This document shows positions 1 through 64,000 of a stretch of DNA of 64,000 nt, piece after piece (within the stretch, counting starts at the first letter, position 1; each line of letters begins with the position of its first letter). The DNA lies in NCBI GenBank assembly GCA_965208575.1, contig CBDBOV010000004.1, positions 256,001 to 320,000 of the forward strand, written 5' to 3'. This stretch comes from Spirochaetia bacterium (GTDB taxonomy: Bacteria > Spirochaetota > Spirochaetia > SZUA-6 > Bin103). Below the pieces are notes generated by a model. That model saw only the letters and a list, made by a program, of their open reading frames with translations, had not been told where the DNA came from and ran no database searches. The translations under genes were made by a program, and so were the position numbers.

Positions 1-83
1 AATGACGGAGCGCGTCATGAGCGACCGTCCGCGCCGCGAGTGAGTGAACGAGCCGACTCGGGTAACCTGATGCTGGTAGACCG

Positions 84-1373
84 ATGAATCTGTGGAGAAT
101 CGCGTTGCGCAACGTCGCGCGCAACAAGCGCCGCTCGCTGCTCTCCGGCACTGCCATCGCGGTGGCGACCCTGGCCGTGGTGCTGCTGTTCTCGCTGATC
201 GCCGGCGTGCTCGGCGACACGGTATCGATTGCGTTGACGTATGACACCGGTCACGTTCAGGTACGCCACCCGGAGTTCGGGCGCTACGAGCATCTCAGCC
301 CCGTGCACCTGGCGGTGACCGGCGCGGCGGAAGTGCAGGCGCGGCTCGCCGAGTTGCCGGAAGTGGCGGCGGTGCTGCCGCGGGTGCGGTTTGGCGGCGC
401 CGTCTACCGGGAAGACCAGAACCACGCCGTGTACGGGATCGGCGTCGACTTCGGCCGGGAGGTCGCGACCGCGGCCCGGCGCTTGCCTCATCTCGCGCCG
501 GCCGCCGGCGCCGCGCCCGGCCTGGAGGACTTCGCGCGGGTGTGGCGGCTGGATCTGTTCGGCGGTGCCCTGCCCGACCCGCATGCGCGCGAACTGGTGA
601 TGGCGAAGACCCTGGCCGACGAATTGGGCGTGGCGGTCGGCGACAAGCTGACGATTCTGACCCGTACCGCGGTGATGAGCACGCAGGCGTGGACGTTTCG
701 CATCAGCGGACTGGTGGGGTTTCCGGTCGGTGGACTGAGCCGGGTGGTGCTGCTTCCGATCGGCGTGGCGCAAGCCTTTCTGCAGCTCGACGCGAGTGGC
801 GCGGTCACCGACCTGCTGCTGTACAGCGAGCACGACGACCGGGTGCCGGCCCTGGCGCAGGCCGTGCGGGATGCGGTGGGCGACCGGCTCGAGGTGCGGT
901 CGTGGACCGAAGAGAACGCCATGTACCGGTTGTTCGAGCTCGCGACGCGCATCTACGACATCATCGCGCTGGTGTTTTTCCTGCTGGCCACCACGGTGAT
1001 CGTCAATACGACGATGATGGTGGTGTACGAGCGGATGCGTGAAATCGGTACCATTGCGGCGCTCGGGATGACCGGCGCGCAGATAACGCGCCTGTTCTTC
1101 CTGGAAGCGCTGTTCATCGGTGTGGCCGCCGCGCTGGTGGGAGTGGGACTGGGTGTCGCGCTCGTGGTGCCGCTGTCGCAGGTCGGGATCGACTACACCG
1201 AGGCTATGGAAGGAGTGGAACTGAACATGTCCAATATCATCTACCCGCAACTCAACCTGCGTTCCACGGTGCTGGTGCTGTGCTACTCGATTGCCGTGAC
1301 CGCGGCCGCCTCGTTCTGGCCTACCCGCCGGGCCGCCAGGCTGCACCCGGTGACCGCGCTCCGCGCCACGTGA
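84..1373 (+). CDS. FtsX/MacB/LolE-type ABC transporter permease
   Basis: N-terminal 'IALRNVARNKRRSLL', TM1, large periplasmic loop, 'ERMREIGTIAALG' motif, 3 C-terminal TMs ending 'RRAARLHPVTALR'. Confidence 0.9.
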   Translation: MNLWRIALRNVARNKRRSLLSGTAIAVATLAVVLLFSLIAGVLGDTVSIALTYDTGHVQVRHPEFGRYEHLSPVHLAVTGAAEVQARLAELPEVAAVLPRVRFGGAVYREDQNHAVYGIGVDFGREVATAARRLPHLAPAAGAAPGLEDFARVWRLDLFGGALPDPHARELVMAKTLADELGVAVGDKLTILTRTAVMSTQAWTFRISGLVGFPVGGLSRVVLLPIGVAQAFLQLDASGAVTDLLLYSEHDDRVPALAQAVRDAVGDRLEVRSWTEENAMYRLFELATRIYDIIALVFFLLATTVIVNTTMMVVYERMREIGTIAALGMTGAQITRLFFLEALFIGVAAALVGVGLGVALVVPLSQVGIDYTEAMEGVELNMSNIIYPQLNLRSTVLVLCYSIAVTAAASFWPTRRAARLHPVTALRAT

Positions 1374-1375
1374 CC

Positions 1376-2182
1376 ATGTTTGGCACGATGCTTCGCACGA
1401 CGCGCGGCCGCCAGGACGTTCGCCGGTTGCCGCGCACACGCCGGCGCAGCCTGCTGGCGACGTGCGGCGGCGTGCTCGCGCTGTTCGCCGCGGATCCGCT
1501 CCTCGCCTTGACCGGCGACGAGATCATCCGTCGCATGGAACGGCACGAGCGCCACAGCTCGGTGCACTCCACCGGCTCGATGGAGATCACCGATCGCTTC
1601 GGCACGCGCACCAAGACATTCATTTCGACGGCGCTCGGCGACGACCACTCGCTGCTCGAATTCACCAATCCGGAGGAGGCGGGCCAGAAGGTGCTGCGCC
1701 TGGAGGACGAGATCTACCTGTACTTTCCCGACTCGGAGGACGTGATCCACCTGCAGGGCGCGGCGCTGCGCGACAGCGTGCTTGGATCCGACTTCTCCTA
1801 CGAGGACATGACCGGCAGCAGCAGCCGGCTGGACGACTATGACGTGGTGCTGGAGGACACGGAGGAGGTCGACGGACACGAGACGTTCCGGCTGCGCCTG
1901 ACCGCGAAGCGGCGCGACGTCGTATACCCGGTGCAGGTGGCCTGGATCGACAGCGAGCGGTTCGTTACCCGGCGGGTCGACCTGTTCTCGCTCCGCGGCC
2001 GGGCGCTGAAGCGGTTGGCGGTTACCGAGTTTCGCGAGGTTGGCGACAAGGTAATCGGGGTTCGCCTGGAGATGTCCGACTTCATGAAGAAGGACTCGCT
2101 GACGGTGTTCACGATCGATGAGATCGCGATCGATGAGCCGGTCGACGAGAGTCTGTTTTCGCTCGAGGAGCTGACTTTTTGA
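1376..2182 (+). CDS. Outer-membrane lipoprotein-sorting (LolA-like) protein
   Basis: Signal peptide, 'LTGDEIIRRME', 'GSDFSYEDM' signature, C-terminal 'DESLFSLEEL'; start chosen at ATG 1376 just after the permease stop. Confidence 0.85.
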   Translation: MFGTMLRTTRGRQDVRRLPRTRRRSLLATCGGVLALFAADPLLALTGDEIIRRMERHERHSSVHSTGSMEITDRFGTRTKTFISTALGDDHSLLEFTNPEEAGQKVLRLEDEIYLYFPDSEDVIHLQGAALRDSVLGSDFSYEDMTGSSSRLDDYDVVLEDTEEVDGHETFRLRLTAKRRDVVYPVQVAWIDSERFVTRRVDLFSLRGRALKRLAVTEFREVGDKVIGVRLEMSDFMKKDSLTVFTIDEIAIDEPVDESLFSLEELTF

Positions 2183-3324
2183 CCGCGCGCCGCGGCGCGG
2201 CGCTGCTCCTGCTCGCGACTGCTGCGGTCGCCGCTGCCGATCTGCGCACCACGGTCACGCTCAACGCCGAGATGAGCGCCGTCGCGGACCCCGAGGAGAC
2301 GCTGCTGTTGGGGGGCGGGGGGAGCGCCCGGCTGGACCTGGCCGCGACCGGCAACCGCAACGTGCGCGGCCAGTTGAGCATTTCCGCGGATCTGCACCGG
2401 CCGCCCTCGGCGTCCGGCACGGCGGGAAGCAGCCCGGACCACCTGGTGACCAGCCTCGGCGTCGAGCGCGCCTTCATCCGCGCGCGGCTTCCCGGTTTCC
2501 GCCTGACCGCCGGGAAGACGCGGCTGTCGTGGGGCCGGGGCCGCTTTTTCAACGCCGGCGACATTCTGTTTGGCCAGGAACCGGGATTCACGTCCGGCGC
2601 GCGCGAGTACCTGACCGCGACCGATTGGCTCGTTGCCGCCTATGTTGCGGTCGATCGGCGCTCGTTCCTGGAGGCGGTTGTGCTGCCCCCTCCCCTGCCG
2701 GATCGTCTGGCGGAGACGGCTGCCGGGGCGCGCGCCGTGATCCGGATCGGCGAATTGACCAGCGAGGCGGGCTACCTGTACGGCGCCGGCCCGGATCCAC
2801 CCGCGGGACACGAGCACCGTGCCTACGTGGGCCTGAAGGGCGCCTTGCTCGGCATCGACTGGCACGTGAGTGCCGGCTCGGCACTGCCGGCACACGACGG
2901 CCGCGACCTGCGCGAGACGGCACAGGATCGCCTGTACGTCACCGCCGGCGGATTCGGCTTCGTGGACCTGGGGCCGGAGTCCGGGCTGCTGAACCTGCGG
3001 CTGGAGGCCGGTGTGCGGCCGTGGCGGAGTTGGCAGGAGCAATCGGGAACGTCGGCGGCGCTCGATCGATATGGATTGTACCTGTTCCCTGAAATCGGCT
3101 TCGCCCCGGCCGACAACTGGAACCTGAGCCTGAGCGGGGTGATCTCCCCAATTGACGGCTCGGCCGTAGCCGCCGCCGGCGCGTCGTGGAACATGCTGCA
3201 GGGATTGACGTTCAGCCTGTTTGCGAGTGCCATGCTGGGCGACGAGGATGACACCTTTGCCTGGGACCGGCAGGGCAATCTGGCCGCCACCGTGGCGGCA
3301 AGGTTCGTGTTCGGGTCGTCCTGA
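2179..3324 (+). CDS. Exported hypothetical protein, possible outer-membrane beta-barrel
   Basis: Signal peptide, 'LTAGKTRLSWGRG' porin-like motif, alternating beta-strand pattern, C-terminal 'ARFVF'; overlaps the upstream stop codon. Confidence 0.6.
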   Translation: MTARRGAALLLLATAAVAAADLRTTVTLNAEMSAVADPEETLLLGGGGSARLDLAATGNRNVRGQLSISADLHRPPSASGTAGSSPDHLVTSLGVERAFIRARLPGFRLTAGKTRLSWGRGRFFNAGDILFGQEPGFTSGAREYLTATDWLVAAYVAVDRRSFLEAVVLPPPLPDRLAETAAGARAVIRIGELTSEAGYLYGAGPDPPAGHEHRAYVGLKGALLGIDWHVSAGSALPAHDGRDLRETAQDRLYVTAGGFGFVDLGPESGLLNLRLEAGVRPWRSWQEQSGTSAALDRYGLYLFPEIGFAPADNWNLSLSGVISPIDGSAVAAAGASWNMLQGLTFSLFASAMLGDEDDTFAWDRQGNLAATVAARFVFGSS

Positions 3325-3340
3325 CGGTGGCGGCACCGAC

Positions 3341-4639
3341 ATGAGCGGGGCGGCGTTCCGGCGCGGCGAGTTGCGGCTGCTGCTGCTGCTGGCGTGGCGC
3401 AATCTGGCCCGGCACCGGCGGCGCACCGTGATCACGATGCTGGCCCTGGCGTTCAGCATCGCCGTTCTCATCTTCATGGATTCCATGCTGCGCGGGGTTG
3501 ACCAGGAGTCGCAACGCAACCTGGTGTGGTACGAAACCGGGTCCGGCCGGGTGGTGACGCGGGAGCAGCATGATGATCTGGACCGGGTGGCGCTGAAGTA
3601 CGAACTGATCGACTACGCCCGGCTGGGGACCAGGCTGACCGAGATGGGAATTGCCAACACACCGCGCATCGGTTTTGGCGGCGAGATGTTCTTTGGCGAG
3701 GGATCGTTGCCGATTCGGCTCATCGCCATTGATCCGGTCACGGACGGGGCGGTATTCCGGTTGCGGGATGCGCTGCTTGCGGGCAGCGGCTACCTTGAGC
3801 CGGGCTCGCCGGGCCTGCTGCTGGGCGCGTGGATGGCCGACGACCTGGGAATGTCGCTCGGCGACATCGTCGAGGTGCGTACCCGCACCCGCCACGGCGC
3901 GATGCAGGTGCTGGAGCTGGAACTGGTCGGCACCCTGCTCAGCCCCAATCCCACCATCAACCGCGGCGTCGGATTTCTGCCGCTCGACGTGGCGCAATTC
4001 GACCTGGAAATGGCCGGCGTCACCGAAGTGGCGCTCGGAGCGATGCCGTCGAGGCTGGGACGAGCGGTTGCCGTGCCTGCCGGCGCCTTCCTGGCCGGCG
4101 AGGTCGAGCGCGTGAACGCGATGCTTGCCGAGGAGCTGCCGGGGGCGGTTGCCGTGGGGTGGCCGCAGCTTGCGCGCGACTACCTGGCGATGATGGAGTC
4201 GGAGAGATCCGGCAACGTACTGTTGTTGCTGCTGGTATTCCTGATCGCCGCGGTGGGGATCTCGAATACCATGTTGATTGCGGCGTACGAGCGTATGCGG
4301 GAGTTCGGGATGATGCGGGCGCTCGGCATGGCGGACGGCGCGGTGCGCGCCACGATGGTGTTCGAGGCGGGTCTCATCGGCTGCCTCGGATCGCTCTGCG
4401 GTTTGCTGCTCGGCGCCGTCGCCGTGTTCTTCCTGGTCGATCGAGGCATCGACATGAGCCGGTTCTACGGCGACATCAGCATTGGCTATCGCGTCACGGC
4501 GGTGTTTCGCGGCGCCTGGAACCCCGGCACGATGGCGGTCGCCGTGGTGTTCGGCGTGCTCGCGAGCATGCTCATCGCGCTGCTGCCGGCACGCCGGGCG
4601 CTGCGCCTCGACATCGTGCAGTGCCTTCGTCATGAGTGA
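3341..4639 (+). CDS. FtsX/MacB/LolE-type ABC transporter permease
   Basis: 'LAWRNLARHRRRTVIT', 'ERMREFGMMRALG', terminal 'PARRALRLDIVQCLRHE'; ATG 3341 preferred over the ORF-track start. Confidence 0.9.
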   Translation: MSGAAFRRGELRLLLLLAWRNLARHRRRTVITMLALAFSIAVLIFMDSMLRGVDQESQRNLVWYETGSGRVVTREQHDDLDRVALKYELIDYARLGTRLTEMGIANTPRIGFGGEMFFGEGSLPIRLIAIDPVTDGAVFRLRDALLAGSGYLEPGSPGLLLGAWMADDLGMSLGDIVEVRTRTRHGAMQVLELELVGTLLSPNPTINRGVGFLPLDVAQFDLEMAGVTEVALGAMPSRLGRAVAVPAGAFLAGEVERVNAMLAEELPGAVAVGWPQLARDYLAMMESERSGNVLLLLLVFLIAAVGISNTMLIAAYERMREFGMMRALGMADGAVRATMVFEAGLIGCLGSLCGLLLGAVAVFFLVDRGIDMSRFYGDISIGYRVTAVFRGAWNPGTMAVAVVFGVLASMLIALLPARRALRLDIVQCLRHE

Positions 4640-4717
4640 CGCCTTCGTCATGAATGACCACTTCGTCATGAATGACGCCTTTCGTCAGGAGTGACGGCGC
4701 CTTCGGCAACGAGTGAC
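4623..4717. repeat. Degenerating ~18-bp tandem repeat, 5 units (GCCTTCGTCATGARTGAC)
   Basis: Units at 4623-4640, 4641-4658, 4659-4676, 4677-4695, 4699-4717; the first contains the permease stop codon. Confidence 0.85.
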
Positions 4718-4793
4718 GGTCGCACTCGAGCAGCGATAGCAGCGATCCGGGCACGCTGACGAGTGACGCGCCGTGCGATATGATGGAGCGACC

Positions 4794-5114
4794 ATGCTGC
4801 ACGTAATCGTTACCATGACCATCAAGCCGGGCCGGCTGAACGACTTTCTTGCCCTGGCCCGCCAACTCGCTCCGCTGGTGCACGCCGAACAGGGCTGCAT
4901 CCGCTACGAGTACACCCTCGACACGACCTCTCCGCTCCCGATTCAGGGAGCCATCGACGACCACCGCGTCACCTTGATCGAACAGTGGGAGTCTGCCGCG
5001 GCGTTGGCGGACCACCTGCAGGCGCCGCACATGAAGCAGTACGGACCGGCAATGGGGGCGCTGCGCACCGGCGGCGTGACCGCCCGGGTGACGCGCCCCA
5101 TCGACGGCGCCTGA
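4794..5114 (+). CDS. Antibiotic-biosynthesis-monooxygenase (ABM) family / putative quinol monooxygenase
   Basis: 'VHAEQGCIRYE', 'LIEQWESAAALADHLQAPHM'. Confidence 0.88.
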   Translation: MLHVIVTMTIKPGRLNDFLALARQLAPLVHAEQGCIRYEYTLDTTSPLPIQGAIDDHRVTLIEQWESAAALADHLQAPHMKQYGPAMGALRTGGVTARVTRPIDGA

Positions 5115-5130
5115 TCACGGCCGCGGCGCC

Positions 5131-5586
5131 ATGGTGCGCACCGGAATCGCTGCACAGATAGCGCTCGGGTACCTGGGCGTGCTGCGGGTGGCCGCGTTCC
5201 TGGTGACGATCGTTGCCGGCGCGGCGGTCGCTGGCGCGCTGATCGCCCTGCCGTTGTGGCTGTTCGCGACGCGTGCGACCGGGGTCTACAACTGGTTCGT
5301 GGCGGTCGTCCTGGCGGCCGGTGCGCTGGCGGCCATTGCGGGACGCGTGGTGCGCGCGGCGCGCAGCGCGCCAAGCGGGGCCGGCTACCTGCGCGCCTGG
5401 GCCTTGCGCGCGGCGCGCGGCGCGCTGCGCGTGCTGGCCGTGGCGGCGCTGGTCGCCGGCGCGCTGCTTGCGTTTGCCCGTGGCGGCACGCTGGCTGGAC
5501 TGCTGGCCGCGGCGGTGGTGGCGGTATTGGCCGGTGCGGTGCTGTTTGTCTCCTTCCCCGGCTCGAGAGCGCGCCGGAACGAGTGA
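5131..5586 (+). CDS. Hypothetical membrane protein (about 4 TM)
   Basis: ATG start, hydrophobic segments, co-oriented with neighbours. Confidence 0.6.
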   Translation: MVRTGIAAQIALGYLGVLRVAAFLVTIVAGAAVAGALIALPLWLFATRATGVYNWFVAVVLAAGALAAIAGRVVRAARSAPSGAGYLRAWALRAARGALRVLAVAALVAGALLAFARGGTLAGLLAAAVVAVLAGAVLFVSFPGSRARRNE

Positions 5587-5596
5587 TCGGCAACTA

Positions 5597-5626
5597 TTGA
5601 TTGGCGAATCACGCTTGGTCTATACT
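5597..5626 (+). promoter_or_regulatory. Sigma70-type promoter
   Basis: TTGATT (5597-5602), 18-bp spacer, TATACT (5621-5626). Confidence 0.6.
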
Positions 5627-5632
5627 TGGATC

Positions 5633-5829
5633 AGGCTCCTGATGAGGACGCCGGCCGGCAATTGCGTATCGACGACGCGGGCGGCCTCGGCCTCTTAGGT
5701 TTCGCCATTCGGTGTCGATAATTAGGGTGTCGGTTACAAGATTAAGTTCCCCTCCCAGTTTACTTCGTTTTGTGCCGGCGCCCGAAAGGGTAGGTCGGTC
5801 CCCTCTTGGGGGGGCCGACCGTTTTTCTT
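5633..5829 (+). ncRNA. Candidate ~195-nt structured small RNA (6S RNA possible)
   Basis: Flanked by promoter and terminator; closing stem GGACGCCGGC/GCCGGCGCCC, inner stem TATCGAC/GTCGATA; no credible ORF. Confidence 0.5.
5793..5829 (+). terminator. Intrinsic terminator
   Basis: GGTCGGTCCCC...GGGGGCCGACC hairpin followed by GTTTTTCTT. Confidence 0.8.
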
Positions 5830-5869
5830 GGTGCGTCCGCCGCGGACCTCGCCCGGGAGGTGACCCTTC

Positions 5870-8350
5870 ATTACCCGAGTAGGGGTTGTCGTCTGCCTGT
5901 TGGTCGCCGTTGCGGTCGGCGCCGCCGTCGGGTTGTCGACTGCGGGTACTCGGAACATTCGCAGCCTCGACGTGTACGAGCGCGACAGACCGGCGCTGCC
6001 CACGCAGATCCTCGACCGCCACGGTCGCCTGATCACGCAGTTCTTCCGCGACCAGAAACGAGACATCATCCGCTATGAGGAGCTTCCGCCTCACCTGATC
6101 CAGGCCCTGCTGACCCGCGAGGATCGCCACTTCTTCGAACACCGCGGTTTTCGCATACCCGATACGATGCGCGCCGCCTGGAACATGGTCGCGGGACGCT
6201 TCTGGTCCGGCGGCTCCACCATTACGCAGCAGCTTGCCGGCTCGATCTACGCCGACCGCACGGAGATCACCATACGGCGCAAGCTGGTAGAGCTGTGGTG
6301 GGCGATTCAACTGGAACGCTGGCTCACCAAGAACGAGATTCTGGAGCGTTACCTCAACCTGGTCTACTTCGGCGAAGGCACCTACGGCGTGGAGGCGGCG
6401 TCGCAGTTCTACTTCAAGCACTCGGCCCGGGACATCACGCTGGCGGAAGCCGCCATGCTGGTGATCCAACTGAACCGGCCGGGCGGCAACTCCCCGATCA
6501 ACCATCCGAATCGGGCTCGCACCTTGCAGCGCGAGATTCTCAACCAGATGGTCGAACGCGGGCTGACCACGGCCGCAGAGGCGGACCTGTCGTTCAAGCA
6601 GTACTGGGACAACTACGACTTCACACGCTCCAACCGCTCCACGGCGTTCCTGGAGCGCCAGGACGCGGCCCCCTACTTCAGCGAATACGTCCGCGGACGG
6701 CTGGACGAGTTGATGCTCGGCTCGATGGACGTGTATCAGGATGGCCTGGTCGTGCGAACGACGCTCGACCTCGACTACCAGCACGCCGCGCAGCAGACCC
6801 TGTCCCGCCACCTCGAACGCGTGAACCGGACGCGCAGCAACAGCTCCCGTCAGCGCCGGACCGTGGCCGACAGCACCTTCCTGCCTACCGTCGACCTGCT
6901 CTCGCTCGCCTTCGGCATCGACGGGATGCGGGTGGCCGGCATCCGGGAGCGCAAGAAGGGCACCGACCGTTTCATCAAGGAGCTTGCGCCGGCTCTCGAC
7001 GTATTCGGCATGATGCTGGACGATCGCGACCTGCGCGCGATTTCAACCGCCGCCTACGGCCGTGGCGAGCAGGAGGCGCGACGCACCGAGGTCGAGGGCG
7101 CCTTGATCACACTCGATGCGCGCACCGGTCACGTCCTTGCCATGGTAGGCGGCAGCGAGTTCGGCACCGGCAATCAATTCAACCGCGCCACTCAGGCAAA
7201 GCTGCAGCCGGGATCCGCGTTCAAGCCGTTGTACTACTCGGCCGCGATCAGTTCCGGACGCTTTACGCCCGCAACCATGATTACGGATGCGCCGGCGATT
7301 TTCGTGAACGACGACGGGACCCCCTACATTCCGCTCAACTACAAGGGCGAGTGGACCGGCCGCGTGCTTCTGCGCACCGCCCTGGCGCGGTCGATGAACG
7401 TGCCTTCTCTCAAGGTGCTGGAGGAGATCGGATTCGATGCCGCTATCGAGCGTGCGAGCCGCATGCTGGGCGTGGAGACGCCGGCGGAGATCGAGGCGAC
7501 GTTTCCGCGCAAGTACCCGCTCGGTCTGGGCGTGATCGCGGTCTCGCCGCTGCAGATGGCGCGCGCCTACGCGACATTCGCCAACCACGGGCAGGAGGTG
7601 TCTCCGCTGGCGATCCAGTACGTCATGGATCGCAACGGACGCATGGTGCTGGAAGTGGAGAAGGAACTGCGTGCGCGGCAGCGGGTGCAGCAGCAGGAAC
7701 GGCAGATCATGAGTCCCGAGGCGGCGTACGTGATGACCGACCTGTTGCGCAGTACCGTACAGTGGGGCACGTTGCGCTGGGCGTCGGGAACGGTCGGCGG
7801 TTTTCGGACCGACACCGCGGGCAAGACAGGCACGACGCAGAACTGGTCGGATGCCTGGACGGTCGGATTCACCCCGCTGCAGGCCACGGCGCTGTGGATG
7901 GGCTTCGACGAGCGTGGCGAAACCCTGGGACTGAACCTTACCGGAGCAACTGCCGCCGGCCCCGCCTGGGCCGAGTACATGAAGGCGGTGGAGCCCGGAC
8001 GGGCGGTGCAATTCGCACGCCCCGCGACCGGGTTGATCGAAGTCACGGTGAACGCGCGCTCCGGCCTGTTGCCGTCGGGCGCCGACGGCGAGGAGATCAT
8101 TCAGGAGATCTTTCTCTCCGGAACCGATCCCAAGGAGCGTGACGGCCTGCTGGCATATGAGTCCGAACGGCGCGGGGAGATTGTGAATAATCTGCGCCTG
8201 GCGATGCGGCGCGTGGACGCCGGCCAGCCGCTCGGCCTGGCGCCCGATCCGTTGGGACCGGTGGGCTCTGCGCCGCCCTTGGTACGGGGAGACACCGGCA
8301 CGGCAACGCAGCGCCAACAGCCGCGCGGTGGCAATCCGCTGCTCGATTAG
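5870..8350 (+). CDS. Class A penicillin-binding protein (PBP1A family)
   Basis: Transglycosylase motifs EDRHFFEH, GGSTITQQL, RKLVE, KNEILERYLN; transpeptidase SAFK, SMN, KTGT. Start uncertain (ATT 5870 or TTG 5900). Confidence 0.95.
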   Translation: MTRVGVVVCLLVAVAVGAAVGLSTAGTRNIRSLDVYERDRPALPTQILDRHGRLITQFFRDQKRDIIRYEELPPHLIQALLTREDRHFFEHRGFRIPDTMRAAWNMVAGRFWSGGSTITQQLAGSIYADRTEITIRRKLVELWWAIQLERWLTKNEILERYLNLVYFGEGTYGVEAASQFYFKHSARDITLAEAAMLVIQLNRPGGNSPINHPNRARTLQREILNQMVERGLTTAAEADLSFKQYWDNYDFTRSNRSTAFLERQDAAPYFSEYVRGRLDELMLGSMDVYQDGLVVRTTLDLDYQHAAQQTLSRHLERVNRTRSNSSRQRRTVADSTFLPTVDLLSLAFGIDGMRVAGIRERKKGTDRFIKELAPALDVFGMMLDDRDLRAISTAAYGRGEQEARRTEVEGALITLDARTGHVLAMVGGSEFGTGNQFNRATQAKLQPGSAFKPLYYSAAISSGRFTPATMITDAPAIFVNDDGTPYIPLNYKGEWTGRVLLRTALARSMNVPSLKVLEEIGFDAAIERASRMLGVETPAEIEATFPRKYPLGLGVIAVSPLQMARAYATFANHGQEVSPLAIQYVMDRNGRMVLEVEKELRARQRVQQQERQIMSPEAAYVMTDLLRSTVQWGTLRWASGTVGGFRTDTAGKTGTTQNWSDAWTVGFTPLQATALWMGFDERGETLGLNLTGATAAGPAWAEYMKAVEPGRAVQFARPATGLIEVTVNARSGLLPSGADGEEIIQEIFLSGTDPKERDGLLAYESERRGEIVNNLRLAMRRVDAGQPLGLAPDPLGPVGSAPPLVRGDTGTATQRQQPRGGNPLLD

Positions 8351-8361
8351 GGGCGTTGGCT

Positions 8362-8745
8362 ATGGAGCTTCGTTATTCTCTGGATCATCATTGGGTGCGG
8401 CGCGACTCGGCGGAACGCATCACCGTTGGGCTGTCCGACTTCGCTCAACGCGAGATGGGCGAAGTCGCCTACCTCGAGTTGCCGGAAGTCGGCACCAGGG
8501 TCGCCGCCGGGGCGGCGGTCTCCGCCATCGAGTCGTTGAAGTCGGCGGGTGAGCTGTACGCGCCCGTCGGCGGCATGATCGTGGCACGCAACGAGGAGTT
8601 GGCACGCGGCGGCGCGCGCTTGATCAACAGCGATCCCCTCGGCGCCGGTTGGTTGTTCGTCATGGAAATGGACGACCCGGGCGAATTCGAATCGCTGTTG
8701 TCGGCATCCGAATACGCGCGCCGCACCGCCGGCGACCTGCCATAG
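8362..8745 (+). CDS. gcvH: Glycine cleavage system H protein
   Basis: 'VGLSDFAQ', lipoyl-Lys motif 'IESLKSAGELYAPVGG', 'INSDPLGAGW'. Confidence 0.92.
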   Translation: MELRYSLDHHWVRRDSAERITVGLSDFAQREMGEVAYLELPEVGTRVAAGAAVSAIESLKSAGELYAPVGGMIVARNEELARGGARLINSDPLGAGWLFVMEMDDPGEFESLLSASEYARRTAGDLP

Positions 8746-8789
8746 CAGCCGGTGTTGCGTCACGGGCTGCCGAGGCCGATAAGAAAAAT

Positions 8790-9197
8790 ATGCAGGTCCG
8801 CATCGACGCGGTAGTGGTGCGTGAGCGAATCCGCTCCGACTTGGGAGAGTTGGAGCCGCTGATGGAGAGCCTGCGTCGCCACGGACAGTTCAGCCCGATA
8901 CTGATTTCCCGCGACTCCGAGCTGGTCGCCGGCCACCGGCGCCTGGAATCGGCGCGGCGGCTTGGTTGGAGCAGCATCGAGGCGATCGTGCTCGACCAGG
9001 CCAGCGACGAGACACTGCTGGAGTTGGAGATTGAGGAGAACGTGCAGCGCAAACAACTCAGCCATGAGGAACTCGCCGCGGCCGTGGCACGCCTGGAACG
9101 GCTGCGCCGCCCTTGGTGGTTCGAGCGCGTGTTGAGCTGGCTGACCCTGCGTTGGCGGCAGCTCACCTGCTGGATTGGCGTCCCACCTGGGCGCTGA
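8790..9197 (+). CDS. ParB N-terminal (ParB/Srx) domain protein
   Basis: 'LMESLRRHGQFSPILI...LVAGHRRLESARRLGW', 'ENVQRKQL'; no HTH or C-terminal domain. Confidence 0.88.
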   Translation: MQVRIDAVVVRERIRSDLGELEPLMESLRRHGQFSPILISRDSELVAGHRRLESARRLGWSSIEAIVLDQASDETLLELEIEENVQRKQLSHEELAAAVARLERLRRPWWFERVLSWLTLRWRQLTCWIGVPPGR

Positions 9198-11031
9198 CTT
9201 GATCCCGGGTTACCGAGTACCACAGCGGGCGCCCGTGCGGACAGTGCTGCAGGTCGATGGCAAACGACTCCCGCGCTATGGCAGCCGCCGCATCGCGGTC
9301 CAGCACTTCGCCATCCTTGACCGCCAGTTTGCACGCGACGTCGGCAAGCACGGCGCGCTCCAGATCCGCTCCGCTGCCCCGCACTCCGGCGACGTACTCC
9401 CGGAGCCACCGTGCCGGTAGTTGATGCAGCGGTTCGGCCAGTGCCGTGATGCGTCGCGGCCGGCCCTTCTCCAGCTCTACCACGATGCCGACCCCGACGA
9501 GCAGGTCGCGCGCCTCGTGCAGCGCATCGGCGGATTCCGGCTCCAGGTCGAGTTCGATGGGGAGCAGCAACTGCTGGATGGCGAACGAGCGCCGGCGGAG
9601 GCGCTCGTAGAGCACCCGTTCGTGGGCCGCGTGCTGATCGACGAAATACAGGGTCCGTCCGATCTCGACGAGCAGAAACGTGCCGAGTGACTGGCCGATG
9701 TAGCGGATGCCGGCGCTCCGGTCCGGGAGCGAGATGCCGTCGTCGGCAGCGGAGGGTCCGGGTGTGATCACCCCGGGCGTGCCCGCCGTGGCGACATGCG
9801 CCGCGGAGTCAGGCCCCGGCCCGGTTGAGTGGACGGTCCCCGCGCCGGCGCCGCTTGCCGGGTTTCCGGCCACGTACGGACGGGCGGGATCCGCAACCGT
9901 GGCAGGCGGTCGGGCGGGGCCGGGGAAGGCGCGGCCATCGCGGCCGGTGAGCGGCAAGGACTCCGGCCCGCCCTGCTGCGCCGGCAACGGCGATCGGTGG
10001 CCGAACCGAACCACCGCTTGTTGCACGAGTCGTACCACCGCCTGGTGGAGCGGCGCCAGGTTTCGAAAGCGCGCCTCCCGTTTCGCGGGATGCACGTTGA
10101 AGTCCACGAGATGGGGAGCAATCTCCACGAACAGGCAGGCAACCGGGTGTCTGCCGCCCGCGAGGATCGCGCCGTAGCCGTACTCGAGCGCCTGCACAAG
10201 CCCGAACTGCTGGATCCGCCGGCGGTTCACGAACACCATGAGCCGCGCGCGGTCGCGGCGTGCCAGCTCCGGGCGCGCGCCGATTGCCGCAACCCGAAAC
10301 TCGGCATAGTCGCGCCGCGCCTCGAACAGGTCATCCGGCATCACCGGGCTGCCGAGCACGTCCGCAACCCGGTCGCGCAGCCCGGCGGAGGCCAGGGTGG
10401 TGTCCGCCTCGCCGTCCACGGAGAGGCGCAATGTCACTCCCGGATGAGCGAGCGCCTTCTCCAGCACCATGCGCCGGCACAGGGTGGTCTCGGTGCCGGG
10501 CCGGCGCAGGAAGCGGCGCCGGCCCGGCATGTCGGCGAACAACCGGGTTACCTGAACGCGGGTACCCGGCGCCGCCGCCGCCGCGCTGATGCGCCGCTCG
10601 CGGCTGTCGGCAACCAGGCGCGCCGCCGTCGTTGCCGTGCGCGTACGGGTAACCACTTCGAGGCGTGCGCATGCCGCGATGCTCGCCAGTGCCTCGCCGC
10701 GGAATCCGAGGGTGGTGGCATGCAGCAGGTCGTGCTCATTGCTGATCTTGGAGGTCGCGTGGCGCAGACCGGTCCGTTGCAGTTCGGATCGCGCTATGCC
10801 ACGGCCGTTGTCATGCACGGAGATCTGACCAAGGCCGCCCGAGTCGAGTTGCACGTCGATCTCGCTTGCGCCGGCGTCGAGCGCGTTGTCGATCAGCTCG
10901 CGTACGATCGAGAACGGGCGTTCGATTACCTCGCCGGCGGCAATGCGGGCGGCAACGTCGGCGTCGAGCACGCGGATGGCACCGGGTGCACGCGCCTGCC
11001 GGCCGCCGCCGCCGGACGCTGCCGCCGGCAT
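9163..11031 (-). CDS. mutL: DNA mismatch repair protein MutL
   Basis: 'IAAGEVIERP', 'GFRGEALASI', 'DFNVHPAKRE', endonuclease 'DQHAAHERV', 'ACK', 'CPHGRP'; start estimated. Confidence 0.97.
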   Translation of the reverse strand: MPAAASGGGGRQARAPGAIRVLDADVAARIAAGEVIERPFSIVRELIDNALDAGASEIDVQLDSGGLGQISVHDNGRGIARSELQRTGLRHATSKISNEHDLLHATTLGFRGEALASIAACARLEVVTRTRTATTAARLVADSRERRISAAAAAPGTRVQVTRLFADMPGRRRFLRRPGTETTLCRRMVLEKALAHPGVTLRLSVDGEADTTLASAGLRDRVADVLGSPVMPDDLFEARRDYAEFRVAAIGARPELARRDRARLMVFVNRRRIQQFGLVQALEYGYGAILAGGRHPVACLFVEIAPHLVDFNVHPAKREARFRNLAPLHQAVVRLVQQAVVRFGHRSPLPAQQGGPESLPLTGRDGRAFPGPARPPATVADPARPYVAGNPASGAGAGTVHSTGPGPDSAAHVATAGTPGVITPGPSAADDGISLPDRSAGIRYIGQSLGTFLLVEIGRTLYFVDQHAAHERVLYERLRRRSFAIQQLLLPIELDLEPESADALHEARDLLVGVGIVVELEKGRPRRITALAEPLHQLPARWLREYVAGVRGSGADLERAVLADVACKLAVKDGEVLDRDAAAAIARESFAIDLQHCPHGRPLWYSVTRDQVSAQVGRQSSR

Positions 11032-11060
11032 CACTTCGGCTCCGCCGCCGCCGGCAGCGC

Positions 11061-11069
11061 TGTTATACT
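11061..11069. promoter_or_regulatory. Extended -10 element, possibly bidirectional (DUF503 / mutL)
   Basis: TGtTATACT on the + strand; the same bases read TATAAC on the - strand; lies in the 55-bp divergent gap. Confidence 0.5.
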
Positions 11070-11086
11070 GGCCACGAGAAAGCTGC

Positions 11087-11374
11087 ATGGTTGTGTCGAT
11101 GCTGCACCTGACTGTCGATCTCCCCGGCGTGGGTTCGCTGAAGGAAAAGCGCCGTGTGATCGGATCGTTGAAAGAAAGGATTCGTCACAAGTACAGGGTA
11201 TCAATTGCCGAGGTGGGCACCAATGACCTGTGGAACGTTGCCGAAATCGGGTGCGCGGTGGTATCCAATTCGCATACGTTCGGTGAGTCAGTGTTGCACA
11301 AGGTGATCGGTTACGCCGAGGAGCACCTGGCCTACCCGATCCGCAGCGCACAGGTGTTTTCCGAACACTACTGA
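11087..11374 (+). CDS. DUF503 (YlxP-like) protein
   Basis: 'SLKEKRRVIGSLKERIRHKYRVSIAEVG' signature. Confidence 0.9.
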   Translation: MVVSMLHLTVDLPGVGSLKEKRRVIGSLKERIRHKYRVSIAEVGTNDLWNVAEIGCAVVSNSHTFGESVLHKVIGYAEEHLAYPIRSAQVFSEHY

Positions 11375-11379
11375 GAGGG

Positions 11380-12153
11380 GTGCGCCCGGTGCTGCGCGGG
11401 CGGGGCCGGCGCGCGGCAGTTGAACGGCGGCGGGTATTCTGGTACCTATCGAGTGTGTCGCTGACGAGCGTTGTGCGGCTTGCGGTGGCGGTTCTGACTG
11501 CGGCGCTGCTGTCGAGCTGCAACGGAGACGATTCCCAGGCCTCGCCGGCCGCGGAGCGGACGGCGGCGGCGGAAGGCGGCGCCGAAACCAGCGATGGCAG
11601 CTTGCAAGCGGCGGCCGGGTCCGATTCCGCGCAGCCGCCCTCCGCGTCCGGGGCGGAGCTGGATGCGTGGTTCCTCCACCGGAGTGCGCCCCGCCTGCTG
11701 CCACACGACTACGAGATCGGGCCATTGCAGGATCTGCTTGCGGCCGGGGGTACCGAACGCGAGGTGCTGGACACCCTGCTGTCGTTTCTCGGCTCGCTCG
11801 CCGAGGGGAAGATAGCGGAAGCGGCTCTTGCTTCGGAACGCCGGCAAAGCCTGTCCAGGTCGTTGCGGTTCCACGTGCGTGACGGGCGGTTGCCGCACGC
11901 GGCACGGATCGGTGCGGTGACTGTCACGGAAGACCAGGTATACGTCGCCCTGCGCCTGTTCGGCGAACCCGGCCGGGTGGCGGGAGAGGCATACCTGGAA
12001 GCCACGCCCGACGGGTGGCGCATTGCCGACCTGCAACTTGACCTGCATCGGCTGGCACAGCCGTACCAGGTAGCGGCGGAGTTCGAGCCGAGTGCCGCAC
12101 GCTGGCTGCTCCTGAGAAACAACAATCAGGCGGCCTCCGGGACAAGCTCATAA
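11380..12153 (+). CDS. Hypothetical lipoprotein with C-terminus altered by IS insertion
   Basis: Lipobox-like 'LLSSC'; the last 12 residues are read from IS sequence; true start probably downstream. Confidence 0.7.
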   Translation: MRPVLRGRGRRAAVERRRVFWYLSSVSLTSVVRLAVAVLTAALLSSCNGDDSQASPAAERTAAAEGGAETSDGSLQAAAGSDSAQPPSASGAELDAWFLHRSAPRLLPHDYEIGPLQDLLAAGGTEREVLDTLLSFLGSLAEGKIAEAALASERRQSLSRSLRFHVRDGRLPHAARIGAVTVTEDQVYVALRLFGEPGRVAGEAYLEATPDGWRIADLQLDLHRLAQPYQVAAEFEPSAARWLLLRNNNQAASGTSS

Positions 12154-13514
12154 CCGAGTGCGTGTGCCTGCCTTCGGAGCCGGCGTTCAAAGCGGCGCCG
12201 GTCCTGGCGCTCCTCGGCGGCGAGGATGCTGTCATCGTAGGCCACGCGATGCGTGATCAGATGGTAGATGATCCGAGCCAGTTTATGCGCGACTGCAGTG
12301 GTCGCTTCGGGAGTACCCAGACGCGCCCGCATGCGGCGGAAGTGCTGGCCCAGGGCCGATGGGCTGCGGTACAACGACTGGGTCGCCCAGTGCAGCGCCT
12401 GGGCGGCCCGATTGGTGCCCCGACCGGTGTGCGAGCTGATGATCTTGCCGCCGGTGATCTGGTTGTGGGGGCACAGGTGCAGCCAGGAGGCGAATTGCGG
12501 TGCGGTCGGAAAGCGGGACAGTTCCGGGCCGAGTTCGGTGAACAGAACCAGCGCCGTACTTTCGCCGATGCCGGGAATCAGCGTCAGGTCAGTGCCGAAC
12601 AGGTGCGTAAGGTGGCCGCGCAGGTCGAACCGCTTGGCCGGTGACTCGGTTGGCGCCTCGGGCTCCGCATCGATTCCCTCATCCGGTGGGTCGTCGCCCA
12701 CCGCGCCGGGTGGCTCGCTGCTGGCTTCGAACGCGCGGATGCCGGCTTCGATTTCCTGATCGCACTCCGTGATGAGTTGTTGGTAGTGGGCATAGGTCGC
12801 TCGCGCGTGCCGCAACGCCAACAGGTGCTCGGCGCGCCAGTCGCCCTGCAGCGCCTTGATCAAGGTCTCGCGGCTGGCTTTGATCCGCCGGTCGGCCAGA
12901 GCGGCCAACCGCGCCGGATCCCGCTCACCCGCCAGGATAGCGTCCGTAATGGCCAGACCGGTCGTCCCCGTCAGGTCAGAGATGGCATGGTGCAGATGCA
13001 CGTTCATCTGGCTGTACGCCTTCTGCATGTGCAACACGCTGCGCGACGCCATCTTGATCAAGGTGTCGCGATGGCGCAGCACCGAGCGCAGTGCACACAC
13101 CTCGTCGGCAGGGCGGAATGAGCCGCGCAGCAATCCCACCGAGTGCAGGTAGCGCAACCACTCGCAGTCGGCCACGTCGGACTTCCGACCGGGTACCGAG
13201 TGCACGTGACGCGCATTCACCAGCACCACGTCGAAGCCGTGTGCCTCCAGGATCTGATACACCGGAATCCAGTACACACCGGTGGACTCCATCGCCACCG
13301 TGGTGACCTCGCATTCCTTGAGCCAGTCGGCCAAGGCGTGCAGGTCCGCGGTGAACGTAGCAAAGTTCCGGATCGGGTCCGGGTCGCGCTCCGGGCGCAC
13401 AGCCGCGTACACCTCGGTAGCGCCTATGTCCAAGCCGGCAGCGTCCGGGTGCATCACCTTTGGTTGCGCTGTGCGACTGCCCTTGCCCTTGCGTCTGTGT
13501 CTGCGTCGTGCCAT
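12126..13514 (-). CDS. IS110-family DEDD transposase/recombinase
   Basis: RuvC-like DEDD residues in GLDIG, MESTGVYW, KSDVADC; Transposase_20 region 'IPGIG...FASWLHLCP...TGG', 'AVAHKLARIIY'; GGAGG RBS before ATG 13514. Confidence 0.97.
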   Translation of the reverse strand: MARRRHRRKGKGSRTAQPKVMHPDAAGLDIGATEVYAAVRPERDPDPIRNFATFTADLHALADWLKECEVTTVAMESTGVYWIPVYQILEAHGFDVVLVNARHVHSVPGRKSDVADCEWLRYLHSVGLLRGSFRPADEVCALRSVLRHRDTLIKMASRSVLHMQKAYSQMNVHLHHAISDLTGTTGLAITDAILAGERDPARLAALADRRIKASRETLIKALQGDWRAEHLLALRHARATYAHYQQLITECDQEIEAGIRAFEASSEPPGAVGDDPPDEGIDAEPEAPTESPAKRFDLRGHLTHLFGTDLTLIPGIGESTALVLFTELGPELSRFPTAPQFASWLHLCPHNQITGGKIISSHTGRGTNRAAQALHWATQSLYRSPSALGQHFRRMRARLGTPEATTAVAHKLARIIYHLITHRVAYDDSILAAEERQDRRRFERRLRRQAHALGYELVPEAA

Positions 13515-13530
13515 GAAACCTCCGCTACGA

Positions 13531-13717
13531 CTGAGTGGTGCGGCCAAGGCGTGTGTAGCAGGTATTCTCCTGAACGGGATGATCGCCACCCGGCCGCGCC
13601 GGCTGACAACCTCACCAATGACTACGCCACCCGCCCCGGGGCCAAGCTCTTGAACGGGTTCGCAGAACGTAACGCCAGTGACGCGCCGGCCTACTTTCGC
13701 GCTCCACCCAGAACTCT
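13531..13717 (-). ncRNA. Candidate IS110 bridge/seek RNA
   Basis: Upstream non-coding end of the IS; TATAGT -10 at 13724-13729(-); closing stem 13700-13711 with 13531-13542; nested hairpins; two repeated modules. Confidence 0.65.
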
Positions 13718-13792
13718 GCCCACACTATAGCTCACCCTTGTTTCTTTCATGACTGCGCCGGCCCAGGGGCCGGTGGGATAGCTCTTGAGTCC

Positions 13793-15100
13793 GTGATCGG
13801 GAGGTGGCGCCGACCGCACGCGGCCGGTGTGCTGGTGTTGCTCCTGGCTGCCGGTGCGGCGCCGCTCGCGGCACAGGTGCCGCGCGCCCCGCACGCGGCG
13901 CAGGGCCCGCCGGCGGCGGAAGGCGACCAGGTGTCTGCACCGGCGGAAATAGACCGATTGGCGGCGCGCGCCGCGCTCTTGCTGCACCGGCAGGTGCCGG
14001 ATCGAGCCGGCGCAACCATCTGGCTGCTTCCCTTCCTGACCGACACGGGGGTACCGACGCGCCTCGGTCACCGCCTGCAGAGCGCCGTGCACCTGCGGCT
14101 GCTGCGTCACTATCGCTCAGCGGAGATACGGGTCGTGGAGCGGCGGCCGATTGCCGGCGTTGCACCGGCGACCGGCGCACTGCCCGCCGGCGCCGCGTCG
14201 GCGGCTCATGCGCTGGAGTTGGAGATGCAGCCGTTTCGCGACATCCTGAGGGTAGTCCTGCGGGTCCGCAGTTCGGGTATGGTGAGTGACGGCGAATGGA
14301 TCGACCTGCCGGTCAACGAGGAACTGTGGGAGTTGCTCGACGGCGCGGAGGCCGGCGTGCCTCGTTCCGGCGACCTGCCATCCACCGCGGCGGGCGTTGA
14401 ACCGGAAGCATCGCGGACCCCCCTGCCGGCCGCGATCTCGGTCGACCAGGGCCAGCACCGGTACACCTCGGCGGGTGAGGACTGGGTTGCTCTGCAGATC
14501 CCCGCTCCCGGATTCTACCTGCTCGAGGGGCGCTCCTTCGCCGGTCCCCTGGCGGTGTCCCTGCACTACGACCGCCGCGGCGCGCCGGTAGTGACGGGGC
14601 GGGCAGACGCACCCTCCCCTGCCGGCCGCGATCCCGAAGGACTGCCCCGGGGCGTGGATAGCAAGCTCGGGATCTTCTCGGGACTGCGGAAAAGCTACGC
14701 TCGCGTCAGCACGACAACCGGTGACGAGGTGGCGTATTACCTGCGCTTGCGTCCGCTGGACGCCGAGCGCCGCTTCGCCGACGGAACTGCACATGAGGTT
14801 CCGCTCGAGCGCGGCACCGGGTTCCAGACGCTGCGCGTGTTTCGCTCCGGCTCGTACCGGGTGGTTGTCGAAGCCGGCGCCGGCGAAGCCGAGCTGCGCG
14901 TGTTCGGCGTACCGCACATGCGTTCCGTGGCACCGGTCTCCGGAGCGCAACCCGCGGAGCGCGGTTCCACCGGAGCGGGCGGGCAGCGATACGAGCTTGC
15001 AGCCGGAGACTACCTCATCGAGGTGACGTCGGCCCCGGCGGCGCGCACGGCCCGGTTGTGCTGGGCGGCATCCGACTCGTCCGCCCGCTGCGCAGGTTGA
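13793..15100 (+). CDS. Exported hypothetical protein
   Basis: Signal peptide ('AAPLAA|Q'); beta-rich C-terminal repeats (PGFYLLE, SGSYRVVV, AGDYLIEV) resembling PPC-type domains. Confidence 0.6.
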   Translation: MIGRWRRPHAAGVLVLLLAAGAAPLAAQVPRAPHAAQGPPAAEGDQVSAPAEIDRLAARAALLLHRQVPDRAGATIWLLPFLTDTGVPTRLGHRLQSAVHLRLLRHYRSAEIRVVERRPIAGVAPATGALPAGAASAAHALELEMQPFRDILRVVLRVRSSGMVSDGEWIDLPVNEELWELLDGAEAGVPRSGDLPSTAAGVEPEASRTPLPAAISVDQGQHRYTSAGEDWVALQIPAPGFYLLEGRSFAGPLAVSLHYDRRGAPVVTGRADAPSPAGRDPEGLPRGVDSKLGIFSGLRKSYARVSTTTGDEVAYYLRLRPLDAERRFADGTAHEVPLERGTGFQTLRVFRSGSYRVVVEAGAGEAELRVFGVPHMRSVAPVSGAQPAERGSTGAGGQRYELAAGDYLIEVTSAPAARTARLCWAASDSSARCAG

Positions 15101-15128
15101 CAGCGGACTCCGACAGCGGTAACTATAC

Positions 15129-15473
15129 GTGGTCCATCACGTAACGAATTCGGAGCAGCGCTTGACGTCATACGAGGCTACATTCGTGTTTCTCCCGGAC
15201 GCGGAGTCCGTGGAGCGAGGTAAGCAGGCAGTGCAAGGCATGTTTGCCAAATCCGGCGTAGAGATTGCCGGTGAGGACGACATCGGAGAGCGGGTGCTCG
15301 CTTATCCAATCAGGAAGCGGGACCGGGGATACTACCTCCTCTACGAAATCGAGTCCGATCCACAGAACGTGCAGGGGCTCTATCAGGCTGCCGGGCTGAT
15401 TCCCGACATTCTGAAGTGCTTCATCGTGCATCGCGTTCCCACCGTCGCGCCATCCGCTGCGCAGACGGGATAG
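15129..15473 (+). CDS. rpsF: 30S ribosomal protein S6
   Basis: 'YEATFVF', 'GERVLAYPIRKRDRGYY'; precedes ssb-rpsR; start may be TTG 15162. Confidence 0.9.
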   Translation: MVHHVTNSEQRLTSYEATFVFLPDAESVERGKQAVQGMFAKSGVEIAGEDDIGERVLAYPIRKRDRGYYLLYEIESDPQNVQGLYQAAGLIPDILKCFIVHRVPTVAPSAAQTG

Positions 15474-15485
15474 GGGGAGAGGGAA

Positions 15486-15914
15486 ATGGCTGACATCAAT
15501 CACGTCACGCTGGTGGGACGGCTCACGCGCGACGCCGAACTGAAGTACACCAACTCCGGCCAGGCGGTTTCCAATATCGGCATCGCCATCAATCAGCGGC
15601 GCCGGCGGGATGATCAGTGGGTCGACGAGGCGCATTTCTTCGACTGCGTGGTATGGGGCAAGACGGCCGAGGCTCTCAATCCCTATCTGGTCAAGGGCAA
15701 GCAGGTCGGCATCGAAGGTCAGCTTCGCCAGAGTCGATGGGAGCAGGATGGCCGGACCCGTAGCCGGGTGGAGATTTCCGTCAATAATCTCCAGTTGCTC
15801 GGCGGACGCAACGACGGCGTCGCGCCTCGGGACGACGGTCCCGTGGGGCGCGCCGCGCCCCCGCGCGGCGGCCTGCCGGCGGCGGATGACTTCGACGACG
15901 ACATACCGTTCTAA
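15486..15914 (+). CDS. ssb: Single-stranded DNA-binding protein
   Basis: 'NHVTLVGRLTRDAEL', C-terminal DFDDDIPF. Confidence 0.98.
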   Translation: MADINHVTLVGRLTRDAELKYTNSGQAVSNIGIAINQRRRRDDQWVDEAHFFDCVVWGKTAEALNPYLVKGKQVGIEGQLRQSRWEQDGRTRSRVEISVNNLQLLGGRNDGVAPRDDGPVGRAAPPRGGLPAADDFDDDIPF

Positions 15915-15935
15915 CGATTATGAGGATCCTTATTC

Positions 15936-16280
15936 ATGTCTGACACCACTCCCTCCGCGCCGGAGGCACCGCTCGGGTCATCCGCACCCCCGACACCGTA
16001 TGCGACGGGCGGCATCCGTGAACGGCGCGACGGGCGGGTCCGCACTCGTCCGGGCCGCCCGTTCTATCGCAAGAAGTTCTGCAAGTTCTGCGCCCGCAGT
16101 TCCAACGGAGTGGTCATCATCGACTACAAGGATACGGACACCCTGCGCCGCTATACGACCGATCGAGGCAAGATTCTGCCTCGCCGCGTAACCGGCAACT
16201 GCGCCAAGTGCCAGCGGAAGGTCTCGGCGGCGATCAAGCGCGCTCGTGCACTGGCGCTGCTTCCGTTTACGGCGCAATAA
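15936..16280 (+). CDS. rpsR: 30S ribosomal protein S18
   Basis: 'CKFC', 'IDYKD', '[10 protein letters not shown]', '[13 protein letters not shown]'. Confidence 0.97.
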
Positions 16281-16322
16281 CCCGTCTGCCGGCGAAACAC
16301 CGCGGCTGGTGGCGCGCGCCAC

Positions 16323-17339
16323 ATGAGTAGCCAGGGCGTACCGAACCGCGTCTGGATAGAGGTCGGGGTATTCGCCGCGGTGGCGCTCGGGTTGTATCTC
16401 CTTACGCCGGGCGTGTTCCTGTTCCTGGTTCCCTTGCAGATGCTCGCCATTCGGCGTGGCAGCAGCGCATTCAATCTTGCCGCGCTCCTGCTGGTGTTGC
16501 TGGCGGCGGTGGTGGAGTTGGCGATGGCCGGCTGGCGCAGCGACATGCCGGCGGAAGAAGGCTACCTGCGCGACATAGGTCTGTTTCTTTCGGCGCTCCT
16601 GCTCGGCGGCCTGTGGCTGGTGAACCAGCCGCGCGTGCTGCCATACCGCAACCTGCTGCGCATTCTCATCGCGACCGGCGCCGCCGGTCTGGTCGCGGTA
16701 CCATTTGTCGGAGGATTGGCGAGCGACCCCGAATTCGTGCCGACCATGCGCGACTACATAGCCGGGCAGCCGATCCTGCGCCTGGGCATCGCCCCGGCCG
16801 ACGTGTCCGGCGTAAGCGGCGCGCCTGCCGTAACCAGCGAGCAGATCGACCTGTTCATCGACACGGTCGGCATGGTGCTGCTGCGCGGCGTCCTGTTCGT
16901 GTACATGGTGTACCTGATGGCGGCGTGGTGGCTGGGCTCGCTGTGGGGGGCGCGCACCATCGGCATGCGGTCGCCCATAGGTCGCCTGTTGACGTTCCGT
17001 CTGGAGCCCTGGAGCATCTGGGCACTGCTGCTGAGCGGCGCGGCGGTACTGGGCGACGCACTCGGCGACCTTGGCGTGCTCGGATACGTCGGGTGGAACG
17101 TATTCTCGGTGTTCCTCCTGCTGTTTGCGCTCCAGGGAATCGGTGTATTGCAGTGGCTGTTCAGACGGTATAATGTTCCCGGCCCGATGCGGGTAGTGAT
17201 CGGCGTGGCGATGGTGTTCATGCTGTTCCGTTCGGTCCTCACCTTCGTACCGGTGTTTGGGTTGCCGCTGCTCGGATTGTCCGAAATATGGATCGACTTC
17301 AAGCGTCCGAAGCCGGGCCAACAGAACGACGTCACCTGA
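16323..17339 (+). CDS. DUF2232 (YybS-like) membrane protein
   Basis: Multi-TM protein with 'LQGIGV' and 'GLSEIWIDFKR'; conserved position between rpsR and rplI. Confidence 0.75.
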   Translation: MSSQGVPNRVWIEVGVFAAVALGLYLLTPGVFLFLVPLQMLAIRRGSSAFNLAALLLVLLAAVVELAMAGWRSDMPAEEGYLRDIGLFLSALLLGGLWLVNQPRVLPYRNLLRILIATGAAGLVAVPFVGGLASDPEFVPTMRDYIAGQPILRLGIAPADVSGVSGAPAVTSEQIDLFIDTVGMVLLRGVLFVYMVYLMAAWWLGSLWGARTIGMRSPIGRLLTFRLEPWSIWALLLSGAAVLGDALGDLGVLGYVGWNVFSVFLLLFALQGIGVLQWLFRRYNVPGPMRVVIGVAMVFMLFRSVLTFVPVFGLPLLGLSEIWIDFKRPKPGQQNDVT

Positions 17340-17354
17340 CGACAGGAGCAAGTA

Positions 17355-17807
17355 GTGAAAGTGATACTGCAGCAGGATGTGCCGGGCCTCGGCGAAGAGG
17401 GCGACGTGTGCGAGGTAGCCACCGGCTACGCGCGCAACTTCCTGTTTCGTACCCGGGCGGCGCTGCCCCATACCACCCAGGCGATGACTCTGCTCGAGCA
17501 TCGCCGGGAGGGTATCGAGCGCCGCAAGGAAGAGAAACGCGCCGGCGCGGCCGGCCTCCGCGAGCGGCTCGAGAACGAGGAGCTGACCTTCCAGATGACC
17601 GCCGGGGCGAGCGGCAAGCTGTTCGGCTCGATCACGAACGTGGCAATAGCCGGTGAACTGGAGCGGCGTGGATACGACGTGGATCGCCGCCGCATCGAGG
17701 TGCCGGACCATTCGCTGAAGATGATCGGCGACCACACGGTCCGAATCCGGCTCTACGAGAACCAGTCAGCAAACGTGAAGGTTGTCATCGAAGCTGACCA
17801 GGAATAG
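17355..17807 (+). CDS. rplI: 50S ribosomal protein L9
   Basis: 'MKVILQQDVPGLGEEG', 'GYARNFL', 'GKLFGSIT'. Confidence 0.98.
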   Translation: MKVILQQDVPGLGEEGDVCEVATGYARNFLFRTRAALPHTTQAMTLLEHRREGIERRKEEKRAGAAGLRERLENEELTFQMTAGASGKLFGSITNVAIAGELERRGYDVDRRRIEVPDHSLKMIGDHTVRIRLYENQSANVKVVIEADQE

Positions 17808-17812
17808 CTGGC

Positions 17813-19156
17813 GTGGCCGACTCCGCCGCGCCGGCCGGCGTACCGCTGCGAGACTCGATTCCGCCGCACAACATCGATGCAGAAGTCGCCACGCTCGGGG
17901 CGTTGCTGCTCGATCCCGAGGCGCTGTCGACCGTGTTGCGCTACCTGCGCGCCGACGACTTCTACCGAGCCGCGCATCGCAAGGTGTACCAGGCGATCCT
18001 GGCCTTGTTCGACCGCAATGAAGCAATCGACTTGATCACGCTGTGCGACGAACTCGGCCGCGTCGGCGAGCTCGAGGCATGCGGTGGGATGGCGCGCATC
18101 TCACAGCTCACGTCGGCCGTCCCCACCAGCGCCAACGTCGAGTACTACGCACGCATCGTGCAGGCACTCAGTATGCGGCGCGAGTTGCAGCGCATCGCGG
18201 CCTCCATCATCGCCGACTCGTTCGACGACTCGCGGGAAGTCCGCATCATCATCGAGGAGGCCGAACGGCGCATTTTCGAGATCACCGATCGCCAGCAGTC
18301 CGGATCGTTCCGGCTTGCGCGGGAGATCATCAACCAGACTGTCGACGCGATCGAGCGGCTGTACCACTCCAGCGGCAGCTACACGGGTATACCGAGCGGG
18401 TTCGCAGATCTCGACAATCTCACCAGCGGGTTCCAGAATTCCGAGTTCGTGGTAATCGGGGCACGTCCGTCGGTGGGAAAGACCGCGCTCGCACTCACCA
18501 TGGCTGCCAACATTGCCGTACAGCAGCGCAAGCCGGTAGGGTTCTTCACTTTGGAGATGTCCGCCGTTGCGCTGATGCAGCGGTTGCTGGCCGCCGAGGC
18601 GCGACTCGATTCGAACCGCATCCGTTCCGGAATGCTGCGGCCGTCCGACTTCCACAAGATCACCGACGCGGCGGGGCGCCTCTACGACGCGCCGTTGTTC
18701 ATCGAAGACTCGCCGAATCTCAAGCTGCTCGACCTGCGCGCCCAGGCACGCCGCATGAAATCGAATCACTCGATCGAGATCGTTTTCATCGACTATCTCA
18801 CCCTCATTTCATCGGAGAACCAGGATCTGCCCCGGCATGAACAGATTGCCGAGATCAGCCGCTCGCTGAAGGCACTCGCGCGCGAACTCGATGTGCCGGT
18901 GCTTGCGCTTTCCCAGGTGCGCCGCGAGACCGAGGGCAAGCTCCCTAACCTCGCCGACCTGCGCGAGTCGGGGTCGATCGAGCAGGATGCCGACGTGGTG
19001 ATGTTTCTGCATCGCGAACGCGGTACCGACGAGAGTCTGAACGAGCGCGAGACAGACCTGATCGTGGCCAAGCAGCGCAACGGCCCGGTCGGCAAGATCA
19101 ACCTCACGTTCTTCCCGGAGTACACCACCTTCGAGTCCCATTCTCCGCGCGATTAG
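17813..19156 (+). CDS. dnaB: Replicative DNA helicase
   Basis: 'PPHNIDAE', Walker A 'GARPSVGKT', 'IDYL', 'DLRESGSIEQDAD', 'KQRNGP'; no intein. Confidence 0.98.
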   Translation: MADSAAPAGVPLRDSIPPHNIDAEVATLGALLLDPEALSTVLRYLRADDFYRAAHRKVYQAILALFDRNEAIDLITLCDELGRVGELEACGGMARISQLTSAVPTSANVEYYARIVQALSMRRELQRIAASIIADSFDDSREVRIIIEEAERRIFEITDRQQSGSFRLAREIINQTVDAIERLYHSSGSYTGIPSGFADLDNLTSGFQNSEFVVIGARPSVGKTALALTMAANIAVQQRKPVGFFTLEMSAVALMQRLLAAEARLDSNRIRSGMLRPSDFHKITDAAGRLYDAPLFIEDSPNLKLLDLRAQARRMKSNHSIEIVFIDYLTLISSENQDLPRHEQIAEISRSLKALARELDVPVLALSQVRRETEGKLPNLADLRESGSIEQDADVVMFLHRERGTDESLNERETDLIVAKQRNGPVGKINLTFFPEYTTFESHSPRD

Positions 19157-19157
19157 A

Positions 19158-21326
19158 TCAGAACGGCGGCTGTCGCCCCGAGGAGGTCGCGAGGTACTGC
19201 TCCGCACCCGGCGAGTGGACATAGGCGCCGTTCGGGCGCGCCACGATCCAGTTGAAGTCGTGGAACAGGTAGAGGTGAAACAACACGCTGCGGGTGAACC
19301 GGTTCCAGACGGTGAACGTGGCATCCGCGTTGCGCGCCACCAGCAGGTCCCCGACCATGACGAGTTCGCGCGGTTGCCGGTCGGTGCGTTCCATCTCCTG
19401 CAGCCGCGTCCCGTCCCACACGCGGACCGCGTCTGCGCCGAGCGTGAAATAGATTCGCTGACGGTCCGGCGCCTCGGCAAGCGTCGCGGACAGGTCTTCG
19501 CCGGAGAATCCGTACACGACTCGTTGCCGGGCAAGGTCGCTGCCGTCGCGCATGCGCAGCACGGTGCGCGTACGGCCGGAGCCGGCGCCGTCTCGCGGCG
19601 GCTCTACGCCAAGCGTCAGGAGTTGTCCGCTGGCATGTTGGGCCAGGTCGAAGATGAGCAGCGCATCGTCGGGAATCAGCAGCGTTTCGGCGTGGGTGGC
19701 GTCGATCTTCAGAAGCGGCGTCGTGGTGGCGTGCGCCCGGGTCCGCCCCGCGATGAGGTGGTCGCCGATGTTGAGCACCGTGCCGGTGCCCGGAGCCCAG
19801 AACTCTCGTTCAGGCTCCGGTGCCGTAAGCACGGTGGCATTCATCACGTCGGCGACCCGGTACATCGCTATGTTGCCAACGCTGTCGAGCAGCACCAACC
19901 GCTGGTCGACCAGGCTCACCTGGCTCAGCGGCGCGGGCAAGCCGGAAATGCGCATTCGGTAGCGGCCGGTGCGTGGATCCAACGTGCCCAGGCGGCCGCT
20001 CTCTCCCTCGCGATTCCACACCAGGATGGCGCCGCTCTGCCGGGGCGGCCGACCGGCGTCGGGCGACCGGGTTGAGGCCGGCACGGGTGCGGACGATGCC
20101 GCCGCCGGCACTACCGTCAGCCCCACCGCGCTTCCGAATGGATTGCGCAACACGCTCGCCGTGGCCAGCCGCGGCATCTGCGCGCCGGCCGACAGCGGGG
20201 CGAATTCCGGCACGAGCGTCGCCTCCGGCCGCTGCAGCCGGGCAACGGCGATGCGGCGCCGGGTAGCGACCAACAGCATTGCGCCATCCGCCGCCAGCGC
20301 CTCCGCATCCACCAGTTCGTCGCGCACGAACGGCACGACCCCACTTGGGAGCACCTCCCGAATCGTGCCGCCTTCCGCGAAGAACAGCGTGCGGCTTGCG
20401 TAGGCCGCCGCGGTCGGCGCCGCGTCCAGCGGGAGGCGGCGTTCGGGGTGCGGGGTGAGTGCTCGGTCGAGGGCGCGTTGTTGCAGGACGAATACGCCAT
20501 CCTCACGGTCGTCCGGCTGCAACACGCTGATTTGGGCGAACTGATCGGCCACCACTACCTGTGCCTGCCGCGGCATCCGGAGTCGGCTCCGCACCGCTCC
20601 GGTGACCACGTCGATGGCGACCAGGTCTCCACCGGAGCGTGCCACCAGGAGGTTCTTGTCTGCGCTGAGCGCGATCGACTCCAGCCCGGGCAGGGTCGGC
20701 ACCGCCGCCTTCAGCGCGGACGTTGCCGCGTCCCAGTAACGCACCTCGCCGGTTGGCTGATAGGTCATGATGGTGCGCTCGTTGGTTGACATCGCGACGT
20801 AGGAAACGATGCCGAACGCCGCCGACAGACGGTCCTGACGTTTACCGGTTACGGGTTCGAGGAACACCACGCTGTCGAATTGAGCCCGGCTGTACACGAG
20901 CGAGGAGCCGAGGCTGGTGAATCCGAGGTGCAGCGGAGCATCCTGCAGCCGGTGGCGGTACAACCGGCGTTCGCTCCGCCAATCCCACACCTCGAGCAGG
21001 TCGTGGCCCATCGTGGAGCGTGCTACCGCCGCAACCAGCGGTCGATCGGGATGCAGGGCGATGCGCAGGACACGCACCGCGCCGAGCGGCAAATGCCGGA
21101 CAATCGCACGTCGGTCGTGACTCCAGACCCGTACCGTGCCGTCTTCTCCCGCCGAGAACAGCATCCGCCGCTGCGCATCGTAGGCGAGATCGTTGATCGT
21201 GCCGCGGTGACTGGTATTCACCAGGGGAGTCGGGCCGGCGGCGGCGGTGGCGCCGACGCAGGCAAGCAGCGCGAACGAGCATGCGCGTATCAGCGGCAGC
21301 ACTGTCCAGCGCAGGCCTTGGCTCAT
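19158..21326 (-). CDS. Exported WD40/beta-propeller repeat protein
   Basis: Signal peptide; 'SHRGTINDLAY...LFSAGEDGTVRVW' WD repeat. Confidence 0.8.
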   Translation of the reverse strand: MSQGLRWTVLPLIRACSFALLACVGATAAAGPTPLVNTSHRGTINDLAYDAQRRMLFSAGEDGTVRVWSHDRRAIVRHLPLGAVRVLRIALHPDRPLVAAVARSTMGHDLLEVWDWRSERRLYRHRLQDAPLHLGFTSLGSSLVYSRAQFDSVVFLEPVTGKRQDRLSAAFGIVSYVAMSTNERTIMTYQPTGEVRYWDAATSALKAAVPTLPGLESIALSADKNLLVARSGGDLVAIDVVTGAVRSRLRMPRQAQVVVADQFAQISVLQPDDREDGVFVLQQRALDRALTPHPERRLPLDAAPTAAAYASRTLFFAEGGTIREVLPSGVVPFVRDELVDAEALAADGAMLLVATRRRIAVARLQRPEATLVPEFAPLSAGAQMPRLATASVLRNPFGSAVGLTVVPAAASSAPVPASTRSPDAGRPPRQSGAILVWNREGESGRLGTLDPRTGRYRMRISGLPAPLSQVSLVDQRLVLLDSVGNIAMYRVADVMNATVLTAPEPEREFWAPGTGTVLNIGDHLIAGRTRAHATTTPLLKIDATHAETLLIPDDALLIFDLAQHASGQLLTLGVEPPRDGAGSGRTRTVLRMRDGSDLARQRVVYGFSGEDLSATLAEAPDRQRIYFTLGADAVRVWDGTRLQEMERTDRQPRELVMVGDLLVARNADATFTVWNRFTRSVLFHLYLFHDFNWIVARPNGAYVHSPGAEQYLATSSGRQPPF

Positions 21327-21327
21327 G

Positions 21328-22674
21328 TCACCTGCCGAAGAAGAACAGGATGTCGCTGAAGGTGACCGTGATAGCCAGCACCAGCAGCAGCGACATGCCG
21401 AGTGTCTGGATTCGGTACACCAGGGCCGGCCGGAGCGGCTTGCCGCGGATCAACTCGGTGACATAGAGCACCAGGTGCCCGCCGTCCAGCGCCGGCAAGG
21501 GCAGCAGGTTCATGATGAACAGGACAATGCTGATCAGGCACAACAGGCGGAAGAATCGTACCAGACCGGCTCCGAAGCTGCGCTCGAAGCCGTCGGTGGC
21601 GGCGCGTCCGACGAAGTAGGTAATGCGCAGCGGTCCGGCCACGGCCTTCCGGGCGTTGCCGTCGAACAGCCGGGCGAAGCCGCCGAAGGTGAGGGCGATG
21701 GTGTTCCAGGTGTCGTCCACGCCGCGGGCCAGCGCGCCGAGCGGCGACAGGCGGGGCGAACGCGACTGCGGGAGCCGGAACCCCAGCCCCCAATCCTCGC
21801 TGCCTTCGGCGGGCACCACCGTGATGGTCACTGTCTGACCCTCACGCTCCACCGTAAAGTCGACCTCCGACACGCCGGCGCCGAGGCGCTGCACGATGTC
21901 GATCGAGTGGCGGACCTCGGCCGAGTCGAGGGCCACGACACGGTCGCCGCTGCGCAGCCCGGCAATCGATGCCGCGCCTCCGAGGCGCACTTCGAGCACC
22001 GGGTCGATCCAGGGGTAGACCCAGATCCGTCCGCCGCCGGTGTCCGGATCGACTTCCGGCGTGATGACCGTGGACAGCAGCATACCGTCCCGCTCCACCG
22101 TCATCGCCAGTTCCTGTTGCGGTGCCGACGAGATGTGGCGGCGGATGTCCTGAAAATTGGCGATCACGTGGCCGGCGATGCCGGTGATGCGGTCGCCGCT
22201 GTGCAGGCCGGCCGCCTGCGCGGGGGTCGGTTCCGACACGGCATCCAGAGAGAAGTCGGAGGCCAGCAGAATGCGGTTTCCCGGACTGTCGATACGGAAC
22301 CCCGCCCACCAGATCAAGCTGAGGACCACAATCGCGAATGCGAGATTGGCCAGAGGACCGGCGGCAATGATCGCGATGCGGCGCCACGGAGACGCCGCGA
22401 AAAACGATCCCGGTTCCGCCCGAACGCCCGCGTCGTCGTTGCGCCACGCCTCGCGCAGCGCGCTGTCGCCCTTCATCCTGCAGTAGCCGCCAAGCGGGAA
22501 CCAGGAGATCTGATAGGTGGTGCCGCCGCGCTGGAAGCCGACCAGGCGCCGGCCCCAACCGAGCGAGAACACCTCCACTTCGACGCCGTTCGCCTTGGCG
22601 GCCAGGAAGTGCCCGAGCTCATGTATGAGCACCATGATTCCGAGACCGAGAATGCCGAAGAAGATGGTGGCCAT
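21328..22674 (-). CDS. rseP: RIP metalloprotease RseP
   Basis: HELGH, 'AGPLAN', two PDZ domains, 'NLLPLPALDGG'. Confidence 0.96.
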   Translation of the reverse strand: MATIFFGILGLGIMVLIHELGHFLAAKANGVEVEVFSLGWGRRLVGFQRGGTTYQISWFPLGGYCRMKGDSALREAWRNDDAGVRAEPGSFFAASPWRRIAIIAAGPLANLAFAIVVLSLIWWAGFRIDSPGNRILLASDFSLDAVSEPTPAQAAGLHSGDRITGIAGHVIANFQDIRRHISSAPQQELAMTVERDGMLLSTVITPEVDPDTGGGRIWVYPWIDPVLEVRLGGAASIAGLRSGDRVVALDSAEVRHSIDIVQRLGAGVSEVDFTVEREGQTVTITVVPAEGSEDWGLGFRLPQSRSPRLSPLGALARGVDDTWNTIALTFGGFARLFDGNARKAVAGPLRITYFVGRAATDGFERSFGAGLVRFFRLLCLISIVLFIMNLLPLPALDGGHLVLYVTELIRGKPLRPALVYRIQTLGMSLLLVLAITVTFSDILFFFGR

Positions 22675-22679
22675 AGACG

Positions 22680-23564
22680 TCAAGCTGCTGTCCAATGCAC
22701 GTGCTGCATCCAGAAGTAGAACAACGGCGCGCACAGCATCAAGGAATCTATCGAGTCCAGCAATCCGCCCCGTCCCGGAATGAGTTCGCCGGAATCCTTG
22801 ACTTGCGCGGCGCGCTTCAAGGCCGACTCCACCAGGTCGCCGACCGCGGCGCAGACGCCCATGGCCGCACCTCCCAGTGCCGCCTCAAAGGTACCGAACT
22901 GTGGGGCGCCGGGGAATACACGCTGCGCGACGATCAATGCCGCCACCGACGCGGTGATGCCGGTGATGTAACCGATGGCGGTCTTGGCGGGACTCGCCGG
23001 CAGGCCGAGCGTAGTGCGCCCGCGGGCCAGCTTGCCTGCCAGGTAGGCGATGGTGTCGTTGCTGAACACCGCCACGAAGAAGGTGAGCAGCAGCCACTGA
23101 GGCGTGCCGAAACCGGCGAGACGCACGATGAAGCCGATGAACAATCCGGGATAAAGGCTGGCAATCAGTGTCGCGCCGGCCTGACCGAGCGGATCGTGGT
23201 GCCGGCCGCGCGCCGAGGTTCCCGGCAGCAGGGTGACCGCGAGAATGAGTGCGATCACCGCGGCGGCCACGCCGCCGAATGCATGCCCGGATACCAGGCC
23301 CCAGTTCTCCAGGTAAGCGATTGCCGGAAACAGCGCCGAACAACCCGCCGCCAGGTGCCAGCGGCCGGCAACCGCGCGGCGGGCGAACAATGCGCCCACC
23401 TCACGCGATCCGAGCACGGCCGCGACGGTGGCGCACAGGCTGAACAGGAGGTGGCGATACGCAGGGACGGCAAAGATCAGCACGAAGAACACCGGTACCG
23501 CCGCCACGAACAGCAGGAGGCGGGTCCAGAATCGATCGGCCGACAACAGCGTCTGCGGCTTCAC
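22680..23564 (-). CDS. cdsA: Phosphatidate cytidylyltransferase
   Basis: 'SPAKT', 'GDLVESALKRAAQVKDSGELIPGRGGLLDSIDS'. Confidence 0.95.
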   Translation of the reverse strand: MKPQTLLSADRFWTRLLLFVAAVPVFFVLIFAVPAYRHLLFSLCATVAAVLGSREVGALFARRAVAGRWHLAAGCSALFPAIAYLENWGLVSGHAFGGVAAAVIALILAVTLLPGTSARGRHHDPLGQAGATLIASLYPGLFIGFIVRLAGFGTPQWLLLTFFVAVFSNDTIAYLAGKLARGRTTLGLPASPAKTAIGYITGITASVAALIVAQRVFPGAPQFGTFEAALGGAAMGVCAAVGDLVESALKRAAQVKDSGELIPGRGGLLDSIDSLMLCAPLFYFWMQHVHWTAA

Positions 23565-23606
23565 GATCGACGCAGGATCTTTGAATTCGGTGCCACCGCT
23601 AAACCG

Positions 23607-24158
23607 TCAGATCTCCATGATCTCCTTTTCTTTCGCGGCGAGGAGGTCGTTGATCTCGGCGATGCGCTCGTCGGTCGCGGTCTGCACCCGTTCCGACGCG
23701 CGCTTTGCCTCGTCTTCGCTGAGACCTTCCTTCTGGTCCTGCTTGATGCCCTCATTGAGGTCGCGACGGATGTTGCGCACCGCGACCCGAGCCTGCTCGG
23801 CGGCGTTGCGCGCCTGCTTTACGATCTCCTTGCGCCGCTCCTCGGTGAGCGGCGGAATCGCGATGCGGATCACCTTGCCGTCGTTGCTTGGATTGAGCGA
23901 CAGGTCCGACTTCTGGATTGCCCGCTCGATCTCGGTCAAGGTGGATCGGTCCCACGGCTGGATAACGACCAGCCGCGCCTCGGGAATGGAGATTGTCGCC
24001 GTCTGGTTGAGCGGCATCTGCTGGCCATACGCCTCAACGCGTATCCTGTCGAACATGGCGGCGCTGGCACGCCCGGTACGGATGGTCTTGAACTCGCTCG
24101 ACAGCGCGTCAAGCGTTTTCTGCATGCGCTGTCGTGCCTCGCCGGCGGGATCGGCCAC
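23607..24158 (-). CDS. frr: Ribosome recycling factor
   Basis: 'IRTGRAS', 'PPLTEERRKEIVK', 'KEKEIMEI'. Confidence 0.98.
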   Translation of the reverse strand: MADPAGEARQRMQKTLDALSSEFKTIRTGRASAAMFDRIRVEAYGQQMPLNQTATISIPEARLVVIQPWDRSTLTEIERAIQKSDLSLNPSNDGKVIRIAIPPLTEERRKEIVKQARNAAEQARVAVRNIRRDLNEGIKQDQKEGLSEDEAKRASERVQTATDERIAEINDLLAAKEKEIMEI

Positions 24159-24184
24159 GGTTTCCTCTCCTCAGGTGGTGCGCC

Positions 24185-25036
24185 TCAGCCTGCCGCCGGG
24201 GCCTCCTCACCTACCTTGTAATAGACGTAGTCCGCGATCTGTACCTCGGTGCCAAGCTCCTTTCCGAGCCCGGCCACGAGCTGCTTTACGCTCAGCTTCT
24301 GATCCTTCACGAATGCCTGCTCAAGCAGGCAGATCTCCTGCAGATGCTTGCGGAGCTTGCCTTTGACAATGCCGGCAACCACCCTTGCAGGTTTGTCGAG
24401 CAACTCCGCCTGCTTGCGGAAAATCGCCTCCTGCTCGGCCAGGTAATCGCCGGTCACGTTGTCGGGGGTAAGAAACGGCGGCGCATAGGCGGCTACGTGC
24501 AGCGCCAGGTCGAAGGCGGTCTCACTGATGCGCTCGTGGCCGGCGAAAGCGGCGTCCGAGGCATGCAGCTTGACCAGCACGCCAATGGTGCCTTCGCCAT
24601 GCAGGTAGTGGGCCACGGTATCGCCGTCGCCGATGGCCACGCTGCGAAACCGGCGCAAGGCGATGTTCTCCTTGATCCGGCCGATTGCCGCGGTGATCAA
24701 CTGTTGCATCCGGTCGGTGGGAGCCTGCGGACTCTCGGCGGCGACTTCGGAGACGAGCTCCTCGCCAAGCGTCACGAACTGATCATTGCGGGCCACGAAG
24801 TCGGTTTCGCTCGACAGCTCCAGAATCGCGGCCGTGCCGTTTACGGTGGTGAACACGCGGCCCTCGTTGGTGGCGCGCCCGCTGCGCTTGGCGGCCGCCG
24901 AGAGGCCCATCTCCTTGAGCCGGCGTTCCGCAGCGGCCAGGTCGCCGCCGCTGTCCACCAATGCGCGCTTGCAGTCCATCATGCCGGCCCCGGTCTGCTC
25001 GCGGAGCCGTTTTACATCTTGTGCGGAAATTGCCAA
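24185..25036 (-). CDS. tsf: Elongation factor Ts
   Basis: 'VKRLREQTGAGMMDCKRAL', 'ETDFVA'; TTG start behind AGGAG. Confidence 0.97.
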   Translation of the reverse strand: MAISAQDVKRLREQTGAGMMDCKRALVDSGGDLAAAERRLKEMGLSAAAKRSGRATNEGRVFTTVNGTAAILELSSETDFVARNDQFVTLGEELVSEVAAESPQAPTDRMQQLITAAIGRIKENIALRRFRSVAIGDGDTVAHYLHGEGTIGVLVKLHASDAAFAGHERISETAFDLALHVAAYAPPFLTPDNVTGDYLAEQEAIFRKQAELLDKPARVVAGIVKGKLRKHLQEICLLEQAFVKDQKLSVKQLVAGLGKELGTEVQIADYVYYKVGEEAPAAG

Positions 25037-25085
25037 TGGTAACTCCTGGTTGTAGGCGCGCTCCGGCCCGTGCCGGCACGCCGCG

Positions 25086-26072
25086 TCAGCGATCGTAGAG
25101 CGTGTCTTCGTCGATCCCGGCTTTGTCGGTGACCGTTTCCTGTTCCGGCTGCGCTTGCTCGGGCTCATCCTGCGGCGTGTAGTTGGAATAGTCCTGGTCG
25201 GTGAATCCCTGCTGTCCCTGATCGTCGACCAGTCCGGCGGCGCCGGCCATCTCGCCGAGCGACACCGTCTCGAGCTCCTGCGCCGGTTCGGCGTCGTACT
25301 CTTCGCCGAATTGATCCTTGTCGATGATCTGGTCGTAGTCGTACTCGTCGGGGCCCTCGTCCTGCAGGGTCTCGATAACCTCCAGACCAACCTCGTTCTC
25401 GGCCTCGACGACGGCGTTGGCAACGATCTGGGTAAACAGGTTGATGGCCCGAATGGCGTCGTCATTGCCGGGGATCGGCAGGTCGATGACGTCCGGGTTG
25501 CAGTTCGTATCGACGATGGCAACCACCGGAATCTTCATCTTGTTGGCCTCGGCGATCGCGATTGCCTCCTTGCGGGTGTCGACCACGAACATGACCCCGG
25601 GAAGATCCTTCATTTCCTTGATGCCGCCCAGGTTGCGCTCCAGCCGCGCCTGCTCCTTCTGCATGCGCGAAATCTCTTTCTTGGTCATGTTGGAGAAGGT
25701 GCCGTCAACCTCCATCTTTTCGATCTTCTTGAGCTTGAGCAGCGAGCGCTTCATGGTCGAAAAGTTGGTGAGCATGCCGCCGAGCCAGCGATTGTTGACA
25801 TAGAACATGTTGCAGCGCCGGGCTTCCCGTTCGATCGACTGCTGGGCCTGCTTCTTGGTGCCGACGAACAGCACGTGCTTGCCGGCCAGAACACTCTGGC
25901 GGACGGTCTCGTAGGCTTCCTTGATCGCGACGATGGTCTTCTGCAGGTCGATGATGTGGATGCCATTGCGCTCGGCGAATATGTACCGCTGCATGCGCGG
26001 ATCCCAGCGCTTGGTCTGGTGTCCGAAGTGCACTCCGGACTCCAGCAGGTTTTTCATGGTAACGACGGCCAA
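25086..26072 (-). CDS. rpsB: 30S ribosomal protein S2 with long acidic C-terminal tail
   Basis: '[11 protein letters not shown]', 'RWLGGMLTN', 'DTNCNPD', 'PGNDDAIR'. Confidence 0.98.
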
Positions 26073-26099
26073 CTAGCTCCCCCTGTCTTTGCAACCTGT

Positions 26100-26699
26100 T
26101 TATTGCGGGCTGCGAAACGGATAACCGCTCCGCGCCAACATACGATATATCGTTTCCAGCGGCAAGCCTACGACGTTGCTGTAGGAGCCGTCCAGGTGAG
26201 TGGCCAGGAGCGCGGCGCGGCCCTGGATGCGGTACCCGCCGGCCGCGCCGCGCCACTCGCCGCTGTCCAGGTACCAGTCCACTTCCGCGCCACTGAGCGG
26301 GGCGAAGGTGACGGCGGTACGGGCCAGCGCCACGTCCAGCACGCGGTCCGGGGTGGCGAGCGCAACGCCGGTCAGCACGTGATGGACGGCACCGGCAAGC
26401 CGCCTCAACGTGGCGCGGGCGGAGTCGCGGTCGGCGGGCTTGCCGACCAGGTCGGCGCCGATCAGGACGGCGGTGTCGGCCGCGATCAGCCAGCCCGTTT
26501 CCGGCACGCGGGCGAGCACCGCGCGCGCCTTGCGGCGGGCGAGTTCTACCACCGCCCGCTGCGGGGGAACGTGCGCCGCCACCGTCTCGTCCGCGCCCGA
26601 CGGCACTACGCGCACCGCAAAGCCCGCCGCCCGCAGCAGGGCAAGGCGCTGCGGCGAGGCGGAAGCGAGGGTAACGGTCGGCGGCGCGCAGGCGCTCAT
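26100..26699 (-). CDS. maf: Maf family nucleoside triphosphate pyrophosphatase
   Basis: 'LASASPQR', 'AADT', 'GKP', 'AGGYRIQG', 'NVVGLP'. Confidence 0.93.
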   Translation of the reverse strand: MSACAPPTVTLASASPQRLALLRAAGFAVRVVPSGADETVAAHVPPQRAVVELARRKARAVLARVPETGWLIAADTAVLIGADLVGKPADRDSARATLRRLAGAVHHVLTGVALATPDRVLDVALARTAVTFAPLSGAEVDWYLDSGEWRGAAGGYRIQGRAALLATHLDGSYSNVVGLPLETIYRMLARSGYPFRSPQ

Positions 26700-26700
26700 G

Positions 26701-27624
26701 TCAGCGGTGCGCCGTGTAGCGCTGCGCGGGCGCCGCGGCGCAGAGGGCGGCCGCTTCGCCGTCGCCGAGAGGAGTGCTGGCCGTGGCTGCCACGTTGTCC
26801 TGCAACTGTACGAGGCTGCTCGCTCCGGGGACCGCGGCGGCCACGGCAGGCGCCGCCAGTGCGAAGCGCAGTGCACTCTGCGCCGGCGAGCGCCTGGCCG
26901 CCGCGCTGACGTCGCCGAGTACCTGCTGGATTGCCGCTACCCGTTCCCGGTCATGGCCCAACTCGGCACGCGATCGCTTACCGTGCCCGCCGCATGGCGT
27001 CGGGCCGGCAAGCAGCCCCCTGGCCACCGGTCCGCGTACGATCACCGAGATGCCGCGGTCGCGCAGCAGTGGCAGCGCCTGTTCCTCGGGGCGGCGGTCC
27101 AACACGCTGTACTGCATCATCACGCTGGCGACCGACGAGCGCGCCGCGTACTCGCGGATCACGTTGGGACGGATCGAGGAGATGCCCCAGGCGCGGATCG
27201 TGCCGGCCTGCCGCAGCGCTTCGAAGGTGGCGATGACGTCGTCGATCGGGTCGTCGATGGTGCCGCCGTGCAGTTGATACAGGTCGATGTAGTCGGTTCC
27301 CAGGCGGCGCAAGCTCGCCTCGACCGCGCCGCGGATATAGGCCGGTGACGGATCCCAGTCCCAGCCGTCGCCGCCGGCATGCCAGCGGTTGCCCACCTTG
27401 GTGGCGACGATCACCTCCCGGCGGCGCCCGCCGAGCGCGCGCGCGAGCCGCTCCTCATTGGCGCCACGCTCATACAGGTCGGCGGTGTCGAAGAAATTGA
27501 CGCCGAGGTCGAGCGCACGGTGAACGATCGCATCGGCCGCATCGCCCGCCTTCGCCAGCGACATGCAGCCAAGGCCGATCTCGCTGACCGACAGGCCGCT
27601 CGATCCCAACCGATTCCGTTTCAT
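26701..27624 (-). CDS. Aldo/keto reductase
   Basis: 'GLGCMS', 'DTADLY', 'SLRRLGTDYIDLYQLH'. Confidence 0.95.
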   Translation of the reverse strand: MKRNRLGSSGLSVSEIGLGCMSLAKAGDAADAIVHRALDLGVNFFDTADLYERGANEERLARALGGRRREVIVATKVGNRWHAGGDGWDWDPSPAYIRGAVEASLRRLGTDYIDLYQLHGGTIDDPIDDVIATFEALRQAGTIRAWGISSIRPNVIREYAARSSVASVMMQYSVLDRRPEEQALPLLRDRGISVIVRGPVARGLLAGPTPCGGHGKRSRAELGHDRERVAAIQQVLGDVSAAARRSPAQSALRFALAAPAVAAAVPGASSLVQLQDNVAATASTPLGDGEAAALCAAAPAQRYTAHR

Positions 27625-27728
27625 GGCGGCAGTCTATCATCGACGTGATCCGGTCGTGTCCGTGTGTCGGGTTGTCCGCGCCTGCTCCGGATTGACAGCG
27701 GCCCGGCGGATGCGCACGATTACCGCCG

Positions 27729-28670
27729 ATGCAGCGCACCGCGGTAGAGCCCCTGGAAGTGCGGAGTACGCCGCTTGCCGTGCGCATCATCCGATCCTAC
27801 CAGTTGTACCTGCTCCTGCTGCCCACCGTCGCGCTGGTGTTCATCTTCCAGTACGTGCCGATGTACGGCGTCACCATCGCGTTCAAGAATTTCAAGCCGC
27901 ACCTCGGCATCATCGGCAGCGACTGGGTCGGCCTGCGCCACTTCATCCGCTTCTTCGAGTCACCGAGCTTCTGGCGGCTGATCCGCAACACCATCTTCCT
28001 GAGCGGTTACGAGTTGCTGGTGGGATTCCCGATCCCGATCATTCTGGCGCTGATGATGAACATGGTGACCGGCGCCCGCTTCAAGCGTACCGTGCAGATG
28101 GTCACCTACGCGCCGCACTTCATCTCCACCGTGGTAATCGTCGGCATGCTCGGCGTGTTCCTGTCCAAGAACTTCGGACTGACCAACCACTTCCTGGACG
28201 CGCTCGGTGGCGAGCGGGTGTTCTTCCTCGGCAAGGAGCAGTGGTTCCGGTCGCTGTACGTGTTCTCGGGGGTGTGGCAGAACGCCGGCTGGGGCACCAT
28301 CATCTACCTGGCCGCGCTCAGCGCGATCGACCCTGAGCTGCACGAGGCGGCGATCGTGGACGGCGCCACCCTGTGGCAGCGGGTGTGGAACATCGACATT
28401 CCCGGCATCCTGCCCACCATCGTCATTCTGCTCATTCTCAACGTCGGGCAGATCATGGGGGTCGGCTTCGAAAAGGCGTTCCTGATGCAGAACGCGCTCA
28501 ACCTGCAGGTGTCGGAAATCATCTCCACCTTCGTCTACAAGGTGGGACTGCTCGACGCCCGGTTCAGCTTCTCGGCGGCGGTGGGCCTGTTGAATGCGGT
28601 CATCAACTTCGTGCTGCTGGTGTCGGTGAACCGGTTCGCAAAGGTGCTCGGGCAGTCCGGGCTGTGGTAG
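27729..28670 (+). CDS. Carbohydrate ABC transporter permease (LplB-like)
   Basis: 'YVPMYG', 'PHFIS', EAA loop 'LHEAAIVDGA'. Confidence 0.95.
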   Translation: MQRTAVEPLEVRSTPLAVRIIRSYQLYLLLLPTVALVFIFQYVPMYGVTIAFKNFKPHLGIIGSDWVGLRHFIRFFESPSFWRLIRNTIFLSGYELLVGFPIPIILALMMNMVTGARFKRTVQMVTYAPHFISTVVIVGMLGVFLSKNFGLTNHFLDALGGERVFFLGKEQWFRSLYVFSGVWQNAGWGTIIYLAALSAIDPELHEAAIVDGATLWQRVWNIDIPGILPTIVILLILNVGQIMGVGFEKAFLMQNALNLQVSEIISTFVYKVGLLDARFSFSAAVGLLNAVINFVLLVSVNRFAKVLGQSGLW

Positions 28671-28689
28671 CTCAGGCAATGGTAACGCC

Positions 28690-29601
28690 GTGGCGGTGAC
28701 CGCGCTGTCGCGGCAGGACCGCGTATTGAACGCGATCCTGTACCTGTTGCTGTCGCTGATCCTGGCGGCGGTGGCCTACCCGCTGTTTTTCGTGCTGATC
28801 GCATCGATCAGCGATCCGGTACTGGTCAATACCGGCAAGGTGTGGATCATCCCGCGCGGCCTGACCCTGGACGGCTACGCGCGCATCGTGCAGCACGAGG
28901 ACCTGTTGCGCGGCTACCGCAACAGCCTGGCGTACGCCACGCTCGGCACGGCGCTCAACCTCGGGTTGACCCTGACCGCCGCCTACGCTCTGTCGCGCCG
29001 CGACCTGCCGGGCCGCAACGCGATCATGCTGTACCTCACCTTCACCATGTTCTTCTCGGGCGGCCTGATCCCGACCTTCCTGCTGATCCGCGACCTCGGG
29101 CTGTACAACTCGTTCTGGATCATGATCCTGCCCGCCGGCGGCAGCGCCCTGCACCTGGCGGTGAGCGTGTTCAACATCATCATCGCCCGCACCTTCTTCA
29201 TGAACACCATTCCGCAGGAGCTGCTCGACGCCGCAGTGATGGACGGTTGCAGCGACCTGCGCTTCTTCCGCTCGGTGGTGCTGCCGCTGTCGGGGGCGAT
29301 CGTCGCGGTGCTGATGGTGTTCTACGCGGTCGGCCACTGGAACGGCTTCTTCCATGGGCTGATCTACCTGCGCGAGCGGGAGCGGTTCCCGCTGCAACTC
29401 ATCCTGCGCGACATCCTGATCCAGAACACGTTCACCGAGGAGCTGGAGATCGACGACGAGAACGCGCTCGCCGCCATGATGCTCGCCGAGTCGATCAAGT
29501 ACGGCATGATCATCGTGGCCAGCGTGCCGGTGCTGATCCTGTACCCGTTCGTGCAGAAGCACTACGTGCGCGGCGTGATGATCGGCGCGATCAAGGGTTG
29601 A
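28690..29601 (+). CDS. Carbohydrate ABC transporter permease (LplC-like)
   Basis: 'TMFFSGGLIP', 'DAAVMDG', 'YPFVQKHYVRGVMIGAIKG'. Confidence 0.95.
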   Translation: MAVTALSRQDRVLNAILYLLLSLILAAVAYPLFFVLIASISDPVLVNTGKVWIIPRGLTLDGYARIVQHEDLLRGYRNSLAYATLGTALNLGLTLTAAYALSRRDLPGRNAIMLYLTFTMFFSGGLIPTFLLIRDLGLYNSFWIMILPAGGSALHLAVSVFNIIIARTFFMNTIPQELLDAAVMDGCSDLRFFRSVVLPLSGAIVAVLMVFYAVGHWNGFFHGLIYLRERERFPLQLILRDILIQNTFTEELEIDDENALAAMMLAESIKYGMIIVASVPVLILYPFVQKHYVRGVMIGAIKG

Positions 29602-29655
29602 CCGACCGTTGATCATTCGCCGGGATTGGCGTAGGGTGGCGCCATCTCAAGGAGG

Positions 29656-31275
29656 ATGCTTGTGAAAGGAATGCATCGTTTCGCCGCTGCCGTGCTGGCA
29701 GCGGTCTTGGTTCCCGCCGGTGTGTCGTTCGCCGCGGGAGAGGTCGAATCGGGTGCCGAGGCCGCCGGCGACCGGCTGGCGGAGGTTGGCTTCAACAGCG
29801 CGGGCTACCCGATCGTGGACACGCCGATCACCGTGCAGGCGATGATACGCGGCGCCGCTCACGTGCACTACGAATTCGACGACATGACGCTCATCGCGGA
29901 CCTGCAGGAGCGTTCCAACATCGACCTGGTGTTCGAAACCGTGCCGGGTGCGCAGGCGGCCGAGAAGCGCAACCTGATCTTCGCCAGCCGCGAGTACCCT
30001 GACCTGATGCTCAACATGGGGGTTTCCGACCGCAACCTGTGGGGCGCGGCCCAGGCCGGCGACGTGTGGGCGCTCGACGAGATGATCGACGCCTACGCGC
30101 CGAGCTGGAAGCGGGCGTTCGCCGAACGGCCCATCGTGCGCAAGGCGATCACCCAGCCGGACGGCAAGGTGTACAGCCTCCCCTACTATCGCGAGATTCT
30201 CAACGACTATGGCATCCGCGACACCATGGCGATCAACGTGGACTGGCTTGCCAAGATGGGCATCGACCGGGTCCCGGAGACCACCGAGGAGTTCTACGAC
30301 GCGCTCAAGGCGTTCCGCACCGGCATCGACAACGGCACCCTGCCGGAGAACGGCGTACCGTGGCTCGGGCGGTTCCACGCCTGGGGCAACGGCGGCGAGT
30401 GGGAGCTGTACAACGCCTTCGGCCTGTGGATGAAGGGCCAGGGCTCGGGTGCCGAGAAGTACCTGTCGGTCAATGACGGGGTGGTGGAATTCGGCGCCAC
30501 CGATGCCAAGCTCAAGGATGCGGTCGAGTTCCTGCACCGCCTCTACTCCGAGAGCCTGATTACCGAGGAGTTCTTTACCAACAAGGGGTCCGACTTCACC
30601 CCGAGGTCGCGCTCGGTGCCGCCGATCTCCGGCTACTGGGGCTCCTATTTCATCACCTCCCCGGTGGAGGAGTTCTACGATCCCCTGCCGCCGCTGATGG
30701 GCCCCACCGGCGTGCAGCGCTACCGCTCGCAGCCGGTGCGCCTGCAGAAGAACCAGTTCACGATCTTCAGCAAGTTCGAGTACCCGGAGGCGCTGGTGCG
30801 TTTCATCGATCCGTGGGCGGACGACACGTTCAGCGTCGAAGCCTCCTACGGCGGGCCGCTGATCCGGCAGGAGTCTGACGGCACGCGCACCGTGACCGGC
30901 CGCGGCGTGGACTGGTTCGAGCACGGACCGCACAACTTCTTCCCCACCTACGTGTCGAAGCGCGCCGCCGACAAGGTGAACTGGACCGGGGAGCAGGGCA
31001 ACCGCGACCGCTACATCCGCGAGATCTACGAGCCCTACCTGTGGCCGCAGGAGCGTCATTTCGCCTACATCACCTACACCGACGAGGAGCAGGAAGAGCT
31101 TGCGGTGAGCAGTACCGAAATCGCCAACTACATCCAGACCTCGATCGCCAGGTGGATGGTGGACGGAGGAGTCGACGAAGGCTGGGACGAGTACCTGAAT
31201 GAGCTTGACCGGCTCGGTCTGGACAAGGTGATGGAGATTTTCCAGACCGCGTACGATCGCTTCCACGGCAACTAG
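29656..31275 (+). CDS. Extracellular solute-binding protein (carbohydrate, family 1 type)
   Basis: Signal peptide, 'PDGKVYSLP', 'DWLAKMG...PETTEEFYDALKAF', 'WDEYLNELDRLGL'. Confidence 0.92.
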   Translation: MLVKGMHRFAAAVLAAVLVPAGVSFAAGEVESGAEAAGDRLAEVGFNSAGYPIVDTPITVQAMIRGAAHVHYEFDDMTLIADLQERSNIDLVFETVPGAQAAEKRNLIFASREYPDLMLNMGVSDRNLWGAAQAGDVWALDEMIDAYAPSWKRAFAERPIVRKAITQPDGKVYSLPYYREILNDYGIRDTMAINVDWLAKMGIDRVPETTEEFYDALKAFRTGIDNGTLPENGVPWLGRFHAWGNGGEWELYNAFGLWMKGQGSGAEKYLSVNDGVVEFGATDAKLKDAVEFLHRLYSESLITEEFFTNKGSDFTPRSRSVPPISGYWGSYFITSPVEEFYDPLPPLMGPTGVQRYRSQPVRLQKNQFTIFSKFEYPEALVRFIDPWADDTFSVEASYGGPLIRQESDGTRTVTGRGVDWFEHGPHNFFPTYVSKRAADKVNWTGEQGNRDRYIREIYEPYLWPQERHFAYITYTDEEQEELAVSSTEIANYIQTSIARWMVDGGVDEGWDEYLNELDRLGLDKVMEIFQTAYDRFHGN

Positions 31276-31297
31276 CGGCGCACGGTGGTCTGCGTTC

Positions 31298-31324
31298 GGA
31301 GTCTGTCGCAACCGGACAGACTCC
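31298..31324. terminator. Perfect 10-bp hairpin after the SBP gene (terminator or mRNA-stabilising)
   Basis: GGAGTCTGTC-gcaaccg-GACAGACTCC; no U-tract. Confidence 0.45.
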
Positions 31325-31433
31325 GGACGCGGAGTCCGCCCCCCGCCCCCCGCGTCCGCGCTTCCGGCGCAACGCCAAGCTTGCAGCTTGCAGCTTGCAG
31401 CGCGCCGCGGGCGGCGGTGTATGCTCGCAGTCG

Positions 31434-32330
31434 ATGGCAGTGCAGCTTGGTATCGCACCGATTGCCTGGAGCAACGACGACCTGCCGCAGTTGGGCGCCG
31501 ACACCCCCCTGGAGACCTGCCTGCGGGAGAGCCGCCTGGCGGGATTCACGGGTGTCGAATCGGGCGGCAAGTTTCCCCTGGACGCCGCCGCGCTGGGGGC
31601 GCAACTGCGCGCGCATGAGCTGAAGCTGGTTTCCGGCTGGTTTTCCGGGCGGTTGCTCGACGGTTCGGTAGCGCGCGAGCGGGAGCGCATCGAGCGGCAG
31701 CTCGCCACCTTCAAGGCGCTCGGCGCGCCGGTGCTGGTGTACGCGGAGACCACCGGCAGCGTGCAGGCGCAGCAGGACGTGCCGGTGAGCCGGCGCCCCG
31801 CCCTCGCCGACTCCGACTTTCCCGACTACGGGCGCGAACTGACCGAGTTGGCCGACTACCTGGCAGATCGCGGCGTGCCGATGACCTACCACCACCACAT
31901 GGGTACCGTGATCGAGACCGAACGCGAGGTGGACCTGCTGATGGCCCATACCGGGCCGTCGGTGGGCCTGCTGGTCGATACCGGCCACATGGTGTTCGCC
32001 GGCGGCGACCCGCTGGCGATGGCGCGGCGCCACGCCGCACGCGTGAATCACGTGCACTGCAAGGACATCCGCGCCGCAGTGCTGGCCCGGGTGCGGGCCG
32101 AGGACATGAGCTTCCTCGATGCGGTGCTGGCCGGGGTGTTCACCGTGCCCGGTGACGGCAGCATCGACTTCCGAGCGGTTGCTCACTTGCTGGCGGAGAT
32201 CGGCTACGCCGGGTGGGCGGTGGTGGAGGCGGAGCAGGATCCGGCGAAGGCCAACCCGCTGACCTACGCGCGCATCGGCTACGCGGAACTGACCGCGGCC
32301 CTGGCCGCGGCTCGCGTCGAGGTGGGCTGA
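31434..32330 (+). CDS. iolE: Myo-inosose-2 dehydratase
   Basis: 'GIAPIAWSNDD', 'YHHHMGT', 'DTGH', 'HCKD', 'FTVPGDG', 'VEAEQDP'. Confidence 0.95.
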   Translation: MAVQLGIAPIAWSNDDLPQLGADTPLETCLRESRLAGFTGVESGGKFPLDAAALGAQLRAHELKLVSGWFSGRLLDGSVARERERIERQLATFKALGAPVLVYAETTGSVQAQQDVPVSRRPALADSDFPDYGRELTELADYLADRGVPMTYHHHMGTVIETEREVDLLMAHTGPSVGLLVDTGHMVFAGGDPLAMARRHAARVNHVHCKDIRAAVLARVRAEDMSFLDAVLAGVFTVPGDGSIDFRAVAHLLAEIGYAGWAVVEAEQDPAKANPLTYARIGYAELTAALAAARVEVG

Positions 32331-32526
32331 CCATGAGTGTCGCGTATGGGCACGGCGGTCGCGGTCCCCGCCCTGCGAGCGCCCACTTCCGAACCGGTGG
32401 CGCATCCTGGCCGCCGCCTGACCCGTTTCGCAGTGCCGGGTTCGGCAGAGGCGCGCTCGCCGGCGCGGTGGGCGCCGGATCGGCGCGGCGCGGCCTGGGA
32501 TACGCGGCGCGCACGGGGTTGTGTTG

Positions 32527-33372
32527 ATGCACCGCCCGCTTGGCGGCAAGGTCGCGCTGGTCACGGGCGGCGCGCGCGGCCTGGGGCGCGGCTACGCGCT
32601 GCGGCTGGCGGAATTGGGCGCCGACGTGGCGATCCTCGACCGCAACCTCGATGCCGCCGCGGTCTACGAGTTCGAACGCACCCTGATGACGGCCGCCACG
32701 GTGGAGGAAGAGTGCGCGGCGCTTGGCGTGCGCGCGCAGGCGCGCGAGGTCGACCTCGCCGACCGGGCCGCCGCCGAGCGGGCGGTGGCAAGCGTGGCCG
32801 ACGCACTGGGCGGCATCGACATTGCGGTGTGCAACGCCGGTGGAGGCACCACCCGGTTCGCCGATGAGGCGCCCGGCGTCGGCGACGCTGCAGTGGAAGC
32901 CGGGCGGGAGTCCTCCGACGTGAACACTGCGGCGACGGCGAGCGACTGCCCGCAGGACGTTCTGACCCGCGTGCTCGACATCAACCTGATGACCTGCATG
33001 TACACCTGCATGGCCGTGGTGCCGCATCTGAAGCGCCGCGGCGGCGGCAAGATCGTGACCGTGTCCAGCACCGCGGGGCTGGTGGCGTCAGGTGGCTACC
33101 ACCCGTACGGCACCGCCAAGGCGGCCATCGTGCACTACACGCGTGCCCTGGCCCAGGAACTGGGTCCGCACGGCATCAACGTCAACTGCATCGCCCCCGG
33201 CATCATCCGCACCGGCCGGCTCGGCGACCGCGCCCACCTGGCGCCGCGCATTCCGTTGCGCCGCGAAGGCACCATTGCGGATTGCGTGAAGGTGGTGGAG
33301 TTCCTGGTAACCGACCTGTCCGACTACGTGACCGGGTGCACCATTCCCATCGACGGCGGCCTGTACCACTGA
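32527..33372 (+). CDS. SDR family oxidoreductase
   Basis: TGGARGLG, NAG, YGTAK, 'IPIDGG'. Confidence 0.95.
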   Translation: MHRPLGGKVALVTGGARGLGRGYALRLAELGADVAILDRNLDAAAVYEFERTLMTAATVEEECAALGVRAQAREVDLADRAAAERAVASVADALGGIDIAVCNAGGGTTRFADEAPGVGDAAVEAGRESSDVNTAATASDCPQDVLTRVLDINLMTCMYTCMAVVPHLKRRGGGKIVTVSSTAGLVASGGYHPYGTAKAAIVHYTRALAQELGPHGINVNCIAPGIIRTGRLGDRAHLAPRIPLRREGTIADCVKVVEFLVTDLSDYVTGCTIPIDGGLYH

Positions 33373-33396
33373 CGCCGCGAACCGGCGGCTGAGCAG

Positions 33397-35130
33397 CTAT
33401 CCACCGGTCAGCGGGCTGGTGACGTCGCGGAAGGTCACGCGCCGTGAGGTGGCCACGTCGATGACGGTGGCGACGGGTGCGGCGAGGGCTTCGGCGAAGG
33501 CGGCCGGCAGGTCTCCGGGAGACTCCACGCGCACCCCGTTGCAGCACATCGCGCGCGCCACTTCGGCGAAGTTGGTGGGGGCGAACTCGCTCGCGATCAC
33601 GCGCTCCTGCTGGCCGTGCTTGACCCAGCCGAGGGCGCTGTTGTTGAGCACCACCACCACGATCGGGATGTTCTCGTCGCGCGCGGTCAGCAGGCCGTTC
33701 ATCGCCATGCCGAAGCCGCCGTCGCCGGTCACCGCCAGCACCTGGCGGTCCGGGTAGACCAGCTTGGCGGCCAGCGCGGCCGGGATGGCGTAGCCCATCG
33801 CTCCGATGCCGGGCATGATCAGCGACCCGGGGCTGCGGGTCTGGAAGAAGTGGGTCATGAACAGCCGGTTCTCGCCGGCGTCGCAGGTGATGAACGCGTC
33901 TTCGGCCGTGGCGTTGCAGATCTCGGTGAACAGGCGCGGCGGCAAGACCGGGCTCTCGTCGGAGTGGTAGTCGGCACCGCTGAAGAACCCCTGCTCGCTC
34001 CGGGTAGCGTCCAGGTCCGCCTTGCGCGCGGCGCGGTCCGCCTCCGAGGGGGCGCCGGCCTGGGAGACCGCGTCGTGCAGTTGCGCCAGCACCAGGGCGG
34101 CGTCGCCGACGACGGTGTGGTCGCAGGGAAACGACCAGCCGGCGTTCTTCGGCTCCACGTCCACCTGGATGAGGGTCTGTCGGCGCGGATCGATCAGCTT
34201 CGGGTTCTCGTTGGCGGTGTCGGACGGGTTCAGCCGGGTACCGACCGCCAGCACCAGGTCGGCCGCGCCCACGGTGACGTTGGCGGTGTCCTGCCCGAAG
34301 CTGCCAAGCACGCCGAGCGCAAGCTCGTGCGTTTCCGGGAACACGCTCTTGCCGGAGGCGGTGGTGGCGACCGGGGCGGCCAGCAGCTCGGCCAGGGCGG
34401 CCAGCTCGGCGTAGGCGCCGGCGATGCGCACGCCGTTGCCGGCCACGATCACCGGCCGCCGCGCGCCGGCGAGGGCCGCGGCCGCGGCCGCGACATGCGC
34501 CTCGCCGCCGTGGGCCCTGGCCGGGAGATAGCGCCCGGTCGGGTACAGTGCCGGTCGGCTGTCGGGTCCTACCGTGCCGCCGAGGGCGGCGCTGTGGTAG
34601 ATCACCCCCACCGGGCCGCGCTCGCCGCTGAGCGCGTGCTTGACGGCGAGCTGGGTGTTCTGTACCGCCTGCGCGGCGTCGTACGCGACGGTGGTGTACT
34701 TGGTGACCGCGGCGAGCGCGTTGCGCGTGTCGAACGAGCCGTAGTCGCCGGTGCCGCTCTGATACGGCGCGTGCTGCGAATAGGGCGCCTGGTCGGACAG
34801 GTCGGTCAGCAGCAGCATGGGCGAGCTGCCCATGTGTGCCTCGAGCGTGCCGAGCAGGGCGTTGGCGAGCATGAAGGCGCCCTGCCCGATGGCTACTCCC
34901 GGCTTGCCGGTGAGCCGGCCGTACACCTCGGCCATTACGCTCGCGAGCTGCTCGTGGCGCACCAGCACGGCGCGAATCGCCTCCTGGCGGTCGTACAAGG
35001 CATCGTAGAGCCGCCCCATGTTGCCGCCGATGATGCCGAACACCATGTCGATTCCGGCGCTCTCGAGCGCGCGTACGATCCCGACGCTCGCCGGTCCTTC
35101 TGCCGCCAGCAGCGGCTCGGTGGTTGCCAT
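33397..35130 (-). CDS. Thiamine pyrophosphate-binding protein (acetolactate synthase-like family)
   Basis: 'VRHEQ', 'GAMGYAIPAA', 'GDGGFGM...VVLNN'. Confidence 0.92.
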   Translation of the reverse strand: MATTEPLLAAEGPASVGIVRALESAGIDMVFGIIGGNMGRLYDALYDRQEAIRAVLVRHEQLASVMAEVYGRLTGKPGVAIGQGAFMLANALLGTLEAHMGSSPMLLLTDLSDQAPYSQHAPYQSGTGDYGSFDTRNALAAVTKYTTVAYDAAQAVQNTQLAVKHALSGERGPVGVIYHSAALGGTVGPDSRPALYPTGRYLPARAHGGEAHVAAAAAALAGARRPVIVAGNGVRIAGAYAELAALAELLAAPVATTASGKSVFPETHELALGVLGSFGQDTANVTVGAADLVLAVGTRLNPSDTANENPKLIDPRRQTLIQVDVEPKNAGWSFPCDHTVVGDAALVLAQLHDAVSQAGAPSEADRAARKADLDATRSEQGFFSGADYHSDESPVLPPRLFTEICNATAEDAFITCDAGENRLFMTHFFQTRSPGSLIMPGIGAMGYAIPAALAAKLVYPDRQVLAVTGDGGFGMAMNGLLTARDENIPIVVVVLNNSALGWVKHGQQERVIASEFAPTNFAEVARAMCCNGVRVESPGDLPAAFAEALAAPVATVIDVATSRRVTFRDVTSPLTGG

Positions 35131-35234
35131 ACCGTGCATCCTACAACAAACGCGCCGGTAGGGTTCCGGTTTTTTTTGCGCAGGTGGTCGTGGTGGACGC
35201 GGGGCGGGAAGGCGATTAGGATGCGCGTCCAGAT

Positions 35235-36197
35235 ATGAACGACAAACCACGAATCGTCACTACACTGCAATTGGAGCCGGAGTTCGAGGCACGGCTTGCC
35301 GCCGCCGGGGAGATCGTGTCGCTCGTCGGGGCGCCCCGCGAGCAGGTGCTGGAGGCGCTGCCGTCGGCGCAGGCGTTTCTCGGCTATTTCCGGGTCGATA
35401 ACGAGTTTCTCGACGCCGGGCCGGATTTGCGCGTGGTCGCGACGTCGAGCGTGGGCTACGACTTCATCGACGTGGCGGCGGCGACCGCGCGTGGCGTCGC
35501 GGTATGCAACACGCCGGGCGTGCTGACGGCCGCCGTAGCGGATCTGACCGTGGCGCTGATCCTCATCCTGTCGCGCCGCCTGCTGGAGTTCGAGCGATTC
35601 GCTCGCAGCGGTGCCTGGGCACGCCGCGAGCCGATGCCGGACCTGGCCCACGACATTGCCGGCAAGACGCTCGGCGTGGTCGGCTTCGGACGCATCGGGC
35701 GCGAGGTGACCCGGCGCATGCTGGCGCTTGGCATGAAGGCCGTCTGGTACGACATATTCGAAGGCCCGCCGCCCGACGCCCCGGCGGCGGCGCGCCGGCC
35801 GCTCGACGACCTGCTCGGCGAAGCGGACTTCGTGTCGATCCACATGGACCTGAACGATTCCTCCCGCCACCTGATCGGGGCGCGCGAACTGTCCCTGATG
35901 CGGCCCGACGCCTACCTGGTCAACACGGCGCGCGGCGGCGTGGTGGACCAGGCGGCCCTGACGACGGCGCTGCAGGAGAACCGCATCGCCGGCGCCGGCC
36001 TCGACGTGCTGGCTCCCGAGCCGCCCGACCCGGACGATCCGATTCTCACGCTGCCCAACGTGGTGATCTTCCCGCACATGGCCACGGCGACGCACGAAAC
36101 CCGCAAGGCGATGCGCGGCCTTGCCGTGGACAACGTGATCGCGGTGCTGGCCGGTCAGCGGCCACAGGCGATCGTCAACCCGGAGGTTCTGGAGTAG
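35235..36197 (+). CDS. D-2-hydroxyacid dehydrogenase (glyoxylate reductase-like)
   Basis: 'VGYDFID', 'GFGRIG', 'NTARG', 'GLDV...EP', 'PH'. Confidence 0.95.
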   Translation: MNDKPRIVTTLQLEPEFEARLAAAGEIVSLVGAPREQVLEALPSAQAFLGYFRVDNEFLDAGPDLRVVATSSVGYDFIDVAAATARGVAVCNTPGVLTAAVADLTVALILILSRRLLEFERFARSGAWARREPMPDLAHDIAGKTLGVVGFGRIGREVTRRMLALGMKAVWYDIFEGPPPDAPAAARRPLDDLLGEADFVSIHMDLNDSSRHLIGARELSLMRPDAYLVNTARGGVVDQAALTTALQENRIAGAGLDVLAPEPPDPDDPILTLPNVVIFPHMATATHETRKAMRGLAVDNVIAVLAGQRPQAIVNPEVLE

Positions 36198-36432
36198 CGT
36201 AAGGGCGCCCGGGCCGGGCAGCGGCACCGCCGACGCCCCGCTTCGCGGGAGACGCTGCGCTTTCCGGGACACCCCAAGGCGCGGGGCTTCAACGCGGCAC
36301 GGCGCCTGACGGCTAGTTGCCAAGTTCGGCGCCGTGGCGGCCGGCGGTCAGGGCCGCTCCCGGCTCCCCAACCGTTGCCGCCGGCGCAACCGGGCTACCG
36401 CGGAGGCCGCGCGGTGCGGCCGGGTTCCGGGA

Positions 36433-37224
36433 TCAGACCGGGACGCCGAGAACGTCGCGCAGTTGCGCGCCGGTGGTGCTCCAGTAGCCGCCCAGGATGC
36501 TGACGTCGGCGCCGATGGAGAAGTGGCGCACACCCAGATCGAGGTACTTCTGCGCCACGTTGGGGCTGCCGATTTCGGCGCGCGGGTGGACGCCGCACTC
36601 CAGCGAGCGGCGGAACACGAGGTCGTGGGCTTCCCGCACCTCGGGATGGTCGCGTTCGCCGATGTGGCCGGTGTTCATCGAGTAGTCGGTGGCGCCCCAC
36701 TGCACCATGTCGAGCCCCGGGATGGCCAGGATCTCTTCCAACTCGTCGACGGCGCCCTTCTTCTCGATCATCACCGCCACCACGATGTCGCGAATCGCCT
36801 TCACGTAGGCGGGGCTGCCGCCGGACCCCATCGGCACGTTGCGGCGCGCGGCGGCGCCGTACAGGCCGCTGTCCTCCGGGGTGTCGGGGCGGGCGACGCG
36901 CACACACTCGCGCACGTCTTCGGCGGAGCGGCAGTCAGTGAACAACACCGCCTCAAAGCCGGCGCCGATGCCGCGCTGGGCGAGGAACGCCTGGTGGCTC
37001 TGGTCGATCTTGATCATCGAACCGAGCCCGTACAGCTCGGCGGTGCGGCACACGTTGTCCAGGTCGTGCAGATCGAACGAGCCGTACTCGGCGACGAACT
37101 CCACGTAGTCGAACTGCCGCGTCTGGCCGAGCACTTCCACGCTCACCGGGTCGGGGTTGAAGATGCGCGTACACACCGAAATCTCATTGGCGTTCAGCTT
37201 GTTGCGCAGCGAATTGGTTCTCAC
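36433..37224 (-). CDS. HpcH/HpaI aldolase family protein
   Basis: 'VMIEKKGAVDELEEILAIPGLDMVQWGATDYS'; GTG start behind AAGGAG. Confidence 0.88.
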   Translation of the reverse strand: MRTNSLRNKLNANEISVCTRIFNPDPVSVEVLGQTRQFDYVEFVAEYGSFDLHDLDNVCRTAELYGLGSMIKIDQSHQAFLAQRGIGAGFEAVLFTDCRSAEDVRECVRVARPDTPEDSGLYGAAARRNVPMGSGGSPAYVKAIRDIVVAVMIEKKGAVDELEEILAIPGLDMVQWGATDYSMNTGHIGERDHPEVREAHDLVFRRSLECGVHPRAEIGSPNVAQKYLDLGVRHFSIGADVSILGGYWSTTGAQLRDVLGVPV

Positions 37225-37327
37225 TCGAATCTCCTTGTCGAGGGGTAATCGATCTCGGGGCCGCAGTGTAGCACGATCGGCGCCTTGCAAGTGGGGAGTT
37301 CGCCACCAGCCGGTGACGCCGGCACGC

Positions 37328-37783
37328 TCAGCGGTGGCGGAAGTCCATTCCGTTGGTGCGGCGCTGAAATCCGAGCCCCTCGTAGAACGGCACCACGTCG
37401 TCGGCGCAATCGAGGATAGTCTTGTAGCAGCCCGCTTCCCTGGCCCGCTCGAGGAGGTAGCGAACCAGCGCCCGTCCGATCCCCCTCCCCTGCTGTTCGA
37501 CGGCCACCGCCACGTCCTCGATGTGCCCCGCCCTGCCCGCCTGGTTGATGAACTTGTGCTCGACCAGCAGGGTGGCCGCGCCCACCACGCGGCCGTCCAC
37601 CACCGCCACCGCCACCACGCAGTCAGGATTACGCTCCAAGCGCCGGAACACCTCCAGCGCACGCTCCGGCGCCAGGTCGCTGGCCGGCCGCAACGCATCC
37701 AGCGCCTCCAGGAACCCATTTCGCAGATCGTCCTCCCGCAACGTCCGCACCGTCACCGATGCCTTACACCTTGTTCTGGCCAT
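37328..37783 (-). CDS. GNAT acetyltransferase, glucosamine-6-phosphate N-acetyltransferase (GNA1)-like
   Basis: 'LLVEHKFI', 'GHIEDVAV', 'QGRGIG', 'GCYKTILDC', 'FYEGLGF'. Confidence 0.88.
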   Translation of the reverse strand: MARTRCKASVTVRTLREDDLRNGFLEALDALRPASDLAPERALEVFRRLERNPDCVVAVAVVDGRVVGAATLLVEHKFINQAGRAGHIEDVAVAVEQQGRGIGRALVRYLLERAREAGCYKTILDCADDVVPFYEGLGFQRRTNGMDFRHR

Positions 37784-39284
37784 CCTTCTTCCAATAGTAG
37801 TGTCTGGTCGGGAGTGCCCCTTTGACCAGGGCAGCAAGCGCCGTGGGATCGTTTGCCGTGCCATGCAGATACCGATCGGGGCGGATGGCGACGGCGCGCG
37901 TTCCGAGTTGCGCGAGATACTCCGCGCCTCCGTCCAGTTCGCCGGCGGTCGAGACGTGGATCCCCTTCTTCGCGGCGTGCGCTCGGTGGTCCCAACCGGC
38001 CAGAAGCGAGTGGTCCGCAAGGAGGGAGGGTCCGTAACCCACCAGGTCGTCCGACCGGTTGCCGGCGGGAACGCGTAGCTGCCGGGAGAGGTGGCCCGCG
38101 GCGGGACAGCCGGCCTGCCACAGGCCGGGGCCGAGGCGGGGTGAGATGGTGTTCATCTTGTACGAACCATCCGGTTGCCGGAAGGCTGACTTCAGGGCAG
38201 CCTCGCTGTCCGACGCATTGACCAGCCGGCCGAGGGCGACCGCGCCTTCGATGAAGGCCCGGACGTGCGGGTGGCGTTCGCTCTGGTAGCTGTCGAGCAG
38301 GGCGTCGTTGTGCCCGCCGCGGATGCAGAGGGCGAGCTTCCAGGCCAGGTTCGCGGCATCGCGGATGCCGGCGCACATGCCCTGGCCCATGAATGGCGGG
38401 CTCTGGTGCGCGGCGTCGCCGGCGATCAGCAGCCGGCCCCGGCGCCAGCGGGACGAAATGACCGAGTGGAACGTATACACCGCCGCCCGCTCGACTTCGG
38501 CGTCGGAAGGTGTCAGCCAGCGAGCCAGGCGGTGCCAGATGTGCTCCGGCGCGAGCGCTTGGGCGTCCGGGAGGTCGCCGATGAAGATCTCCCAGCGGCG
38601 CCGCAGGCCCGGACCCCGGACGTAGGTCATCGGGGTGTGCGGATGGCAATACTGGATGGTGAAGTCGCCCAGTTCGGGCCGCTCGTAGCGCAGCAGCAGG
38701 TCGACTACCAGCCAGCGTTCGTGGAACCCCAGGTCTTCGGGCCGGTCCGTGATCCGCTCCCGGACCTGCGACCGCGCACCGTCGCAGCCGACCACGTAAC
38801 TCGCTGCCAGCGTGCCGTGCCGGTGACCCTCGCAGTATGCGACAGTTGCGCGATCCGCATCCTGGACGATCGACATCACTTCGGCTCCCAGAACGACCTC
38901 GACTTTGGTCATGCGGCGGAGCCGATCGCGCAGGATCGCCTCCAAGTCGGGCTGGTGGAAGCGGTAACTCGGATACCAGCCCTGCGGCCCGACCTGTTGC
39001 GGACGCGGCCAGTCGAGAATCAGCTTGCCGTCGGGATCGACAAAGCGCATGCCGGCATTGATGCGGGACACCGCGGCGACCCGGTCCGCGATGCCGATGG
39101 TCTGGAAGATGCGCATCACCTCGCCATCGAAGTGAACGGCACGGGGCAGATCGAGGATGGCCCGGTCCCGCTCCAGAACCGCAACCCGCAGACCGCACAG
39201 GCCCAGCAGGTTGGCAAGCGCGCCACCGGTTGGACCGAAGCCGACGACCGCGACGTCGTAGGGCCGTCGACGTTCGCGCGGCAT
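37764..39284 (-). CDS. MhpA-like FAD-dependent aromatic hydroxylase (3-(3-hydroxyphenyl)propionate hydroxylase family)
   Basis: 'GFGPTG', 'PRAVHFDGE', 'FHQPDLE', 'GCDGARS', 'GDAAHQSPPFMGQGMCAGIRDAANLAWKL'. Confidence 0.9.
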   Translation of the reverse strand: MPRERRRPYDVAVVGFGPTGGALANLLGLCGLRVAVLERDRAILDLPRAVHFDGEVMRIFQTIGIADRVAAVSRINAGMRFVDPDGKLILDWPRPQQVGPQGWYPSYRFHQPDLEAILRDRLRRMTKVEVVLGAEVMSIVQDADRATVAYCEGHRHGTLAASYVVGCDGARSQVRERITDRPEDLGFHERWLVVDLLLRYERPELGDFTIQYCHPHTPMTYVRGPGLRRRWEIFIGDLPDAQALAPEHIWHRLARWLTPSDAEVERAAVYTFHSVISSRWRRGRLLIAGDAAHQSPPFMGQGMCAGIRDAANLAWKLALCIRGGHNDALLDSYQSERHPHVRAFIEGAVALGRLVNASDSEAALKSAFRQPDGSYKMNTISPRLGPGLWQAGCPAAGHLSRQLRVPAGNRSDDLVGYGPSLLADHSLLAGWDHRAHAAKKGIHVSTAGELDGGAEYLAQLGTRAVAIRPDRYLHGTANDPTALAALVKGALPTRHYYWKKDGQNKV

Positions 39285-39292
39285 GCGCGTGG

Positions 39293-40270
39293 TCAGACCG
39301 GCCGGTTGCCGCTGAGCGCGCCCCACAGCCATGGGCAGTCGGTGGGCGGCGGCGCCTGCATGCCTTCTCTGGCCACGCCGAGCCGCAACTCGCGGTACGC
39401 CCGCTGCTGCTCGTCCGGCAGATGGGCGCGGTCGTGGCCCCAGAAGCTCGGTCCGTGCTCCATCACCTCGACCTGCCACGTGTCCGGCTCGATGATCCGC
39501 CCGCCCCACCCGGTCTCGACGAAGAAGCCGGATGGCGTGTGCGTGTAGAACGATGTCATCCAGTCGTTGGTGTGGCGGCCGAGCGTGTACGCGACCGTGC
39601 CTTCGGATTGCTGGGCAAGGTCGTAGCCCTGACCGACATCGTCGAGGTTCATGTACTCCACCATGAAGTGGTGGAAGCCGCTCTGCCCGGTGCCGAGCAG
39701 CGCAAAGCTGTGGTGCCGGCCGTTCACGTGGAAAAAGTAGAGCGGCGTGGGCTGAAGACCGTAGTCACTGAGGCGGAAGCCGAGCAGGTCGCGATAGAAC
39801 GGGAGCAGGGAGTCGATGTCTCCCGTATTCAGGACCGCGTGTCCCATGCCGAGGGGACCGGTCTTGAAGCCGGAGATGGGCCGGCCTGGATTGAAGGGAT
39901 CTTCGGTCCGCATCGGGCCGTGGAACAATTCGAGGCGATTGCCGGCCGGGTCGTACACAATTGCCAGGTCGGTGACGAACCGCCGGTCGGACAGGTTGCG
40001 GGTGCCGGGTTTGACGTCAACGCCGGCATCGGAGAGGCGTGCGCACAGCCGGTCCAGCGATGCGGCGTCCGCCACTTCCCAGCCCATGCAGGCCAGCGCG
40101 TCGCCGGGCTCCGCGGTCACGATCAGCCGCTGCTTGCGGTCATCCATGCGGAATGCCACCTGGCCGGCACCGCGATCGACCGCCTGCATGCCCAACTGGC
40201 TGCCGGCGTAGTACGACCAGTCGGGCAGGCGGTCGGTGCGAACGCCCAGGTAGCCAAGTGCCATGATCAT
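39293..40270 (-). CDS. Extradiol ring-cleavage dioxygenase (VOC; BphC/HsaC-like)
   Basis: 'LGYLG', 'GMGHAVL', 'RHHSFA', 'HHFMVE', 'LGRHTND...SFY...TPSGFFVETGW'. Confidence 0.93.
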   Translation of the reverse strand: MIMALGYLGVRTDRLPDWSYYAGSQLGMQAVDRGAGQVAFRMDDRKQRLIVTAEPGDALACMGWEVADAASLDRLCARLSDAGVDVKPGTRNLSDRRFVTDLAIVYDPAGNRLELFHGPMRTEDPFNPGRPISGFKTGPLGMGHAVLNTGDIDSLLPFYRDLLGFRLSDYGLQPTPLYFFHVNGRHHSFALLGTGQSGFHHFMVEYMNLDDVGQGYDLAQQSEGTVAYTLGRHTNDWMTSFYTHTPSGFFVETGWGGRIIEPDTWQVEVMEHGPSFWGHDRAHLPDEQQRAYRELRLGVAREGMQAPPPTDCPWLWGALSGNRPV

Positions 40271-40457
40271 GAAACCGAGCCTGCCTGTTGTACGGGCGCT
40301 TGTCCACCTGTCCGAGTGGCCGCCGTTGGCACAGGCATCATGCGGGTCGAAAATCGACGGTGGAGCGTTCCCGGAGTTGACGGGGCGGCCGTATGTTATG
40401 TTCGCCGTCGTGCGAATCTCCCGCGTCCAGGTATCCAACTCAAACACGGAGAAACAG

Positions 40458-41264
40458 ATGATTTCCCTCGCCGTCAATTCGGTTCTGTTCGATGCGTTCG
40501 ATTTCGCCACCGCCGCCCGTCATGTCGCCGCCGCCGGCTACGACGGCATCGAGATCGCGGCGATACCGGGGATGTGCGAGCACCTGGCGGTGGACCGCTG
40601 GCGCGAGCAGGCGGCGGACGTGCGCGCCACCCTGGCCGAGACCGGGCTGGCGCCGGTGTCGATGGAGACCGCCGACCGCGGCGGCGACCACTGCCTGCGC
40701 GCTTTTGAGGCGAGCGCGGAGCTGGGTATCCCGGTGGTTGCGGTAGGATCCGGCGGTACCAGCGGCGACCCTGACGACCTGCGCGAGCGTATCGCGCGGC
40801 TGGCCGAGCTTGCCGAGGCGGCAGCGCAGTTTGGCGTGACCGTGGTGTGCAAGGCGCACGTGGGCAGCGCGGTGTACGACACGCCGACCACCCTGGCCGC
40901 CATGGATGCCATCCCGTCGCCGGGGTTCGGCATCAACATGGACCCCAGCCACATCCACCGCGCCGGCGAGGTGCCCAAGGAGGCGCTACGGCAGGTCGTG
41001 TCGCGGGTGCGCCACAGCCACATCCGCGACTGCAAGGGGCGCCAGCAGGGCCCGGGAGCGCCGCCGCTGCAGGCGTGCGGGCGCGGCGACATCGACCTGT
41101 TCGGCTACTGCAAGGTGCTCACCGACGCCGGCTACGAGGGTGCCGCCAGCCTGGAGGTGATCGGCGCCGCCACGGCGGGGCTGAGCCTGGCGGAGGTGGC
41201 GATCATCGCCGCGGAGAGCTACGGCTATCTGAACGCCTGCCTCAAGCAACTCGGCGCACGCTAG
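40458..41264 (+). CDS. Sugar phosphate isomerase/epimerase (TIM barrel)
   Basis: 'GYDGIEI', 'MDPSH', 'HSHIRD', 'GRGDID', 'GYEG..SLE'. Confidence 0.88.
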   Translation: MISLAVNSVLFDAFDFATAARHVAAAGYDGIEIAAIPGMCEHLAVDRWREQAADVRATLAETGLAPVSMETADRGGDHCLRAFEASAELGIPVVAVGSGGTSGDPDDLRERIARLAELAEAAAQFGVTVVCKAHVGSAVYDTPTTLAAMDAIPSPGFGINMDPSHIHRAGEVPKEALRQVVSRVRHSHIRDCKGRQQGPGAPPLQACGRGDIDLFGYCKVLTDAGYEGAASLEVIGAATAGLSLAEVAIIAAESYGYLNACLKQLGAR

Positions 41265-41274
41265 CGTTTGCGGC

Positions 41275-42306
41275 ATGGAAGCGCACGCGAGCGGCCGCAA
41301 AGGGCCTGCCCCGGCTGCCACCGTCGAATTGAGCCCCGGCATCAAGCTGTGCATGCTCATTCCGCCGCGGCCCGGCGACGACATCCTGCGCTTCGCCAAC
41401 GAGTTCGGCATAACCCACGTCTACACCTGGGTTCCGGACGAGTTGAGCGGCGCGGCGGAGCTGACGGCGCTGCGCCGGCGGGTGGAGAGCGCCGGCCTGA
41501 CCCTGTTCAACGCCGGCCACCTCACCCTGGCCAAGTGCGACAAGATCCACCTGGCGCTGCCCGGGCGCGACGAGGCGATCGACCGGTTCGCGGCGTACCT
41601 GCGCAACCTGAGCGCCGCCGGAATCCATACCACTACCTTCACCTTCGAGCCGGACGGCGTATGGAGCACCGCGCCGGCGGCGGCGCGTGGTGGCGCTCCC
41701 GCGCGTGCGGTGGACGGCGCCGAGTTGGCCGGACAGCCGTACAGCCATGGCCGCACGTATGACGAGGAGACGATCTGGGACAACTTCGCCTACCTCATGG
41801 AGCGGATCATCCCGGTGGCGGAACAGACCGGCGTGCGGCTGGCGCTGCACCCCAACGATCCGCCGCTGCCGGAGGTCGCCGGCATTCCCTGCATCATCCG
41901 CTCCGGGGCGAGCTACGAGCGGGCGTTCGCGATCGCCGATTCCGCCCAACTGGGGATGGTGTTCTGCACCGGCTGCTGGCTGGAGGGTGGCGCCGTCTTC
42001 GGCGACATCGAGGCCGCGATCACGGACTTCCTGGCCCGTGACAAGATCTTCATCGTCCACTTCCGCAACGTGAACGCGCCGCTGCCGCGCTTCCACGAGA
42101 CGTTCGTGGACGAGGGTTACCAGGACATGAACGTCCTGATGCGGCTGTTCCACGACGGTGGCTACCACGGCACCATGATTCTCGATCATACCCCGCCGAT
42201 GGCGACCGACCCGACCGACACGATGGCCCTGCCCACCGACAAGCCGGTGGCGACCGCCTACGCGCTCGGCTACATGAAGGCGCTGCTGGCCGCGGCCGGC
42301 GGCTGA
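41275..42306 (+). CDS. Mannonate dehydratase (UxuA) family protein
   Basis: 'IWDNFAYLMERIIPVAE', 'ALHPNDPP', 'FCTG', 'VHFRN', 'DHTP', 'YALGYMKAL'. Confidence 0.85.
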   Translation: MEAHASGRKGPAPAATVELSPGIKLCMLIPPRPGDDILRFANEFGITHVYTWVPDELSGAAELTALRRRVESAGLTLFNAGHLTLAKCDKIHLALPGRDEAIDRFAAYLRNLSAAGIHTTTFTFEPDGVWSTAPAAARGGAPARAVDGAELAGQPYSHGRTYDEETIWDNFAYLMERIIPVAEQTGVRLALHPNDPPLPEVAGIPCIIRSGASYERAFAIADSAQLGMVFCTGCWLEGGAVFGDIEAAITDFLARDKIFIVHFRNVNAPLPRFHETFVDEGYQDMNVLMRLFHDGGYHGTMILDHTPPMATDPTDTMALPTDKPVATAYALGYMKALLAAAGG

Positions 42307-42336
42307 GCGGCGAACACGACAGGATCGGGAGGCGAG

Positions 42337-43395
42337 ATGAAGCTGCTGGTACTGCCCGGCGACGGGGTAGGTCCCGAGATCACCGAGGCCGCGGTGGCGG
42401 TGCTGGCTGCGGTCGCCGGCCGCGGTCCGCTGGACGTGGAACGGGAGACGGCGCAGATCGGCTTGGCCGCGCACGCGGCGCACGGCACCACCCTGCCGGA
42501 GGGGACCCTGGAGCGGGCGCGCGCGGCCGACGGCGTGATTCTCGGCCCGATCGACCACATGCGCTACCCCGCGCGCGATCAGGGCGGCGTCAACGTCTCC
42601 GCCACGCTGCGCACCGGCCTCGACCTGTACGCCAACATCCGCCCGGCACGCACCCGGCCCGGGCTCAGCGGTCCGGTCGGCGACTTCGACCTGGTGATCG
42701 TGCGCGAGAATACGGAGGGCTTCTACCCCGACCGCAACATGTACGCCGGCAGCGGCGAGTTCATGCCGGACGCGGACACCGCGCTGTCGGTGCGCAAGAT
42801 CAGCGCCGCCGCCTGCCGCCGCATCGCGCGCCGTTCGTTCGCCCTTGCGCGCCGCCGGCGGTGCAAGGTGACGGCGATCCACAAGGCCAACAACTTCATC
42901 CTCAGCGACGGCCTGTTTCTGCGCGAGGTGCGCGCGGTGGCAAGCGACTATCCCGACGTGGAGCTTGACGAGGTGCTGGTGGATGCCGCGGCGGCGCTCC
43001 TGGTACGCGAACCGGCGCGCTTTGACGTGCTGTGCACCACCAACTTTCACGGCGACATCCTCTCCGACCTGGCCTCGGAACTGTCGGGGAGCCTCGGGCT
43101 GGCGGGCTCGCTGAACGCCGGCGACCACCATGCCTGTGCGCAGACCCAGCACGGCTCAGCCCCCGACATCGCCAGCCGGGACCGGGTCAACCCGACCGCC
43201 ATGCTGCTGTCGGTGGCCATGCTCCTGGAGTGGCTGGCCGAGCGGCATGAGCGATCCGACCTGGCTGGTGCAGCGGCCCGCATTGCCGCCGCGCTGGACC
43301 GCACGCTGGCCAACCCGGCCACGCGCACCGCCGACCTGGGCGGCTCCCTCGGCACCCGCGCCTTCACCGCCGCGGTGATCGCGGCCCTGGACTGA
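42337..43395 (+). CDS. Isocitrate/isopropylmalate dehydrogenase family protein
   Basis: 'PGDGVGPEI', 'VRENTEGFY', 'HKAN', 'GDILSD', 'HGSAPDIA'. Confidence 0.93.
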   Translation: MKLLVLPGDGVGPEITEAAVAVLAAVAGRGPLDVERETAQIGLAAHAAHGTTLPEGTLERARAADGVILGPIDHMRYPARDQGGVNVSATLRTGLDLYANIRPARTRPGLSGPVGDFDLVIVRENTEGFYPDRNMYAGSGEFMPDADTALSVRKISAAACRRIARRSFALARRRRCKVTAIHKANNFILSDGLFLREVRAVASDYPDVELDEVLVDAAAALLVREPARFDVLCTTNFHGDILSDLASELSGSLGLAGSLNAGDHHACAQTQHGSAPDIASRDRVNPTAMLLSVAMLLEWLAERHERSDLAGAAARIAAALDRTLANPATRTADLGGSLGTRAFTAAVIAALD

Positions 43396-43411
43396 AGGCA
43401 GGTAGACAGCC

Positions 43412-44629
43412 ATGAACGAATCGAGAGGTTCCGCTCCGCAGGCCAAGTGGAAACCACTGCTGCAGAGCATGGTGGACGAACTGGCTGCATCGGGGGTGTT
43501 GCGGTCGCCGACGATTCGCAGATCGTTCCTCAAGGTACCGAGACACCTGTTCGTCGATGAGTCTTCGTTGGAGGATATCTACTCCGACGCCCCGATCGTG
43601 ACCAGGACCGACGTGGAGGGCAGACCGGTCAGCTCATGCTCGATGCCGAGTCTGGTTGCCAGCATGCTCGAGGATCTCGACTTGAGCCCAGGGCTGCGGG
43701 TGATGGAGATTGGCGCCGGAACCGGTTACAACGCGGCACTCCTCGGTCACGTCGTCGGCGCTTCCGGGCGCGTCGTGAGCATCGACATCGACTCCGAAGT
43801 AGCCGCCGCGGCGCGCCACCACGTACGCCGCACGGGGCTTGCCAACGTGCGCGTGGTCGCCGCCGACGGCGCCCACGGGTTCCCGTCCGAAGCACCGTAT
43901 GACCGCATTACCGTCACGGTGGGCGTGCGTGAGCCGTTTCCCGCCTGGGTCGCGCAGCTCTCCGAAGGAGGCCTGTTGCAGACGCCGATCTGGATTCGCG
44001 GCCAGCAGCTCGTCGCCACCTTCCGGAAGGCCGGCGATCAACTCAGGTCCGTTTCGCTGACGTACGGTGGGTTCATGCGCCTGCGCGGCAGCAGCCGAAC
44101 GGGAGAGGGCTACGTGCAGTGCGCTGGTTGGACGCTATGTCACGAGCAGCCGGACACGGTCGATCAGCTTCGCCTGGCTCCCGCCCTCATCGAAGCGGCG
44201 CGCAACGCGAGACAGGTACGCCGGAGCAAGCGCGATCTCGGAGTTCCCTTCAGGCTGTACCTTGCGATGCGCGACGCGCGCTTTGCCGTGGCCGAGCGCT
44301 GCGACGAGAGTGGACGGGTCGATTCCCAGGCACTGGGCTACGTGGATTGGGATTCGTGCTCGCTCGTGCTGCTGGCTACGAAGCGCGGCTCGGACGACGT
44401 GGAACTGCTGACCCATGGGTCAACGTCGCTGGTCGAGGAGTTGCTGTCGCATCTCGACGAGTGGGATGCCATGGGCCGCGTCGCGTTGTCGGACTGCCGC
44501 ATCACCATGGAAGAGGCTTCCTCGGGAGCGGCGCGCCAAGGCCACGGCTTGCGGCCCGGCACGGTGGCCGGGAACGCGTACGACATCTTGATACGGTTTC
44601 CCCGCACGAACGGGATCGGGTTACCCTGA
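43412..44629 (+). CDS. Long-form protein-L-isoaspartate O-methyltransferase (FxLD/RiPP-associated type)
   Basis: 'VPRHLF', 'SSCSMPSLVASML', 'EIGAGTGYNAALL', 'APYDRI', 'GFMRLRG' plus ~180-aa C-terminal extension. Confidence 0.8.
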   Translation: MNESRGSAPQAKWKPLLQSMVDELAASGVLRSPTIRRSFLKVPRHLFVDESSLEDIYSDAPIVTRTDVEGRPVSSCSMPSLVASMLEDLDLSPGLRVMEIGAGTGYNAALLGHVVGASGRVVSIDIDSEVAAAARHHVRRTGLANVRVVAADGAHGFPSEAPYDRITVTVGVREPFPAWVAQLSEGGLLQTPIWIRGQQLVATFRKAGDQLRSVSLTYGGFMRLRGSSRTGEGYVQCAGWTLCHEQPDTVDQLRLAPALIEAARNARQVRRSKRDLGVPFRLYLAMRDARFAVAERCDESGRVDSQALGYVDWDSCSLVLLATKRGSDDVELLTHGSTSLVEELLSHLDEWDAMGRVALSDCRITMEEASSGAARQGHGLRPGTVAGNAYDILIRFPRTNGIGLP

Positions 44630-44631
44630 CG

Positions 44632-46098
44632 ATGGCAGATCGGCCTATCACCTACTATCGGGAGAAGTTTCGGCCGCAGTACCATTTCTCGCCGGAGCGG
44701 AACTTCATCAACGATCCGTGCGGACTGGTGTACTTCGACGGTGAGTACCACCTGTTCTACCAGCACAACCCGTTCGACCTCGACCAGGATCCCAACCTGC
44801 TGTACTGGGGTCACGCGACCAGTACCGACCTGCTGCACTGGCGCCACATGCCGCTGCAACTGGGGCCGGACGACCTGGGCGGCATCTCGACCGGGTGCGG
44901 CGTCGTGGACTGGCACGACACGTCAGGACTGTTCGGCGGCCGGCCGGGACTGGTGCTGATCTACGTGTACGTGCGCTACGACGTGTGGGAAGCACCGGCC
45001 CTGGCGTACAGCAGCGACCGGGGGCGCACGTGGCACAAGCTGCACGACCAGAACCCGCTGCTCGACCCCGGCGAGCCGGGCCAGCTCAAGGACGCCAAGG
45101 TGTTCTGGCACAAGGCGACCGGACGCTGGGTGATGGTGCTGACTAGCGACCAGCTGTGCCTGTACTCCTCGCCCAACCTGCTGGACTGGCAGTTCGAGAG
45201 CGTCGTCGAAGGAGTGCGCAGCGAATGTCCCGATCTGTTCGAGCTGTCGGTCGACGGTGACGCAAAACGGTCAAAGTGGGTGCTCACTCTAGCGGGAAGA
45301 TGCTATCACCTCGGTTCGTTCGACGGCCGTATCTTCACGCCGGAGACGGTAGCGGTCCCGATGAACTTCGGTCCCGATGCTTACGCTTCCCAGACCTGGA
45401 GCGACGCGCCCGGCGGGCGCCGGATCATGATCGACTGGATGATGGCATGGCGTTACGCCCGGCGCCTCGACATCATTCCCACGCGCCCCTGGAACGGCTC
45501 GATGTCGCTGCCGCGCGAGCTGACGCTGCGCAGCACCACGGCCGGCGTGCGGCTGTTTCAGAACCCGATCGCCGAGCTGGCGGTACTGCGCGAGCGAAGC
45601 TGCCTGCACGAGGGGATCACAGTCCGGGACGGGATACCATTCGTGCCCGATCTGGCCGGGACGTGCGTCGAGATTGAGGCCGAGTTTCTCCTCGGCACCG
45701 CCACCCACTTCGGCCTTGAGGTGATGGCCAGCGAGCGCACCATCTACGTATTTGCGCATCGCAGTCATCGCATCGCCGGCGAGCGCACGCGGATTACCTT
45801 CAACGTGGGGGCGGCGGAACTGGCGGTCGACCGGCGCACCGCCGGCACCGTGTACGACGATGAGTTCGCTCAGGAATACAGGGCGCCGCTGGCGCCGTCC
45901 GGCGGCCGCATCGTTTTGCACGTACTGACCGACTGGTCGTCGGTGGAGACCATTGCGAACGGCGGCGAAGTGGTCATCTCGACGTTGGTCTTCCCCACCC
46001 CGTTCGGCGGCGGCATCCGCGTCTTCGCCCGCGGCGGCGCGGTAACCCTGGAGCGGATAGGCGTGCATCGGCTCGGTTCGGTCTGGGACCAGGCATAA
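44632..46098 (+). CDS. Glycoside hydrolase family 32 (levanase/fructosidase-like)
   Basis: 'RPQYHF', 'INDPCG', 'WGHATS', 'ECPDLF', 'YASQTW'. Confidence 0.93.
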   Translation: MADRPITYYREKFRPQYHFSPERNFINDPCGLVYFDGEYHLFYQHNPFDLDQDPNLLYWGHATSTDLLHWRHMPLQLGPDDLGGISTGCGVVDWHDTSGLFGGRPGLVLIYVYVRYDVWEAPALAYSSDRGRTWHKLHDQNPLLDPGEPGQLKDAKVFWHKATGRWVMVLTSDQLCLYSSPNLLDWQFESVVEGVRSECPDLFELSVDGDAKRSKWVLTLAGRCYHLGSFDGRIFTPETVAVPMNFGPDAYASQTWSDAPGGRRIMIDWMMAWRYARRLDIIPTRPWNGSMSLPRELTLRSTTAGVRLFQNPIAELAVLRERSCLHEGITVRDGIPFVPDLAGTCVEIEAEFLLGTATHFGLEVMASERTIYVFAHRSHRIAGERTRITFNVGAAELAVDRRTAGTVYDDEFAQEYRAPLAPSGGRIVLHVLTDWSSVETIANGGEVVISTLVFPTPFGGGIRVFARGGAVTLERIGVHRLGSVWDQA

Positions 46099-46122
46099 CG
46101 CGACCACACGGGATCGGCACCG

Positions 46123-47436
46123 ATGACCAATCTGCGCAGCGCGCTGCACCAGTTTCACGGCGACGTGTACCGGCACCTGGTCGCCTCCACCCTGGTGGGA
46201 TTCAGCTACTTCGGGTTCGTGACGGTGCTGCTCAACCTGTACTTGTTGCGCCTGGGTTACGGCACCGACTTCATCGGGCTGGTGAACGGCAGCACGGCCA
46301 TCGCGTTTGCCGCCTCTTCGCTGCCGGCCGGTGCGTTCGGCAGCCGCTTCGGCATGCGGCGCGCGGTGGTCGGAGGGATGGGGTTTCTGGCCGCCGGTGT
46401 GATGCTGGTGCCGATCGTGGCGCTGCTGCCGGCAGGTGGCACGCGCGACACCGCCATCATCGCCATGCGGCTGCTGTCCGGGATCGGGTTCTCCCTCTAC
46501 ATGGTAAACTCCTACCCGTACCTGGTGGCGGCGACCGACGCCCGTGACCGTCCCTACGCGTTCGCCCTGATGGCCGCGATACCGCCGGTGGCCGGCTTTG
46601 CCGGGAGCATCATCTCGGGAGCCTTGCCCGGATGGATCGCGAACGGCTTGCGGCTGGACAGCGCGGATCCGCTGCCGTTCGCTCTCATCCTGGTATTTGC
46701 CGGGGTGATCCTGGTGCCCAACCTGTGGATTGTGGCACGCACGCGCGACCTGGACCCGCCGAAGCGGCGCCGCAACGGCAACGCGCGGCGCCGCACCGCC
46801 CGCGAGGTGCGCAGCGCCGATGGCGCGTTCTTTCTCCTGGTGTTCTTCCTGGGCATTACCGCGCTGCTGCGCATGGCGGGCGAGAGTGCCGCCCGGTCGT
46901 TTTTCAACGTCTACCTGGAACTGGATCTGGGTGCATCGACGTCCCGCATCGGCCTGCTGCTGGCGTTCGGGCAACTCGCGGCGGGTCCGGCGGCACTGTG
47001 CGCCCCGGCGATGGCGGCGCGCGCGGGCAAGGTGCCGGTCATTGTCGTCACCACCGCGATCACCGCGGCCAGCCTGGTGATCATGGCGCTGGTGCCGCAT
47101 TGGTTGGCGGCGGGCATCGGCTTTACCCTGGTGGTCGGCATGCGCTCGGTCACCCAGTCGGTTACCAGCCTGGTACACATGGAGATCGTGCCGGCAAGCC
47201 GGCGCGGGCTTACCTCGGGGGTGACGTCGATGTCGATGGGGTTGGGGTTTTCGTCGATGGCGCTCGGCGGCGGCTACCTGATCCCGGCACTGGGATTCCC
47301 CGGTCTCTACCTGATCGGCGCGCTCATTACCGCGCTGAGCGCACTGATCTTCTGGCTGTACTTCCGCGTACCGCAGGGCGAGTACCGGCTGACCGCCGAA
47401 CGGCCGGCCGCCGCCGTTCCGGCGCAGCGGTCGTGA
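46123..47436 (+). CDS. MFS transporter
   Basis: About 12 TM; 'SLPAGAFGSRFGMRR' motif A variant. Confidence 0.9.
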   Translation: MTNLRSALHQFHGDVYRHLVASTLVGFSYFGFVTVLLNLYLLRLGYGTDFIGLVNGSTAIAFAASSLPAGAFGSRFGMRRAVVGGMGFLAAGVMLVPIVALLPAGGTRDTAIIAMRLLSGIGFSLYMVNSYPYLVAATDARDRPYAFALMAAIPPVAGFAGSIISGALPGWIANGLRLDSADPLPFALILVFAGVILVPNLWIVARTRDLDPPKRRRNGNARRRTAREVRSADGAFFLLVFFLGITALLRMAGESAARSFFNVYLELDLGASTSRIGLLLAFGQLAAGPAALCAPAMAARAGKVPVIVVTTAITAASLVIMALVPHWLAAGIGFTLVVGMRSVTQSVTSLVHMEIVPASRRGLTSGVTSMSMGLGFSSMALGGGYLIPALGFPGLYLIGALITALSALIFWLYFRVPQGEYRLTAERPAAAVPAQRS

Positions 47437-47558
47437 GCCATGGCAGTCCGCAGACGAACACCGGCTGCATTCGAGCGGCGCGCCGCCGGGTCCCGTCACG
47501 GGCCGCCCGATGCTGACCGCCGCACGGTAGCAGCCGCCAGGCCGGAGTCGAGCAAACC

Positions 47559-48842
47559 ATGACCAACTTTCGCCAGGCGCTTCGCACCTTCCACCCCGAC
47601 GTGTACCGGTACCTGTTCGCCATGGGCATTGTCGGGTTCAGCTACTTCGGCTTCATAGCGGTGCTGCTCAATCTGTACCTGCTGCGGCTCGGCTACGGCA
47701 CCGACTACATTGGCCTGGTCAACGGCGGCATTGCCTTTGCGTTCGCGGCGTGCTCGCTGCCGGCGGGGGCAATCGGCGGGCGCCTCGGGATGCGCCGTAC
47801 AGCGGCGCTCGGCATGGCACTGGTGGCGGCGGGAGTGACGCTCGTGCCGGTGGCCGGGTCGGTCCTGTCCGGCGCGCCGCGGGACGTGGGCATCATCGCC
47901 ATGCGCGTGCTTTCCGGCATTGGGTTTGCCTTCTACATGGTGAATGCCTATCCCTACCTGGTGGCGGCCACCGGTCCCCGGGAGCGGACCTACGCGTTCG
48001 CCCTCATGTCCGCCTTGCCGCCGCTCACCGGCTTCACCGGCAGCATCGTCTCCGGGGTACTGCCGGGGTGGGTCGCGCCCCTGCTCGGGCTGGATCTGAG
48101 CCACCCGGAACCGTTCGCGGTCGCCCTGATCCTGGCGGGGGTGGTCCTGCTGCCGACCGTTCCCGCGGTGGCGCGCACCAGCGATCGCGAGCCGGCCAAG
48201 CGCGGTTCGCCGCGGGCGGAGCAGATCCGTTCATCGCCCGGCGGAGGCGGACGGAGCGCGGAGGGCGCCCTGTACGCGTTGATCTTCGTGCTCGCCTTCA
48301 CCGCCCTGCTGCGCTCCGCCGGCGAGGGGGCGGCACGCACCTTCATCAACGTCTACCTGGAGGTGGATCTGGCGGCGTCGCCGGCGCGCATCGGGGTGTT
48401 GCTGGCGATCGGAACGGTGGCCGCGGGACCGGCTGCACTGATCGCCCCGGCACTGGCCGCGCGCGCCGGCAAGGTACCGGTGATTGTGATCACCGGTCTG
48501 CTTACCGCTGCCGGCATGGTGATCCTGGCAACCGTCCCGCACTGGGCCGGGGCGGGGCTCGGCTTCACGCTGGTGGTCGGGCTGCGGTCCATCACCCAGT
48601 CGGTGTCCGCGGTGCTGCACATGGAGATCGTGCCCGCGAGCCGGCGCACGGTAACCTCCGGCGTGATGGCGATGGCGATGGGAATGGGCTTCATGTCGAT
48701 CTCGTTCGGCGGCGGCTACCTGATCCCGGCCCTCGGCTTCCCCGGCTTCTACCACCTTGCCACGGCCATCACCGTCGTCAGCGCACTGATCTTCTGGCTC
48801 TACTTCCGCATCCCCCGCGGCGAATACCAGGCACGCCCTTGA
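47559..48842 (+). CDS. MFS transporter (paralog of the upstream gene)
   Basis: Colinear similarity with 46123-47436 (e.g. 'LLNLYLLRLGYGTD', 'HMEIVPASRR', 'SALIFWLYFR'). Confidence 0.9.
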   Translation: MTNFRQALRTFHPDVYRYLFAMGIVGFSYFGFIAVLLNLYLLRLGYGTDYIGLVNGGIAFAFAACSLPAGAIGGRLGMRRTAALGMALVAAGVTLVPVAGSVLSGAPRDVGIIAMRVLSGIGFAFYMVNAYPYLVAATGPRERTYAFALMSALPPLTGFTGSIVSGVLPGWVAPLLGLDLSHPEPFAVALILAGVVLLPTVPAVARTSDREPAKRGSPRAEQIRSSPGGGGRSAEGALYALIFVLAFTALLRSAGEGAARTFINVYLEVDLAASPARIGVLLAIGTVAAGPAALIAPALAARAGKVPVIVITGLLTAAGMVILATVPHWAGAGLGFTLVVGLRSITQSVSAVLHMEIVPASRRTVTSGVMAMAMGMGFMSISFGGGYLIPALGFPGFYHLATAITVVSALIFWLYFRIPRGEYQARP

Positions 48843-48893
48843 CCCCCGAAAGCGAAGTTCGACATCGAGACCAAGAGCTATCGCATGGACAGT

Positions 48894-49082
48894 TCAGTTC
48901 TCATAACGTGCCTCGCGGGGCGATCCACTCTGCGGGCTGGCCTCAGCCAACCGCCTCCGGAGTGCCGCACGGACCACCTCTTGCAACGCCGATTCAACAG
49001 TGTCCTTGACTCCCGAGGTGCCGAGTACTTCCTGAGCCCGCGCAAGCTGCTCTTCGTCGATTTCCAACCACATGTATCTCAT
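48894..49082 (-). CDS. VapB-like antitoxin (orphan)
   Basis: 'LEIDEEQLARAQEVLGTSGVKDTVESALQEVV' matches the VapB pattern 'IDdeLl..A...lG..tkkdtV..AL'. Confidence 0.7.
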   Translation of the reverse strand: MRYMWLEIDEEQLARAQEVLGTSGVKDTVESALQEVVRAALRRRLAEASPQSGSPREARYEN

Positions 49083-49135
49083 GGCCGAAGATTGGCACAC
49101 ATAGCCGGTGTACAAGCCTGATGTCACTACGGACG

Positions 49136-49390
49136 TCACTCCAAATGTGGCGCAACCCGGTCTACCGCCGCATCTCGCGCGGCGTAGATTTCGGACACCA
49201 GTTCGTGGAGTCCTTCATAATCGGAGAGCGCGCCAGCGGCAACGGCCAGGCCGACCGGACAAGACGGTGCTACCGAATCCACTTCATACGGAAGGACCAC
49301 GTCCACTACCGTGCCGCGCCGTACTCGCCGTCTGGCTTGTGCGACGCTGTCGCGCCTCTCGTTCCTTGTCATGCAAGACTGTTGTGCCAC
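49136..49390 (-). CDS. Small hypothetical protein, possibly antitoxin-like or a remnant
   Basis: C-terminal 'GLAVAAGALSDYEGLHELVSEIYAARD' resembles antitoxin tails. Confidence 0.4.
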   Translation of the reverse strand: MAQQSCMTRNERRDSVAQARRRVRRGTVVDVVLPYEVDSVAPSCPVGLAVAAGALSDYEGLHELVSEIYAARDAAVDRVAPHLE

Positions 49391-49399
49391 GAAGAGGCA

Positions 49400-50815
49400 C
49401 TATGTCAAGTCGCCAGAGTCGCCAGCTTCGGAAGCGTGATTCATCGTGCGGAGTTGGTCGATGAGGCGTGGCAGGGTTTCCACGGCGTACAGCGGCAAGG
49501 AAAGCAATTTCAGGGTGACGGGTTGCAGGCCGTTGGCGGTGCGGATGGTGTGGCGGATGGTTTGCAGGCTCGGCGGGTTGGCATCGAAGCGGACGGCCAG
49601 CGGTGGCCGTTTCTCGTGCGCGAACTGCAGCAGGGACTTCATCGAGCCGCTGCGGCCTGCCTTAACCTCGATGGGAATGATCCAATCTCCGCGTGAGATG
49701 ACGTAGTCGACCTCGGCGTTGCCGGTCCGTGCTTGGCGCAGCCAGTAGTGCAGGTCCGGGCGCCGCTCGCCGCCGCCAATAGTCGCCAGTTCCTGCCCAA
49801 CGTACTGTTCGGCGATACTGCCTTCGTTCACCAGGCGGGTCTCGTCCATGGCGTCGACGGTCGGCGCATCGACGCCGCAGAGGTGATTCATCAATCCGAC
49901 ATCCATGAACAGCAGCTTGCAGGTGCGGTGGTCGATGTCGGCGCCGAGGGGCAGGCCCGAGCAATGGCTGTGGACGACGCGGTTGCAGACCCGCGCCTTC
50001 ACCAGCAACTCGATCGCATCGCGCACGTCGCCCGAGCGCGAGTCCGCGTCCAGTGTGTGGTATGCGACCTTGCGCCCCACCGATCCCGGTATGCTGCGAA
50101 ACAGGCGCTGCAGGCGGACAAGTTGAGCGCCTCGGGCGTACTTCGCGAAGTCGTCCTGGTAGGTCTCCGCGATCGAGCGCTGCACGGCCGCCACTTCGAG
50201 GGGCGAGCCTGCCGTCTCCCCGTGTGCCAACACCGCTTCCGGCAGGCCGCCGACCAGCAGGTATTCCCTGCAACGCCGGAGCTGGCGGCGGTGGGCCGCT
50301 TCCGCTGGCGGCGTGTCCAGGTCCAGTGCAGCGAGTTGCTCGGCCGCCCCTGGATCGGTAGCGTTCAGGAACTCGAAGTACGACATTGGGCCCAGGTGCA
50401 GGTACTCGATGCGCCCCACGGGCATGGGGAACGGGTGATCGGCAAGGGTGAACTCCAACAACGAACCCGCCGCCAGGACCGGCAGCTCCGGGCGGTCCTC
50501 GTAGAGATAGCGCAGCGCTTGCAGCGCATGCGGGGCCGCCTGCACCTCGTCGAGAAACAGGATTGACCCTGCCAGCCGGACCCCGCCGACCGCTTCCAGC
50601 TCACGCGTGATGCGCCCGGTGTCCAGGGTCTCGAACACCCGGTCGAGGTAGAGGTTGCGTTCCAGGTTCACTTCGCACAGGCCCATCCCGGAGGCGGCCG
50701 CGAACTGGCGTACGAGCGTCGTCTTGCCTACCTGCCGCGCGCCGCGAAGCACCAGCGGCTTGCGGCGGCGCCGATCAAGCCACCGGTGCAGGACCTGTTC
50801 GGCGAGTCTTTCCAT
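49400..50815 (-). CDS. AAA_14 ATPase with DUF4143 (C-terminal PD-(D/E)xK-like) domain
   Basis: 'GARQVGKT', 'FLDEVQ', 'AAGSLL', 'GGLPE', 'EVDYV...IPIEVKAG'. Confidence 0.93.
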   Translation of the reverse strand: MERLAEQVLHRWLDRRRRKPLVLRGARQVGKTTLVRQFAAASGMGLCEVNLERNLYLDRVFETLDTGRITRELEAVGGVRLAGSILFLDEVQAAPHALQALRYLYEDRPELPVLAAGSLLEFTLADHPFPMPVGRIEYLHLGPMSYFEFLNATDPGAAEQLAALDLDTPPAEAAHRRQLRRCREYLLVGGLPEAVLAHGETAGSPLEVAAVQRSIAETYQDDFAKYARGAQLVRLQRLFRSIPGSVGRKVAYHTLDADSRSGDVRDAIELLVKARVCNRVVHSHCSGLPLGADIDHRTCKLLFMDVGLMNHLCGVDAPTVDAMDETRLVNEGSIAEQYVGQELATIGGGERRPDLHYWLRQARTGNAEVDYVISRGDWIIPIEVKAGRSGSMKSLLQFAHEKRPPLAVRFDANPPSLQTIRHTIRTANGLQPVTLKLLSLPLYAVETLPRLIDQLRTMNHASEAGDSGDLT

Positions 50816-50997
50816 AATACACCCCTATTAGATCATAACCACTGACAATATAGGGGTCTATAATGGACATTGGCCATGGATCCGGCGGCGGTGGGTGGAT
50901 GCGGCGGGAACAAGGCAGCGGCCGCCGGAGGGGCGGCCGCTGCCGATTTGCTTCGCGCTGCTTCCGGGAGGAAGCGGCCCGGTTCTTGTAGGAGGGC

Positions 50998-52959
50998 CTA
51001 CTTGTAGAAGAACTGGGCGGCGAAGTAGTTGAGGTTCAGGGTCTCCTCGAACCAGGGGTGCGGGACTTCGGGCGTGTTGCCGATGTTGGGACGCGCGATG
51101 AACACCATCGGCGACATGCCGACCGTGCCGATCGTGAACAGGTTGTCGGACAGCCACTGGAGGTACTCGGTGCTGGCATCGAGGTACTCCTCGCTGTTGT
51201 AGACCAGGTTGATGCGGTTGCGGCCCATGGTGATCATTTCCTTGATCTCTTCCGGCGGCTCCTCGCCGGGCAGCACGCCGCCTTCGAAGTCCTCCAGCTT
51301 CGCGAGTCCCAGTTGGACCCGCTCGTTGGCATCGATCCACAGCCACCACGTCGGCGCACGCCAACTGAAGCCGAACGTATAGCGCGACAGGAAGGTGTAC
51401 ATCTCGATGCCGTGCACCGGCCCGCTGGTCACGTCGGTGTCCGGCGACCGCCGGCGCTCGCCCCAGATGTTGCCGCCCACTTCCTTGACCTGCACCTCGA
51501 AGCCCAGGTCTTCCCAGAACTCCTTGACCAGCTCGTGGCCGAGCGCAATACCCTGGTGGATGATCGACGAATACTCGATGGTGAGCAGGATCTTGCGGCC
51601 CTCGGAGTCACGCCGCAGGCCGTCCGAGCCGCGGGCCAGACCGATTTCGTCGAGCATGCGGTTGGCCTCGTCCGGATCGTAGCGGGCATAGGGGTTGGTC
51701 TCCGCCCACTCCGACTGGTAGTAGCTGGTGCCGGGCAGCACCGAGGCCTGGCGCGGCGTTGCGAAGCCGGAGAACGCGACGCGATTGATCTCGTCGCGGT
51801 CGATGCCGAGCGACATTGCCTGCCGGAACTTGATGTTGTTGTACAGCTCGCGGCGCACCGGATCGGTGTGGTTGAGGTTGAAGCCGTACGACGCCTCGTT
51901 GCCCTCGACCCCCGGGATCAGCTTGACCACGTAGTTGCCGGCCGCCTCGTTCTGCTTGTACAGGGTGTAGTTGTCCAGCGTGGCGGAGAGGAAGGCGACG
52001 TCGGCCTCGCCGGCGATGATCTTCAGGTCGTAGGTCTCCTTCTCGACCAGCTCGGAGACGATCCGGTCGGCGTAGGGGAGCTGGTTGCCGGCCTGGTCCA
52101 CCTGGTGGAAGAAGGGGTTGCGCACGAAGGCGCGGATCGTGGTGGTCTGCTCGGTGAACATCCACGGATCCACGCGCGGCCGGTTGATATCATGGGTGGG
52201 CCGGAAGCTGGCGTGATTGTTGAACGCCTCGCCCCAGTTCTCGAAGCCCTCCTCCTTGGCGACCGCGTTGGCATCTTCGTTGTACGCGATGTGCCACTTG
52301 CTCAGGTAGTGCTTGGGGCTGTACAGCATCCAGTCGGTAGAGCGCCAGTGCACCATGTCGAGCAGGAACGCCGGGAACGGGCGGTTGAATTCGTAGCGCA
52401 CCGTATAGTCGTCCACCGCCACCACGTTTTCGATCTGGGAACGGATGCCCCAGGTCTCCACCTCTTCCTGCTTGAACATGTCGTAGAACTTGAAGGTGAA
52501 GTCATGCGCGGTGTACGGCGCGCCGTCCGACCACTTCATGCCCTCGCGCAGGAACAGGGTCAGGCTCATGTTGTCCGGTGCAAGCAGGTAGTCCTTGGCC
52601 ACGTCGGGGCCGATCTGGCCGTCCGCGCCCATGCGCAGCAGCGTCGGGCCGCGGCTCGGCTCCTCGGTCAGGTCGTTCCACGGCGAGTTGTTGGTGGCGA
52701 ACACGAAGAACGTACCGCCGTAGTTGCCTACCTCGGCCACCTCCAGCACCATCGGCTCGACCGGCAGCCGCTCGTCGACCGGCGGCAGTTCGCCGCTCGC
52801 CACCATCTTGGCGAGCATCGGCGCCTCGTTGTAGGTGCCGCTCGCCACCGTGGCCGTGGTTGTTACGCCGCCGCCCTCCTCCTGGCCGCCGGCCCATGCC
52901 GTGCCAGTAATCAACAGCGCCGCCGTCACCAGCGACGCCAGGAACAATCGCTCTTTCAC
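50998..52959 (-). CDS. ABC transporter solute-binding protein, family 5 (peptide/nickel type)
   Basis: 'EAPML...GELPPVDERLP', 'KWSDGAPYTAHDF', 'DQAGNQLPYAD', 'FRQAMSLGIDRDEI'. Confidence 0.93.
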   Translation of the reverse strand: MKERLFLASLVTAALLITGTAWAGGQEEGGGVTTTATVASGTYNEAPMLAKMVASGELPPVDERLPVEPMVLEVAEVGNYGGTFFVFATNNSPWNDLTEEPSRGPTLLRMGADGQIGPDVAKDYLLAPDNMSLTLFLREGMKWSDGAPYTAHDFTFKFYDMFKQEEVETWGIRSQIENVVAVDDYTVRYEFNRPFPAFLLDMVHWRSTDWMLYSPKHYLSKWHIAYNEDANAVAKEEGFENWGEAFNNHASFRPTHDINRPRVDPWMFTEQTTTIRAFVRNPFFHQVDQAGNQLPYADRIVSELVEKETYDLKIIAGEADVAFLSATLDNYTLYKQNEAAGNYVVKLIPGVEGNEASYGFNLNHTDPVRRELYNNIKFRQAMSLGIDRDEINRVAFSGFATPRQASVLPGTSYYQSEWAETNPYARYDPDEANRMLDEIGLARGSDGLRRDSEGRKILLTIEYSSIIHQGIALGHELVKEFWEDLGFEVQVKEVGGNIWGERRRSPDTDVTSGPVHGIEMYTFLSRYTFGFSWRAPTWWLWIDANERVQLGLAKLEDFEGGVLPGEEPPEEIKEMITMGRNRINLVYNSEEYLDASTEYLQWLSDNLFTIGTVGMSPMVFIARPNIGNTPEVPHPWFEETLNLNYFAAQFFYK

Positions 52960-53038
52960 GATGTTTCTCCTTGTAGAAATTCCGCAAGATCTGCCGGCGC
53001 CCGTCGCCCGCAACCGTCGTCTACGGTAGTACCGAATC

Positions 53039-54223
53039 TTACATGTGTCGAGTGGCATAGGGGTCGGCCACGTCGCGCAGGCCGTCGCCGACCACGTTGA
53101 AGCACAGCACCGTGAACACCACGAACAGCGCCGGCAGCAGCAGCCACTCGTTGAGCGCCACCGTGCGTATGTTCTGCGCCTGCTGCAGCATCACGCCCCA
53201 ACTTATCACCGGCGGGCGCAGCCCGATGCCGAGAAAGCTGAGCGTGGTTTCGCCCAGGATCATGTAGGGAATCGCCAGGGTCAGGTGGACGATCAGGTAG
53301 CTCATGAAGCCGGGCAGCAGGTGGCGGAGGATGATGGTAAACTCCTTGGCCCCCGCGATCCCGGCCGCCATCACGAAGTCCTCGACGCGGAGCTGCAGGA
53401 TCTTGCCGCGCACCACGCGCGCCAGCTCGGTCCAGCCCACGATGGACAGGATCAGGGTGATCATGAAGTAGGTGCGCAGCACCGGCCACTCGGTCGGCAC
53501 CGCCGCCGCCAGCGCCATCCACAGCGGAATCGACGGCAGCGACTGCAGGAACTCGATGATCCGCTGCACGATCATGTCCACCGTGCCGCCGAAAAACCCG
53601 GAGGCGCCGCCGAGCAGGCAGCCGAGCACAAAGCTGATCGCCACCCCGACCAGGCCGATGGACAGAGACACGCGGGCGCCCTGCAATACGCGCGAGTACA
53701 TGTCGCGTCCGAGCCGGTCGGTGCCGAGCGGGAAGAAGGCGCCTGGCTCGTCCACCCCCATCAGGTGCAGCCGGCTCGGAAACAGTCCGAGGAACCGGTA
53801 CTCGTGGCCCTGGACAAAAAAGCGGATCGGAAACACCTGCGTGCGATCCAACACGTAGGTCTTGGCGAGCGTCTCCGGGTCTATTTCCTGGTTGAGGCCA
53901 TACACGAACGGGCGCTGCAGGCCGCCATCGTGGAAGATCCGCACCCGCGTCGGCGGCGTGAACTCGTAGTCGGTATTGCGTTCGAAGGTGTCGGCCACCG
54001 CGAAGAAGCCCGCGAACGCCGCCAGGGCGTAAATCACCAGCAGTATGACGGTGCCGGCCACGGCCAGCTTGTGCTTCAGGAACCGGCGCCGCATCAGCGT
54101 CCAGCTCGAGGCCAGGAAGTAGCGCTCCTCCTCGGCGGTTTCGGCGGCGCCGGCGGTCTCGAAACCGGCCGGCGGAAGGTGTGTATCCTGGGGGCTGAAG
54201 TCGGGGTTGAGGTCGGTACTCAT
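53039..54223 (-). CDS. ABC transporter permease (OppC/DppC-like)
   Basis: 'LGTDRLGRDMYSR', 'ETTLSFLGIG', 'GDGLRDVADPY'. Confidence 0.95.
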   Translation of the reverse strand: MSTDLNPDFSPQDTHLPPAGFETAGAAETAEEERYFLASSWTLMRRRFLKHKLAVAGTVILLVIYALAAFAGFFAVADTFERNTDYEFTPPTRVRIFHDGGLQRPFVYGLNQEIDPETLAKTYVLDRTQVFPIRFFVQGHEYRFLGLFPSRLHLMGVDEPGAFFPLGTDRLGRDMYSRVLQGARVSLSIGLVGVAISFVLGCLLGGASGFFGGTVDMIVQRIIEFLQSLPSIPLWMALAAAVPTEWPVLRTYFMITLILSIVGWTELARVVRGKILQLRVEDFVMAAGIAGAKEFTIILRHLLPGFMSYLIVHLTLAIPYMILGETTLSFLGIGLRPPVISWGVMLQQAQNIRTVALNEWLLLPALFVVFTVLCFNVVGDGLRDVADPYATRHM

Positions 54224-54233
54224 GCCGGACTTC

Positions 54234-55232
54234 TCACGCGCGGGCCGCCGCGCCGAAGCGGATGCGGGGGTCGATGGTCACCAGCAGGAGATCGGAGATC
54301 AGGGTGCCGACCATCGCCAGGCCGCCGAGCATCATCACCATGCTGCCGGCCAGGTACATGTCCTGATCGGTGAGCGCGAGTATGAGCAGCGGGCCGATGG
54401 TGGGCAGGCCGAGCACGATCGACACCAGCACCTCGCCGGACACGATGAACGGCAGCAGTCCGCCGATGGAGCTGATGATCGGGTTGATGGCGATGCGCAC
54501 CGGGTACTTGAACAGGATGCGCTGCTCGCGCACGCCCTTGGAACGGGCGGTCACCACGTACTGCTTGGCGAGCTCGTCGAGCAGCGAGCCGCGCAGGACC
54601 CGGATGATCGCCGCGGTGCCGGCGGTGCTGATCACGATCAGCGGCACCGGCAGGTGCTTCGCCAGGTCGACGACCTTGGCGAAGCTCCAGTCCGCCATGA
54701 TGTACTCGCGCGAGAACAGGCCGCCGGGACTCCACCCGAACAGCTTGAAGGTGACGAACATCAGGATCAGCGCGAGCAGGAAGTTGGGCGTGGCCAGGCC
54801 GATGAACCCGAACACCGTGAAGGTGTAGTCGGCGAACGAGTACTGGTGGGTGGCGGAGTAGATGCCGATCGGCACGGCGATCAGGTACACCAGGATGAGG
54901 CTGGAGATGGCGAGCGTGGTGGTGAGCAACAGGCGCTCGCCGATCAGCTTGGTCACCTCCTCGTCCCACTGGAACGAGCGCCCCATGTCGCCCTGCAGCA
55001 GGTTGAACAGCCAGGTCATGTACTGGCCCATGAACGGGCGGTCGAGGCCGTAGCGTTTCTTGAGATCGGCGATGGTCTCGGCGTCGATGGTCATGCCGCG
55101 GTTCTCCATGTTGATCACCAGGGTGGACAGGAAGTCTCCCGGCGGAAGCTGGATGATCACGAACGACACGAACGACAGGATGAGCAGCAGCACGAACATG
55201 TAGAAGATGCGGCGTACGATGTAGCTGGCCAT
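54234..55232 (-). CDS. ABC transporter permease (OppB/DppB-like)
   Basis: 'QLPPGD', 'YVVTARSKG', 'SDLLLVTIDPRIR'. Confidence 0.95.
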   Translation of the reverse strand: MASYIVRRIFYMFVLLLILSFVSFVIIQLPPGDFLSTLVINMENRGMTIDAETIADLKKRYGLDRPFMGQYMTWLFNLLQGDMGRSFQWDEEVTKLIGERLLLTTTLAISSLILVYLIAVPIGIYSATHQYSFADYTFTVFGFIGLATPNFLLALILMFVTFKLFGWSPGGLFSREYIMADWSFAKVVDLAKHLPVPLIVISTAGTAAIIRVLRGSLLDELAKQYVVTARSKGVREQRILFKYPVRIAINPIISSIGGLLPFIVSGEVLVSIVLGLPTIGPLLILALTDQDMYLAGSMVMMLGGLAMVGTLISDLLLVTIDPRIRFGAAARA

Positions 55233-55372
55233 TTTTTGTCGGGGCGCAGTGTACGCGGCCGCGTAAAATGATGCCAGTGGCAGCGCCGTCCGCCCCCGTC
55301 CTCCGCGGGCCGCCCGGCGGAGCGCCCCTGAGCGGGTTACCGCGTGACCGGATGCGCGGTAAGGTTCAGCCC

Positions 55373-56281
55373 ATGACGCGCATGATCATAGACTGCGATC
55401 CCGGCCTCGACGACGCCATTGCCCTGATCCTCGCCCACCACTGTGCCGAGGTGGTCGGGATCACGACGGTGAGCGGCAACGTGCCGCTGGCGGCCACCAC
55501 GGCCAACGCGCTGATGCTCACCGCCATGCTCGCTGTGCCCACGCCGGTGCACGGCGGCGCCGCGGGGCCGCTCGTCGGTGAGCCCACCTATGCGCCGCAC
55601 GTGCACGGCGAGTCGGGCATGGGCGACTTCGAACCGCCTGACCACGACCGCACGGCAGCCGGCGACGACGCGGTGTCCTACCTGCTGGACGCGGCGGCGC
55701 CGGACGTGTGGGTGGTGGCGGTGGGGCCGCTGACCAACCTGGCGCTGGCCATCGAGCGCGATCCGGACTGGGTGAAGCGCATCGCCGGCATCTCGATCAT
55801 GGGCGGCAGCACCGCGGGCGGCAACGTGACCGCGGCGGCCGAATTCAATATCTACGCCGACCCGGAAGCGGCGGCGCGGGTGTTCGCCTCCGGCGCCGAC
55901 ATCGTCATGTGCGGCTTGAACCTGACCCACCAGGTGATGACCAGCGATGCGCTGGTCGCCGACCTGCGCGCCGGCGGCGCGCCGCTGGAACGGTTCGCCG
56001 CCGGGGTGTTCGACTACCTGCACGGGGTGATGGCCGATCTGCTCGGCCAACGCGCCACGGCGCTGCACGACCCGTGCGCCGTGCTGGCTGCCACCCACCC
56101 CGAACTGTTCGAATTCACGCCGCGGGCGGTCGGCGTCGAGCTGGCAGGCTCCCTCACCCGCGGCATGACCGTGGTGGACGAGCGCCCGAGCCACCTGGGC
56201 CCGCCGGCCAACGTCCGGGTGGCCTACCGCATCGACGCGCAACGCGCCATGGCGCTGGTCAGGGAGTCGCTACGCGCCTGA
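55373..56281 (+). CDS. Nucleoside hydrolase (IUNH family)
   Basis: 'DCDPGLDDA', 'GPLTNLA', 'AEFNIYADPEAA', 'LHDP'. Confidence 0.95.
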   Translation: MTRMIIDCDPGLDDAIALILAHHCAEVVGITTVSGNVPLAATTANALMLTAMLAVPTPVHGGAAGPLVGEPTYAPHVHGESGMGDFEPPDHDRTAAGDDAVSYLLDAAAPDVWVVAVGPLTNLALAIERDPDWVKRIAGISIMGGSTAGGNVTAAAEFNIYADPEAAARVFASGADIVMCGLNLTHQVMTSDALVADLRAGGAPLERFAAGVFDYLHGVMADLLGQRATALHDPCAVLAATHPELFEFTPRAVGVELAGSLTRGMTVVDERPSHLGPPANVRVAYRIDAQRAMALVRESLRA

Positions 56282-56288
56282 ATCTCCC

Positions 56289-58250
56289 CTACTGGTCCTT
56301 CAGGTAGAGCTGGTCGGCGAACTCGCTGAGGCCGCCGGTCCACACGTGGCGCGGCACGAACGAGGTCATTACGTTGCCGACCCGGTTCTTGGCCACCACC
56401 GGCACCGGCACCTGGCCAACGGTGCCGATCCAGAACAGGTTCTCGGCCTGCGTCTCGGCGATCTGGTAGATCAGGTCGCGGTACTCGTCGCTCTGCTCCG
56501 GCGTCTGCTGCGCCTTGTAGATGCGCCGGTCATGCTCCTCGATCCACTCCGGCGGCTGTTCGCCCGGCAGGTCGCCCTCCGACCCGCCGCCGGCCTCGCG
56601 GGCGTACACTTCGCTCAGCCACTGGTCCCACAGCGGCGCCCAGTTGGACTCGGTGCTCGCGGCCAGGTGCTGGATCAGCTTCTCGAAGGCGCGCACCGCG
56701 ATGTCGAACTGGTCGGTGTCGGTCAGCTCCCAGAAGAATGAGGGTTCATGGCCACGCAACTCGATGCGGATGCCCACGTCCTGCCAGTACTCCTTGATCA
56801 GTTCCAGCAACTCGCCGCGCGAGGAGCCGATCTCGATCACCTGGTGGTGAATCGTGAACTGCAGCGGGCCGCCGTCCGGGGCCAGCCGGAAACCGTCGCG
56901 GTCGCGCGCGGTCAGGCCGATTCCGTCCAGCAGCTCGTTGGCCATCTCCGGGTCGTACTGCGCGTACGCCTGCGCCCAGGCATCGTCGTACACGGAAAAG
57001 CTCTCCGGCACCGTGGCCTGGCGCGGCGTGCCCTGGCCGAAGTAGATCACCTCGTTGATCTCGTCGCGGTTGATCGCCACCGACAGCGCGATGCGGAAGT
57101 CGCGATTCTGGATCAGTTCGCGCTTGACCGGGTCGCCCACGTTCCAGTTGGGCTGCAGTCCCATCTCGGAGCCGAACAACCCGGGCACCAGGTGCACGGT
57201 GTAGTCGCCCGCCTCTTCGTTCTGCTTGTACAGGGAGAAGTTCTCGAACGTAGTGAACAGGTAGGCGATGTCGGCCTCGCCGGAGACGATCTTGAGATCG
57301 TAGGTCTCGGCGTTGACGATCTCGCCGATTACCTGGTCGATATAGGGAAGCTGATTGCCGGCCGAGTCGGCCACCATGTAGTAGGGGTTGCGGTCCATCA
57401 CCTTGCGCACCGTATCGGAGGAGGTGAGCACCCACGGGTGGATGGTAGGTCTGGCGAGATCTTCGGAGGGATTCCACCAGTAGTGGGAGCGGAACGCGTC
57501 CTGCCAGGTGTCGAAGCCCTCCTCCTTGGCCAGCGCCTCGGCGTCGTCGCCATAGTCGATGTGCCACTTCTTCAGGTAGTGGGCGGGCTGCAGGCCGACC
57601 CAGGCCCCGCCGGCCGGCCCGGCGAAGTCGGTGACGATGTTGGGTACCGGTTCGGTCCAGGTTACCGAGAAGCTGTACTCGCTGATCTGCTGCGAATCCT
57701 GCAACGGCGCCCCCATGAAGTTCCACATCTCCACCCCGTCCTTCAGGTGCATGTCCTTGAAGGCGAACACGAAGTCCTCGGCATCGAGCGGGTCGCCGTC
57801 CGACCAGCGCATGCCGGGACGCACGTGCAGGATGAGGTTCGTGTAGTCGTCCGACTGCTCGTAGTCGACGATCAGGCCGTCGTCGAAGGTGCCGTCCAGG
57901 TTCTGGCGGAAGAAGCGGGGCGAGATCTCGGTCATGTCGCCCACGTCCTGCCACGGACTCGGATCGCGGTGGTACACGAACAGCGTGCCGCCGTAGGTGC
58001 CGATCTCGTCGAACACAGGCCGCAGCATGGGTTCGGGCGGCATGCGCTCGTCGACCGGCGGCAGCGCTCCGTTCGCCACCATCTCGGCGAGCATGGGCGC
58101 CTCGTTGAATCGGGTCGGCATGACGCCGGCGGTGCTGCCGGAGGAGCCTCCCGACTCCTCGCCTTCACCGGCGGCGAATGCGGCCGTGCCGGTCAGGGCG
58201 AGCGCCGCAACCACGGCTATCGCCAAACAGGTCTTGAACATATTGAACAT
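56289..58250 (-). CDS. ABC transporter solute-binding protein, family 5
   Basis: 'EAPMLAEMV..GALPPVDERMP', 'RWSDG', 'GNQLPYID', 'FRIALSVAINRDEI'. Confidence 0.93.
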   Translation of the reverse strand: MFNMFKTCLAIAVVAALALTGTAAFAAGEGEESGGSSGSTAGVMPTRFNEAPMLAEMVANGALPPVDERMPPEPMLRPVFDEIGTYGGTLFVYHRDPSPWQDVGDMTEISPRFFRQNLDGTFDDGLIVDYEQSDDYTNLILHVRPGMRWSDGDPLDAEDFVFAFKDMHLKDGVEMWNFMGAPLQDSQQISEYSFSVTWTEPVPNIVTDFAGPAGGAWVGLQPAHYLKKWHIDYGDDAEALAKEEGFDTWQDAFRSHYWWNPSEDLARPTIHPWVLTSSDTVRKVMDRNPYYMVADSAGNQLPYIDQVIGEIVNAETYDLKIVSGEADIAYLFTTFENFSLYKQNEEAGDYTVHLVPGLFGSEMGLQPNWNVGDPVKRELIQNRDFRIALSVAINRDEINEVIYFGQGTPRQATVPESFSVYDDAWAQAYAQYDPEMANELLDGIGLTARDRDGFRLAPDGGPLQFTIHHQVIEIGSSRGELLELIKEYWQDVGIRIELRGHEPSFFWELTDTDQFDIAVRAFEKLIQHLAASTESNWAPLWDQWLSEVYAREAGGGSEGDLPGEQPPEWIEEHDRRIYKAQQTPEQSDEYRDLIYQIAETQAENLFWIGTVGQVPVPVVAKNRVGNVMTSFVPRHVWTGGLSEFADQLYLKDQ

Positions 58251-58347
58251 GGAAGCCTCCCTCGTGCGGATGCCGTAATCATAGTTGAGGGCGGCGTCCC
58301 ATGTACACCTCGATCCACTGTGGCCTCTGGTGGCTACTGCCAACAGG

Positions 58348-59526
58348 TTATTGCTTGTAGGGGTCGGCCACGTCGCGCAGGCCGTCGCCGGCGAAGTTGA
58401 AGCACAGCACCGTGAATACCACGAACAGCGCCGGAATCAGCAGCCACGGGTGCAGCGCCACGGTGCGCACGTTCTGCGCCTGCTGCAGCATCACCCCCCA
58501 GCTCACCACCGGCGGCCGCAGCCCGATGCCGATGAAGCTCAACGCGGTCTCACCCAGGATCATGTACGGCACCGCGAGGGTGATGTGGACGACCAGGTAG
58601 CTCATGAACCCCGGCAGCAGGTGGCGGAAGATGATCGACCGTTCCGGTGCGCCGGCGACCGACGCGGCCATGACGTAGTCTTCCACCCGCAACTGCAGGA
58701 TCTTGCCGCGCACCACCCGTGCCAGCCCGGTCCAGCCCACCAGCGACAGGATCACCGTGATCATGAAGTAGATTCGCAGCGGCGGCCAGTTCAACGGCAC
58801 CGCGGCCGCCAGCGCCATCCACAGCGGGATCGTGGGCAACGACTGCAGGAACTCGATGATGCGCTGCACGACCATGTCGGCGGCGCCGCCGAAGTATCCC
58901 GAGATGCCGCCGAGCAGGCAGCCGAGCACGAAGCTGATGGTCACCCCGAGCAGTCCGATGGAAAGCGAGATGCGCGACCCGGCCAGTACGCGCGAGTACA
59001 TGTCGCGGCCCAGGCTGTCGGTGCCGAACAGGAACATGTAGCCGGGCCGGTCGACGCCGAGCAGGTGCAGCGTGCTCGGGAACAGGCCGATCACGCGATA
59101 CTCGTGGCCGCGCACCAGGAACCGCACCGGAAAGATCTGCTCGCGGTCGTCCTCGTAGACCGGGGCCAGCGTCTCCGGGTGGCGGCCGACGATCAGGCCA
59201 TACACGAACGGGCGATGCAGCCGCCCGTCGTGGAACAGGCGCACCCTCGTGGGCGGCGCGAACAGGTGGTCCGGGTGACGCTGGTAGGTGTCCGCGACCG
59301 CGAAGAATCCGGCAAACGCCGCCAGCAGGTAGATGACCAGCAGGATGACGCTGCCGAACACCGCCAGGCGATGTTTCAGGAAGCGGCGCCTGATCAGGGT
59401 CCAACTCGACGCCACGTAGTAGCGCTCGCTGCGTTCGTCGGTGGCGGGCTCGGCCGGCGCCTCGATCCGGTAGCGGGCGATGCCGGTGGGCGCGGGCGCG
59501 TCGTCCCGCGACCTGCTCGAACTCAC
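58348..59526 (-). CDS. ABC transporter permease (OppC/DppC-like)
   Basis: 'FGTDSLGRDMYSR', 'GDGLRDVADPY'; GTG start overlaps the upstream stop. Confidence 0.93.
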   Translation of the reverse strand: MSSSRSRDDAPAPTGIARYRIEAPAEPATDERSERYYVASSWTLIRRRFLKHRLAVFGSVILLVIYLLAAFAGFFAVADTYQRHPDHLFAPPTRVRLFHDGRLHRPFVYGLIVGRHPETLAPVYEDDREQIFPVRFLVRGHEYRVIGLFPSTLHLLGVDRPGYMFLFGTDSLGRDMYSRVLAGSRISLSIGLLGVTISFVLGCLLGGISGYFGGAADMVVQRIIEFLQSLPTIPLWMALAAAVPLNWPPLRIYFMITVILSLVGWTGLARVVRGKILQLRVEDYVMAASVAGAPERSIIFRHLLPGFMSYLVVHITLAVPYMILGETALSFIGIGLRPPVVSWGVMLQQAQNVRTVALHPWLLIPALFVVFTVLCFNFAGDGLRDVADPYKQ

Positions 59527-60521
59527 GCCCGTGCCTCGTTCTCGAAGCGGATGCGGGGATCGACGGTCACCAGCATCAGGTCGGACACCAGCGTACCCAT
59601 CATCGCCAGCCCGCTGAGCAGCATCACCATGCTGCCGGCCAGGTACATGTCCTGCGCCTGCAGGGCGCGCAGCAGCAGCGGGCCGACGGTGGGCAGACTG
59701 AGCACGATGGAGACCAGGGTCTCGCCGGCCACGATTGCCGGCAGCAGGTAGCCGATGGTGCTGATGATCGGATTGAGGGCCAGCCGTACCGGGTACTTGA
59801 ACAGGATGATGCCCTCGCGCAGTCCCTTGGCGCGGGCCGTAATCACGTACTGCTTGGACAACTCGTCGAGCAGCGAGCCGCGCAGGATGCGGATGATCTC
59901 CGCGGTGCCGGCGGTGCCGATCACGATCAGCGGGATCGGCAGGTGCTTGAGCAGGTCGATCACCTTGCCGATGCTCCACGGCTCGAGCACGTACTCGCGC
60001 GAGAACAGTCCGCCCACGCTCCAGCCGAGGTGGGTGAACGTCAGGTACATCAGGATCAGAGCGAGCAGGAAGTTGGGGGTAGCCAGGCCGATGAAGCCGG
60101 CCACCGTGAACGCGTAATCGCCTACCGAATAGGGCCGCGTGGCCGAGTAGATGCCGATCGGCACCGCGATGACATACACGAAAATCAGCGACGCGACCGA
60201 GATGGTGACGGTCAGGGCGAGGCGCTCCATGATCAGGTCGGTGACCTCTTCGTTCCACTGGAAGGAGCGCCCCATGTCGCCCTGCAGCAGGTTGCCGAAC
60301 CACTTCAGGTACTGCAGCATTACCGGCTGGTCGAGGCCGTAGCGGTCCTCCAGGGCGCGGATCATCTCGTCGTCCACCGTCATCCCCAGGTTGCGCATGT
60401 TCTGGATCATGGTGCTGAGGTAGTCGCCGGGCGGGAGCTGGATGATCAGGAACGACACCAGCGACAGCACCAGCAGCAGTATGATCATGTAGATGACGCG
60501 GCGCACGAGATAGTGAGCCAT
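59523..60521 (-). CDS. ABC transporter permease (OppB/DppB-like)
   Basis: 'QLPPGD', 'YVITARAKG', 'DPRIRF'. Confidence 0.95.
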   Translation of the reverse strand: MAHYLVRRVIYMIILLLVLSLVSFLIIQLPPGDYLSTMIQNMRNLGMTVDDEMIRALEDRYGLDQPVMLQYLKWFGNLLQGDMGRSFQWNEEVTDLIMERLALTVTISVASLIFVYVIAVPIGIYSATRPYSVGDYAFTVAGFIGLATPNFLLALILMYLTFTHLGWSVGGLFSREYVLEPWSIGKVIDLLKHLPIPLIVIGTAGTAEIIRILRGSLLDELSKQYVITARAKGLREGIILFKYPVRLALNPIISTIGYLLPAIVAGETLVSIVLSLPTVGPLLLRALQAQDMYLAGSMVMLLSGLAMMGTLVSDLMLVTVDPRIRFENEARA

Positions 60522-60603
60522 CAGGCCTCCGCGCTGCTTGGCGGGCGCACGGCAGGGGCGGCGCAGCGCACCCGGCGGCGGGAGTCGAGCCGGTGCAACA
60601 TGC

Positions 60604-61809
60604 TCAGTCGGCGATCACCGCGGGCGCGAGGTCGCCGATGGACGCGCCGAGCCGGTCGGCGCTGCCGTGGCCGTTCGACTTCTCCTCCGGTTGTTGCGCC
60701 GTGGCCGGCAGCGGCACGTCGTACTGGTAGCCGGGCTCGACCTGCTGGCGGCGCCAGGTGGCGCGCATCTCCCGCCAGGCGGCGAATACCCACTTGGGCT
60801 CGGGGGTGTCCGCCGCGATCGCCTTGCCGAGGCGGCGCAGGTTGTAGCACGGCACGCCGGCGTACATGTGATGCTCCATGTGCCAGTTCATGCGCCAGTA
60901 CAGGAACGTGGTGAGCGGGTCGAGCTTGATGGAGCGCACGCACTTGCGGAAGTCGGCCACGTTGGTGCGCAGCCCGCAGTGCATCGGCAGGTGGGTGACG
61001 TAGCGCCAGAAGTTGGCGATGAAGATCGGCAGGCTGACCAGCACCGGCAGCAGCCAGAGCTGAAATACGATTGCCGCGGCCAGCACCAGGGCGTGGAACA
61101 GCAGGATCAGGCGCGCCCAGCGCACCGACTTGCGCAACTCCTCGGGGTGGCCGGCGTACACCGCCGTCAGCCATTCCGCCTTGGGGGATGCGAGTCCGCC
61201 CCGATCGCCGGTACCCGCCCTGTTCAGTGCCCTCTTGACGGTGTACCCGACGACCGGAATCAGCCCGGCGGTGTGCGGGCCGCCGGTGAAGTTGAGGGTA
61301 AGGATCTGCACCAGGAAGAAGAACCGGAACGTGGGCGAGCGCGGCAGCACCTCTTCACGGTCGCCGTTCGGGTGCAGCGTGTAGCGATGGTGGTAGGTGT
61401 GGCTCATCGCGTAGTCGTAGAAGTTGAACCAGGTGAGCAGCGCGTAGAAGCGCTTGAAGAACGTGTTGAGCACCTTGGTGCGGAACACGGTGCCGTGGGT
61501 AAGCTCGTGGTTGGCGGCGGCGTAGATGCTGCCCATGGTGCCGTGCAGGAACAGTGCCGCGGCAAACCCTATCCACGCCTGCCGCGCGAACAGGTGCCAG
61601 GTGAGCAATCCGCTCGCCGCCAGCAGGACCAGCGGGCCGACGGACTGGAACCAGCCCTTCAGGTCGCTGCGCTGCATCAGGCCGCGCAGCACGCGTGGAT
61701 CGATCGGACTCCGGTACCACCGTACGCGCATCGTACGCCGTACCTCGTCCAATGGTGGGTACGCCGCGGGCGCGCCATTCGCCGGTGCCGTGGTTGCCGC
61801 CTGTGCCAT
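60604..61809 (-). CDS. Membrane fatty-acid desaturase family protein
   Basis: Three His boxes: HELTH, HTYHH, HMEHH, followed by 'VPCYNL'. Confidence 0.9.
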   Translation of the reverse strand: MAQAATTAPANGAPAAYPPLDEVRRTMRVRWYRSPIDPRVLRGLMQRSDLKGWFQSVGPLVLLAASGLLTWHLFARQAWIGFAAALFLHGTMGSIYAAANHELTHGTVFRTKVLNTFFKRFYALLTWFNFYDYAMSHTYHHRYTLHPNGDREEVLPRSPTFRFFFLVQILTLNFTGGPHTAGLIPVVGYTVKRALNRAGTGDRGGLASPKAEWLTAVYAGHPEELRKSVRWARLILLFHALVLAAAIVFQLWLLPVLVSLPIFIANFWRYVTHLPMHCGLRTNVADFRKCVRSIKLDPLTTFLYWRMNWHMEHHMYAGVPCYNLRRLGKAIAADTPEPKWVFAAWREMRATWRRQQVEPGYQYDVPLPATAQQPEEKSNGHGSADRLGASIGDLAPAVIAD

Positions 61810-61975
61810 GCCGAGTCACCTCCTTGTCATGGGGAAGCATATCATGATCCGCCGGTGTGTCACCGGCACGGAGCAGCCGTTCCGTTACCTCCGGCAGCCC
61901 TGTCCGGCACGGCGCGCCGCCCGCCTGGCCCACCGTGCGTTGACGCGCCGGGCGGACAGTGCGAATCTGCCCAAT

Positions 61976-63610
61976 GTGAATCTGCCCAGTGTGCTGAAGC
62001 GCGAGCTGCGAATAGACCACCGCTACCTGATCCTTCCGGTGCGCCGGCGAACGGCCGCCGAGGCAAGAGGCCAGTGGGGCGGAAACATGCGCCTGTGCCG
62101 CGACGGGCAGGTGCTGCGACACTTCGACATCGACCTCGCGGACGGCAGCGGCGACTACCAGGTGTTCAGCGACCTGCAGCCGTTTCTCGGGCAGCGGTTG
62201 CAGGTGGAGTTCGAGGGCTCGGGAGCGGATTCACTCGACGGCCTGCGCCTTGCGGCCGAGCCGGTGCCACCGGAGTCGCTGTACCGCGAACGCTTGCGGC
62301 CGCAGTTCCACTTCTCGTCGCGCAGGGGCTGGAACAACGACCCCAACGGCCTGTTCTGCTTTGGCGGCGAGTTTCACCTGCTGTACCAGCACAACCCGTA
62401 CAGCGTCGAATGGGGCAACCTGCACTGGGGGCACGCGGTAAGCCGCGACCTGGTGCACTGGACGGAGCGCCCGGTGGCCCTGTATCCGGATGCGCTGGGC
62501 GCCATGTCCACCGGCAGCACGGTGGTGGACTACGCCAATACCTCCGGCCTGGGCAGCGCCGACGCACCGGCGATCGTCGCCGTCTACACCGCCGGCCACG
62601 CTTCCTGGACGCCCGGTTTCGTGCAGTGCCTGGCCATCTCCACCGACGGCGGAACCACCTGGAGCAAGTACCACGGCAACCCGGTGATCGAGCACATCGT
62701 GCACCGCAATCGCGATCCCAAGGTGATCTGGCATCCGGAAACCGGGCGCTGGGTGATGGTGCTGTACATGGACCGCTTCGACTACGCCATCTTCACCTCG
62801 CCCAACCTGTTGCACTGGGAGCGGGTCAGCGACCTGGAACTGCCGCGCTGCACCGAGTGCCCGGAGCTGTTTCCGCTCGCCCTGGACGGGGAGCAGAAGT
62901 GGGTGTTCTGGGGCGCCAACACTACCTACCTGGTGGGCTCGTTCGACGGGCGCACCTTCCGCCCGGAGCAGGGTCCGCGCAAGCTGCAGCCGGACGGCAA
63001 CGGCTACGCCGCGCAGACCTGGAGCGACGTGCCGCCGGAGGATGGCCGCCGGATCCAGATGGCGTGGCTGCGGCAGCAGATGCCGGGCATGCCGTGGGGC
63101 CAGTGCATGACCGTTGCGCACAGCCTGGAGCTGCAGCGCCGCGACGGCCAGGTGCTGCTCACCGCGGACCCGGTACGCGAGTTGGAGAGCTTGCGGGCGG
63201 AGCGCTGGGAGGTGGCGGATACCGAGATCGCGCCGGCGCGGCCGCTGGAGGCCGAGGTGGGCGGCGAGCTGCTGGACGTGGAGGCGGAGCTGGAGCTGGG
63301 CGCGGCCGACTGCGTGGGCGTGGTGGTGCGCGGCGTGCCGGTGTTCTACGACCGTCGCCTCGGGGCGCTGTGCTGCGGCGAATACACGGTGCCGATGCCG
63401 GAGCCGGACGGGCCGTTTACCTGGCGCATCCTGGCCGACCGCGCCTCGCTGGAGTTGTACGCGGACGGCGGCGCGGTGAACATCGCGGCCGGCGTCATCC
63501 TGCCCGAGTGGGAGCGCTCGGTGCGGCTGGTGGCGGCGGGAGGCAGCGCGGTGGCGAAGCGGGTGACGGTGGCGCGGCTGCGGTCGGCGTGGCCGTTGGC
63601 GGAGGTTTGA
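61976..63610 (+). CDS. Glycoside hydrolase family 32 with N-terminal extra domain (levanase-like)
   Basis: 'WNNDPNG', 'WGHAVS', 'RDPKV', 'ECPELF'; start uncertain. Confidence 0.93.
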   Translation: MNLPSVLKRELRIDHRYLILPVRRRTAAEARGQWGGNMRLCRDGQVLRHFDIDLADGSGDYQVFSDLQPFLGQRLQVEFEGSGADSLDGLRLAAEPVPPESLYRERLRPQFHFSSRRGWNNDPNGLFCFGGEFHLLYQHNPYSVEWGNLHWGHAVSRDLVHWTERPVALYPDALGAMSTGSTVVDYANTSGLGSADAPAIVAVYTAGHASWTPGFVQCLAISTDGGTTWSKYHGNPVIEHIVHRNRDPKVIWHPETGRWVMVLYMDRFDYAIFTSPNLLHWERVSDLELPRCTECPELFPLALDGEQKWVFWGANTTYLVGSFDGRTFRPEQGPRKLQPDGNGYAAQTWSDVPPEDGRRIQMAWLRQQMPGMPWGQCMTVAHSLELQRRDGQVLLTADPVRELESLRAERWEVADTEIAPARPLEAEVGGELLDVEAELELGAADCVGVVVRGVPVFYDRRLGALCCGEYTVPMPEPDGPFTWRILADRASLELYADGGAVNIAAGVILPEWERSVRLVAAGGSAVAKRVTVARLRSAWPLAEV

Positions 63611-63618
63611 GGAAGACG

Positions 63619-64000
63619 ATGTCCCGACTCGACGTGACTCCGATCGCCGGCGCCCTGGGAGCCGAGGTGCGCGGCGTGGATCTGGGCGGCTCGCTGGACG
63701 CCGCCACCGTGGCGGAAATCCGGCAGGCGCTCCTGGACCACCTGGTGATTTCGTTCCCGGCGCAGGAACTGACGCCGAAGTCGCTGCTTGCGTTCGCGCG
63801 CTGCCTCGGCGAGCCACTCGAATACCCGCAGTTGCAGGGCCTGCCGGAGGCGCCGCTGGTGACCGCGGTCACCAAGCTGGAGCACGAGCGGGTGGCGTTC
63901 GGCGGCGTGTGGCACACCGACACCAGCTACCTGGAGAAACCGCCGCTCGGCAGCCTGCTGTACGCGGTGGAGCTGCCGCCGTATGGCGGCGACACCCTGT
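63619..64000 (+). CDS. TauD/TfdA family Fe(II)/2-oxoglutarate dioxygenase (runs off window end)
   Basis: Hand translation: MSRLDVTPIAGALGAEVRGVDL...GGVWHTDTSY...LPPYGGDTL; absent from the ORF track because no stop is reached. Confidence 0.9.
   Translation, partial: MSRLDVTPIAGALGAEVRGVDLGGSLDAATVAEIRQALLDHLVISFPAQELTPKSLLAFARCLGEPLEYPQLQGLPEAPLVTAVTKLEHERVAFGGVWHTDTSYLEKPPLGSLLYAVELPPYGGDTL

Follow-up and report, generated by a model that had tools for sequence, protein, structure and literature searches.

A multicopy IS110-family insertion sequence with a predicted bridge RNA and a split inverted repeat in a Spirochaetia genome

The minus strand of positions 12109-13781 of the window (the whole 64,000-nucleotide stretch of DNA that was analysed) very probably carries one of 15 copies of an IS110-family element that moves by RNA-guided recombination. 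The 15 copies of this insertion sequence in the source genome are near-identical (99.8-100% identity), which points to recent activity; among them are one pair in tandem and insertions in an ABC-permease paralogue. The element is of an ordinary kind, a bridge-RNA insertion sequence, and a moderately unusual variant of that kind. More tentatively, and at somewhat less than even confidence, its lineage is considered to combine an upstream guide-RNA gene of the IS110 type with a guide order of the IS1111 type and a split inverted repeat, of which one arm marks the right tip while its partner lies some 35 nt into the left end, behind a conserved hairpin.

Table 1. Features of the insertion sequence and its surroundings (window coordinates)
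Feature	Position	Strand	Remarks
Interrupted lipoprotein-like gene	11380-12108	+	lipobox LLSSC in translation
Insertion sequence	12109-13781	-	1,673 bp including right-end core copy; equally 12111-13783 with the other copy
Core dinucleotide, right-end junction	12109-12110	-	AG in element orientation, CT on + strand
Right end	12111-12125	-	15 nt between stop codon and core; sequence TTGTTGTTTCTCAGG
Right-end repeat arm	12115-12122	-	TTGTTTCT in element orientation; ends 6 nt before element end
Recombinase/transposase gene	12126-13514	-	462 aa; ATG at 13514, GGAGG at 13519-13523
Left non-coding end	13515-13781	-	267 nt
Predicted bridge RNA	13533-13709	-	spans outer helix 5' to 3' strand (GGGUGG / CCACUC)
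Donor-loop 3' strand	13567-13574	-	UUCAGG-AG; same sense as right-end tip plus core
Donor-loop 5' strand	13618-13627	-	GCGUAGUCAU; tentative right-donor guide, complementary to G-CTAT of left-end tip (by eye)
Target-loop 3' strand	13647-13654	-	UUCAAG-AG; same sense as target left half plus core
Target-loop 5' strand	13678-13686	-	GCGCGUCAC; right-target guide side, register uncertain
-10-like hexamer	13724-13729	-	TATAGT; about 14 nt upstream of RNA outer helix
Left-end repeat arm	13738-13745	-	AGAAACAA in element orientation; 37-44 nt inside left end
Palindrome	13758-13773	-	CCGGCC-CCTG-GGCCGG; between left-end tip and repeat arm
Second core copy, left-end junction	13782-13783	-	followed on + strand by CTTGAG (13784-13789)
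Downstream gene	13793-15100	+	GTG overlapped upstream stop before insertion (GTGA, 13793-13796)

The ends of the element were fixed with the aid of five empty sites, four in the relative designated G006 and one in G001, and 58 paralogous sites. The block common to the 15 full copies runs from 12108/12109 to 13788/13789 in the window, and the distance between junction anchors is 1673 in all of them. A contig from run X13, which is possibly not independent of G006, jumps from 12112 to 13786, so that 1673 nt are missing, with an ambiguity of 4 nt. Left junctions read x-TCAAGAG-CTATCC at 14 of 14 independent sites and right junctions TTTCTCAGGAG-y in 15 of 15 copies, and the crossover is bounded to the right of the A/G position (12112 / 13785) and to the left of the variable flank base. 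In each of the 33 aligned homologues, both guide strands carry an AG, always in the same register. The CTTGAG that follows the second core copy is the target-derived left half, CTCAAG in element orientation; the left-donor half, TCTCAGG, occupies 12111-12117 and matches the donor-loop 3' strand of the RNA described below. Junctions and empty sites alike indicate that insertion is site-specific and, as the initial annotation of this DNA had proposed, makes no target duplication beyond a short shared core; that annotation had also correctly recognised that the long non-coding end lies upstream of the recombinase gene (267 nt, versus 15 nt downstream).

In element orientation the target is CTCAAG-AG, in the context ...GGA-CTCAAGAG-CAGCC.... 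At the window locus its occupation separates two translationally coupled genes. The upstream, lipoprotein-like gene, which matches no Pfam family, originally continued with CTC TTG AGT CCG TGA (13782-13796) to end in ...RWLLLSP-stop, its TGA overlapping the GTG of the next gene, and this GTGA overlap is kept in G006, G007 and G001. At this site G006 has 9 bases where the element sits, its empty allele reading GCTCCTGAGTCCGTGA, which has G and not A at the discriminating base (CTCAGGAGC in element orientation); the A in the ancestor of the source genome is therefore deduced from the left junction itself. Both G001 and G007 carry the A-equivalent base here. The left flanks of six other copies were additionally searched for in G006, G001 and G007. 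Orthologues reaching the junction were obtained for three of the six flanks in G006 and one of the six in G001, and all four read CTCAAGAG with a matching right flank; for the other three flanks (L002, L004 and L008) no orthologous match extended to the junction. Within the source genome, paralogues of insertion sites were informative only for the ABC-permease family that houses the copy at C6:987586, the paralogue of the tandem site being too diverged. Among the 58 aligned permease paralogues, CTCAAGAGC is read in twelve and CTCAGGAGC is absent; A occupies the key position in 57 of 57. The genome holds 104 CTCAAGAG sites, 14 of which are occupied. An A stands ten bases upstream in 11 of these 14 (P = 5e-7), and no guide accounts for it. 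The right flank of the element's own insertion sites shows only a two-base consensus, C (9/14) G (8/14).

The donor junction, read from the tandem pair as chromosomal DNA, is ...TTGTTTCTCAGG-AG-CTATCCCACC... in element orientation, which may also be written ...TTTCTCAGG-AG-CTATCC..., the tandem junction reading TTTCTCAGGAGCTATCC; donor and target differ at one of eight bases. The pair would have arisen by insertion of the element into the left junction of a resident copy. Nothing in the genome matches the target-loop strand UUCAAGAGCU better than this left junction, CTCAAGAG-CT, and the junction nearly regenerates the target because the first left-end base is also the preferred right-flank base.

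Two other placements of the crossover were weighed against these data. The initial annotation had held that the boundaries can be reconstructed exactly, which the copies, empty sites and paralogues confirm, but it let the element run between about 12113/12116 and 13749/13752, took TCA as a core of 3 nt and placed 8-bp repeats at both tips, and this arrangement is refuted. The junction strings that it quoted do exist (GCTCC-TGA-GAAACAA at 12108-12122 and TTGTTTCTTTCA-TGA-CTGCGCC at 13738-13759), and deletion of 12116-13752 leads formally to the reading ...RWLLL-TAPAQGPVG-stop, open to a stop nine codons on. However, the 15 copies share 37 further bases on the right-junction side, agreeing out to 13788/13789, so that 13753-13789, including the TAPAQGPVG-stop text, is element DNA; the proposed right junction thus fell 37 bp inside the element, the true one being at 13781/13783, and the left boundary was off by a few bases, since the common block begins at 12108/12109. 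The shared TGA is coincidental, the core being AG. Neither the proposed target, GGCGCAG-TCA-GGAGC, nor the restored protein end, ...RWLLLTAPAQGPVG, agrees with those given above, and from the tandem pair the circle junction would read TTGTTTCTCAGGAGCTATCC..., and not TTGTTTC-TCA-TGAAAGAAACAA. The empty allele predicted for the locus, CTCCTGACTGCG, is not that of G006; CTGCGCC occurs in no empty site of G006, and the contig joint skips 1673 nt and not about 1637. A TCA core with that target and subterminal repeats at both tips is accordingly regarded as practically untenable. A crossover within a TCA block, with a target x-TCA-GGAGy, a donor junction TTTC-TCA-AGAGCTATCC and an element-derived A at the left junction, agrees with the G006 allele at the window's own site, and under this model 9 nt of the donor would find a match in the left-end RNA strand UCAAGAGCU. 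The model is contradicted by the four other empty sites, the uniform A among the permease paralogues and the A-equivalent base in G001 and G007; moreover, the tandem junction reads TCAGGAGC, whereas the sequence predicted from a TCA crossover occurs 0 times in the genome. It is considered highly improbable, and a crossover at the AG core is preferred.

Comparative sequence analysis indicates that the left end encodes a conserved, covarying structured RNA. Related loci were found in 52 cases, 33 of which were aligned; RNAalifold predicted 23 pairs in this alignment, 12 of them with compensatory changes, 97.6% of the cells being paired and none of 500 shuffles reaching the observed scores. A single-sequence fold of the left end was no better than shuffles (z = -0.71), and no Rfam family matched 11500-14500 even with E values of up to 1 admitted. 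The limits given for the bridge RNA in Table 1 are those of the outer-helix strands, as seen by eye only, and are not mapped ends. Homologues have hexamers comparable to the -10-like sequence at the same place (TATACT, TATTAT, TAAAAT, CATACT); a scan for consensus promoters and terminators returned no full promoter and no terminator, and a junction promoter, with its -35 in the right end and its -10 in the left end, was not found by eye. RNA run X21 has 0 reads on the stretch and so provides no gauge of expression, while the DNA runs consist of contigs and therefore could not reveal a rare circle.

Two loop strands of the predicted RNA read, at the level of sequence, the left half of the target plus core and the left half of the donor plus core exactly. 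At all 14 of the independent left junctions the target-loop 3' strand agrees with CTCAAGAG, a U standing opposite C at the first place, and its sole difference from the donor-loop 3' strand, A versus G, is at the base that separates left from right junctions. An A to G change in the UUCAAG strand would be expected to shift preference from CTCAAGAG to CTCAGGAG sites. By eye, in eight of eight lineages the left end begins with 1-4 bases that are also found directly behind the core of the target-loop strand. Within an Acidobacteriota subgroup the donor strand is constant and the target strand varies with the left flank. The right-side guides of the window element are weakly defined. Across 22 loci the target-loop 5' strand pairs with the core G and right flank at at least five of six places in 14 (permutation 0/2000), and in the Acidobacteriota subgroup it does so in 12 of 13, with only 1-5 of the six places paired in the non-Acidobacteriota lineages; the register in the window element differs by one base from that of the subgroup with clear guides. 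On the donor side, GGUGGCGUAGU is complementary to G-CTATCCCACC, but this stretch coincides in part with a predicted helix, and the right-donor guide was not reproduced in L047, L073, L075, L078 or L086. In each loop, the right-side guide, complementary to the top strand, precedes the long same-sense left-side guide.

The 8-bp inverted repeat pairs AGAAACAA on the + strand at 12115-12122 with TTGTTTCT at 13738-13745, and a repeat at least as long was obtained with 27 of 2000 shuffles of the element's own left end. Since many loci yielded spurious sites when junctions were located automatically from the best guide match, anchors for 11 lineages were set by hand for the repeat and hairpin counts, which omit L046 and L079 (unclear left junction) and L086 (right end outside the locus). 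A repeat of 7-10 bp, differing in sequence, is found in the same relative places in 11 of 11 lineages, its right arm ending 4-6 nt before the element end in each. The repeat noted in the initial annotation is thus real, but its left arm is internal and not subterminal. All 11 lineages also have a hairpin, again of differing sequence, at about the same place as the palindrome in Table 1, although the folding energies are individually not significant. The repeat would serve perhaps in recombinase binding or in pairing of the ends.

Whether the left-end features act as proposed was considered against two further explanations. The repeat could act as RNA, either as an extra guide or through 5'-3' pairing of a long transcript, and not as a DNA site for the recombinase. 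Its arms do covary like a helix, and a transcript of the left arm would be complementary to the top strand adjoining the left-donor half; however, this arm lies upstream of both the -10-like box and the conserved RNA, and its transcription would therefore have to start outside or at a junction promoter, none being evident by eye. A role as RNA is rated unlikely, at about one chance in four. Far less probable is that the whole left-end structure is a leader that regulates translation of the recombinase only, without any guide, the protein itself choosing the target. In its favour, the structure stops about 10 nt short of the ribosome-binding site, and no RNA strand corresponds to the extra conservation of the target at -10 to -7. 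Against it, the loop strands track the flanks across lineages, the one base that tells target from donor is exactly where the two loops differ, and both IS621 and ISEc21 need such an RNA experimentally, according to the accessible text of Durrant et al. (2024) and Siddiquee et al. (2024). By analogy with those two elements, an RNA-guided element of the kind preferred here would excise as a circle; the promoter of the RNA would lie inside the left end, the RNA probably being co-transcribed with the recombinase gene; the RNA would bridge circle junction and target; and the DEDD/serine recombinase would exchange strands at the AG core.

Assignment of the recombinase to the IS110 family, already made in the initial annotation, is borne out by matches to Pfam DEDD_Tnp_IS110 and Transposase_20 (E 6.4e-20 and 1.5e-11) and to NCBIfam NF033542 (251 bits, cut-off 140). 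Actinobacterial IS110-family genes are 30-32% identical over their full length, and in a comparison with the PDB the sole match was IS621 (E 1.3e-7, C-terminal part). The recombinase domains, site-specific insertion without duplication and loops matching target and donor place the element in the IS110 family in the broad sense. Its subgroup is less simply assigned. The long non-coding end upstream of the recombinase gene is that of the IS110 group, whose repeats should be absent or 2-3 bp, versus 8 bp and perfect here, and whose bottom-strand-pairing guide should be 5' of the top-strand guide, an order that is reversed here; the combination of upstream end and inverted repeat is, as the initial annotation had remarked, unusual for that group as described in the available text of Durrant et al. 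(2024) and Siddiquee et al. (2024). The IS1111 group, whose subterminal repeats are described as 7-17 bp long and as followed by terminal extensions that measure about 7 bp on the left and 3 bp on the right, would call for a long downstream non-coding end, whereas the right end here has 15 nt; the repeat length fits, but the extensions are 36 nt on the left and 6 nt on the right. The recombinase has 462 aa, compared with 330-350 aa for the IS1111-group proteins, and its C-terminal motif L-x-P-x4-TG (HLCPHNQITG) was spotted by eye.

As far as the accessible parts of the relevant papers describe it, IS621 with its bridge RNA (Durrant et al. 2024, PMC11208160; Hiraizumi et al. 2024, PMC11208158; PDB 8wt6) resembles the present element in having a DEDD plus Transposase_20 recombinase, a long upstream end that specifies a structured RNA containing two internal loops, one same-sense strand (7 nt plus 2-nt core) and one antisense strand per loop, no duplication beyond the core, and a core that reads CT on the opposite DNA strand; the post-core bases of the target loop that match the left-end tip recall its handshake guides. 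Conversely, the protein similarity is remote and confined to the C-terminal part, with 462 aa here versus 328 aa; the strand order is reversed, with the antisense guide 5' of the long same-sense guide; the two loops are connected by a long-range helix, in place of the two separate stem-loops of IS621; the inverted repeat has 8 bp versus 2-3 bp; and the likely promoter would lie wholly inside the left end and not across the circle junction. The mirrored layout may already be represented in Durrant et al. (2024) or Siddiquee et al. (2024), for example among the six diverse bridge RNAs in Extended Data Fig. 10.

The IS1111-type elements with a seekRNA (ISEc11, ISPa11, ISKpn4; Siddiquee et al. 2024, PMC11187229) are, in the text available, alike in that the top-strand guide precedes the bottom-strand guide, although the strand convention of that paper may differ from the one used here, in a similar inverted repeat length, and in the motif GL-P----S(t)G given for IS1111 transposases, which HLCPHNQITG resembles. 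They are unlike it in that their non-coding region is downstream, their recombinases have 330-350 aa and their left repeat arm lies 7 nt from the end, as opposed to about 36 nt; a further difference is that a tblastn search of 72,556 plasmid records matched only 651 of them. ISEc21 and the IS110 group, as presented in the same text, share the upstream non-coding region and RNA-dependent movement, and in size the recombinase belongs with the larger ones reported for the IS110 subgroup (395-455 aa); however, the guide order reported for ISEc21 is the opposite, and repeats in the group are reportedly absent or short and imperfect. Tandem IS110 loci with complete head-to-tail modules, like the pair found here, are described in 437 cases by Hu et al. 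(bioRxiv 10.64898/2026.08.14.744561), who argue, in the part of the preprint available, that junctions do not regenerate targets, whereas the left junction here nearly does.

If the combination of characters proposed for the lineage is true, three characters would be separable, namely where the RNA gene lies, how the recombination site is oriented with respect to the element, and the repeats, and the lineage would be a natural intermediate for understanding how the IS110 and IS1111 groups diverged and what the repeats do. IS110-type ends are easily misplaced when the donor resembles the target, and in the present case exact ends replace a wrong reconstruction. Tools for programmable recombination are being developed from bridge and seek RNAs, whose fixed features are defined by natural variants; mirrored loops, an AG core, a right end of 15 nt and a long-range repeat that covaries provide testable material, and the lineage bears on the determinants of insertion orientation and on what the repeats recognise. 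The lineage has relatives in Acidobacteriota, Pseudomonadota, Campylobacterota and Holosporales, as well as on enterobacterial plasmids.

The recombinase ORF, preceded by GGAGG, encodes a 462-aa protein that matched DEDD_Tnp_IS110 (E 6.4e-20) and Transposase_20 (E 1.5e-11) in Pfam, and the NCBIfam model NF033542, 'IS110 family RNA-guided transposase', with a score of 251 bits (cut-off 140). These matches and the position of the ORF bear out the initial annotation of an IS110-family element with a long non-coding end upstream. Fifteen full copies, 99.8-100% identical, are present in the window's genome, and these were aligned with their flanks, oriented by the recombinase, in order to read the junctions. 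Every copy has CTATCCCACCGG... at its left (high window coordinates) and ...TTGTTGTTTCTCAG at its right, with an anchor-to-anchor distance of 1673 in 15 of 15. The left junction is x-TCAAGAG-CTATCC, where x is C in 12 rows, G in two and A in one, and the right junction is TTTC-TCAGGAG-y, where y is C at nine, T at three, A at one and G at one of 14 independent sites; the two are thus a single base apart, TCA-A-GAG versus TCA-G-GAG. The strings from which the ends were originally drawn, GCTCC-TGA-GAAACAA at 12108-12122 and TTGTTTCTTTCA-TGA-CTGCGCC at 13738-13759, do exist, but the proposed right junction lies 37 bp inside the element, since the junctions of the 15 aligned copies place the limit of the shared block at 13788/13789.

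Features of the element in window coordinates; an empty cell means that no value was assigned
Feature	Position	Strand	Sequence	Basis
Element	12109-13781, or 12111-13783 by choice of core copy	minus		target read as xTCAA|GAG|y
Target			CTCAAG-AG (element orientation)	target read as xTCAA|GAG|y
Donor junction			...TTGTTTCTCAGG-AG-CTATCCCACC...	target read as xTCAA|GAG|y
Target module	guide + core 13647-13654	minus	...CCCG-UUCAAG-AG-CUUGG	left-end sequence
Donor module	guide + core 13567-13574	minus	...CCCG-UUCAGG-AG-AAU	left-end sequence
Recombinase start codon	13514	minus	ATG	ORF
Outer helix	13704-13709 with 13533-13538		GGGUGG / CCACUC	by eye
-10-like hexamer	13724-13729		TATAGT	
Repeat, right arm	12115-12122		TTGTTTCT	
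Repeat, left arm	13738-13745		AGAAACAA	

Two readings of the crossover were weighed, one with the target xTCAA|GAG|y and the donor ...TCAG|GAG|CTATCC, the other with the target xTCA|GGAGy and the donor ...TCA|AGAGCTATCC. In G006, the nearest relative, whose flanks are 91-94% identical, nine bases replace the element at the window's site, cgctggct GCTCCTGAG tccgtgatcc, and two further relatives, G007 and G001, carry GCTGTTGAG. These alleles show the empty site, yet cannot choose between the readings, since G006 has the base of the second and G007 and G001 that of the first. For six other copies, the left flank was also searched in the three relatives; orthologues extended to the junction for three of the six in G006 and one of the six in G001, and all four read CTCAA-GAG, continuing directly into the same right flank as at the occupied site. 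The copy at C6:987586-989267 interrupts an ABC-transporter permease gene (BPD_transp_1, E 6.8e-32; also locus L117:383-1378) belonging to a large paralogous family, and among 58 paralogues aligned over the site CTCAAGAGC occurs in 12 and CTCAGGAGC in none, the key base being A in all 57 ungapped rows. Two complete copies lie head to tail outside the window (G000:C4:1265898-1269252, in the window's own genome) with nine bases in common, CTCAGGAGC; their joint, TTTCTCAGGAGCTATCC, is the predicted circle junction and agrees with the target xTCAA|GAG|y. The joint predicted from xTCA|GGAGy has no occurrence in the genome, and the empty sites, the paralogues and the tandem joint all speak against that reading. 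The reading with the target xTCAA|GAG|y stands, and on the evidence of the copies, empty sites, paralogues and tandem joint it replaces the boundaries, 3-nt TCA core, target and circle junction of the initial annotation, which were wrong.

The element was also traced in sequencing runs, namely DNA contigs and one RNA run (X21, 0 reads on the stretch), among which no circle, transcript or RNA end came to light. A contig from run X13 skips from 12112 to 13786, leaving out 1673 nt (4 nt ambiguous), and is perhaps not independent of G006; the same run contains a 98% variant of the element. Contigs from X5 and X8, runs from two other studies, carry the element with 0 differences beside other flanks, breaking at 12109 and 13788/13789, and the same element is therefore present in other samples.

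The pre-insertion plus strand reads ...CGC TGG CTG CTC TTG AGT CCG TGA, such that the interrupted upstream gene, which is lipoprotein-like with the lipobox LLSSC, formerly ended ...RWLLLSP-stop. The ending ...RWLLL-TAPAQGPVG-stop proposed earlier is incorrect, as its last part is element DNA from the block shared by the 15 copies and not restored host gene. Insertion swaps the final two residues for 14 others. Before insertion, the TGA of this gene (13794-13796) overlapped the GTG of the next (13793-13795) as GTGA (13793-13796), an overlap kept in G006, G007 and G001; the insertion thus sets 1.67 kb, oppositely read, between two translationally coupled genes.

A scan of genome contigs with the recombinase revealed 52 related loci at 42-69% identity, mostly in Acidobacteriota MAGs and otherwise in Pseudomonadota, Campylobacterota and Holosporales/Paracaedibacter; one related locus is a fragment, 86% identical, in a Spirochaetia MAG. 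RNAalifold analysis of the 33 upstream regions that aligned well predicted five helices, with compensatory changes in 12 of 23 pairs. Paired cells amounted to 97.6% in this alignment, versus 23-52% in slid controls, and the observed covariation was reached by none of 500 shuffles. The target and donor modules of the predicted guide RNA are each an internal loop with an outer helix on one side and an inner helix on the other, the 3' strand having seven variable bases and then an invariant AG, and the 5' strand a variable stretch and then a conserved A-Y. A predicted long-range helix connects the modules (CCGGGGC / GCCUUGG in the element itself), and the outer helix closes the RNA ∼10 nt before the ribosome-binding site. 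The two module strands differ solely at the base by which target and donor are told apart. The -10-like hexamer recurs in homologues; a promoter scan with the consensus found none, and an Rfam scan of window 11500-14500 (E up to 1) returned no family match. A family with a 46%-identical recombinase, widespread among enterobacterial plasmids, shares this layout with, apparently, an AA core; at locus L112 (Citrobacter freundii plasmid NZ_CP141648.1, 88952-93256) the left-end modules are likewise present, together with a 10-bp repeat, and the two guide strands have AA, not AG, in common at the core position.

Members of the Acidobacteriota subgroup all carry AUUGGG-AG as donor-module 3' strand, corresponding to the right-end tip CTTGGG-AG, and a variable target-module 3' strand that follows the left flank at 0-2 mismatches. 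In the target module, the 5' strand complements the core G plus right flank and co-varies with the flank (GCCGAC opposite G|TCGGC, GGGGAC opposite G|TCCCC, GGCGAC opposite G|TCGCT). Among the 22 of 33 loci with a locatable right junction, on which the pairing test was based, 14 paired at five or more of six places, including 12 of 13 in the Acidobacteriota subgroup, and the observed mean was reached by 0 of 2000 partner permutations. Other lineages scored 1-5 of 6, and the 5'-strand register is therefore not fixed across the clade. The element's own right flank shows C (9/14) and G (8/14) and no more; this CG fits the CG of GCGCGUCAC solely if one base is bulged or wobbling, and the register of its target-module 5' strand is uncertain.

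Because of the 3'- and 5'-strand matches to the flanks, the order predicted for the element places the antisense guide ahead of the long same-sense guide. This is opposite to IS621 as described by Durrant et al. (2024; PMC11208160), where the 5' side pairs with 8-9 nt of the bottom strand and the 3' side with the top strand. According to Siddiquee et al. (2024; PMC11187229), the IS1111-type seekRNA order, also tabulated in a review, is the reverse of that of the IS110-type ISEc21; if the strand convention of that paper agrees with the one used here, the element would combine an IS1111-type guide order with an RNA gene placed upstream as in the IS110 type. As in IS621, the core is CT when the opposite DNA strand is read. 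In eight lineages compared by eye, the post-core bases of the target-module strand are identical to the 1-4 bases that open the left end (CU and CT in the element), recalling the handshake guides of IS621. For this reason the best target that the genome offers is the left junction of a copy already in place (TCAAGAG|CT), and this explains the tandem pair; a recent preprint reports tandem modules of IS110 (Hu et al., bioRxiv 10.64898/2026.08.14.744561).

The genome holds 104 CTCAAGAG sites, 14 of them occupied. Ten bases upstream of the target, A is present in 11 of 14 insertion sites (P = 5e-7), with either C or G next to it at -9 and T at both -8 and -7 (n = 14; window 13791-13794 for this copy); these flank bases (-10 to -7) matched no strand of the predicted RNA. 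The permease family has >100 BLAST matches in the genome, and 12 paralogues have a perfect CTCAAGAGC, yet just one is occupied.

The 8-bp repeat reported initially, whose left arm is upstream of the hexamer, is real and looks functional, although it is not positioned like IS1111 repeats. With junctions set by hand, a perfect repeat of 7-10 bp was found in 11 of 11 lineages, the right arm stopping 4-6 nt short of the element end and the left arm lying 30-47 nt inside the left end; 0-135 of 2000 shuffles per lineage matched the observed length. Arm sequences vary among lineages (GTTACTT, TGTTCATC, CGTTCCTT, ATTGTTTCTT, GGGAGTTTCT and others). A short hairpin of differing sequence stands between left tip and arm in all 11, with energies that are individually non-significant. 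The favoured view is that the repeat acts at the DNA level, as a putative recombinase site or in pairing the ends.

The element adds a new member to the bridge-RNA group of insertion sequences and comes from a lineage with loop layout and repeats unlike those of the studied models, albeit the layout may be catalogued already; ordinary in kind, its variant architecture merits specialist attention. The genome contains further IS110-family sequences. Adjoining the full copy C2:52107-53788, the segment C2:51117-51817 has a 293-bp fragment of the right part of the element (97.6% identical) and then the right flank of that full copy again, also at 97.6%; here the right junction is duplicated locally. 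A second, distinct IS110-family recombinase gene (168 bits; G000:C6:68538-69722), a fragment ∼75% identical to the element in DNA (G000:C4:146591-147232) and a short, weak match of 24.9 bits (G000:C3:283304-283429) are also present.

Follow-up and report, generated by a model that had tools for sequence, protein, structure and literature searches.

A predicted bridge RNA with side-by-side guide arms in the upstream non-coding end of an IS110-family element from a Spirochaetia bacterium

The window analysed here, a stretch of 64,000 nucleotides from a Spirochaetia bacterium (contig CBDBOV010000004.1, positions 256,001 to 320,000 of the forward strand), holds on its minus strand an IS110-family element of 1,673 bp, one core copy counted, that occupies 12109..13781 in window coordinates and reads from CTATCCC at 13781 to TCAGG+AG at 12109. 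It is one of 15 full copies in this 6.5-Mb genome that share 100% identity and lie in differing flanks, and with 15 identical copies the element is evidently active. Its transposase/recombinase gene (12126..13514, minus strand, ATG at 13514 and stop at 12126) encodes 462 amino acids with the Pfam domains PF01548 and PF02371, scores 251 bits against a cut-off of 140 with the NCBIfam model NF033542 ("IS110 family RNA-guided transposase") and is preceded by a GGAGG ribosome-binding site at 13523-13519 on the same strand. The C-terminal domain of the recombinase aligns with the IS621 protein structure 8wt6 (E 1.3e-7), which places a threonine within the motif LCPHNQITG opposite the IS621 nucleophile S241; in the 37 orthologues with a readable motif, of 48 rows, the aligned position is threonine in 12 and serine in 25. 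Related elements at 73-83% protein identity were found in five other genomes, in the same order, and remoter relatives (42-69% protein identity) at 52 loci in Acidobacteriota, Proteobacteria, Campylobacterota and other MAGs. A tblastn search of plasmids returned 448 matching records, all annotated just as "IS110 family transposase", and the clade is present on Enterobacterales plasmids as well.

Comparison of the flanks of the 15 copies delimits the constant part of the element, from CTATCCC (13781) to ...TTTCTCAGGAG (12109), and two copies that lie head to tail yield the tandem junction ...TTTCTCAGGAG|CTATCCC..., that is, TCAGGAG|CTATCC. Because the first constant base of 15 identical copies lies at 13781, the left non-coding end (13515..13781, minus strand) measures 267 nt, compared with only 14 nt between the stop codon and the core at the other end. 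A preliminary description of this DNA had placed the terminus at 13749 and given a 235-nt end; position 13749 is probably where its author saw the subterminal inverted repeat (13745-13738). This repeat, the longest inverted repeat between the left and right ends, consists of AGAAACAA (13738..13745, minus strand) on the left and TTGTTTCT (12115..12122, minus strand) on the right. It spans 8 bp here, with a median of 7 over 34 elements and a length of at least 7 bp in 26 of the 34; in 32 of the 34 orthologous elements the longest repeat sits 30-40 nt inside the left end, and among the 34 its core sequence occurs in at least five variants, altered on both ends together. Nearer the left terminus, directly after an 8-nt right-donor segment, the sequence reads as a GC-rich hairpin, CCGGCCC-CUG-GGCCGG (13758..13773, minus strand). 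Hairpins of differing sequence were seen by eye at the same place in other clades.

The left junction consists of the target-derived left flank and core (TCAAG+AG; 13782..13788, minus strand, with the core AG at 13783-13782) and the right end of the left donor and core (TCAGG+AG; 12109..12115, minus strand, with the core AG at 12110-12109). Each of the 14 independent left junctions has the sequence TCAAGAG|CTATCC, with a C before it in 11 of the 14, and at every right junction TCAGGAG gives way to sequence that varies. Empty sites were sought in a sister genome, G002, which is without the element and is 85-94% identical over the compared flanks. Seven sites were queried and four were found uninterrupted, three of them as a single TCAAGAG with the flanks abutting; among the remaining three, L002 and L010 were unmatched and L008 gave a partial match that stopped short of the junction. 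The fourth uninterrupted site, the window's own, reads CTCAGGAG in G002, not CTCAAGAG, a difference that could reflect a substitution or a deletion between the near-identical 8-mers flanking the element. From the junctions and the empty sites we conclude that the element inserts at (C)TCAAG|AG and that nothing but the core is duplicated. The heptamer TCAAGAG occurs 346 times in the genome, 14 times at junctions, 15 times in guide-coding DNA and 317 times at neither, so that the heptamer alone does not explain the choice of site. A C follows the core at 9 of the 14 independent sites and at about 43% of the unoccupied TCAAGAG sites, so that no right-flank preference can be demonstrated. In G018, a genome with a related element, the heptamer at the left junction differs among copies and the right end is constant.

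The preliminary description had proposed that the upstream non-coding end of this element encodes a bridge or seek RNA and had suggested a covariance model built from homologous ends, together with a comparison of loop bases with target sites, as ways to examine the proposal. We built such a model from seven orthologous left ends with a structure curated by hand. Its match in the window is 188 nt long (13529..13716, minus strand; 177 bits, E 1.9e-47). At E <=0.001 the model found 48 matches in 47 loci, each directly upstream of a recombinase gene, and in the window's own genome 16 matches, namely the 15 copies and one diverged relic. In 46 distinct sequences, 95.0% of the 1,794 cells of the alignment were paired (80.2% after shuffling, 31-43% in controls with slid partners), and double (compensatory) changes occurred in 34 of 45 pairs, with none of 500 shuffles attaining any of these measures; both the 95.0% and the 34 of 45 are counted on an alignment fitted to the covariance model. 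As an unfitted control, MAFFT followed by RNAalifold on 15 diverse sequences recovered the helices P2, P2b, P3 and P3c, with compensatory changes in 17 of 33 pairs; P1 was missed because MAFFT did not align its ends. G-U pairs are abundant (one pair, for instance, is U-G in 46 of 46 sequences) and establish the RNA strand as the one that carries the recombinase gene. The fold of the single sequence was no better than chance (minimum free energy -92.3 kcal/mol against -90.8 +/- 4.8 kcal/mol in shuffles, z = -0.31, with 66 of 200 shuffles equal). At a G+C content of 64%, folding one sequence alone is uninformative. A search with Rfam gave no match at the gathering score in the window and none at E up to 10 between 11900 and 14000.

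The predicted fold is a three-way junction closed by the helix P1, on which two homologous guide-bearing arms stand side by side, and not the nested architecture that had been envisaged. In P1 the 5' strand CUGGGUGGAGC (13701..13711, minus strand) pairs with the 3' strand GCACCACUCAG (13531..13541, minus strand), with 86-96% of cells paired and double changes at every pair. The closing stem as first drawn is borne out by the 46 orthologues (86% paired, with double changes in all 10 of its pairs); P1 ends 8 nt before the GGAGG of the transposase gene. Between P1 and P2 lies a 9-nt junction bulge, GCGAAAGUA (13692..13700, minus strand), which is nearly invariant in close orthologues as GCG(A)AAGUA and is replaced by ACAGCUACA in the Acidobacteriota clade. 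The target-binding arm (13640..13691, minus strand), like the donor-binding arm delimited by the covariance statistics and the unfitted alignment, is built on P2, in which GGCCGGC (13691-13685) pairs with CUUGGCC (13646-13640), followed by the 5' loop side GCGUCAC (13684-13678) and by the apical stem UGGCGU/ACCCG with a small hairpin (13677-13655). The donor-binding arm (13544..13639, minus strand) is correspondingly built on P3, in which CCGGGGC (13639-13633) pairs with GCCUUGG (13550-13544) and GUG/CAC is added, and continues with the 5' loop side GCGUAGUCAU (13627-13618) and an apical stem of UGGUGAGG (13617-13610) with UCAUCCCG (13582-13575) that encloses a variable hairpin; 100% of the cells of UGGUGAGG/CC-AUCCCG are paired. 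Both arms thus hold an internal loop between the basal stem and an apical stem of the form UGGnG(U/A).../...(A/U)CCCG. We also considered ACCCG/CGGGU as an IS621-like stem around the guide and rejected it; the pairing is present here, but G018, G008 and G019 read CCCGU.

Mapped on the same 46 distinct orthologues, the fold of the preliminary description had 72% of its cells paired overall, and its interior fared less well than its closing stem. The inner stem stood in part: it was 72% paired, but its GGCG/CGCC half is not conserved, three of its seven pairs cannot form in 19-25 of the 46 sequences, and its GGCC part competes with better-supported partners. The arm drawn as ACCCGUUC/GGGCGGGU is not conserved (60% paired). 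In the second arm GUAG/CUAC was 48% paired and is likewise not conserved, and GGUG/UACC reached 85% but mostly through G-U pairs and in competition with UGGUGAGG/CC-AUCCCG.

A scan of 12050-13850 for sigma-70-type promoters and terminators called none. The TATAGT hexamer that had been taken for a -10 box is present (13724..13729, minus strand), 8 nt upstream of the covariance-model match, although it lies 52 nt inside the terminus and not 20. A TA-rich hexamer occupies the aligned place in 6 of 7 close orthologues, with G006 reading TATTAT one column off, and we regard TATAGT, a conserved -10-like hexamer, as a candidate only for the promoter -10 box of the RNA.

Each apical stem is followed immediately, on the 3' side of its loop, by 8 nt that end in AG. 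In the first loop these are UUCAAGAG (13647..13654, minus strand), which equals the left flank plus core at 14 of 14 insertions and is termed the left target guide; in the second loop they are UUCAGGAG (13567..13574, minus strand), which ends in the last 7 nt of the element (12115-12109) and is termed the left donor guide. These two guides and their order, absent from the preliminary description, are the decisive evidence for the interpretation given below. Of the 42 orthologues that had enough downstream sequence, 37 carried the donor guide 7-mer without mismatch at the right end, the five misses being truncated or relic copies, as against 11 of 420 trials with foreign 7-mers, and ten distinct donor 7-mers were each matched by their own RNA. 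For the target guide, the opening bases conserved within each clade served to anchor the left ends, which succeeded for 41 of 48 rows, 40 of them non-redundant. Here, 160 of 200 positions 5' of the core equalled the anchored left flank (91.6 +/- 5.7 after shuffling, reached by 0 of 10,000 shuffles), so that loop bases do covary with target sites as the preliminary description had suggested examining; within the Acidobacteriota clade alone the count was 90 of 125 (70.0 +/- 3.6 shuffled). More than 10 distinct target 7-mers track their DNAs. The G018 guide UGUCAAG faces TGTCAAG at 14 of 16 junctions (two in near-identical flanks), the same guide in G008 faces TGTCAAG at 5 of 5 junctions, and a second G008 element combines the guide UGUGAAG with TGTGAAG. 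G020 pairs the guide AGUCAAG with an AGTCAAG flank; G019a, with the guide AGUAAAG, is exact at 1 of 3 junctions and agrees at 6 of 7 and 5 of 7 positions at the others; and in G019b 2 of 2 junctions match the guide. Even the diverged relic in the window's own genome carries the guide UGUCAAG and the flank TGTCAAG.

The agreement extends past the core. The target guide is followed by CU (13646-13645), the two bases with which the element begins. Across the family the RNA base after the core agrees with the element's first base in 40 of 40 cases, and the first two bases agree in 37 of 40; in one element CGUG has become CAUG in the RNA and at the element start together, at the cost of one basal-stem pair. 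Within the 5' part of the first loop, a 6-mer whose end falls two bases short of the apical stem may act as a right target guide in part of the family: compared with the core G plus the right flank it forms 134 of 192 Watson-Crick pairs, as against 99.9 +/- 5.8, and does so in one register only. This signal comes from the Acidobacteriota clade, in which GCCGAC, GGGGAC and GGCGAC go with the right flanks TCGGC, TCCCC and TCGC. For the window's own clade, agreement between the 5' loop side and the right flank is limited to 2-4 of 6 positions; no right-flank guide is demonstrable there, and the target is effectively about 8 bp. A right donor guide was not found, a mutual-information scan for it yielding only clade markers, confounded as it is by clade structure. 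The candidates GGUGGCGUAG in the window's element and UUGCGUAC in Acidobacteriota were rejected, for they overlap a covarying helix and do not follow donor changes. By eye, GGUGGCGUAG is partly complementary to CTATCCCACC here, with no covariation in G018 or G008.

The two guides also define the core. The only bases common to target-left and donor-left across the family, and in every clade, are the dinucleotide AG (GTCAAG against AAGGAG, for example, or GATAAG against TGGGAG), and family-wide sharing does not extend to the 3-nt core that had been suggested. In the window's element GAG is common to target-left and donor-left, and a 3-nt core may, from this sequence match, apply to that element alone.

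Bridge RNAs have been predicted for 85.7% of IS110-group elements (PMC11208160), so that a bridge RNA is to be expected here. On the strength of the conserved fold and of guides that covary with flanks and ends, the central proposal of the preliminary description is upheld, and we consider it highly probable that a bridge RNA some 188 nt long (13716-13529, minus strand), belonging to an RNA-guided IS110-family system, is encoded in the 267-nt left end. This RNA would programme the element's DEDD recombinase, which would bind both of its arms. The element would leave as a circle with the junction ...GUUUCUCAGG-AG-CUAUCCC..., strands would be exchanged at AG (CT on the opposite strand), as in IS621, and the CU after the target guide would stabilise the exchanged product in the manner of a handshake guide.

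Three other explanations of the same observations deserve to be weighed. The region might act as DNA, its two CCCG-UUCA(A/G)GAG repeats serving as internal copies of target and donor or as recombinase-binding sites without any guide RNA. The guide-coding DNA is itself target-like, and in G018 one copy has its right end fused precisely behind the GTCAAG in the guide-coding DNA of a second copy, as this account would have it; DNA-binding sites, however, do not predict helices that are kept by compensatory changes and G-U pairs and that pair only in transposase-sense RNA, and the homologous IS621 and ISEc21 use RNA by experiment, as described in PMC11208160, PMC11208158 and PMC11187229. We consider an action as DNA highly improbable. 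Even less credit is due to the idea that the region is merely a structured 5' leader of the transposase mRNA, governing its translation or stability, and that the flank matches are incidental. Such a leader would be co-transcribed with the gene and would adjoin the ribosome-binding site, as the end of P1 8 nt before GGAGG does, but P1 leaves that site unsequestered, and a leader does not account for ten donor 7-mers and more than 10 target 7-mers that track their DNAs.

It is also very unlikely that the RNA is a bridge RNA with its loops swapped, such that UUCAGGAG reads the target and UUCAAGAG the donor and exchange falls within CTCA. The two guides of the window's element differ by one base, and its own site in G002 is indeed CTCAGGAG; against this stand the three other empty sites, which are TCAAGAG, the tandem junction, which is TCAGGAG|CTATCC, and the G018 copies, whose left heptamer varies and whose right end never does, with a junction TAAGGAG|CTTGG that requires exchange at AG. 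The assignment of UUCAAGAG to the target and of UUCAGGAG to the donor is the one used in what follows.

Among characterised systems, IS621 (Durrant et al. 2024, PMC11208160; Hiraizumi et al. 2024, PMC11208158), so far as these accounts are drawn on here, resembles the window's element in carrying its RNA in a long left end upstream of a DEDD recombinase gene, in having one target loop and one donor loop whose guides include a common core dinucleotide, and in using guides of 7-9 nt in DNA top-strand sense, with adjoining bases that match the other DNA in handshake-like fashion. It differs in that the sense guide lies 5' of the apical stem-loop in IS621 and 3' of it here, and in that the core is CT there and AG, in transposase sense, here. 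The IS621 RNA is described with a 5' stem-loop, a TBL and a DBL, a closing stem being unmentioned in the parts of PMC11208158 and PMC11208160 used for this comparison, whereas here a long P1 closes the arms; the IS621 protein has 326-328 aa and S241, as against 462 aa and a threonine, and its subterminal inverted repeats are 2-3 bp long, as against 6-9 bp. Read on the complementary strand, the window's element fits the IS621 scheme, with a CT core, the 5' guide as the "left" half and the 3' guide plus handshake bases as the "right" half, and in that view the RNA and recombinase genes point the opposite way relative to the sites from those of IS621.

The seekRNA of ISEc21 (Siddiquee et al. 2024, PMC11187229) is, in the portions of that paper drawn on, likewise encoded in a non-coding region upstream of tnp, and its short segments match both target strands; the top-strand match lies 3' of the bottom-strand match in ISEc21 and 5' of it here, in the clade that shows both. 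The guide order we predict from sequence, top-strand 5' and bottom-strand 3', is thus the reverse of that in IS621 and ISEc21, both of the bench-tested systems with an upstream RNA, and is the order of IS1111-type seekRNAs. We hold this polarity to be probable, our confidence being limited by the fact that the 5'-side guide is seen only in sister clades. The full-text literature searched yielded nothing on a three-way-junction IS110 bridge RNA or on such a guide order, and the portions consulted of two preprints (10.1101/2024.06.21.599552 and 10.64898/2026.08.14.744561) added nothing further on architecture. A 2026 preprint (10.64898/2026.10.21.760802) reports 86 bridge-RNA covariance models covering 32,190 loci, many of them unlike IS621, and the RNA family of the window's element may already be among those 86 models. 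What makes the present case worth keeping is a well-supported model of divergent architecture, complete with its covariance model, its exact ends and its target and empty sites, that offers a natural case of targeting driven almost wholly by one 8-nt guide.

The IS1111-type elements ISEc11, ISPa11 and ISKpn4, as portrayed in the sections of PMC11187229 referred to here, share with the window's element an RNA in which the segment matching the top strand precedes, in the 5' direction, the one matching the bottom strand, subterminal inverted repeats (7-17 bp there, 8 bp here) and a serine or threonine in a GL-P----S(t)G motif. They are unlike it in having the non-coding region downstream of tnp, where it is upstream here, and in having transposases of 330-350 aa, as against 462 aa; for the IS110 subgroup proper the same source gives 395-455 aa. 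ISMtsp17, an IS1111 relative known to us by its description in that source alone, also combines IS1111-type features with an upstream non-coding region, but its length class is presumably that of IS1111. The layout predicted for the window's element is that of IS1111 in guide order and subterminal repeats, joined to an upstream RNA gene and a long recombinase, and the model is relevant to the relationship between the IS110 and IS1111 layouts. We suggest, tentatively and as a possibility we would not put at even odds, that the clade as a whole (recombinases of about 455-480 aa whose nucleophile position is occupied by Ser or Thr, in Spirochaetia, Acidobacteriota, Proteobacteria and Campylobacterota MAGs and on Enterobacterales plasmids) represents a third layout, one that recombines with the geometry of IS1111 and has its guide order and its subterminal repeats, with the RNA gene moved upstream and the arms clamped by a closing stem. 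If so, the clade would be a surviving intermediate in the translocation that has been proposed for the bridge RNA from one element end to the other, and in the window's own sub-clade the system would rely on only "half" of the target, about 8 bp.

The element's insertion site in the window has an uninterrupted counterpart in a sister genome that lacks the element (G002): the sequence corresponding to window positions 11380-12107 and 13790-15100 (plus strand) is continuous there and is split here by the element, with 93% identity between the flanks of the two genomes, starting at the first flank base. No Pfam match was found for the two ORFs that flank the element (257 and 435 aa); further out, on the minus strand, lies an ORF of 641 aa (9163-11088), whose N-terminal sequence, judged by eye from the translation, looks like that of the DNA mismatch repair protein MutL. 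The empty site orthologous to window 12108/13789 (near position 1500 of L121, a locus on G002 contig C76) reads CTCAGGAG, the same sequence as the element's right end and unlike the remaining three empty sites in G002, which read CTCAAGAG. The sequence at L121 may reflect a substitution, or the footprint of a deletion between the two 8-mers flanking the element.

Elsewhere in the window's own genome, two copies lie head to tail (L012/L015, G000:C4:1265899-1269251) and share the junction TCAGGAG/CTATCC, the sequence expected for a circle junction; the same junction would also arise if one copy had used another's left junction as its insertion site, with TCAAGAG kept. This genome also carries a second element, of the type found in genomes G018 and G008 (L017, G000:C4:146440-147241), which is diverged and truncated but has its own bridge RNA (189 bits); the guide of this RNA reads UGUCAAG and the flank TGTCAAG. 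The single full copy in genome G006 (L022, contig C2) is surrounded by left-end and right-end fragments and by a relic bridge-RNA copy (positions 3274-3458, 97 bits), and its left junction, CTCAGAAG, is one base off its guide.

Guide-coding DNA itself acts as a pseudo-target in G018 (L034 and L119, G018:C3:2560624-2566236), where the right end of one copy joins the next exactly after GTCAAG of the guide-coding DNA, so that the next copy lacks the left 190 nt of its end. In three of five G008 right flanks (L025, L035 and L115), CATC(G/A) occurs 0, 1 or 2 nt past the core and complements CGAUG, the 5' loop side of the G008 element, which may represent a right-target guide with flexible spacing. 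At the Acidobacteriota loci (L053-L094), the left flanks upstream of the guide match resemble each other (for example, GATCGGTAC-CGATAAG/TCGGCTT), and in L056 the site is also present in uninterrupted form, 142 nt upstream of the RNA. What is targeted at these loci looks like a repeated genomic sequence.

Relatives of the recombinase, 46% identical to it across 96% of its length, are encoded in plasmid records from Citrobacter, Enterobacter and E. coli (H5-H10). Such relatives are present on many Enterobacterales plasmids, Citrobacter accounting for 61 of the 448 matching records, and their sole annotation is IS110 family transposase.
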